Source: a virus
Lineage: Duplodnaviria; Caudoviricetes
IMG/VR virus record: IMGVR_UViG_3300032321_000847
Span: 1-31,957 of that record
DNA length: 31,957 nucleotides
Strand: one strand, 5' to 3'
The notes beneath the pieces are model-generated. The model was not told where the DNA came from. It made no database searches and worked only from the letters and a program-made list of their open reading frames with translations. The translations under genes were made by a program, and so were the position numbers. Shown in pieces: positions 1 to 31,957 of the stretch. How positions within the stretch are numbered: position 1 is the stretch's first letter; each line of letters begins with the position of its first letter.

Positions 1-137
1 CGCTTGCCGCCGAGCGCGCCGTCTGCGGTGTACCAGGCGTACCCGCTGCGCGACTTGCGCGTGTACTCCTGCGCCCTGACGGGGCACGAGAACTGACCGA
101 CCACGTGGCCGGCCTTGCTGCGAACGATGTAGACCAT
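1..137 (-). CDS. Hypothetical protein, runs off the left edge (MVYIVRSKAGHVVGQFSCPVRAQEYTRK...)
   Basis: ATG at 137 preceded by a strong SD (AGGAGGTGA on - strand); open to the window edge; lies downstream of the cro-like gene. Confidence 0.7.
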   Translation of the reverse strand, partial: MVYIVRSKAGHVVGQFSCPVRAQEYTRKSRSGYAWYTADGALGGK

Positions 138-200
138 GTGTCACCTCCTGCGGCGTGGCCGCACTGGACGCGTGCAACGTGCACGCGGTATTTCGCGTGT

Positions 201-437
201 TCAGTCGTTGCGAGGCGTCGCGCCCGGGCTCACGGTTGAGGCGTGGGTCCAGTCCTTCAGGCGCACGGCTCGGCGCGTGACGCGCTCGAGGAGCATCGCC
301 ATCGCGATGCCGGGGCATTTCTTGCCCCTCTCCCAGTTGCACCAGGACGCCTGAGAGACCCCCGCCGCCTCCGCGGCCTCGCACTGGGTCAGCCCCTTCG
401 CCAGGCGCCATGTCAACAGCTTCGATGCCGCGGTCAT
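201..437 (-). CDS. Cro-like XRE helix-turn-helix regulator
   Basis: WRLAKGLTQCEAAEAAGVSQASWCNWERGKKCP is a typical XRE HTH; divergent from the repressor gene. There is no SD, and TAACAT lies 5 nt before the ATG, suggesting a leaderless mRNA. Confidence 0.88.
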   Translation of the reverse strand: MTAASKLLTWRLAKGLTQCEAAEAAGVSQASWCNWERGKKCPGIAMAMLLERVTRRAVRLKDWTHASTVSPGATPRND

Positions 438-446
438 GCGACATGT

Positions 447-498
447 TATGCCTCGGGTGATAGCATCCCGCAAGGGCAAACCTAGAACCCGGGTGATA
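447..498. promoter_or_regulatory. Operator pair between cro and repressor (OR-like): TATGCCTCGGGTGATA 447-462 and TAGAACCCGGGTGATA 483-498
   Basis: Both fit the imperfect palindrome TATCAC-N4-GTGATA shared with the sites at 1119-1134 and 1153-1168. Confidence 0.8.
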
Positions 499-501
499 CC
501 A

Positions 502-822
502 ATGGGTTCTAGGCTCGATGATGTGGCGAGGAAGAACGCACCCGAGGTTCCGCCCGAGATGGCGGAGGCGTTCCGGCGTCAGCTCCGCGCGTACCTGGAC
601 CGCGAATGCGACGGCAACCAGTCAGAGGGCGCGCGCAAGACGGGCCTGCGGCAATCGCACATCAGCCAGCTCTTGAGCGGCACGCGCACAATTGGACTCG
701 CCGGGCTCCTCGTCCTTCGCGAGCGCACCGGGCGCAGCATCGACGAGTGGCTTGGTCTGCACCAAGACATGGACGCCGTGCGCGCGATTGTGCGCGATGA
801 GCTAGCAAAGCGGGCCCCGTGA
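502..822 (+). CDS. CI-like phage repressor (XRE HTH, no S24 peptidase domain)
   Basis: GNQSEGARKTGLRQSHISQLLSGTRTIG...SIDEWLG HTH; divergent from cro and co-directional with the recombination/int operon. Start codon uncertain (ATG 502 or GTG 523). Confidence 0.8.
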   Translation: MGSRLDDVARKNAPEVPPEMAEAFRRQLRAYLDRECDGNQSEGARKTGLRQSHISQLLSGTRTIGLAGLLVLRERTGRSIDEWLGLHQDMDAVRAIVRDELAKRAP

Positions 823-854
823 ACTGGCGGCGCCCCTGGTACGAGTACGTGTTG

Positions 855-1043
855 TTAGCTGTCGCCCTTTGGATGCTGCGCGACCTCGCCGTGACGCTCG
901 CGAAGGAAGCGATCTACATCGCGACCGGGCGCCTCTACCCGTAGCTGGCGCTCCCACGCGAGGCGCAGAGGGTCAGTAGCGGGCAGAGCGAGGACGAGCG
1001 CGGCGAGGAGCCTGGCGCAGTTCGGGCATGCGGTGTCTGGCAT
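855..1043 (-). CDS. Small hypothetical protein (MPDTACPNCARLLAALVLALP...), convergent with the repressor
   Basis: AGGAG SD before ATG 1043, CATAAT -10-like hexamer upstream, and a CxxC motif. Confidence 0.55.
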   Translation of the reverse strand: MPDTACPNCARLLAALVLALPATDPLRLAWERQLRVEAPGRDVDRFLRERHGEVAQHPKGDS

Positions 1044-1118
1044 CGTTCTCCTGTCGGTTGGGGCGCTCATTATGTTGCGCCCCGTTGCCCCATCTGATGG
1101 GACAGATAGGATCGGGTC

Positions 1119-1170
1119 AATCACTCGCGTGATATTTTCTCTTGACCAAAACTATCACCGGAGGCATAGT
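1119..1170 (+). promoter_or_regulatory. Early PL-like promoter (TTGACC 1142-1147, 17 bp, CATAGT 1165-1170) with operators AATCACTCGCGTGATA 1119-1134 and TATCACCGGAGGCATA 1153-1168
   Basis: Sigma70-type spacing; one operator lies in the spacer and overlaps the -10. SD AGGAGG follows before ATG 1194. Confidence 0.8.
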
Positions 1171-1193
1171 GCTGTCTCAGGAGGCAACGAGAG

Positions 1194-1526
1194 ATGCACG
1201 CAACCTACGGCAGCGAGCGGGAGAGCGAGGAAGTCTGGGCGGAGCTGGTCTGCTCGTGGTGCACGGGCAACGACGCGGACGGCGACCAGCCCTGCTGCGA
1301 GGACTGCGAGCGGCTTGCGGTGCGCGCGGCTCGCACGCGGCGCATCGTCGGCCTCGTCGACGCCATCCAGCGCGCGTGCCGGCTCCAGGCGCAGTACGCG
1401 GCGGAGCGCATCCCCGGTGACCACCGCATCGCGGCGGTCGTCGCCGTGGTCGCGGACTACGACCGGCAGATCCACGAGACGGTGCAGGCGCAGCAGGTCG
1501 ACGACGGCCTCGAGGTGGCCTCGTGA
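1194..1526 (+). CDS. Hypothetical early protein with Cys pairs (possible Zn binding)
   Basis: SD AGGAGG; CSWC and CCEDC motifs; GTGA overlap with the next gene. Confidence 0.75.
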   Translation: MHATYGSERESEEVWAELVCSWCTGNDADGDQPCCEDCERLAVRAARTRRIVGLVDAIQRACRLQAQYAAERIPGDHRIAAVVAVVADYDRQIHETVQAQQVDDGLEVAS

Positions 1527-1696
1527 AGCGCTGTCAGACGAATGCGGAGGCGCCGGAGTGTCGGGACTACGTGCCCTGCGGCCGGCCCGCGCCGCACCTG
1601 GCGCGCGACGAGCGGCGTGACACCGAGTGGTGGTGCTGCGACGAGCACGCCCGCGAGCACAAGGTCGAGGGGTACGACGTGGAGCGTGACGCGTGA
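1523..1696 (+). CDS. Small Cys/His-rich hypothetical protein (57 aa, KRCQTN...WWCCDEHAREH)
   Basis: Read from the sequence (not in the ORF track). GTGA overlaps at both ends; GAGG SD upstream. Confidence 0.65.
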   Translation: MKRCQTNAEAPECRDYVPCGRPAPHLARDERRDTEWWCCDEHAREHKVEGYDVERDA

Positions 1697-1782
1697 GGTG
1701 CTTCTGGGGCTGGGTGTGGACCGGCGCGGAGGTCGCGCGTGGGCTGGAGTGGTGGGGCGGCGAGTGCAAGAGGAGGGCGTGA
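1693..1782 (+). CDS. 29-aa Trp/Gly-rich peptide
   Basis: Exactly fills the gap: GTGA overlap upstream, TGATG overlap with the ERF gene, GGAG SD. Confidence 0.45.
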   Translation: MRCFWGWVWTGAEVARGLEWWGGECKRRA

Positions 1783-2414
1783 TGACGACGAAGCATGTCT
1801 ACGAGGCGATCACGCAGGTAACCGCCGCGATGTCCAAAGAGGGCATCAGCAAGAGCCGCAACAACGCCGGCCAGAACTACAAGTTCCGCGGCATCGACGA
1901 CGTCTACAACGCGCTCGCGAGCGTCATCAGCGGCGCCAAGCTCTGCATGCTGCCGCGCGTCGTGGCGCGCGACGTGACCGAGAAACCGACCAAGAGCGGC
2001 GGCGTGTCCACGTACGTGGTCGTCACGGTGGAGTTTGACCTCGTGTCCGCGGTCGACGGGTCGGCGCACACGATCCGCACGGCCGGCGAGGCGATGGACA
2101 CAGCCGACAAGGCGACCAACAAGGCGATGTCCGCCGCCATGAAGTACGCGTGCCTGATGGCGTTCCAGATCCCGACCGAGGGCGACAACGACGCAGACGG
2201 CTCGCACCACGAGAAGGCCCCGCGCAAGGCGGCGCCGCTCCCGCCCGCGAACCTCGACGCCATCATGGGCGACATCAACGAGGCCACCGCCATGAAGGCG
2301 CTCATGTCCATCCACGCCGAGGTGCAGGGCCTCCAGATGAGCGACTCGGACCGCTCGCTGGTGCGCGCGGCGCTGTCGGCCAAGCGGGCGAAGCTCGAAG
2401 GGAAGGCGGCGTGA
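1782..2414 (+). CDS. erf: ERF-family single-strand annealing recombinase
   Basis: NYKFRGIDDVYNAL and GEAMDTADKATNKAMSAAMKYA...FQIPTEGDNDAD signatures; SD AGGAGG before ATG 1782. Confidence 0.9.
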   Translation: MTTKHVYEAITQVTAAMSKEGISKSRNNAGQNYKFRGIDDVYNALASVISGAKLCMLPRVVARDVTEKPTKSGGVSTYVVVTVEFDLVSAVDGSAHTIRTAGEAMDTADKATNKAMSAAMKYACLMAFQIPTEGDNDADGSHHEKAPRKAAPLPPANLDAIMGDINEATAMKALMSIHAEVQGLQMSDSDRSLVRAALSAKRAKLEGKAA

Positions 2415-3157
2415 GGCACGCGAGCCGCAAGGTGCTTTACGGCGACATTTCCGCGTCAAAGGGCGCGCTGCTCGCCGTGTGCCCGTTCGCGTTTCGCGAG
2501 GACAGCCCCTGGGTCGAGTCGAAGGGAGAAGCCGCGGAGAAGGGCGACATGTTCCACGACGCCGCTGCCGCGCTCGTGGACGACACGATCCCGAAGGGAC
2601 CGATCAAGAACACGGTCTGGCTGACGCGACGGCTCGTTGCGGCGCGGAAGTGGATCGACGCCAACTACGTGCGCGGCTGGCGCGCCGAGGAGGCTTACGC
2701 GTACGACCCTGAGACGGGGACGAGCACGCTCCTCGGGCACAACATCAAGCGCGCTTACGAGGCTCACGGGCGCAAGCCGCACGAACTCGCCGGCTCGGCG
2801 GACATCGTCATCCCGCCCGCGCTAGGTACGCCGGTCGTGGTGGCCGACTGGAAGACGGGCCGCTTCGTGACTGACTCGGTTTGGGAGCAGATGGGCTGGC
2901 TCTGCCTGTTCGCGGCACGCCACTACAACGTGACCGAGGCCGTCGCCTACGTGCTGCACGTGACCGAGGACGGCGTGACGCAGACCGCGCGCGAGTTCCG
3001 CCGCGACGACCTCAACCGAATCGAGGACGACCTCCGCGCGCAGCTCCGCGCCATCCCCGATGCGTGGCCCACCGATGGCGTCCACTGCGACGCGCTCTAC
3101 TGCCCGGCCCGCGCTGGGTGCGACCTGTACCAACTCCGCAAAGGAACCGCAGCATGA
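2411..3157 (+). CDS. PD-(D/E)XK exonuclease, Cas4/AddB-like with a 1+3 Cys Fe-S motif
   Basis: ISAS...CP, GSADIV, VADWKTG and C-terminal HCDALYCPARAGC; coupled to erf by GTGA. Confidence 0.85.
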   Translation: MRHASRKVLYGDISASKGALLAVCPFAFREDSPWVESKGEAAEKGDMFHDAAAALVDDTIPKGPIKNTVWLTRRLVAARKWIDANYVRGWRAEEAYAYDPETGTSTLLGHNIKRAYEAHGRKPHELAGSADIVIPPALGTPVVVADWKTGRFVTDSVWEQMGWLCLFAARHYNVTEAVAYVLHVTEDGVTQTAREFRRDDLNRIEDDLRAQLRAIPDAWPTDGVHCDALYCPARAGCDLYQLRKGTAA

Positions 3158-3549
3158 CCCTGGAAGAACGCGTCAAAGCCCTTGAGCTCGCCGTCGAGGC
3201 GCTCAAGCCCGTCAACGTCGACCTCGCCTCCGAGTACGACAACCCGGTGGTGCGCAAGGACCCGCGCCAGTGGCTCGAGCGCGGCGGCGCCAGCTACGAG
3301 GGCAGGAAGTTTTCCGAGTGCCCGCCCGACTACCTCGAGGCGCTCGCGGGTCTGTTCGACTGGCAGGCCAAGAAGGACGCCGAGAGCGGCGCCACGTACG
3401 TCAGCAAGAAGACCGGCGAGACGGTGGCGACGGCGCCCTTCAAGCGCAAGGACGCCGCCAGGGCGCGCGCGTGGGCCAAGGCCAACGCGAGCAAGCCGGC
3501 TGCGAAGCGTGACGACTTCGAACCGTTCGGCGACGACGCGCCATTCTGA
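3154..3549 (+). CDS. Hypothetical protein with SSB-like acidic C-terminal tail (DDFEPFGDDAPF)
   Basis: ATGA overlap; follows the recombinase and exonuclease; tail resembles the SSB-Ct DDDIPF. Confidence 0.75.
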   Translation: MTLEERVKALELAVEALKPVNVDLASEYDNPVVRKDPRQWLERGGASYEGRKFSECPPDYLEALAGLFDWQAKKDAESGATYVSKKTGETVATAPFKRKDAARARAWAKANASKPAAKRDDFEPFGDDAPF

Positions 3550-3625
3550 CATGACTCTGGCGACGCCGGCTCGCCTCCGTGGATGAAAGACGCCACGGGC
3601 AGGGGGATGCCTCAGCCGGCAGCTA

Positions 3626-3706
3626 CGCAGGGTAGGCCAACGGAAGAGCCACGGGCAACGCAGGCGCCTGCGACCCGGGATGCTGGTTCGAATCCAGCCC
3701 CTGCGA
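3626..3706 (+). ncRNA. tRNA-like RNA lacking a normal anticodon loop
   Basis: Acceptor CGCAGGG/CCCTGCG+A, U8A9, D-arm GGC-CAACGGAAGA-GCC, perfect T-arm GCTGG-TTCGAAT-CCAGC. The anticodon arm carries an extra hairpin, and there is no CCA. Confidence 0.7.
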
Positions 3707-3717
3707 CCCGAGGAAAC

Positions 3718-4053
3718 ATGACCGACCCCAAGTACCTCACCCCCGAGCAGATCGCCGACGAGCTCGGCGTCTCGCTCCGCACCGTCTACCGGCGCCTGGC
3801 CGAGATGGGCGCGGTGCGCATCGGCACGGCGCTCCGCGTGTCGCGACTCGCTCTCAACCGCTGGATCGAAAGGCAACGCGTGTGGCCCGACTCTTTCGCC
3901 GAGGAGGCATCTGGTACGCCTGGGTCCCCGTCCGAGGAGGCGGCACCCGCAAGGTCTCCACGCAGTGCACGGACAAGCGCGCGGCCGAGAAGCGCGCCGC
4001 CGAACTCGAGCGCGAGGCGGTGGATCCGGCCGCCGGCAAAGCCGCTCGTGTGA
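3718..4053 (+). CDS. xis: Excisionase-like winged HTH protein
   Basis: YLTPEQIADELGVSLRTVYRRL...AVRIGTALRVSRLALNRWIE; SD GAGG; immediately upstream of and overlapping int. Confidence 0.85.
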   Translation: MTDPKYLTPEQIADELGVSLRTVYRRLAEMGAVRIGTALRVSRLALNRWIERQRVWPDSFAEEASGTPGSPSEEAAPARSPRSARTSARPRSAPPNSSARRWIRPPAKPLV

Positions 4054-4940
4054 CCGTGGAGGAGATGGCCAACGAGTACATCGAAAGCCGCGCGCGTCGT
4101 GGCCGTGCGTTGGGCACGATGCACCACTACACGGTGAAGCTGTCCAACGTTGTGGCGCTCATGCCGGCGCGCCTGGCCGACGTCGATGCGGTGGCGTGCG
4201 AGCAGTACATCAACATGAGGCGCCGCAAGGTGCAGCAGACCACGATCAAGAAAGAGCTTCGCGCGCTCAAGGCCGTTCTGGTCCACGCGCGGCGACTCGA
4301 CCTGTACGCGAGGGACCCCGATGCCGTCATCCCCGAGCTCGAAGAGACGTACCAGCCTCGGACCCGAGTCCTTTCCCCCCTCGAACTGGTCGCGCTCGTT
4401 CAAGCGCTGCCGAAGGATCGCGCCGCGCACGCGGTGTTTATCGTCGCGACCGGTGCTCGGTGGAACGAGTCCCTGCGCTTCGTCGTGGAGGACATGGACG
4501 AGGGAGGCCATGCTGTTCTCCTGCGCGGTACCAAGACGCGCGCGGCGCATCGTCGAGTGCCAGTTCCCCCCGTACTTCGCGGCGCTCTCTCGTGGGCCGT
4601 ATCCCACCTCGGTCGACCGGTGCGTCCTTGGGCGAACGTACGGCGCGATCTGGCTGCGGCCTGCGCTGGAGTGGCGATGCCACCCGTCACTCCGAACGAC
4701 CTTCGCCGCACCTTCGGCTCCTGGCTCCGAGCCTGGGGAGTGACACCCGACCTCATTGGCGCCGCCATGGGGCACACGACGAGCCGCATGGTGGAGCGAG
4801 TTTACGGGCGCCTGAGTCCCGCCGACCTTGGTGCGCTCATTGAGGCCAGAACCACTGGGCTGCTAATGGGCGGCGAGCCCGCCAAAACCAGCTCAACCGA
4901 GACCACTGGAGACACCGACGATGACCACGAACCCAGCTAG
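3882..4940 (+). CDS. int: Tyrosine integrase
   Basis: N-terminal arm-binding-like beta domain (LFRRGGIWY) and catalytic residues ATGAR, GTKT, NDLRRT (H replaced by N), MGHTT, RVYG. Confidence 0.95.
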   Translation: MARLFRRGGIWYAWVPVRGGGTRKVSTQCTDKRAAEKRAAELEREAVDPAAGKAARVTVEEMANEYIESRARRGRALGTMHHYTVKLSNVVALMPARLADVDAVACEQYINMRRRKVQQTTIKKELRALKAVLVHARRLDLYARDPDAVIPELEETYQPRTRVLSPLELVALVQALPKDRAAHAVFIVATGARWNESLRFVVEDMDEGGHAVLLRGTKTRAAHRRVPVPPVLRGALSWAVSHLGRPVRPWANVRRDLAAACAGVAMPPVTPNDLRRTFGSWLRAWGVTPDLIGAAMGHTTSRMVERVYGRLSPADLGALIEARTTGLLMGGEPAKTSSTETTGDTDDDHEPS

Positions 4941-5060
4941 AATCTCGTGCCCGGGGACGGAATCGAACCGCCGACACGGGGATTTTCAATCCGGTGCCGA
5001 GGCCCAGGATTGCCGAGAGAAGTGCCATGTTTCGCGTAAGGGTGGGCTGTATGTGGGCTG
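4856..5060. repeat. Putative integrase arm-type sites: TGGGCTG/TGGGCGG at 4856 and 4867; TGGGCTG x2 at 5043 and 5054
   Basis: Two tandem pairs, each with 11-bp period, flanking the att core. Confidence 0.7.
4947..4992 (-). other. attP core: 3' half of tRNA-Phe(GAA)
   Basis: Reverse complement GGATTGAAAATCCCCGTGTCGGCGGTTCGATTCCGTCCCCGGGCAC gives anticodon loop, T-arm and 3' acceptor strand. No D-arm or 5' half upstream; begins 6 bp after the int stop. Confidence 0.92.
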
Positions 5061-5100
5061 CTGGCCCGCGAGCGCTGTCGAGGGGTGGCGGTGAGCCGCG

Positions 5101-5379
5101 ATGACCCCCACCGACCCGAAGGCCCTGCAGCTGTACACCGTCACCGTGGAGACCGAGGTTGTCGTCCTCGCGTCCTCGGAGAGCGAGGCCGAGTACGAGG
5201 CGCGATATGCCGTGCGCCACGACGTGGACGACCTCGACGCGTACGCCAAACCGATGCGCTACATGCCCGGCGAGTGGGACCGCGACGCGATCCCGTTCGG
5301 CGAGCGTGACCCCGCCGACCCAAACCGCACCATCGGCGAGTGGATCGACGCTGGCGCAGCCCCGGAGTACCGACGATGA
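5101..5379 (+). CDS. Hypothetical acidic protein
   Basis: GC3-rich codon usage; ATGA overlap with the next gene. Confidence 0.75.
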   Translation: MTPTDPKALQLYTVTVETEVVVLASSESEAEYEARYAVRHDVDDLDAYAKPMRYMPGEWDRDAIPFGERDPADPNRTIGEWIDAGAAPEYRR

Positions 5380-6041
5380 GCACCGACCCGAAGGCCCTGC
5401 GCGAGTGCGACGTACTGGCGCTGCTCGACCGGCTGGAGGCGGGCGAGGACCGCGACGACGCGCGCGGGCAGCTAGACCGGCTGAGCGAGTCGCTGCGGGT
5501 CGAGTACGAGAACGCCGAGGCGTGCGCGCGCCGCGCTGAGCAAGCCGAGCGCGAGCGGGACGAGTGGCACCAGCTCTGCTCCGAGCTGCGCACCCAGGAG
5601 TCCCGCATCATGGGCGCGCTCTGCGACGCGCGTGACTTGCCCACGGCGGACATGGTCGAGGACGTGCGCACGCTCATCCGGCAGAGGGACGAGGCGCGGC
5701 GGATGCAGTCGGAGGCGGACAAGCATCGCGAGCGAGTGGAGCGCGACTACGCCGAGATGCAGGCGCAGCTACGTCGCGAGGTGGACGAGGCGCGGGAGGA
5801 GTGGGGCGCGCTCAACGCGATGGCCACATCGCAGTGGCGCGACGCGTGCGACATGATCGCGCCACTCCGCGCCGTGGCCGAATCGGCTCGCGAGGTCGTC
5901 GCATCGGTCGACGCATCGGGCGAGACGGACTGGGATTGCGAGGCCGCCGTCGACGAGCTGCACATGCGCAGCGAGCGGGCGCAGCACGCGCTACGCAACG
6001 CCATCTCCGCTCTGGACGCCGCGACGAAGGGGGAGACGTGA
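5376..6041 (+). CDS. Coiled-coil phage protein (Ead/Ea22-like architecture)
   Basis: VLALLDRLE followed by long E/R/A heptads; overlaps at both ends. The family call is tentative. Confidence 0.7.
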   Translation: MSTDPKALRECDVLALLDRLEAGEDRDDARGQLDRLSESLRVEYENAEACARRAEQAERERDEWHQLCSELRTQESRIMGALCDARDLPTADMVEDVRTLIRQRDEARRMQSEADKHRERVERDYAEMQAQLRREVDEAREEWGALNAMATSQWRDACDMIAPLRAVAESAREVVASVDASGETDWDCEAAVDELHMRSERAQHALRNAISALDAATKGET

Positions 6042-6310
6042 GCAGCGTCGTCTACCACTGCGACGAACACGGCACGCAGCCGTGTCGGATGTCGTGCCTG
6101 ACGTGCGACATTGCCGACGCGCGCGCGGAACGCGACGTGTGGCGCAACGACGGCGCCGCCATCGCCGCCGGCATCATCGCGCTCGGGGAGTGGGCGGACC
6201 GCAACGGCATCGACAACGAGAACCCAAGGTGCACCACCTGCGGGACGCGAGGCCGGTTCGGGGTGCCGTGCACGGTTTGTCGGGTGTGGTTGCTGCGAGG
6301 CACGCCATGA
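6038..6310 (+). CDS. Cys-rich hypothetical protein (Zn-finger-like)
   Basis: GGGGAG SD, GTGA overlap; CDEH, CLTC, CTTC and CTVC motifs. Confidence 0.7.
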   Translation: MSSVVYHCDEHGTQPCRMSCLTCDIADARAERDVWRNDGAAIAAGIIALGEWADRNGIDNENPRCTTCGTRGRFGVPCTVCRVWLLRGTP

Positions 6311-6777
6311 CCCGCCGCGTGTGGGTGGTGGAGGTCCGATGGCCGAATCACGGATGGGAGCCGTGGGCGGTCGACACGGAGCGCAAGGAGGCGATGGCCT
6401 ACGCGCGCCAGCGACGTCGAGCCACGCCGATGGCGGAACATCGCGTCGTCGAGTACGTGCCGCGCGAGGAGGGGTGGGAGCGGTCTGCGCAGGTCGCGGA
6501 CGAGCGCGCTCGGTACTGGTCCGCATGGAGCGACTGCTCCGGCCAGCGCATCGGTTGCGAGGACGTTGCGCGAGCCCTGCGCGAGCGGGGTGAGCCGGAC
6601 GGGCTGGCGAGCGTCTACGCCGCGCTCGAGACCGCGGAGGCCCGGCTTGCGGAGGCGAGGGAGGTGCTCACCAGGGTGCAGTGGCTCGGCGCGCGAGGGT
6701 GTCCCGACTGCGCGCGGCGGCCGTCTGAGGGCCACGCACCGGAATGCAGGCTCGCGGCGGTTCTTGGCGATTCTTGA
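6307..6777 (+). CDS. Hypothetical protein with C-terminal CPDC...H...C motif
   Basis: GAGG SD and ATGA overlap. Confidence 0.7.
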   Translation: MTRRVWVVEVRWPNHGWEPWAVDTERKEAMAYARQRRRATPMAEHRVVEYVPREEGWERSAQVADERARYWSAWSDCSGQRIGCEDVARALRERGEPDGLASVYAALETAEARLAEAREVLTRVQWLGARGCPDCARRPSEGHAPECRLAAVLGDS

Positions 6778-6819
6778 GGCTGTTTTCTCGATGCGCCGTG
6801 ACAATCGACACGATTGGGC

Positions 6820-6849
6820 TTGCGCGGGATATCCCGCGCACGTATAGAT
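6820..6849 (+). promoter_or_regulatory. Promoter TTGCGC-17-TATAGA containing a perfect 20-bp palindrome TGCGCGGGATATCCCGCGCA (6821-6840)
   Basis: Read directly from the sequence; precedes SD GGAGGA and ATG 6893. Confidence 0.7.
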
Positions 6850-6892
6850 AGTCGTGTCGGGAGCGAGTGACGCTCCTCGGGAGGATAGACAG

Positions 6893-7123
6893 ATGGCAAC
6901 GAGCAAGCTGACCGTGACGAGCGAGGTGATGGATACGCAGTGGTGCGGCGGCGAGACGTTCCGCGCGGTGCGCGTCATCTGGGCAGGCGAGCGGACGCTT
7001 GCTCGGGTGGAGCCAGATGGCACCGTCCTCGTGCTCGATCAAATTGCGAAGTGCTACACGCGCCGTCACCCGATGAGCGCCCGCCAGGTGTCTCGAGTGC
7101 GCGCGCTGGTCTCGGAGTCCTGA
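6893..7123 (+). CDS. Small hypothetical protein (MATSKLTVTSEV...)
   Basis: Strong SD; first gene after the 6820 promoter. Confidence 0.75.
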   Translation: MATSKLTVTSEVMDTQWCGGETFRAVRVIWAGERTLARVEPDGTVLVLDQIAKCYTRRHPMSARQVSRVRALVSES

Positions 7124-7131
7124 CCCTCTGA

Positions 7132-7169
7132 CCCGCGCGACGGGGCCCTACGGGGCCTCGTAGCGTGGG
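7132..7169 (+). other. Long intergenic hairpin with cUACGg tetraloop
   Basis: CCCGCGC-G-ACGGGGCCC-TACG-GGGCCTCGT-A-GCGTGGG; no U-tract follows. Confidence 0.6.
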
Positions 7170-7198
7170 CCAGACGGCCGACGAGAAGAGAGACCATT

Positions 7199-7408
7199 AT
7201 GGCGACCAAGACGATCGAGCAGGATGCGGCGGAGACGATCGACGCAGCGGGCGCGGCAGGTGGACTCGAGGAGGTCCGCCGACTCGCGGAGCTCGGCTGG
7301 CCCGAGAATCGCGGCCTGGACGGCGACTCGCCCGAGCTTCGCGCCGCGATCCAGGCAGAGGCGCAGCGACGCGTTGCCCGAGCGGACGCGGCAGACGCGG
7401 ACGCCTGA
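7199..7408 (+). CDS. Small acidic hypothetical protein
   Basis: Purine-rich leader; TGATG overlap with the next gene. Confidence 0.7.
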   Translation: MATKTIEQDAAETIDAAGAAGGLEEVRRLAELGWPENRGLDGDSPELRAAIQAEAQRRVARADAADADA

Positions 7409-7629
7409 TGCCTCGCCGCCGCAAGCCCAAGCCCCGCACGAGCGGCCCCACGCAGCCCGAAGACAAGCGCAAGGCCAAGCAAGTGCTACTGCGCCTCGCC
7501 CCCGACGTAGCAGCCCGCCTGAGGGCCATCGCGGGGCCGCGCGGGGTCAGTGCGTGGGTCACGCGGGCGGTCTTCCTGTCGCCAGAGGACGTGTTGCGGC
7601 TGCTCGACGCGCCCGCGGAGAAGCCCTAG
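7408..7629 (+). CDS. Probable ribbon-helix-helix DNA-binding protein
   Basis: KQVLLRLAPDVAARLRAIAGPRGVSAWVTRAV fits a beta-alpha-alpha Arc/CopG pattern; basic N-terminus. Confidence 0.6.
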   Translation: MPRRRKPKPRTSGPTQPEDKRKAKQVLLRLAPDVAARLRAIAGPRGVSAWVTRAVFLSPEDVLRLLDAPAEKP

Positions 7630-8768
7630 CCCGCCATCCTGACGACCGCGCCATCGACGACGGCGGCGCGGTCCACGATGGCGACAGGCTGCACCACGAC
7701 GCGCCCGCCCACCACGACGCCAAGGCCGAAGCCGTGCGACCAGTCGCGGGCCTTCTTGCTCGCGTGCATGTAGTCAGCGCCGTCCGCCGCGCCGAGCCAC
7801 CCGCACATCGTGGCGGTGAACCGCTCGCCTAGCGCGTTTCCAAACGCCACCTGTCCGATCCTATGGGTGTGTCCGATCACGACGCTCCCCATGAAGTCCG
7901 CCGCGCTCCGCTGGTGTGCCCATGCCCCCGCGTGCCCGGTCTCGTGCGTGACCCACAAGTCATGGATGCGCAGGTGCTCACGGTACGGCGTCCAGGACCA
8001 CCCGCGCTCGGCAAGGCGGAGCAGTTCGGGCAGCTTCACGCTGGCGAGAAGGGCCGGCGCCTTGCTCCATAGGTAACGCGTCAAGCGGAACTCATGATTG
8101 CCCTCGATGTAGTGGCGGTGCGTGGCGCCGAGCGCGTCGAGCTGGTCTAGGAGCCCGTTCGCGATTTGCAAATCGTGGTCGATGCTCGTGCGCCGCTCCG
8201 GCGAAGTGTCGTGCGAGCTGACCTGCATGAAGTCGAGGAAATCTCCAAGGATGACGATGCGTGTTGGGCGGAACCTGCGGGCTGCCGCCATCATGACGCC
8301 CCAGGCGATCGCGTCGTGAAAGGGCGCGTGCGTGTCGGGCACGAAGAGGATGCGCTCTACCGGCTCCTCCACCGTCCACCCGACGCCGGGAGCCGCCGTT
8401 GGCTCCTCGTTATCCGCAGGTCCGCCGAGGTCTACGTATACGGGGATCTCCCCGCTGGGCAGCGTTGGCGGCGGCTCGTCGTACATCCCGAGGCACTGCG
8501 CCTCCGCTGCGAGGTCGTCGACCACCTCGACGGGCGGCCTCGAGTGCGGGCCGGGCTCGTACGGCGGCGCGAGGGCGGCGCTGAGGTCGTCTCGGATGCG
8601 AACGCCGACGCGGTCCAGCACCTTGCGCGCGCCGTCCCACGTCTCCCCGAGCTGGGCGAGCTTGGCTAGCGCGTCGTGGTAGGTGGCTGACGAGCGCACG
8701 GCGTCGCGGATGCGTCCGACTCGGGCGAGCTGCGCGTCAGTCCTGGGGCTGCTCGTCGCCATCGTCAT
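7626..8768 (-). CDS. Calcineurin-like metallophosphoesterase with N-terminal extension
   Basis: Motifs PDTH, GDFLD, GNHE, TH and GHTH are all present. Confidence 0.9.
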   Translation of the reverse strand: MTMATSSPRTDAQLARVGRIRDAVRSSATYHDALAKLAQLGETWDGARKVLDRVGVRIRDDLSAALAPPYEPGPHSRPPVEVVDDLAAEAQCLGMYDEPPPTLPSGEIPVYVDLGGPADNEEPTAAPGVGWTVEEPVERILFVPDTHAPFHDAIAWGVMMAAARRFRPTRIVILGDFLDFMQVSSHDTSPERRTSIDHDLQIANGLLDQLDALGATHRHYIEGNHEFRLTRYLWSKAPALLASVKLPELLRLAERGWSWTPYREHLRIHDLWVTHETGHAGAWAHQRSAADFMGSVVIGHTHRIGQVAFGNALGERFTATMCGWLGAADGADYMHASKKARDWSHGFGLGVVVGGRVVVQPVAIVDRAAVVDGAVVRMAG

Positions 8769-8916
8769 CCTCCTCCTCGTCCTCGGGCCAGATGACGTCC
8801 GCGAGCTTCTCTCCCAGCCTTGCGCCCATGGCCTTCACGAGCGCGAAGGCGCCCACGAGTGCCGCGCGGCGTAGCAGCCGCCCCACGTCGCCCTTCGCGT
8901 GCATCGGTACGAGCAT
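8737..8916 (-). CDS. Small protein with hydrophobic core and acidic tail
   Basis: SD GAGGAGG; TGATG coupling to the lysozyme stop. Confidence 0.6.
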   Translation of the reverse strand: MLVPMHAKGDVGRLLRRAALVGAFALVKAMGARLGEKLADVIWPEDEEEDDDGDEQPQD

Positions 8917-9590
8917 CAGCCCTCCTCGCTCGGCGGGTTGCCAAGGTCGCGCTTCGTCTCCGGCTCCGCGTTGAGGTCTCGCGGGAAGTAGAGCCTGTCG
9001 GGGTCCCAGTCGTTCCGCGCCACGGTCTCCGCGTTCCGGAACAGCAGGCGGTTGCGCACGTTGCGAGGGGCCACGCCGGGGTTGCCCTTCTCGCTCATGC
9101 CGCACTCAACGGCCATCAGGGAGAAGTTGCGGCCGCGCTGCGCGGTGTGGAACATTGGCCACGAGAACCCGGGACCGAGCGCCCAGCACATCGACAGGAT
9201 GCCGAGCTGCGCGTCAGCGGGGAACGCGTTCGCGTCAGGGAAGCGCGCGCTGTAGTGCGCCCACATCTGGTCTGCCTTGCTCGTCACGAGCCGGCGCACG
9301 TCGGCGTCGGCGAGCCTGAGGCGCGTGATGTGCTCGCACGCGCGGTGCCCCAGGCGCGCGAGGCTCTTGTCGTTCTTCACTCGCATCCACTCGGCGGTGA
9401 TGTCCGCGTTGGACGCGCGCTTGCCGGTGCCCTTGTCCACCCACGGTAGCGGCAGCGCGTAGGCCACGGGGTCTACGAGGTTGCCCACTCCGGTGGTGAC
9501 GAGGCCCTTTACGTCCGCGTACATCCACGGGACCACGCCCTCTAGCGGCGCGCTGAAGTCGTAGAACGCATCTCGTACTGCCTGACGCAT
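8916..9590 (-). CDS. Endolysin, T4-lysozyme-like (GH24) muramidase
   Basis: LEGVVPWMYADVKGLVTTGVG has E, D(+9), T(+15), the T4 lysozyme triad spacing; SD AGGAGG before ATG 9590. Confidence 0.85.
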   Translation of the reverse strand: MRQAVRDAFYDFSAPLEGVVPWMYADVKGLVTTGVGNLVDPVAYALPLPWVDKGTGKRASNADITAEWMRVKNDKSLARLGHRACEHITRLRLADADVRRLVTSKADQMWAHYSARFPDANAFPADAQLGILSMCWALGPGFSWPMFHTAQRGRNFSLMAVECGMSEKGNPGVAPRNVRNRLLFRNAETVARNDWDPDRLYFPRDLNAEPETKRDLGNPPSEEG

Positions 9591-9601
9591 CGTGCCTCCT
9601 G

Positions 9602-9784
9602 TCAGCAAACCCGCCACGCGAACCGGATCAACTCCTGCAACGCCTCCATCGGCGTCGCCCCTGCCGCGAGGTGCGGCACCCGTAGAGACGCCGTCGTGCA
9701 CGTCCACCCGTCTGCGGTGGCGGTCCACGTCAGCCTGCGAAGGCCAAGTAGATCCGCCTCGTAGAGCAGGTCCGCAAGGGTCAC
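9602..9784 (-). CDS. Small hypothetical protein (weak HicB-N-like motif GATPMEAL)
   Basis: GTGA overlap with the upstream gene; 60 aa. Confidence 0.5.
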   Translation of the reverse strand: MTLADLLYEADLLGLRRLTWTATADGWTCTTASLRVPHLAAGATPMEALQELIRFAWRVC

Positions 9785-9948
9785 GAGCCTACGATGTCGC
9801 GGCGGGCGTCCTCGTCGATGGCCGCGCGGATGAGCCTTGCCGCGATGGCCTTCTCCTGCTCCGGGTCGCGATTCGGCTCGCGCACGTAGCGGTACAGGTC
9901 GAACAGTGGGCCAGCGATGCCGGCGAGGAATCCAAGGAAGTCGCTCAT
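9781..9948 (-). CDS. Small hypothetical protein (MSDFLGFLAGIAGPLFDLYRY...), possible lysis accessory
   Basis: Read from the sequence (55 aa); SD GGAGG; ATGA overlap with the MTase stop. Confidence 0.65.
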   Translation of the reverse strand: MSDFLGFLAGIAGPLFDLYRYVREPNRDPEQEKAIAARLIRAAIDEDARRDIVGS

Positions 9949-11519
9949 GCTGCCTCCAGTCTGCGCTTTGCAATCTCGACGAAGTCCGGCTCGCGCTCGA
10001 TGCCGACGACGGCGGGCCAGCCTGCGCGCAGCGCGCCGATCATCTCCGAGCCCGAGCCCGCGAACGGCACAAGGATCGCGCCCGGCTGCGGCGGCATGAT
10101 GAGCCGCGCAAGGTACTCGCAGAGCGCGAGCGGCTTGACCGTCGGGTGATGGTTGCGCATCGGGCGACGTTCCGGCTCGCGACCCATGCGCAGATCGGGA
10201 AGCGTCCCGTAGCCGTGCGCTTCACTCGACGCCTTCGCGGGCAGCCCCTCGCAGCCGGCGTCGCGCTCGCTTCGCGAAGCCTTCGCGCAGTAGAAGAAGC
10301 GAGAGGCGCCGCCACCTTGGAGCACGACGCGTTCGCGCCCGTCCCATCCTGACGTCCCGCCGTTGTATCCGATCGAACCGTTCGCGCGTGCGGGGCGTTC
10401 GCCGGGGCGCCGCTCCCCCGCCTGCTCGTCCAGCGCCGCCGCGACTTGGCCGTCGAGGATCACGTTCGCGGGCCAGCGGCCTTGCGATGCTGGTGCAGGA
10501 TGCTCACATTCAACGCATGCGCGGGCCAAAGCATCCCAACTGGCGTGGTGGTCGACACATCGACACGCGTGGCTACGTTCAAGTGCTGCAGCCAGATGGC
10601 TCCTACGAGCGAGAGCATCGTGTCGTGATGCAGGCGGCGCTCGGAAGGCGTCTGGTAGCTGGCGAAGCAGTTCACCACCGTAACGGCGACAAGACGGACA
10701 ATCGCCTAGAGAACCTGGAACTAACGACGAGCAGTGAGCACACGCGGCTGCACTGGCAGAACGGTGAGCTTCGTGCCGCGCACATTCAACGGCCGACCGT
10801 GACGTGCCCGGAGTGCTCGCAGCGCGAGCCGCACTACGCCAAAGGCATGTGCCGGCGCTGCTACAAGCGGTTGCAGATGCGACGCCTGTCTCAGAAGTGA
10901 TTCGCGTCGCATCGATCGCCAGCGCGCCGACGCCCCACCGCGCGACGTTCTGCGCGACCGTGCCGTCGAGCGGCTTGCGCGCGAGGACGTAGGGCTCGTG
11001 CGCGGGCTTTAGCGCGGTGCCGTAGCCGGACCAGAGGCGGGCGGCGTCGGTCGCGGGGGCGGTCAGCAGCGTAGAGCAACGCGCATCGTTAGGCTCTCCC
11101 ATCGCGACCGTCGCGGATCTTGACGCTGACCTGACGTAGCCGTCTGGGTTCGGCCTGTAGCCGACCACTTCCCGCTCTGCCCCGGCCGCGTTGTCGATCG
11201 CCTTCGACACGTCCAGCGACTTCGGAAACCCCGAACCGTACATCCAGGCGATCGAGTCGCGGATCTCCCATCCGGCATCCTCGATGCGGCAGACGCCCCG
11301 GTGATAGGTGCGCGTGCCGAACGACGCGAGCAGCGGCGCACCGGGCTTGCACACGCGCAGGACTTCGGCCCAGAGCTCGACCGAAGGGACGTCGTAGTCC
11401 CAGCGCTTGCCCATGAAGGCGAGCCCGTACGGCGGGTCGCAGAGCACCGCGTCGTAGGTGTTGTCAGCGACCGAGCGGAGGACGTCCACCACGTCGCCAA
11501 GGAGCACGCTTGCCGTCAC
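9945..11519 (-). CDS. Phage DNA N6-adenine/N4-cytosine methyltransferase (beta-class motif order) with a ~140-aa insertion
   Basis: CDPPYG near the N-terminus, WMYGSGFPKS, ALKPAHEP, GRWPANV, ASRFFYCAKAS, HPTVKP, and PFAGSGS near the C-terminus. Confidence 0.93.
   Translation of the reverse strand: MTASVLLGDVVDVLRSVADNTYDAVLCDPPYGLAFMGKRWDYDVPSVELWAEVLRVCKPGAPLLASFGTRTYHRGVCRIEDAGWEIRDSIAWMYGSGFPKSLDVSKAIDNAAGAEREVVGYRPNPDGYVRSASRSATVAMGEPNDARCSTLLTAPATDAARLWSGYGTALKPAHEPYVLARKPLDGTVAQNVARWGVGALAIDATRITSETGVASATACSSAGTCLWRSAARAASTPGTSRSAVECARHEAHRSASAAACAHCSSLVPGSLGDCPSCRRYGGELLRQLPDAFRAPPASRHDALARRSHLAAALERSHACRCVDHHASWDALARACVECEHPAPASQGRWPANVILDGQVAAALDEQAGERRPGERPARANGSIGYNGGTSGWDGRERVVLQGGGASRFFYCAKASRSERDAGCEGLPAKASSEAHGYGTLPDLRMGREPERRPMRNHHPTVKPLALCEYLARLIMPPQPGAILVPFAGSGSEMIGALRAGWPAVVGIEREPDFVEIAKRRLEAA
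10487..10900 (+). CDS. HNH endonuclease nested antisense inside the methyltransferase gene
   Basis: HPNWRGG, EHRVVM...LGRRL...VHHRNGDKTDNRLENLEL, and C-terminal CPEC/CRRC. Start is ATG 10487 or 10517. Confidence 0.92.
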   Translation: MLVQDAHIQRMRGPKHPNWRGGRHIDTRGYVQVLQPDGSYEREHRVVMQAALGRRLVAGEAVHHRNGDKTDNRLENLELTTSSEHTRLHWQNGELRAAHIQRPTVTCPECSQREPHYAKGMCRRCYKRLQMRRLSQK

Positions 11520-11752
11520 TTCCCACCCCCAAACCCGTGGCGCCGGTCCACCTCGTCAGCACACCGCGTGTAGACCGCAAGCGACCCTGCATCCTTGCCC
11601 TCGGCCTTGCAGTCAACGAGCTGCTGGCGGTAGACCGCGAGGTCCGCCGCTGCCTTGAGCCTGTCGGCCTGCGTCGGCTGCGAGAGCAGCGAGCAGGACG
11701 TCAGCGCGCCGCCCGTCACGAGCCACGCTAGCGCGAAGCCTGCGAGCCTCAC
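11516..11752 (-). CDS. Lipoprotein, candidate spanin component
   Basis: Signal peptide with lipobox LTS-C; adjacent to a holin-like gene. Confidence 0.65.
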   Translation of the reverse strand: MRLAGFALAWLVTGGALTSCSLLSQPTQADRLKAAADLAVYRQQLVDCKAEGKDAGSLAVYTRCADEVDRRHGFGGGK

Positions 11753-11916
11753 GGGTCCACCTTGGGCGCCTGCGCCACGCTGGGCACGAGCAGCAGGGAC
11801 AGGCCCGCGATGGCCTGCTCCCAGGTCACCTTGCCGAGGTTCAAGGCTACGAGCACGCCGACGAGGGCGATCACGTTGAGCAGAATCGTTAGCTTGTTGC
11901 GGTCAATGCTACTCAT
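11749..11916 (-). CDS. Putative holin (two hydrophobic segments, 55 aa)
   Basis: LTILLNVIALVGVLVALNL and AIAGLSLLLVP segments. Confidence 0.6.
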   Translation of the reverse strand: MSSIDRNKLTILLNVIALVGVLVALNLGKVTWEQAIAGLSLLLVPSVAQAPKVDP

Positions 11917-12211
11917 CGCGATCTCCCCGGGACTCGCGCCCCTCCATGCGGTGTCGGAATGCGAGCAGGTCGCGGATGTCGGACGTGTTCTTGCCCACGA
12001 CCTTCTCAAGCTGCTCGATCGCCTGCTTCATCAGCCCAAGCTCCGAGAGCTTGTCCCTCATGGCGCGCATCTCGACGACGGCCTCGGTGAGTTCCTTCTT
12101 GGCCGAGTCGATGGCTCCGAAGAACGAGCCGAGCCGGAACGTCGCCGCGAGCACGGTCGCCGCCAAGGTGAACAGCGCGCCGACCAGCCACTTCAGGTCA
12201 TCATGTCCCAT
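11909..12211 (-). CDS. Membrane-anchored coiled-coil protein (lysis-associated)
   Basis: N-terminal TM (WLVGALFTLAATVLAATF) followed by heptads. Confidence 0.65.
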   Translation of the reverse strand: MGHDDLKWLVGALFTLAATVLAATFRLGSFFGAIDSAKKELTEAVVEMRAMRDKLSELGLMKQAIEQLEKVVGKNTSDIRDLLAFRHRMEGRESRGDRDE

Positions 12212-12720
12212 CACCACTCCTCCGGTCGTGCGATGGTCGGGTCGACCCACGTGGTCACCTTGGTCGTGGGGCTTCTCGGGTCGCACGACGCAGTCGCGTA
12301 CGGCTCCAGCCGCGCGCCGAGCTTGCGCCCGTCGTCGACCAGTGCCGGAAGCCTGCCGACGTAGCCCGCTTCGCGGAGGTCCTTCACGACGCCATCCAGG
12401 CCGACGCGCACGGCCTTACCGGTGCAGCCCGCCACGGACTCGCTGCCAGGCTTCCAGGGGTCGACCTCGGCAGCGCCGAAGATGACCGCGTCATGCGCCG
12501 GGATGAGGTGCCGCGTGCACGCCTCAGCGAGGCGCTGCGAGCGTGGCTCCTCGTCGACGCGTTGGAGGTACTGCGCGACCGCGGTGCAGACCTGCGCCGC
12601 CACGTGGACGGCGCTGGCGAGCTCGAGGACGCACGCACGCGCGTCGGTGGGGTCCAGCGGCACACGCGGAGGTGTGCAGCCGGCGAAGCATAGAGCCAAG
12701 AGTGCGAGCGCGGCTCGCAT
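12211..12720 (-). CDS. Lipoprotein of unknown function
   Basis: MRAALALLALCFAG-C lipobox; several additional Cys. Confidence 0.7.
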   Translation of the reverse strand: MRAALALLALCFAGCTPPRVPLDPTDARACVLELASAVHVAAQVCTAVAQYLQRVDEEPRSQRLAEACTRHLIPAHDAVIFGAAEVDPWKPGSESVAGCTGKAVRVGLDGVVKDLREAGYVGRLPALVDDGRKLGARLEPYATASCDPRSPTTKVTTWVDPTIARPEEW

Positions 12721-13979
12721 CAGACGGTCACCCCGTAGCGGGTGGCCACATAGCCGCGGAACCTGACAACATCGGCATCGGTAATGCTCGCGGCGATGAA
12801 CAGCTCAGCGAGGCGACCGTCTAGGTAGTTGTTGACGCTTGCGTTGGCCTGACCGACGGTCATGATCGCGCCCGTCGTCAATCGTGAAGCTGCCGCAGTC
12901 GTCCCTGTCCACGCGCCTCCATTGACGGCGACGGCGGTGTTTGTCCCGTCGTACCGTGCGCGCACGAGTGACCACGCGCTCGTTGACACCGCCGCGGGGC
13001 TGGCAGTCTGCTTCCAGGCGCCGTCATAGTGTGCAACGCCAATGCCAGAAGACGAAAGACCGACACCGAAGCCGTAGCTGTCGGCGACGATGCCGGACCA
13101 GTCGTAGACGTTTGGGAAGACGCCAGACGAAACGACCGTGCGCGGGAAGACGAGCGCGATCACGACGTAGCCCGCGACGGGGGCGAGCACGTCCGCGGCG
13201 ACACCCGAGACGAGGCGCGATGTCGTGCCGTTGAAGTCGGCGGTGTCGTAGCCGTTCAGCGCGGCACCGACAGAGGGCGCCACGCCAGCTGAAAGCGCGC
13301 GGCCTCCTGAGCTGCCCGCGCTCGCGGTCCCAGACCACGGCGCGCCCGCGTAGGCGGCGCGCTGCCAAGAGTTCGCGGTGAGCTGCGCCGGGGACCAGTA
13401 CTCAAAGGCGCTCGCGAGCGAGCCCGTGCCGCCGGGCGTCGTGACGGCCACGGTGACCAGGCCCGCCGCGCGCGCGGGAGCGACGCACGTGATGGTCGTG
13501 GGCCCGACTACGACGACCGAGGTGGCCGCCGTGCCGCCAAAGGTGACGCCGGTCGCGCCCGTGAAGTCCGTGCCGGTGATGGTGACCGGGAAGCCGCCCG
13601 CGATGTCGCCGACGCTGGTCGAGATTGCGTTGACGACGGCCGAGACCGTGGGAGCGGAGCTCGCGTAGGTGAACGCACCGGCCTTGGTCGACTGCCCGCC
13701 GAGCGTGATGACCGAGACATCTACGACGCCAGCACTACCTGCTGGCGTGGAGGCCTGACACTGCCGCGAGCCCTGACGGACTACGTTCGCGCAGTCCACG
13801 CCGCCGACGAGCACGCGCGTAGCCGAGTCGAGCAGGTTGCCGCGTAGCGTGATGGTGGTGCCGCCAGCCTGCGGGCCGGTTGCAGGCGTGACGCTGTCGA
13901 GCAGAGGCATCGGAGCGAACGCCGCCGCGCCACTGTTCATCGCGCTCCGCGCGCGCATCCACCAGAGGAGCTCGCGCAT
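12720..13979 (-). CDS. Virion adhesin: two IPT/TIG Ig-like domains plus a C-terminal LamG/ConA-like domain
   Basis: VTPATGPQAGGTTITLRG and GDIAGGFPVTITGTDFTGATGVTFGG repeats; WSLVRARYDGTN...VNG...LDGRLAELFI. Confidence 0.85.
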   Translation of the reverse strand: MRELLWWMRARSAMNSGAAAFAPMPLLDSVTPATGPQAGGTTITLRGNLLDSATRVLVGGVDCANVVRQGSRQCQASTPAGSAGVVDVSVITLGGQSTKAGAFTYASSAPTVSAVVNAISTSVGDIAGGFPVTITGTDFTGATGVTFGGTAATSVVVVGPTTITCVAPARAAGLVTVAVTTPGGTGSLASAFEYWSPAQLTANSWQRAAYAGAPWSGTASAGSSGGRALSAGVAPSVGAALNGYDTADFNGTTSRLVSGVAADVLAPVAGYVVIALVFPRTVVSSGVFPNVYDWSGIVADSYGFGVGLSSSGIGVAHYDGAWKQTASPAAVSTSAWSLVRARYDGTNTAVAVNGGAWTGTTAAASRLTTGAIMTVGQANASVNNYLDGRLAELFIAASITDADVVRFRGYVATRYGVTV

Positions 13980-13982
13980 GGC

Positions 13983-14402
13983 TCAGGTCTGCTGCGTGAA
14001 GAACGCCGTGTAGGCCGCGATGTCGTTGGCCGCCGCAAGCGTCAGCGTTCCGGCCGTGCTGCTTATGGCGACGCTCATGCCGAGCGGGCAGACGATGCCT
14101 CCAACTGCGGCTAGGTCGATAACGCACTCTCCTGACGCCGGGAGTCGCTGCACGTAGACCGGCACATCTGCGGCGACTGCCACAGTGGCCTTGTTGTGGA
14201 CTTGAATGAAGTACACCGTGGCACTCCCGTTTACGACGGTGAGCCTATAGAGGCGGGAGCCCTTACCTGCGGTGCCTACCAGGACACCCGCGGTCCCGAC
14301 ACCAGCGCCGGATTGCTGTCGGAACGCGTCCGCGCGAGGCCCGCTGAACGCGTTGACCTGGCCCACATCGACACGGCCGATCGGCCAAACACCCTCGCTC
14401 AT
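13983..14402 (-). CDS. Probable virion beta-rich protein
   Basis: Position between the ejection proteins and the adhesin; composition. Confidence 0.65.
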   Translation of the reverse strand: MSEGVWPIGRVDVGQVNAFSGPRADAFRQQSGAGVGTAGVLVGTAGKGSRLYRLTVVNGSATVYFIQVHNKATVAVAADVPVYVQRLPASGECVIDLAAVGGIVCPLGMSVAISSTAGTLTLAAANDIAAYTAFFTQQT

Positions 14403-14405
14403 GAG

Positions 14406-17114
14406 TCACTCCGCACTCTCCACCGCAGACTGCGTTGCAGTCTGGAGGGAACCAGCCACGTTGATGGGTCGCGCGGGCGGAGGAGGCGGTGACTCGGCAT
14501 CTCCGGCACCTTGCGCATAGGTGCCTTGAATCGCGGAAACGAAGTCTGGCGAAAGCGTCTTGTCCGTTGGGATATCTAGCAGGATTCCGAGCTGAATTCG
14601 ACGCGAGTACGAAAGCTTTTTCCGGGATGTCGCGAGCGACTCCATGACCTGTACCTGCATCTCCTCGTAGAGAGCGGGATATATGGCCTTGACGGCCTCG
14701 ACATGCTCGCGCGTGAGGGTGCCTTTTGCCGCCTCGTCGAGCACGATCGTGGGGTCATCCGCCGCCGCCAGGAAACGCCGGAACTTGGACGCCTCGGCGT
14801 CACTGATGCGCGGGCGCTCTAGCATCGGCTGGGCGCTGTATGGGTCTGTCCTGCCCGGCGGCATCTTCTCGGCCAGAAACTCGATACCCCGGATGGCGGT
14901 CGCCGTTGCCACTGCGGTCGCCTTCGGGGCTGCCGTCGAGTTGGGTCCGAGCGCGCCGCCGACGCGGTCCGCGATGCCTGCCGGGTCGGACTTCAGGCGG
15001 TTGAGCTGCTCGGCGCGGCGCTCGTAGTCGGACGCTGCGCGCCCTGCCACCATGGTCGCGCCAGTCTTCGCGACATCGCTTGCGGGCTTGGCGCTGTCGA
15101 GGAGCTGCGAAAAGAACCCCGGCCCGGTGCGCCTGGGGGCCGACAGGGTGGGCTTGCCGACCGCTGCTGCTGCGGGCTCGGCCTCGGCAACGAGCTTGCG
15201 CGTGCCGCCGGTGATCTTAACCACGACGTTTTGCGTCTGCTGCTCCAGCGACGCGAGCCGCTGCATCGTGGTGTAAGGCTTCGTAGCGGTGTCGAGGACG
15301 GCGCCGGCAAGCCCGCCGATGCTGCGTGCGCGCTCGGACTCCAGGGCCTTCTTGACCTGGTTGGTGAGCGCGGCGTCGTTCACGCTCGCCTCGTACGTGC
15401 CGCGCATGTTGGCGAGCGACTTCTTCGCCTCGCCAAGAGCCTTCGTCGTGCTGGCGTCGAACGAGTAGTTCTTGCCCATCGCGTCGAGCATCCGCTCGCG
15501 CGCGCTGATATAGTTGCGGACGCCCTCGGACTCGAGGTCCGCGGCAACGTCGGTGAGCTTGTTGAAGTGCGAGGACAGTGCGGCAGGGTCGGCGCGGTAG
15601 AGCGGACGCCCCGCCTCGCTCCCGTATTGCGTCGTGAACTTCCTGCGGAGGATGTCGCCCTCCGCCATGTACGCGGACGTTGCGGCGTTGATCTCGCGCT
15701 GGGCCTTGGCTGCGGAAGAGCCCCAGACGTCGGACTCGAGGAGCCTCATGAGCCCACCCTCGCCCTGGTAGAGCGCGTCCATCTCGCGTGCGGCGACGGA
15801 CAGGCCATACGGCCCCTTCCCAAACTGCGCCTGGCGTCCAAGCCATCGCTTCATGTTGTCCATCGTGGTGTGCAGTGCACCCGAGGACTCGGAGGCCGCC
15901 ATCTTGCGGATGTAGCCGTCCCACTCCTTGATCGCGGAGGGGCCAAGGCCGGACGTCACGTCGTTCCGCCACGTGGACACCACCTCGTTCGCGCGCGTGA
16001 CGAAGCCGATGGACTCGTCCATCTGCTCGGCGAACTTGGCCTTGTCGAGGAGCTTCTCCATCTGCGACGACTTCGCGTCACCGAAGCTCTGCATATCGAC
16101 ACGGCGTGAGGCTGCGAGCTCGTCGTCAAGCGACTTCGCGAAGCCGCGTGTGGCCTTCTGGATCGTCTCCTCCTCGTTGCGGAGGACGGCATCTCGACGC
16201 TCCCATACGCTCTTGAGTCCGGCCTTCTCCTCGGCCCTCACGAGCGGGTTGGCCGCGATGGCGTCCGCGCCTTGATCGAACACGGTGCGCTGCTTCGCAG
16301 GCCCGATGTTGACCTCGACGCTAGGCGCGGTCTCCTCAATGCTCGTACGTGCGGCGCCCTTCGTCGCCTTGCCCGCTGCGCCGGCTTCGACTTCTTCGCG
16401 GAGGGCTTGGCCGACACCCGGCGCAGGCGTGCGGTACGCGCCAGCAGCAAGCGTCTCGTACGCCTGCGCGGTGGGCGCCACGGCCTTGGGTGCGCGGAGC
16501 TTGCCGATGCCTGCGCCGAGGGCCGAGAGGCCAGCGCCGAGGCCGAGGCCTACGCCGCCGCCCGTGAGGCCCGCTGCAATGAGGGCTTGCCCGGTGAGAT
16601 CCGTGTTCTTGAGGCTGCTTTCGCTGATTGCGGAGCCGACGCCTTGGATCGCGCCCTCGGCAAAGCCACGCGCGCCAGCCGCGCCGACGCGCGCGAGCAG
16701 CCCACCTCCGAGTCTCGCCGCCGTCGCGCCCTCCGCAGCCGCACCCGCGCCGCCCGTGGCTGCTGCAAGGCCGAGCATGCCGCCCGCCTCGCCCACGGTG
16801 GACGCGACGGGGAACGCCTCCTTGACCTCGTTCAAGTACTCACGACCGCCGAACTCTGACGCGAGGTAGTCCGACAGACCAAGCGACGCACCGCGCGCCC
16901 CGCCTGCGACCGTCGCCGCTGCGAGGCCCGCTGCGGCCTGGCCGATGTTACCGTCGCGAAACTCGTACTTCTTGTCGAGGGCGATCGCCTTCTTCTCGGC
17001 CGCCACCTCGGCCGCCGACATGGGCTTGGACCCCTCGGGCAGCTGCGAGACCTGCGAGGCGGGGACCGTGCCCGCCGTGCCGTCTGGCAGCCTGACCGCG
17101 ACGTCGTCGCTCAC
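14406..17114 (-). CDS. Large internal virion/ejection protein
   Basis: 902 aa, Gly/Ala-rich hydrophobic N-terminal third (GGARGASLGLSD), helical remainder; third in an ejection-gene trio. Confidence 0.7.
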   Translation of the reverse strand: MSDDVAVRLPDGTAGTVPASQVSQLPEGSKPMSAAEVAAEKKAIALDKKYEFRDGNIGQAAAGLAAATVAGGARGASLGLSDYLASEFGGREYLNEVKEAFPVASTVGEAGGMLGLAAATGGAGAAAEGATAARLGGGLLARVGAAGARGFAEGAIQGVGSAISESSLKNTDLTGQALIAAGLTGGGVGLGLGAGLSALGAGIGKLRAPKAVAPTAQAYETLAAGAYRTPAPGVGQALREEVEAGAAGKATKGAARTSIEETAPSVEVNIGPAKQRTVFDQGADAIAANPLVRAEEKAGLKSVWERRDAVLRNEEETIQKATRGFAKSLDDELAASRRVDMQSFGDAKSSQMEKLLDKAKFAEQMDESIGFVTRANEVVSTWRNDVTSGLGPSAIKEWDGYIRKMAASESSGALHTTMDNMKRWLGRQAQFGKGPYGLSVAAREMDALYQGEGGLMRLLESDVWGSSAAKAQREINAATSAYMAEGDILRRKFTTQYGSEAGRPLYRADPAALSSHFNKLTDVAADLESEGVRNYISARERMLDAMGKNYSFDASTTKALGEAKKSLANMRGTYEASVNDAALTNQVKKALESERARSIGGLAGAVLDTATKPYTTMQRLASLEQQTQNVVVKITGGTRKLVAEAEPAAAAVGKPTLSAPRRTGPGFFSQLLDSAKPASDVAKTGATMVAGRAASDYERRAEQLNRLKSDPAGIADRVGGALGPNSTAAPKATAVATATAIRGIEFLAEKMPPGRTDPYSAQPMLERPRISDAEASKFRRFLAAADDPTIVLDEAAKGTLTREHVEAVKAIYPALYEEMQVQVMESLATSRKKLSYSRRIQLGILLDIPTDKTLSPDFVSAIQGTYAQGAGDAESPPPPPARPINVAGSLQTATQSAVESAE

Positions 17115-18895
17115 TTCTTCCTCATCGGGGCCATTGGCGTGACATCCGCGAGCCTGCGCGCTGCCTTGGCAATGTCCTTGCGGCTGTCGAGCGGCCTGAA
17201 CCCCTCGGGCGCAAGCTGCTGGTCGGGCTTGAGGTCCTGCCCGGTGTACTCACCCGTTGGCGTGATCTTGCCTGCCACGTCCTTGGCGTACCCGCGGTTG
17301 ATGATGCGCCCGCCGGCGGCCTTCACAAGCGCGCGCTGTTCGGTCTCGGACTGCTGGAGCGCGGCGTCTATGCCCTTGTTGCCCGCCGCGAAGTCGCGCG
17401 ACGTCCACGGGTTGATCCTGGACGCGTAGCCGACGAGACCTCGAGATCCGACGCCGGCAAGGATGGGAGACGTCTCGAGGCCGCGCCTCATCTCGTCCTC
17501 TTTGACGACGCCCTGACCGCGCGCCATCGACTCCTCATAGATGATGTCTGAGGCGATCTTCTCCAGCTGCCGGTGCGCGGCCTCGTGCTCTGCGGAGCCC
17601 GGCGCGGCCTCGGCGGTCTTCACGCGGAGTTGCTTGGCGGTGTTGTAGAGCGCCTGCACCTTGGCGTGCGCCTGGAACTTCTCAACCGCCTTATTGCCCT
17701 GCTCGCTGTTCTGAAACTGCACTGAGGTGCCGTCCGAAAGCGTCGCGGTGTTGTCCAGCGGCTTGGCATTCGGAGCCCCGCCCACATACTGCGTGTCCTT
17801 AAATTTCTGCGAGGACTTCTCCTCGTACTTCGCGCCAAGAAGCTTCTGCAGCTCGGCATCCTCCTTGGCGCGCTTCTCCATGAGCGCCGCTATGCCCTGC
17901 TCGTAGCGGGCCTTCGCGTCCATGCTCTTGGCGCTCGCGCGCATCGGTGCGAGCTGCTGGGCCACTTTGTCGTAGCTCGCAACCTTCATGGCCTGGATGG
18001 CCGTGGCGCGGTCCCCGAACTCGGCGAGCATCTCCTGGTAGATGTTCTGCTGGCGGCCGTACGCCTTTTCCTGAGCCGCGATGCCTCGGTTGATCTCGTT
18101 CTCGATCTTCTGCACCGCGAGGTTGGGCCCGCCCGTGATGCCCGCGCCGATGCCGCCGAGGAGCACGGAGAAGAAGGACAGCGCCTTGTCACCGTCGCTC
18201 TTCTTCGCCCAGTACTCCTTGCTCGGGTCCTTCGCGAGGTTGTCGCTCATCTCCTGGAGACGCGCGCGCGACTGCTGCACGTACTGCTGGCGCTCCACAG
18301 CGTTGCGCTGGAGCAGCGCCTCGTACGTGCGCGCCTCCTGCTGCTGCATCTCGGCCTGCCGCTGGTCCAGGCCGATGCCGAGCGCCTGCGCCTGGTATGC
18401 ACTGTCGGCTGCTGACTGGCCGTAGCCCTGCGCAGAGTCGTTCTTGGCCGCGATGGCCTCAAGCGCAGCAGGGTCGCCCGTGCGCGTGACGGTCTGCTCA
18501 CTCTTGTCGTCGGACCAGTGCCCCGGGATCGTCACCGGCGCGCTGCCGCCCATCGGCTGCGGGGCCTGCTGAGCGGGAGCGGGGCCCGCGCTCGCGGTGG
18601 GCTGCGCGTCAGGCTCAGGCTTGAGCGTGGCCGCGTAGCTGAACAGCCCGCCAGCCTGCTGCGTGGCGCTCGGCGGAGGAGCGGCGGCGGGGGCCGGCGC
18701 AGTATGCGCGACACCCTGCACCGTAGGCCTCGGCGCCGGAGCCTGGAGCCATGACGGGTCGATGCCGGGAGGGAGCATTCCGCCCTGCGTCGCCGGCGGC
18801 GCCATGCTGCCGACTGCATCCCCGCCCCCGCCGTACTTTTGGCGGAGGGCGTCAGCGGTCGCCGGGTCGAGGCTGAAGAGGCCCTCGTAGTCCAT
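17111..18895 (-). CDS. Internal virion/ejection protein
   Basis: 594 aa, Pro/Ala/Gln-rich with one Gly-rich hydrophobic segment (FFSVLLGGIGAGITGG). Confidence 0.7.
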   Translation of the reverse strand: MDYEGLFSLDPATADALRQKYGGGGDAVGSMAPPATQGGMLPPGIDPSWLQAPAPRPTVQGVAHTAPAPAAAPPPSATQQAGGLFSYAATLKPEPDAQPTASAGPAPAQQAPQPMGGSAPVTIPGHWSDDKSEQTVTRTGDPAALEAIAAKNDSAQGYGQSAADSAYQAQALGIGLDQRQAEMQQQEARTYEALLQRNAVERQQYVQQSRARLQEMSDNLAKDPSKEYWAKKSDGDKALSFFSVLLGGIGAGITGGPNLAVQKIENEINRGIAAQEKAYGRQQNIYQEMLAEFGDRATAIQAMKVASYDKVAQQLAPMRASAKSMDAKARYEQGIAALMEKRAKEDAELQKLLGAKYEEKSSQKFKDTQYVGGAPNAKPLDNTATLSDGTSVQFQNSEQGNKAVEKFQAHAKVQALYNTAKQLRVKTAEAAPGSAEHEAAHRQLEKIASDIIYEESMARGQGVVKEDEMRRGLETSPILAGVGSRGLVGYASRINPWTSRDFAAGNKGIDAALQQSETEQRALVKAAGGRIINRGYAKDVAGKITPTGEYTGQDLKPDQQLAPEGFRPLDSRKDIAKAARRLADVTPMAPMRKK

Positions 18896-20442
18896 CAGCG
18901 CCCCCTCTGAGCGACCATCGCGGCAAGGCCGTCAAGCTGCTGCTGCTGGTCTGCGACCACGCCGCCGAGTACCTTGGTCATCTTGCCTTGATCGATCATG
19001 AGCAGGCCGCTGCGAGGGTCCTTCCTCACGGCCGTGGCCGTCACCGGGTTCTGCGCCATGGTCTGCGCCATGGGCCCGACGTTAGGCTCGCCGGGCTCCT
19101 GCTCCGGAGGCTCCATGCCGGGCTTGTAGGCGTACGGGCTGGCCTGCATGGCGCGCGCGGCGTCTGCCATCGTGGCGCGGCCCTGGCTCCCGTCGACAGC
19201 CGGCGATGTCCTGCCAAGCGCCTGCATTTGCGAGAGCGCGCTGGCAAGGCTGCCCATGCCCTTGGGGTCCGCCGCCGTGCCAGCAAACGCCTTGTCAGCG
19301 GCGGCCACAAGGCGCTGGGCCTCGGCGTCGCTGACAGGCTTCTTAGCGCGCATGTCGGAGTAGCCCATGGGTACCTTCGCGGTCATGTCGCTGACGGCGA
19401 GTTGAGGTGCCTGCGGTACATTGAAGACAGGCGCCTTGGGCAGATCGAGCGGGCGCACCGAGATGACAGGCGCGGTCATCTGCGGAGCCTGCGGCGCGGG
19501 CTTCGCGTTGGCGAATCCCGCCATGGCGGCCTCGCCGAGTGATTTCGGCCCGCCGCCGCCGCCCATCATGGGCTGGCCAGAGATCGCCGACCCAGCGCCG
19601 CGGAGCAGGAGTGCGCCAAGGCCAGGCCCTGCGTCCTTGGCCGGCGCGACGGCGGCACCAGGAGCCGCAAACGCCATGTCAGCGGACGCAAGCGGGACCT
19701 TTGCGCGAGCATCGGAAAGGAAGCCGAACCCGCCCAGCAAGCCGCCCAATGCCTTGCCGCCGAGGTCGCGCATGAAGCTGACATCGTTCTCGCGGCTCTG
19801 CCACTGGCGCTGAAGCTCAGCCTGGCGCTCTTGCGCCTCCATCTGCTTCGTTGCCATGTTGGCGCCAAGCTGCGAGCCGTATACGCCCTGACTCATGCCC
19901 TCATATCCCATCTGGGCCTGTTGGTTGAGCGAGCGCTGAAACTGCTCATTCTGCGTCTGCGATGCAACCTTCTGCTGAGCGAGGCCCTGGGCCTGGAAGT
20001 CCTGCCCGCGCATCTGCCCCGCCATCTGCGAATAGTCGCCGCGAGCCTGCGCCATCTCCTGCGCGCGCATCGCGGCAAGCTGGTTTGCGCCCTGCATCTG
20101 CATCACGCCCGACTGTTGCGCGGCCCCTCTCGCCGCCGCTGCCTGCGCGAGAGCTCCTCCACGAGCCGACGCCGCGCCCGCCATCTGGGATTGCAGCGAC
20201 TGGTCAAGCATGTTCTGCCCGAGGCTCTGCGCGGCGCTCGGCGCGTTGCCGTACGCCGCCGCCTGGGCAAGCCCCATCGCGTCGTTTTGGCTGTCGCGCG
20301 CGCCCTGTGCCTGCTTGGCAAGGCGGTCGTTCTCCATCCACTTCTGGCGCGCGGCCTGGCGCTCCGCCATGTTGTTCGCCGTACTCGCCAGGCGGTTGGC
20401 CTCGTCAGTTGCGTTGCCCGCGTACTGGGTCGGGTCTGCCAT
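18895..20442 (-). CDS. Ejection/pilot-type protein with C-terminal peptidase S74 (intramolecular chaperone)-like domain
   Basis: Gln/Ala/Met-rich N-terminal half, GGLLGGFG, SDARAK, and later YAYK...GPMAQ...LMID...coiled coil. Confidence 0.7.
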   Translation of the reverse strand: MADPTQYAGNATDEANRLASTANNMAERQAARQKWMENDRLAKQAQGARDSQNDAMGLAQAAAYGNAPSAAQSLGQNMLDQSLQSQMAGAASARGGALAQAAAARGAAQQSGVMQMQGANQLAAMRAQEMAQARGDYSQMAGQMRGQDFQAQGLAQQKVASQTQNEQFQRSLNQQAQMGYEGMSQGVYGSQLGANMATKQMEAQERQAELQRQWQSRENDVSFMRDLGGKALGGLLGGFGFLSDARAKVPLASADMAFAAPGAAVAPAKDAGPGLGALLLRGAGSAISGQPMMGGGGGPKSLGEAAMAGFANAKPAPQAPQMTAPVISVRPLDLPKAPVFNVPQAPQLAVSDMTAKVPMGYSDMRAKKPVSDAEAQRLVAAADKAFAGTAADPKGMGSLASALSQMQALGRTSPAVDGSQGRATMADAARAMQASPYAYKPGMEPPEQEPGEPNVGPMAQTMAQNPVTATAVRKDPRSGLLMIDQGKMTKVLGGVVADQQQQLDGLAAMVAQRGR

Positions 20443-20443
20443 G

Positions 20444-23400
20444 TCATCCCCTCTTCGTGGCTGGATTCGTGGCGAATCCGCGTTTCATGCCGACTTCAAT
20501 TCCCATCGCGTCAAAGCTCGGACCTCGCCCGGTGCCAACTGGGTACGTCCCGGGAGTTGTCGGCGTCGCGTCCGAGATGCGAAACCTTATGTGGTTGCAT
20601 TTCCGACGCGTTCCGATCGTGATATTTAACTCTTCGAAGTCACCAATCGCCGTCACATCGCTACCGGCGAGGAACGTACGTGTCTGCGCGTATGCAGACT
20701 CAGAGTCAAAGCCTACTTCCACCGTCAAGTCATGGTTGCTATTTGACACGCCTTCAAGCTGTAATTCGCGCACTGCCTGGAATGCCAGCGGCCCGGAGGC
20801 GCTTACCCAGGCCGTCTCGAGCAACATCGGCACGTAAGTGCCCGCGTCGGTCCAGTCTGTGGCCGTCTCGACGTAGACCGCGCCCGCCGTCGTGAGCATC
20901 GTCCAAGCGTCGTTCCAGATGCACGCGTCTGCGATGGCAGCGCCCGCGAGGTAGGTCGACACGCTCCATTGCTTCTCGACGTAGTTCCAGACGAGCACAC
21001 GCGACGAGGTGCGCGCTGCGTCGCTGCAGGTGAAGCGGACCTCATTGCGTCGCGACACAAGGACCGCGCTCGTCACGTTCGGGTAGCTCGCAAGGACATC
21101 CTGGACGGGCCTCCCAAGCCACACGACCTCGAGGCCGCGCGTCAGCAAGCTGATACCCGTAATGCTCTGAAACATGACGCCGTCTGGCGTCGACACGACG
21201 GATCGCGCGCTGGTACACCCCACGTCGGTCTGGATGCCGTTTGGGTTGCTGAAGTCGCCTTGCGTGCCGTTGGCTGCGGGGCCGTCACCAAGTAGGTACG
21301 AGATGCCGTCGCGCGAAAAGATGATGAGCTTGTCATCCATCGACGCGAGCGCCGTCACCGTCTCGTCAGTCGTGATGCGGAGCGCCTCGTTGAAGCCTGG
21401 CGCGGTGCCAACGTCGTCAAGGAAGCTCTTGCTGTACCAGAGCGAGCGCCCATCGTTGGCGACGCCCCAGAGCCGTTGACGGTGTAGCGTCAGCGTCAGA
21501 AAGCCGGGCGGCTGCACGTCGTCGAGGATGCCTCCCACGGTGTACTGGACGGGGCGGCTTGCGAGCGTGGTTCCTGATCCATCGATGCTGGCGTCTGCGC
21601 GCGTGTCCGCAATGGTCTGGAGCGACTGAAGCACGTCCACCGTCGTCGCGTTGACGGCAGGGTCGATGGTGAGCCGCTGCGGAGTAGAGCCAGAGACGAC
21701 GCTGCGAAACGTGGGCAGCGACACCGGAGACATACCGTTGGTCGATTGCCGGTTTTTCGCGGTGACGTTGACATAGGATACGTCCGAGGTGACACGCCCC
21801 GAGGCGGGGACGCTTGCCACCTGCCGCGTGACCGTCGTGGAACGGTGAAGCGTGCCGGTCTTGGCCTTAAACTCGAGGTGGTACCCGTAGAGGTAGTTTC
21901 CCGCGGCCATGCTGCCGGTGGCGGAGGTAGCGACGTTGACGACGATGGGGGCGCGCGCAAATCCGTGGTCGAACACCTGGAATCCATCGGACACGCCGAG
22001 GAACCCGCCCGCCATGTACGCGTCTTGCCCGTAGACAACCGTGCGCCACGTGTCTGCGGGGAGCGATGCACCGGTCGTGACAGTCACGAGGCGTAGGCCC
22101 TGGAGCCATGAGTTGACGGTATTTGGAATCGTGCTCAGAAACGGCGCCACCGTGTAGAACGACGAGCCTGAGCCAGAGACGCCGACGCCGGGCGCCGAGA
22201 GCACGAGCGCACCGCCAATAGCGTGCTCCACCTTGGCCACGTAGCGGTGAGGTTCGACATATGATGATGTCGCGGACTCGCACTCCACAAGATACGTATT
22301 CTGACCCGCGTAGGAGCTCGCGCCGAACGGGTCGTCTGCCAAGATAGCGTAGCAAGCGCCGCCTTGGACGAACGGGCGAGACATTGGAAGCGTTGCCTGC
22401 GTTGCGCGAAGCGTGCTTGCCGTGAACGCGGCGCCGGACGTGATGACTTGGCTGTTGGTGTTTCTCAGCGTACCTACCGAGTCACGCCAAAGCGCAATCG
22501 CCGTCGTGCTGGACAGCGGCGCAAATCCTATAAAGGAAGGCGAGGCGGACGATGGGATTGGTGTAGGACCAGACGCAAGCGCAAGCGTCGAAGGTGTGAG
22601 CACGCGCAGATTCGCACCAAGTCCAAAGTACAGGTTGGTCGAGTCACCGCCGAGGCACACCTGCCCGGCTGTTGACACTACGGAGAACGAGTTTTGAAGC
22701 GCAAAGCTTGTGTCGTACGAACGTACGCGCGTATCGCCAGAATTGTGCAGGTACGCAATTGCGAACTGGGTAGCACTGATGCTTGTGGCGTCGAACGAAG
22801 ACGCTGCAGACATCTGCGTGCTACTGACGATCGTGGTAGGTCCGGACACGGTGAGCGTGGTCGTGCTGAACGTGTGCCCGCCGATGTAGAGCGAGCCGCC
22901 GTTGTTTGCGATGTACAGGATCACAATCGTCGACCCGACCACGGCGAGGCGGACCACGTTGAACGCGTTGGCTCCAGCCAGCAGCGTCGGAGGAACGACC
23001 GTGGCGCCGCTCGCCACGTCGTACACCGCGAACTGCGCCCGCATGTCCATGGCCACCGATCTCGGGTTGCCTGTTGCCCAAAGGACCGCCGCAAGCGTGG
23101 CGCCGCTGCCGTCCTGGTAGGTCGCCACGTCCGCGACAGACACGCCGCTCGCCTGGTCGACGAGCGTGCGCGTTGTCACGCCGACGTTTGGCACAACGCC
23201 GATGCGCCGCCAGCCGTAGGACGAGTAACTGTATAGGCTCGCACCGTCGATGACGTTGAGCTCACCTCCGCGCGCAAACAAGCGCGCGCCATTCGCAATG
23301 TTGCCGCCGCCGACGATTCCAGTCGGCAGCGCAGACACCCCGTAGCGTTTTTCAATACGGTTGGACTTGGCCCAGCGGACGTTTTCGGCGCGCGTCAGCA

Positions 23401-23485
23401 CACCGAACGGCACGTGGTGCGGGTCGACGCCCTCTTGGACGCCAAACGAAAACCCGGTTTGGATCAGCTGGCGATCGAGGGGCAT
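20444..23485 (-). CDS. Tail nozzle/hub protein (P22 gp10 / T7 gp12-like position), about 1013 aa
   Basis: True start MPLDRQLIQ (TGATG-coupled); AENVRW...IEKRYG near the N-terminus; beta-rich with a GCTSARSVV...GVMFQS segment. Confidence 0.75.
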   Translation of the reverse strand: MPLDRQLIQTGFSFGVQEGVDPHHVPFGVLTRAENVRWAKSNRIEKRYGVSALPTGIVGGGNIANGARLFARGGELNVIDGASLYSYSSYGWRRIGVVPNVGVTTRTLVDQASGVSVADVATYQDGSGATLAAVLWATGNPRSVAMDMRAQFAVYDVASGATVVPPTLLAGANAFNVVRLAVVGSTIVILYIANNGGSLYIGGHTFSTTTLTVSGPTTIVSSTQMSAASSFDATSISATQFAIAYLHNSGDTRVRSYDTSFALQNSFSVVSTAGQVCLGGDSTNLYFGLGANLRVLTPSTLALASGPTPIPSSASPSFIGFAPLSSTTAIALWRDSVGTLRNTNSQVITSGAAFTASTLRATQATLPMSRPFVQGGACYAILADDPFGASSYAGQNTYLVECESATSSYVEPHRYVAKVEHAIGGALVLSAPGVGVSGSGSSFYTVAPFLSTIPNTVNSWLQGLRLVTVTTGASLPADTWRTVVYGQDAYMAGGFLGVSDGFQVFDHGFARAPIVVNVATSATGSMAAGNYLYGYHLEFKAKTGTLHRSTTVTRQVASVPASGRVTSDVSYVNVTAKNRQSTNGMSPVSLPTFRSVVSGSTPQRLTIDPAVNATTVDVLQSLQTIADTRADASIDGSGTTLASRPVQYTVGGILDDVQPPGFLTLTLHRQRLWGVANDGRSLWYSKSFLDDVGTAPGFNEALRITTDETVTALASMDDKLIIFSRDGISYLLGDGPAANGTQGDFSNPNGIQTDVGCTSARSVVSTPDGVMFQSITGISLLTRGLEVVWLGRPVQDVLASYPNVTSAVLVSRRNEVRFTCSDAARTSSRVLVWNYVEKQWSVSTYLAGAAIADACIWNDAWTMLTTAGAVYVETATDWTDAGTYVPMLLETAWVSASGPLAFQAVRELQLEGVSNSNHDLTVEVGFDSESAYAQTRTFLAGSDVTAIGDFEELNITIGTRRKCNHIRFRISDATPTTPGTYPVGTGRGPSFDAMGIEVGMKRGFATNPATKRG

Positions 23486-23817
23486 CAGAAAAACCAGATG
23501 TCCACTGTGACGGGCGCGCCCGACGCAATGAAGGCGTACTGACGTTTTTGGTCGCTCGGCTGGTTTGCCGGCAAAGACTCGCAGAACGCGACTGCGTTGT
23601 TTTGTATGCGCGTCACGATGTACCCGCGCGGCACGCGGCCGAGCCCGTGGTTGACCGTGGTGTTGGCGGTGCCAATGACGACATTCCGGACCCACACGCC
23701 TTGCGAGAACGGGATCGCGTTGATCTGCTGCGTGGTCTGTTGCGCGAGCCGCTGCGTCTGGTCCGTCGCGAACGTCCCATCCTGCACGCGCCGGAAGGCA
23801 ATCTTGGCCGCCGCCAT
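23485..23817 (-). CDS. Small tail-associated protein (HGLGRVP motif)
   Basis: Coupled at both ends; beta-rich C-terminal domain. Confidence 0.7.
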   Translation of the reverse strand: MAAAKIAFRRVQDGTFATDQTQRLAQQTTQQINAIPFSQGVWVRNVVIGTANTTVNHGLGRVPRGYIVTRIQNNAVAFCESLPANQPSDQKRQYAFIASGAPVTVDIWFF

Positions 23818-24488
23818 CAGAACACTCCGCCGAAGGGCCACGCCTGCGTGGTGACATCCTGCACACGCTCCGGCTCGTTGGCGTCGCGCTGCGCAGCCAC
23901 GCTCTGGATGTGCTGGTAGATGCGGTCCCGCTGGGCCATGTAGAAGCCCGGATCGCTCTCTTCCTTGGCCAGCACCGTGGCGCACGCGCCGTAGATGGCC
24001 GCGACCTCGTAGCCCGCGAAGCCGTCGAACGTGTCAGCGCCGCTCACCAGACGAGGCGGCGCTGGTGTGTAATAGAGCGTCGCGTTGAAGGTCTGCGTGG
24101 CCGGCAGAATCTCCAGGTTGTTCGCCTGGACCCTGTACCGGATGGGCGAGTACCACGCGTACGGTTGCGCGTTGGCGAGTAGCGCGTGCTCGCTCTGCAT
24201 GAAGGGACGCAGGCGCCCCGTGATGCCGCCAAGCGTCGCCTCGAGCGCCTGGAGCTGGAAGAAGTCGGCAGGCAGCGCGTAGAGCGCGGTCCCGGAGACC
24301 ACCGAGACAGGCGAGCTGCTCCGGTAGTGCTCCGGTCCCTGCGCCTGGACGATGCGCGCGTACAGCTCGGCGATCTCCTGATTGAGGTACTCGGTGATTT
24401 CCGCGTCCGTGACGAACGTAGAGTTCTCCTGGTTCGTGCGCTGGCGCACGTCCAGGATCATGGCCGTCAAGGTTCGCGTACGTGCCAC
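23817..24488 (-). CDS. Head-tail adaptor (tail tubular protein A-like)
   Basis: TLTAMILDVRQR...EITEYLNQ...YALPADF pattern; SD GGAGG; position after the capsid genes. Confidence 0.8.
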   Translation of the reverse strand: MARTRTLTAMILDVRQRTNQENSTFVTDAEITEYLNQEIAELYARIVQAQGPEHYRSSSPVSVVSGTALYALPADFFQLQALEATLGGITGRLRPFMQSEHALLANAQPYAWYSPIRYRVQANNLEILPATQTFNATLYYTPAPPRLVSGADTFDGFAGYEVAAIYGACATVLAKEESDPGFYMAQRDRIYQHIQSVAAQRDANEPERVQDVTTQAWPFGGVF

Positions 24489-24506
24489 CGAGTACCTCCA
24501 GTCAGA

Positions 24507-24689
24507 TCACTTGCAGGACATGCACGCGGCCTTGAAGGCCTCGGCGAAGTCCTCGCGCTTGTCGTCCGCAACGCCAAGGACGTCTGCGAGCTCGTCGAGT
24601 GACGCGCCGTAGTCGTCCAGGTCCTTGCTGGAGTCGTCCTTCCCCGCGCTGACCACAAGGGCCAGCGCGGGCTTCTTGGTCGAGGCCAT
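24507..24689 (-). CDS. Small acidic hypothetical protein
   Basis: TAATG coupling with the upstream gene; 60 aa. Confidence 0.7.
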   Translation of the reverse strand: MASTKKPALALVVSAGKDDSSKDLDDYGASLDELADVLGVADDKREDFAEAFKAACMSCK

Positions 24690-25087
24690 TACTTGACGCC
24701 CCAGTTGCCGTTCCTGAGCACGAGACCCACCGAGCACTTGCGCGACGAGAAGTCCGTGAGCGTGCCGGCAGCCGAGCGCGTACGGATGCCAAACGTAATT
24801 CCCACGTTCGTGCCCTCGTTCGCGAGGGCGCCAACGGTCGCATACGCGCCGTCGTTCGCCGTGTCGTCGATCTCCCCGCCCGCGCGGATGACCTTCACAA
24901 AGGGATCCTTGAGCGCGACGGTGATTAGCCCCGTTCCCGTCCTCGTGAGAGATAGGATGGTGTCGATGCCCGCGCCGTCGAGCGACGTGAGCGCAGGGTT
25001 GGATGTCCCGTTGAGCGTGAAGAAGAAGTCGAGGTAGACCCGACCGCTTCCGTACGACATAGAAGGGTAGAAAGTGCGATTCGCCAT
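24689..25087 (-). CDS. Probable capsid decoration/minor head protein
   Basis: Directly after the capsid gene; Gly/Thr-rich beta composition. Confidence 0.65.
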   Translation of the reverse strand: MANRTFYPSMSYGSGRVYLDFFFTLNGTSNPALTSLDGAGIDTILSLTRTGTGLITVALKDPFVKVIRAGGEIDDTANDGAYATVGALANEGTNVGITFGIRTRSAAGTLTDFSSRKCSVGLVLRNGNWGVK

Positions 25088-25100
25088 GGTGGACCGCCTT

Positions 25101-26321
25101 TCAGAGGGTGAAGACGGCGTTCCAGCCGGGGGCTTCGCAGGTGAGGTTCCCGTAGTAGCCGACGCGGATGATGTACGCGTCTGCCGTGGCGTCGCGGAGC
25201 ATGTCCTGACCGTCGAGGTTCAGGATCTTCGGCGCGCCGCCAAGCGACTCGAAGGTCCACGTATCGAGCTGGAGCATGTACCCACGGCCGCGCGGGCAGT
25301 TGAGGTCCGCGAGGACCTTCATGGGACCGGCAGGCCCCATCAGCTTGACCGCCTCGAAACCGATGTCCGGCATGTCGAAGCTCCTGGAGCGGTCGTAGAG
25401 GACCTTGCCCGAGAGCGCCTTGATGAGGTTGGCGTAGTCGAGCGGGTTCAGGAAGACCGTGTCAGGCCGCGAACCCTCGCGAACAAGTAGCGCCGCGGTG
25501 TCGATCAAGATCTCCTCGATGGGCCCGCCCGAGCCGGCCGAGTACCGGACGCCGCCGAGGCGGACCGGATCGGTGGAGCGGTCGAGACCGAAGAAGGCCG
25601 TTGACGTCGGCGTCGTGCTCGGGATCCAGGCGCCGAGGCCCGCTAGCATCGAGTTGTTGGAGACGTTATCGCCTTCCTGAAAGATAAAGTCGTTCGCCGC
25701 CGCCGTGGCAATGCCCGCCGTCCAGTTGCCGGACGCGGTGACCGTGCCGGTGACGCGGTCGACGCCTGTGACCTGCACGCGGCCCGCCTTGAGAGATCCG
25801 GACGTACCGTCCGCGGTCGACGTCTTGAGGTACATGCCGACCTCAAAGTTGACCGTGTCCTCCGGACGCGTGAGCGTGACGGTTGCGGTTGCCTGACCGC
25901 TGGCGATCTGCCCGCGCGCACCACCGCCGTTGCCGAAGAGGTTGACCGCGATCGAGCGCGTCGCCGTGTAGATAGCGCCGTCGATCTCGTTCTTCAGCCC
26001 CTGGAGCAGCGAGCCCGCGTCCTTGGCCGATGCCTCGACCGCCTCGCCGAAGACGCGCGCAAACGCGTAGTCACGGGAGCGCGTGACCGTGAAGCGGTTG
26101 TAGACAGACGGCGAGACGTTCGCGATCGCCGTCGTGAAGTCAGCGCCGCGCCCCTGGGGCTGGCCATTGCGGATGGCGACAACCTTGTTGACGCCGAGGA
26201 AGTCCGTTCGCTTCTTGACCATCGCCCAAAACGGGTTCTTGTCGTAAGCGAGGGTGTTGACCTTCTTCTGGGTGTACTGGACCTTGAGAACCGCGGTAAG
26301 CGCGGTGAGATCGAGAGACAT
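25101..26321 (-). CDS. Major capsid protein
   Basis: 406 aa following the scaffold; LKVQY, NLFGNGGG, FFGLDRS and RVGYYGNL features; gene order. Confidence 0.85.
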   Translation of the reverse strand: MSLDLTALTAVLKVQYTQKKVNTLAYDKNPFWAMVKKRTDFLGVNKVVAIRNGQPQGRGADFTTAIANVSPSVYNRFTVTRSRDYAFARVFGEAVEASAKDAGSLLQGLKNEIDGAIYTATRSIAVNLFGNGGGARGQIASGQATATVTLTRPEDTVNFEVGMYLKTSTADGTSGSLKAGRVQVTGVDRVTGTVTASGNWTAGIATAAANDFIFQEGDNVSNNSMLAGLGAWIPSTTPTSTAFFGLDRSTDPVRLGGVRYSAGSGGPIEEILIDTAALLVREGSRPDTVFLNPLDYANLIKALSGKVLYDRSRSFDMPDIGFEAVKLMGPAGPMKVLADLNCPRGRGYMLQLDTWTFESLGGAPKILNLDGQDMLRDATADAYIIRVGYYGNLTCEAPGWNAVFTL

Positions 26322-26376
26322 GGACGACTCCGAGGCTGGTGGTCATTGGCCACCGCGCTCGCGTGTCGTCGCTCGG

Positions 26377-27366
26377 CTACACAGCTCGCTTTGCGGAATA
26401 GGCGGACTCCAGAATACGGAGGGCCTCCGCGTCGGCGTCTTCCTGCGACCATTCTCGCGCAGGAGTGGCTTTCGCGCTGGCAGCCCGCGACGTCAGCGTG
26501 CGCGGACTATCGGCCCTCACCGTTGGCCTGCTGCGAGTCTCACCGCTGGAATCGCCCTTACCGGGCTGTAGTGCGGGCTTACCGATTCGGCCCCGCCATG
26601 CCGCCCGCTCTTCCGCTCGTGCCTTTGCCTGGCCTTCCAGGTACTCGGCAATCACAGAATCATCGGGCCACTCGCCGAAGCGAGTGAAGTAATCTTGACC
26701 GTGCTTCTTCGCCACGGCAAGTGCCTCTTTGGCAATCTCGGAAGGCGTGTACTCCTCCACGAGATTCGGATACGCGTCGGCCTGCGTCGCCACGTGGTCC
26801 AAGAACACGCGTTGCGCGCTCTCAACCTGCGCCTCGGCCTGTTGTGCCTTCAGCGCGGCGACTTCTTGCTCGCGCGACGCCTGGAGTTCGGCGACCTGCT
26901 TGCGGAGCGCCTCTACCTCGCTCTGCACCTCGGTGCGGACGCGCTGGGCGATAGCTTGCGGCTCGTGCTCGTTGGCGAGCGACTCGAGGAACGCCTTGGG
27001 CTCAAGCTCGGCCAGCTCCATGAGCTTGGAGGGCGAATGCTTGGCGGCCTTCACGCGCTCGGCCAGCTTGGTGATCTCGACCAGCTCCGCCTTCTGCCGC
27101 TCGATGTCGGCGCGGATGCTGTTCAGCTCGGCTCGCTCCTGAGCAGACCGCAGCTCGGCGCGCTTGGCCGCGAGCAGACGCGAGGCGATGCGCGGGTCTT
27201 CCTTCTCCGCGGGCTTCTCCTCGGGCTCCTTGACCGCCTCAGGGGATTCCTTCGGCGCCTCGGTCTTCTCGGGCTCGCCGAACACTTCGCGCGCCGCGTC
27301 CTCCAGTGCACTGGTCGTAACGGGCTGGATGTCCTTCGCGTCGACAGTCTCGGGAACGTCCATCAC
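26377..27366 (-). CDS. Capsid scaffolding protein
   Basis: Acidic, coiled-coil, located between portal and capsid. Confidence 0.75.
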   Translation of the reverse strand: MMDVPETVDAKDIQPVTTSALEDAAREVFGEPEKTEAPKESPEAVKEPEEKPAEKEDPRIASRLLAAKRAELRSAQERAELNSIRADIERQKAELVEITKLAERVKAAKHSPSKLMELAELEPKAFLESLANEHEPQAIAQRVRTEVQSEVEALRKQVAELQASREQEVAALKAQQAEAQVESAQRVFLDHVATQADAYPNLVEEYTPSEIAKEALAVAKKHGQDYFTRFGEWPDDSVIAEYLEGQAKARAEERAAWRGRIGKPALQPGKGDSSGETRSRPTVRADSPRTLTSRAASAKATPAREWSQEDADAEALRILESAYSAKRAV

Positions 27367-29216
27367 ATCACCGGGGGCGCCATGTCAGGCGGCGGCATCG
27401 GCCCGGGAGGCATCCCAGGCGGCATGGGCGGAGGCATCGGGCCTCCAGGGGACATCGCCATGGGGTCCATCGGCGCAGCCATCGGATCCATCGGCGGACC
27501 AGGCGGAGGCGGCGGGGGCGCCATGAAGTCCTGCGAGTCCGCCATGTAGCGGCGCAGCAGCTCCAAGCGGTCCTCGCCCACGTTATCGAGGCGCGCGCAG
27601 TGGTACGCCTCGTTGACAAGCTTGAGCGCCAACGCGTGGTTGTCGAACGGCTCCGGCGAGACGAACTCGCCGGTGCGTAACATGTGGTCAACGTTCCGCT
27701 CGATGAGCTTGCGCGCCGCATTCTTCCGCCGCGCATACTGCTCGGTGTCCGGGAAGTCGACGATGTCGAGGACGTCCTCAGGCGGGATGGCCTGCGAGTT
27801 GATCATGTCCTGCGCCCACGCGAGCTTGCCGGCCGGCGTACTAGGCAACATCGACGTGGGGTAGACGCGGATGACGTACTCTTCGTCATCCAGGTCGATC
27901 TCTGCCCAGCTGATGAGCGTGATGCCGCGCTTGTCGACGCTTCGGACCTTATACGATCCGCCGATACGCTTGGCGCACCGCACAACCTGCCGCGCGGCCT
28001 CGACTACGAACTCCTCGTAGTCCTGCCCGACCTCAAGAAAGCGCTCTGTCTGGATGTCCTGGTACGCGCGCTGCGCCGCTCCGGAGTTGAGCCCCGCGGG
28101 CTTCTGCCCCGTCGCGTTGAGTTGCGAGATGCCGCTGATCTCGAACGCCTTGGCGTAGAGCCGCTCGAGGTGCTGATAGACCTCCGCACTGATGATGTTC
28201 GGCGAGAGGTACGTGGGCGGAGTGCCCGTGTACTTTACAATCGCCGCAAGGTCGTTGTTGAGCGACGAGGTCTGTACTTTCGCGCCCTGCTCAACCAGGT
28301 AGTGGCCCTTGATGAGGTGGTGCGCCTTCTGGATCTCGATGAGAAGCTTGTTGATCTCCTCCTGAATCCCGCGCAATTCCTCGGCGAGCCCGACACCCCA
28401 GAAGCCAACGAGCGGTCGCGACCAATGCAGGAACGAGAAAGGGAAGTCCCCTTCCCACTCCTCGTCAAGGAACGTCGCGCCATCGACGCATATGACGTGG
28501 CGGCCCTTCTTGTCGCGAGTCTCGCCCTTGTGCCAGACCTCATAGACCATGAGCTGATCGGCCTGACTCTGAAACGAGGCCGCGATGTCCTCGGTCTCGC
28601 GCGGCACGCGGTCTACGAGCGCCTGCAGCTCGGCATCTTCAGCGCACCACGTGGCCTTCACCACGCGTCGATCGATGTACTTCGTCTGACCGAGGTTCGG
28701 CGGATCGCCGTACTGGCCCTCGATGTCGTCGACCACCAACTCGGTCTTGAGGACCGGCTCCACCACGACGCGCTCGCCGTCCTCGTAAATCTTGAGGCAC
28801 CCGGTGCCAAACACGCACGCATGGCGGAACACGCTGGGCAGCAGCGGGTAGACGCCCGACTCGTAGAACACGCCGTCAACGAACTTCTCGAGGCGCTCGG
28901 CCTTGAGCCGCTTGTCGTAGTCGCCCTCGACGGTGAGGAACGTCGGCTTGGGCTTGTTCTTCGCGGCAATCTTGCTCGACGCCGCGCCGATCATGTTGCG
29001 CACGACGTTCAACGACAGTCGCGATGGCGACACGTTTCGCTGCGCCACACTGCCGAGACCAAGGCCAGCGAGCGGAATGTTGCCGTAGAGGCTGGCGTGG
29101 AGCAGGTCGCTGAACTTCTGCGCGGCCTGCGCATCGCGGACCGAGCGCACCCAGCGCACGACGCCATCGTGAGCCTGGCCCTCGGGCTCCTCGTACCAGG
29201 GCCGCGCGTCGCTCAA
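27363..29216 (-). CDS. Portal protein
   Basis: 617 aa; SLNVVRNMI, ACVFGTG, FWGVGLAEELRGIQEEINKL, GLNSGAA; Pro/Met tail; TTG start overlapping the upstream stop. Confidence 0.88.
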   Translation of the reverse strand: MSDARPWYEEPEGQAHDGVVRWVRSVRDAQAAQKFSDLLHASLYGNIPLAGLGLGSVAQRNVSPSRLSLNVVRNMIGAASSKIAAKNKPKPTFLTVEGDYDKRLKAERLEKFVDGVFYESGVYPLLPSVFRHACVFGTGCLKIYEDGERVVVEPVLKTELVVDDIEGQYGDPPNLGQTKYIDRRVVKATWCAEDAELQALVDRVPRETEDIAASFQSQADQLMVYEVWHKGETRDKKGRHVICVDGATFLDEEWEGDFPFSFLHWSRPLVGFWGVGLAEELRGIQEEINKLLIEIQKAHHLIKGHYLVEQGAKVQTSSLNNDLAAIVKYTGTPPTYLSPNIISAEVYQHLERLYAKAFEISGISQLNATGQKPAGLNSGAAQRAYQDIQTERFLEVGQDYEEFVVEAARQVVRCAKRIGGSYKVRSVDKRGITLISWAEIDLDDEEYVIRVYPTSMLPSTPAGKLAWAQDMINSQAIPPEDVLDIVDFPDTEQYARRKNAARKLIERNVDHMLRTGEFVSPEPFDNHALALKLVNEAYHCARLDNVGEDRLELLRRYMADSQDFMAPPPPPPGPPMDPMAAPMDPMAMSPGGPMPPPMPPGMPPGPMPPPDMAPPVM

Positions 29217-29452
29217 CCGAGCCTCGACATGAGCGCGCCGACGTCAGCACCCGACGAGTGCAGGAGCGTCTCCAGCGTGCGCCGCGCCTCGTCACGCGAG
29301 TCGGTTGGCGCCTCGGCATCAAACGTCACCGGACGAGCAGGAGGCGGTGCGTCCAGCTCGACGCGGATCTCGCCAACGCACAGCGCACGCGGCGTGAGCT
29401 TTCGCTCCTGACACCACGTGAACAGGGCCGACAACATGTCGAGTTCCGCCAC
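29213..29452 (-). CDS. Small hypothetical protein upstream of portal
   Basis: Coupled to the portal start; first gene of the leftward structural unit. Confidence 0.65.
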   Translation of the reverse strand: MAELDMLSALFTWCQERKLTPRALCVGEIRVELDAPPPARPVTFDAEAPTDSRDEARRTLETLLHSSGADVGALMSRLG

Positions 29453-29481
29453 GCCTATCCAACTAGCTTGACGCCGTCTGG

Positions 29482-29508
29482 ATTACTGCGCTGATTCCGC
29501 GCAGTCAT
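29482..29508. promoter_or_regulatory. Inverted repeat ATTACTGCGC-N7-GCGCAGTCAT in the divergent intergenic region
   Basis: 9/10 symmetric arms, next to TTGACG at 29468. Confidence 0.5.
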
Positions 29509-29537
29509 TCCTAGTGCGTCATGGTAGCTAAGTGAGA

Positions 29538-29729
29538 ATGAGGGATTCCGCAGTCCGATGCGACGCAGGTATCAGCCTGCGGAACGCCGCGCGGCTTCTC
29601 AAAGTGTCTGACAACACCCTCCGCATGTACGAGATAGACCCGTTCGCGGTGCGGAATGCCAAGCGGCGAGAGCGGATTGCCGCGTTCTACTCCAGGCTCC
29701 GCGCGTTCCTGTCCGAGGTGGCAGCGTGA
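29538..29729 (+). CDS. XRE-type HTH protein
   Basis: RCDAGISLRNAARLLKVSDNTLRMYE; start uncertain (29532 or 29538). Confidence 0.7.
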   Translation: MRDSAVRCDAGISLRNAARLLKVSDNTLRMYEIDPFAVRNAKRRERIAAFYSRLRAFLSEVAA

Positions 29730-29893
29730 AGTGTCTCAAGCTGGAAAAAGAGCCAATGCTTGGCGATGAGGTGGAATCCGGCTGGCATGTTGTCGCGGTC
29801 AACCGGCCAGACAAGCTCCTGTCTGTCGCTCGGCTCGGGGATGCCCAGGACGTCAAGCGGTGGCGTCTTCGCGCCTACGAGATCGCAGCCTGA
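29726..29893 (+). CDS. Small hypothetical protein (55 aa)
   Basis: Read from the sequence; GAGG SD; GTGA and TGATG overlaps. Confidence 0.6.
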   Translation: MKCLKLEKEPMLGDEVESGWHVVAVNRPDKLLSVARLGDAQDVKRWRLRAYEIAA

Positions 29894-30306
29894 TGGAACT
29901 CATCTTCCGCGCGATGGCCGAGACAGATCGCAACTTCGTGTTGTCGTCCTGGCTCCGGACGTACGCGCACTCAGGCGAGGTCAAGCACACCTACGAAGAG
30001 CGCGTGGACGACTACTACCGAGATTATGAGCCCGTGGTGAAGGCGCTGATAGCCCGCTCACAGGTCATCTGCGCCGTCCTGCCAGAGAACCACGACGTGG
30101 TTGTTGGCTGGGTCTGTCTCGAGGACGACACGATCCATTACGTGCTGGTCAAGCCGCGGTTCCGCGAATGCGGCATCGCTGGCCAGCTTCTCGACGGCAT
30201 GGACGCCATGCCGCTCGCCTACACGCATCGGACGGGGCCCGCGTTCCGTCGCCTCCGCTTCCCCACCACCTGGGCCTTCAGGCCCTTCCGAAGGTACGCC
30301 GCATGA
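29893..30306 (+). CDS. GNAT-fold acetyltransferase-like protein
   Basis: IFRAMAETD, VVGWV, and IHYVLVKPRFRECGIAGQLL (acetyl-CoA-binding motif A-like). Confidence 0.8.
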   Translation: MELIFRAMAETDRNFVLSSWLRTYAHSGEVKHTYEERVDDYYRDYEPVVKALIARSQVICAVLPENHDVVVGWVCLEDDTIHYVLVKPRFRECGIAGQLLDGMDAMPLAYTHRTGPAFRRLRFPTTWAFRPFRRYAA

Positions 30307-30506
30307 AGCTCTCTCAGATTCTCACCGTCCACGCCGTCGGCATCCCCGGCGCGCTCCAGCCGCACACCAACCACATCAGCGCCGAGCGCCACCACGTCGA
30401 GCTCGAAACCGGCCCCGAGGGCGTGGCCATCAAGTCCGCGCGCGGCTCGGTGCTCGTGCCGTTCGCGAACGTGGTGCACATGGTGCCGGTGGAGGCGAAG
30501 AAGTGA
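30303..30506 (+). CDS. Small beta-rich hypothetical protein
   Basis: ATGA overlap; ends VLVPFANVVHM. Confidence 0.7.
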   Translation: MKLSQILTVHAVGIPGALQPHTNHISAERHHVELETGPEGVAIKSARGSVLVPFANVVHMVPVEAKK

Positions 30507-30508
30507 CA

Positions 30509-30661
30509 ATGACCGACGCCGAGCGCATCGCCGCCCTGGAGGCGCAGGTAGCGGACCTGCGCGTCAGCGTCGCCCGCGCGCTCTCGGCGTCGTCCAGCGA
30601 GGTCGACGAGCTGCGCCGCACAGTGGCGCTGCTCGTAAGCAAGGCGAGGCACACGCGATGA
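30509..30661 (+). CDS. Small coiled-coil protein
   Basis: MTDAERIAALEAQVADL; SD GGAGG upstream; ATGA overlap downstream. Confidence 0.65.
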   Translation: MTDAERIAALEAQVADLRVSVARALSASSSEVDELRRTVALLVSKARHTR

Positions 30662-30897
30662 CCGAGCGCTTCCGCGCGCGCATCGACATCACGCCCGTCG
30701 TCGAGGTGCCGCTCACGCAACACCTGCCGGTCGGCTGCGCCACGAGCTTCCTGACGGCGCAAGAAGCGCTGCGGTGCCGCCACGTCCTACGCTGGATCGT
30801 CGATGGACGCGAGGCCGTGCAGACCATCGAGATCACCCACCGCGCCATGGTCGCCATCCTTGCGGAGCTTGCCGAGCACGGCTGGCCCGAGGGCTAA
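30658..30897 (+). CDS. Hypothetical protein
   Basis: GAGG SD; stop overlaps the convergent terminase stop. Confidence 0.65.
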   Translation: MTERFRARIDITPVVEVPLTQHLPVGCATSFLTAQEALRCRHVLRWIVDGREAVQTIEITHRAMVAILAELAEHGWPEG

Positions 30898-31957
30898 GCC
30901 TGCCACCAGTCGCGCTCCTGCCGCTCGCGCTCCTCGTCTTCGGCTAGCTCCATGAGCCGCGCCTCGTGGTCGAGGAGGGCCTGCTGGTGGGTCGGCGGGG
31001 CAGGCGGCGGGGCCTCGTGGTACGCGCTCGCGGCTCGCCAGGCGTAAAGCGTGGCGTCCGAGCAATGGTTGTCGAACCCCTCGGCCTCCTTGGCGTGGTC
31101 CTCGGTCCATGGCAGCTCGCGCCACTCGGCCACGAGCTCGGCGCAGCGGTCCGGGTCGACCTTGACGCGTCCGCGCTCGAGGTCGCCGTTGAGGAGCGCG
31201 ATGTAGCCGCGCTTGTTGAGCTTGTCGGCCGGCTCGATGGGTAGCTGGAAGCGTCGCCGCGCCTCCTCGGCGTAGCCCTTCCCAAGGCCGCCGACGTCGC
31301 CCACGATGCGGACGGGCGAGTAGCGCCGCGACAGGGCATGGACCTCCTCGGCGGCATCGCTGGGCGTCAGGCCCGTGCGCTTGTACGCCTCGACGACGTA
31401 CACGCTCGGGTCGTGCTCACGCCAGCCGAGGACAGCGAAGGCCGTCGCGTCGGTGTAGCCGTAGTCCACGCCGACGAGGTGCGTTGTCAGCGCGGGCGGC
31501 GTGGCGGTGTTGCGGTCCTCGGCGTAGCGGTACACGAGCCCGCCGGCGTCGCGGGTCCAAACGCCGTCGAGGAGTTGCTTGCGCGTCGTGCTGTCGAGCA
31601 TGTCGAGCGCCTCACGGTAGGCCACCGCATCGACGTGCGGGTTGTCGACGAGCGCAGCGGGGACGAACGCCGCCGGCCCGTCGAGGAACCGCCGCTTGAC
31701 CCACTCGTGGCCGATGCCTCCGGGGTTGGACGCCGAACGCATGCGGAGCGGCGTCGTGCTGCCCTCGGGCCGGCGTAGGCGGCTCATCAGGTATCGGTAT
31801 GGCTGCTCCGGCCATTGGGTCAGTTCGTCGATGCCGATGAACTGGAACTCCGCGCCCTGGTACCTGTACACGTCGCGCGAGGTCTCGCAGTAGCCGAACT
31901 GAAGCACTGCGCCGCTCGGGAAGGTCCACCGCTTCTCCGTGCCGTTCCAGCTCGCCC
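30894..31957 (-). CDS. terL: Terminase large subunit (5' part outside the window)
   Basis: Walker B FIGIDEL, coupling motif SASNPGG, nuclease VGVDYG and DNHCSDA; frame open to the right edge. Confidence 0.93.
   Translation of the reverse strand, partial: ASWNGTEKRWTFPSGAVLQFGYCETSRDVYRYQGAEFQFIGIDELTQWPEQPYRYLMSRLRRPEGSTTPLRMRSASNPGGIGHEWVKRRFLDGPAAFVPAALVDNPHVDAVAYREALDMLDSTTRKQLLDGVWTRDAGGLVYRYAEDRNTATPPALTTHLVGVDYGYTDATAFAVLGWREHDPSVYVVEAYKRTGLTPSDAAEEVHALSRRYSPVRIVGDVGGLGKGYAEEARRRFQLPIEPADKLNKRGYIALLNGDLERGRVKVDPDRCAELVAEWRELPWTEDHAKEAEGFDNHCSDATLYAWRAASAYHEAPPPAPPTHQQALLDHEARLMELAEDEERERQERDWWQA

Follow-up and report, generated by a model that had tools for sequence, protein, structure and literature searches.

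An antisense HNH endonuclease gene within the open frame of a phage DNA methyltransferase as a candidate hidden homing cassette

How does an HNH endonuclease gene come to lie, whole and antisense, inside a DNA methyltransferase (MTase) frame with no stop across it, and what keeps both strands open? The locus sits on a phage contig of 31,957 nt, the whole stretch of DNA analysed (hereafter the window), which carries terminase and integrase genes and an SU10-like portal and capsid (Pfam, PHROG). From its tyrosine integrase and exonuclease genes the phage appears to be temperate, a lifestyle that would give it the opportunity to encounter, in lysogens, MTase alleles free of the insert. The MTase gene lies tightly packed in a probable lysis module and overlaps each neighbour by 4 nt: its GTG start overlaps the TGA of the upstream gene (GTGA), and its TGA stop overlaps the ATG of the downstream gene (ATGA). 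A nearby ORF, presumably lysozyme-like by its motif, had no Pfam or PHROG family match. The features of the window are:

2150-3157 and 3882-4940, plus strand: PD-(D/E)XK exonuclease and tyrosine integrase (Pfam, PHROG)
8916-9728 and 11516-12720, minus strand: lysozyme-like ORF and small hydrophobic ORFs, flanking the MTase gene
9945..11519, minus strand: beta-class N4/N6 DNA methyltransferase, 524 aa, no internal stop (PF01555, Foldseek)
11427..11438, minus strand: catalytic motif IV DPPY, residues 28-31, intact
10047..10070, minus strand: SAM-binding motif I VPFAGSGS, residue 484
10482..10907, no strand assigned: putative mobile cassette, 426 nt or 142 host codons (T205-Q346), from comparison with insert-free relatives
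10899..10907, minus strand: cassette-encoded T-R-I standing in for host C-R-I/V
10482..10510, plus strand: degenerate promoter-like site inferred from homologues, TTGCGA (10482-10487), 17 nt, CACATT (10505-10510)
10517..10900, plus strand: HNH endonuclease, 127 aa from ATG 10517 (137 aa if from ATG 10487) (PF13392)

The host methyltransferase and the gene on its opposite strand

The initial annotation placed the HNH gene wholly within an uninterrupted MTase frame, and this was borne out: all 524 codons are open, with PF01555 matched in two pieces on one strand and PF13392 on the other. Motif IV (DPPY) precedes motif I (FxGxG), as in beta-class enzymes, and Foldseek matched M.BceJIV and CcrM (E 2.5e-8), PvuII and RsrI. 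The AlphaFold model has a high-confidence core with beta-class fold matches. Confidence is low across the insert (residues about 282-314 score 55-77), which is weak evidence for disorder because the underlying alignment holds no homologues there. The 'VPF' of motif I (D-to-V) was considered as a sign of decay and rejected; VPF[ASC]GSGSE occurs in 78 of the 119 closest protein homologues and is the norm of the subfamily. The window MTase agrees with 98% of 98 conserved columns, as does the median non-carrier (n = 248), and its two deviating columns are subfamily-variable or conservative positions. A tblastn search with it matched 543 phage records, 368 of them mycobacteriophages, and motifs shared with the PopTart and Mantra methylases place it among the PopTart_63/ShiLan_65-type phage methylases, a family defined in the available text of PMC9957025.

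On the plus strand, the HNH ORF matched PF13392 with an E value of 2.7e-13 (49.8 bits, cutoff 24.8), and also 17 PHROG families, 16 of which are labelled HNH. Its HNH_3 core (EHR33, HHRNG53, DNRLENL61, EHTRLH74) is followed by a C-terminal zinc-finger-like segment (CxxC97...CRRC112). In the same-site alignment, H53/H54, N62, H75 and the four cysteines, all invariant, are kept, giving the catalytic His and Asn and the DNA-binding appendage of an HNH_3 homing endonuclease. GC3 in the HNH frame is 0.72. The structure model (mean pLDDT 79.5) had I-HmuI (PDB 1U3E) as its best fold match at E 7e-3, below the usual threshold, and phmmer against the PDB gave 0 matches.

The protein had been described as 127-137 aa, starting just inside QGRW. 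Both lengths are possible, but the likely start is ATG 10517, which would give a leaderless 127-aa product behind its own promoter-like site. This site begins at the first base of the cassette and ends 6 nt before the ATG. At the same offset, Mycobacterium phage MKC-IRE-02 has TAGCTG-17-TACACT-6-ATG and the related locus L193 has TTGCTG-17-TATCAC-6-ATG, while TTGACT-17-TATCTT with a GGAGG ribosome site lies upstream in L404 and TTGATG-17-TAGGGT with AAGGA in L488. A consensus promoter and terminator scan returned 0 sites and left the promoter-like site uncalled, and a loose promoter pattern occurred once in the window against 0.39 expected per shuffled window; the only argument for a promoter here would be positional conservation across homologues. 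The -10 of the window (CACATT) fits 3/6 positions of the consensus, with C for T at the first, whereas TAnnnT is found in MKC-IRE-02, L193 and L404. The window copy of the HNH may be weakly expressed or decaying.

Cassette boundaries and the open host frame

Two sets of insert-free relatives located the edges of the insert. The close relative L505 matches the window through ATC GAT GCG and then diverges, and 31 identical nt resume from GGC CGC TGG. MKC-IRE-02 is identical to phages Batiatus and QueenHazel over 110 nt, breaks at the left position seen in the window and rejoins their sequence at the GRW codons. We therefore set the cassette at 10482-10907, made up of 35 nt of promoter and leader, 384 nt of HNH and 7 nt. 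An alignment with insert-free MTase homologues, which the initial annotation had proposed, thus supplied boundaries. Its placement of the HNH between IDATRI (10916-10899) and GRWPAN (10481-10464) stood, as did the overlap of the HNH TGA (10898-10900) with the Ile codon of TRI; the cassette itself runs further, to 10907, because 'TRI' derives from it. The form xATR is found in 5/14 same-site carriers against 2/257 insert-free proteins (p 3e-6). At the TRI junction of MKC-IRE-02 and L488, the A-T codons are spanned by the TAG that ends the HNH; the window has TCG at that position, and its HNH stops three codons before it, at a TGA.

The distance from [IV]DxxR[IV] to GRWPxN has a median of 36 residues, and 114 of 115 distinct homologous segments measure 5-55, the outlier being a carrier. 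A tolerant, short and variable linker, as the initial annotation had it, is thus confirmed, but the cassette was not added to it: it takes the place of CR[IV] plus a 31-41-residue variable linker in the insert-free relatives compared. The insert is less GC-rich than its flanks, as noted before (0.617 vs 0.694 and 0.713). Read in the host frame, GC at codon positions 1/2/3 is 0.68/0.71/0.46 in the cassette vs 0.67/0.53/0.88 in the 5' flank, which is the signature of antisense coding and upholds the earlier impression that these residues are antisense-derived. The junctions were supported by a second assembly, a 22-kb contig from run X1 (depth 11) that covers 9912-12000 and both junctions with 0 differences; because X1 is possibly the source sample, the contig counts as a second assembly rather than an independent sample. 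Joints in run X3 were considered as evidence of excision and rejected, being short matches of other MTase genes.

Removal of the insert by splicing had been judged absent from its appearance, and all searches agreed. The HNH ORF leaves just 35 + 7 nt of the cassette, Rfam gave 0 matches up to E 5, and the RNA fold of the insert was unremarkable (z 0.24), unlike a group I or II intron. The insert, T205-Q346 and then G, has no N- or C-terminal splice residues, and its host-frame translation had no Pfam match and no HINT domain, unlike an intein.

Whether the open host frame is more than chance was assessed against recoded and free-standing HNH genes. In the phase of the HNH relative to the MTase, a host-frame stop arises at xTT-A, xTC-A or xCT-A. 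The initial annotation counted about three stop-prone sites in the HNH; this was an underestimate, since 14 adjacent-residue pairs could give one. Synonymous re-draws of the window HNH (20,000 trials) left the host frame open in 2-5%, a p of 0.02-0.05 for a copy that was picked for being open. Among 160 distinct HNH cores surveyed (15 in the MTase family, 30 in other long ORFs, 115 free), all 15 of the MTase family keep the host frame open (5 antisense and 10 same-strand, one of these inside an intein). Free HNHs are open in the antisense phase in 5/115 cases overall and in 4/44 at GC>=0.52, a baseline somewhat lowered because 'free' leaves out HNHs enclosed in long ORFs. With the window removed and MKC-IRE-02 added, the antisense cases are 5/5 open vs 4/44 GC-matched free HNHs (Fisher p 6.6e-5), and the product of the synonymous-shuffle probabilities for these five is 3.5e-6; none of them came from searches requiring an open host frame. 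Read in the HNH frame, the cassettes of carriers are 43-45% identical; read in the host frame, 17-26%. These comparisons indicate that the open host frame is under selection, beyond chance, and that the host-frame residues of the cassette appear otherwise unconstrained.

Other carriers and mobility

An antisense HNH with the host frame open was found, at the DNA level, at the same site in L193, L404, L488 and MKC-IRE-02, and at a nearby site, after GRWPPN, in L082. Two of these carriers are cultured or named:

L540:1474-3027: Mycobacterium phage MKC-IRE-02 (PP711298.1), 122-aa antisense HNH inside a methyltransferase
L488:1166-3937: Plastorhodobacter daqingensis CGMCC 1.12750, cultured carrier of a same-site antisense HNH cassette

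GenBank names only a 'methyltransferase' across the MKC-IRE-02 locus and leaves the antisense HNH unannotated. Its MTase stop overlaps the next gene by 4 nt, like that of the window, and it has the cassette boundaries and promoter spacing of the window, but its methylase comes from another clade. The L488 MTase also holds an intein with a same-strand, out-of-frame HNH, and its 924-codon frame is open; a plasmid search with the L488 HNH gave no near full-length match.

Further carriers were sought by pattern and by profile. A protein search with the host-frame insert alone recovered only itself among 8,000 candidates scored. A loose junction-plus-HNH DNA pattern gave chance matches (0/120 loci with an MTase match, one weak HNH match), and of the 5 metagenome loci found with a tight version, L404 alone was real. 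A zinc-finger pattern returned two loci, the contig of L193 again and one unrelated. A profile of the antisense 'shadow', built from 17 sequences (12 of intein origin), gave 364 matches among 1.84 billion representatives. The best 150 of these 364 comprise 31 MTases of the window family, 77 proteins with an intein-like C-terminal motif and 42 left unsorted by the script, many of them resembling intein fragments (Pfam on 61). By site, the MTase shadows among the best 150 of 364 number 11 at that of the window (the window included), 7 after GRWPxN, 8 after GFPK plus 4 uncertain, and 4 unplaced. Proteins found by this profile were ascertained for openness and kept out of the open-frame test; 10 of the 14 same-site carriers are such database proteins, with the HNH inferred from the shadow only. 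Conserved MTase columns are kept at just 76-81% in 5 of the 14.

Several related arrangements were seen on the way. In L525:156-2153 the linker used in the window holds a same-strand HNH in another frame with the host frame open, and the linker slot therefore takes either HNH orientation. Same-strand hidden HNHs lie at other sites of the MTase family in L025, L059, L062, L237, L409, L412, L433 (two), L463 and L542; L542 is Cylindrospermopsis phage Cr-LKS3, and such ShiLan-like genes thus occur outside actinophages. Same-strand, out-of-frame HNHs also lie in C5 and another N4/N6 methyltransferase (L121:2541-4835, L416:1118-2692, L421:1089-3284). Free-standing relatives of the window HNH with a long open antisense frame and no recognised host gene were found at L406:1688-2455 and L081:2373-3149; the antisense frame of L406 is open for 193 codons, and that gene has a strong promoter and ribosome site. 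They are possibly pre-adapted donors or escaped cassettes. S/T-rich inserts of ~130 residues follow an RFF motif in P0163, P0177, P0179, L193 and L057, which are close relatives, and are probably further hidden out-of-frame ORFs. The MTase P0173 has a duplicated middle block ahead of a complete copy, a layout like a circular-permutation intermediate or an assembly artefact. Antisense HNHs in the phase of the window are common in inteins of terminases, AAA ATPases, helicases and clamp-loader-like proteins (L085, L088, L102, L104, L423, L432, L443, L446, L447, L456-L481; P0003-P0151).

On an MTase tree of 262 rows, built with the linker left out, the 14 same-site carriers need 12 changes (shuffled mean 13.8), of which at least 6 are forced by well-supported branches; this is the disjunct distribution on the host tree that marks the ShiLan type. 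Eight non-carriers share a supported clade with the window MTase. In a 28-row subset that we selected, the MTases of the window and of MKC-IRE-02 both fell among insert-free relatives, and a tree joining the two was rejected (p-AU 8e-62), yet their cassettes have common junctions and HNHs that are 45% identical. On the HNH tree, which has few columns and no well-supported branch containing carriers, same-site HNHs cluster (2 changes vs 4.8 shuffled, 0/500) and intein-borne antisense HNHs form a separate cluster. Descent of the cassette from the intein-borne antisense HNHs was considered and is unsupported, the two groups standing apart on this weak tree. Among 50,697 phage records, the insert of MKC-IRE-02 matched none at the DNA level apart from its own, and no near-identical copy of the window cassette was found in other MTases. 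On these sequence comparisons the feature is real, is under selection and has moved on an evolutionary scale.

Competing explanations and known hidden endonucleases

The boundaries, the replaced linker, the recurrence, the open frame, the scattered carriers and the intact HNH and MTase motifs, as read from sequence, point to a selfish homing cassette that needs no splicing, of the published ShiLan 'hidden HNH' kind but antisense, whose nuclease homes while the MTase still works. We consider this reading probable. It keeps the proposal of the initial annotation, a splicing-free antisense parasite with both strands coding, which is supported by the recurrence, the open frame, the lack of an intron or intein signal, the scattered carriers and the undecayed MTase. 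The cassette takes the place of a hypervariable linker, at the protein surface, that joins two conserved MTase blocks, and a weak promoter at its edge would drive a leaderless antisense mRNA for the 127-aa HNH. In a mixed infection or a lysogen, the HNH would nick or cut an MTase allele lacking the cassette, in or close to the IDACR/GRWP blocks; repair across the two conserved flanks would then put the cassette in the position of the native linker, and this swap would remove the HNH target (T replacing C at the junction). The MTase mRNA would be translated straight through, with the 142 antisense-derived residues forming a largely unstructured loop; if the elongated MTase is still functional, copies with host-frame stops would be purged, as we propose. 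A bolder form, to which we give just under an even chance, sees a widespread and active class of self-promoted antisense HNH 'replacement cassettes'. These would be alleles of a hypervariable MTase loop that rebuild the residues they delete (TRI for CRI) and move between distant phage lineages; the enzyme would work with 130-240 antisense-derived residues, and at least three MTase sites would have been colonised independently of the intein-borne HNHs.

Beta-class MTases have their target-recognition region between motifs VIII and X/I. The cassette sits in this region, which would fit a different account: a mobile cassette whose host frame stays open so that translation can run on through the operon (avoiding polarity and preserving the coupling to downstream genes), in an elongated MTase that no longer acts or no longer has its specificity. 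The 4-nt overlaps at both ends of the MTase gene and at the stop of that in MKC-IRE-02, its place upstream of the ORF likened to lysozyme by motif and without a family match, and the methylase being non-essential in related phages (available text of PMC11855218, section 4.1) also speak for it. An inactive MTase would be expected to decay, yet 98% of conserved columns are matched and the AlphaFold core is confident with beta-class fold matches; a recent arrival of the cassette could account for the absence of decay. We regard this account as unlikely. That the HNH is itself dead or decaying, a stranded remnant, silent and immobile, read through by a tolerant MTase, is quite improbable. The C that begins the -10 of the window, against TAnnnT in three other carriers, and the failure to find near-identical copies in other MTases would fit it, but all 127 codons are intact, every invariant catalytic and zinc-ligand residue is kept, the HNH frame has a GC3 of 0.72, and an unselected antisense ORF should gain stops fast (bioRxiv 2025.01.02.630785, section 15 of the available text).

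Excision by an unrecognised self-splicing intron or intein is very improbable. Although 77 of the best 150 of 364 antisense-profile matches have an intein-like C-terminal motif, the 426 nt are wholly accounted for, with no space for a ribozyme core or HINT domain, the Rfam, fold and Pfam results were null, and the conserved R-[IV], which comes from the cassette, would be lost on excision. That nuclease and methylase form an overlapping restriction-modification or anti-competitor pair that has been domesticated, with unmethylated or rival DNA attacked by the HNH and the phage protected by the MTase, is hardly credible. The two are physically inseparable at the locus, and possible domestication is raised in section 4.2 of the available text of PMC11855218, but the cassette is patchy, crosses MTase clades and is absent from 257 homologues. 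The HNH fold also resembles I-HmuI, contrary to a domesticated pair. I-HmuI is a long-site homing nickase.

The favoured reading, a homing cassette without splicing, joins a known group. The ShiLan domain, or 'hidden HNH', was reported in mycobacteriophage DNA methylases by Gosselin et al. 2023 (PMC9957025) and Arsenault et al. 2025 (PMC11855218), and the available text of the latter first described same-strand hidden HNHs in the methylase family of the window and saw recent spread in near-identical ShiLan copies. PopTart gp63 and Mantra gp64 of that same family match the window MTase, and the Mantra HNH is 43% identical to that of the window. Both systems have an HNH with zinc fingers in a second frame, a stop-free host frame, no intron or intein signature, a patchy distribution and an altered host residue at a junction. 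They differ in that the ShiLan HNH lies on the strand of its host, in frame 3 of the mRNA, whereas that of the window is antisense and needs its own transcript, for which the cassette has a promoter-like site and a putative leaderless ATG. ShiLan inserts are found close to the LKP..EP motif, and at the site used in the window the Mantra linker is a normal one of 41 aa; the ShiLan inserts are clean insertions of ~202 codons between two codons with a 195-aa HNH, whereas the window cassette has 142 codons, replaces CR[IV] and the linker, and encodes 127 aa. The words 'antisense', 'opposite strand', 'reverse' and 'orientation' have 0 occurrences in the available text of PMC11855218.

Antisense LAGLIDADG and VSR-like endonucleases occur within non-canonical inteins (bioRxiv 10.1101/2025.01.02.630785, sections 8 and 15 of the available text); there too a nuclease lies on the opposite strand of an open host frame, and there is evidence that homing continues. 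In those inteins, however, protein splicing removes the junk residues, which the window MTase must carry, and the nuclease is LAGLIDADG or VSR-like rather than HNH. Intronless homing is known for the free-standing HNH endonucleases mobE and mobA of T4 and mobE of Aeh1 in nrdA (available text of PMC2988022). Like these and I-HmuI (PDB 1U3E), the window HNH has no splicing element, would spread by gene conversion and has an HNH_3 fold. Insertion into coding genes also occurs among the free-standing HNHs, but according to the available text of PMC2988022 it is intergenic or splits the host into two polypeptides, whereas the window host is one polypeptide. A search that covered few subscription journals and the main text of PMC11855218 turned up no publication describing an antisense HNH that sits in a methylase outside any intein. 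Novelty is nevertheless lower than the initial annotation implied, because the same-strand trick and the antisense endonucleases of inteins are already published.

Judged from sequence, the window therefore appears to hold an antisense form of the 'hidden HNH' already published for its methylase family, a variant that widens the known ways for a homing endonuclease to inhabit a gene without splicing. How a hidden nuclease is expressed is a question left by ShiLan; for the antisense variant, the answer would apparently be an antisense promoter within the cassette and a start codon without a leader. The analysis contributes precise boundaries, a promoter geometry conserved between carriers and, as a test system, a cultured carrier that has cassette-free relatives. 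The MKC-IRE-02 methylase is 94% identical over conserved columns to the cassette-free QueenHazel allele, Batiatus and PopTart are as near to it on the tree as QueenHazel, and all grow on M. smegmatis mc2155; with carrier and cassette-free relatives on one host, homing, expression and tolerance are therefore measurable. Antisense HNH genes of this kind escape annotation, and many MTases in the databases contain antisense-derived junk segments.
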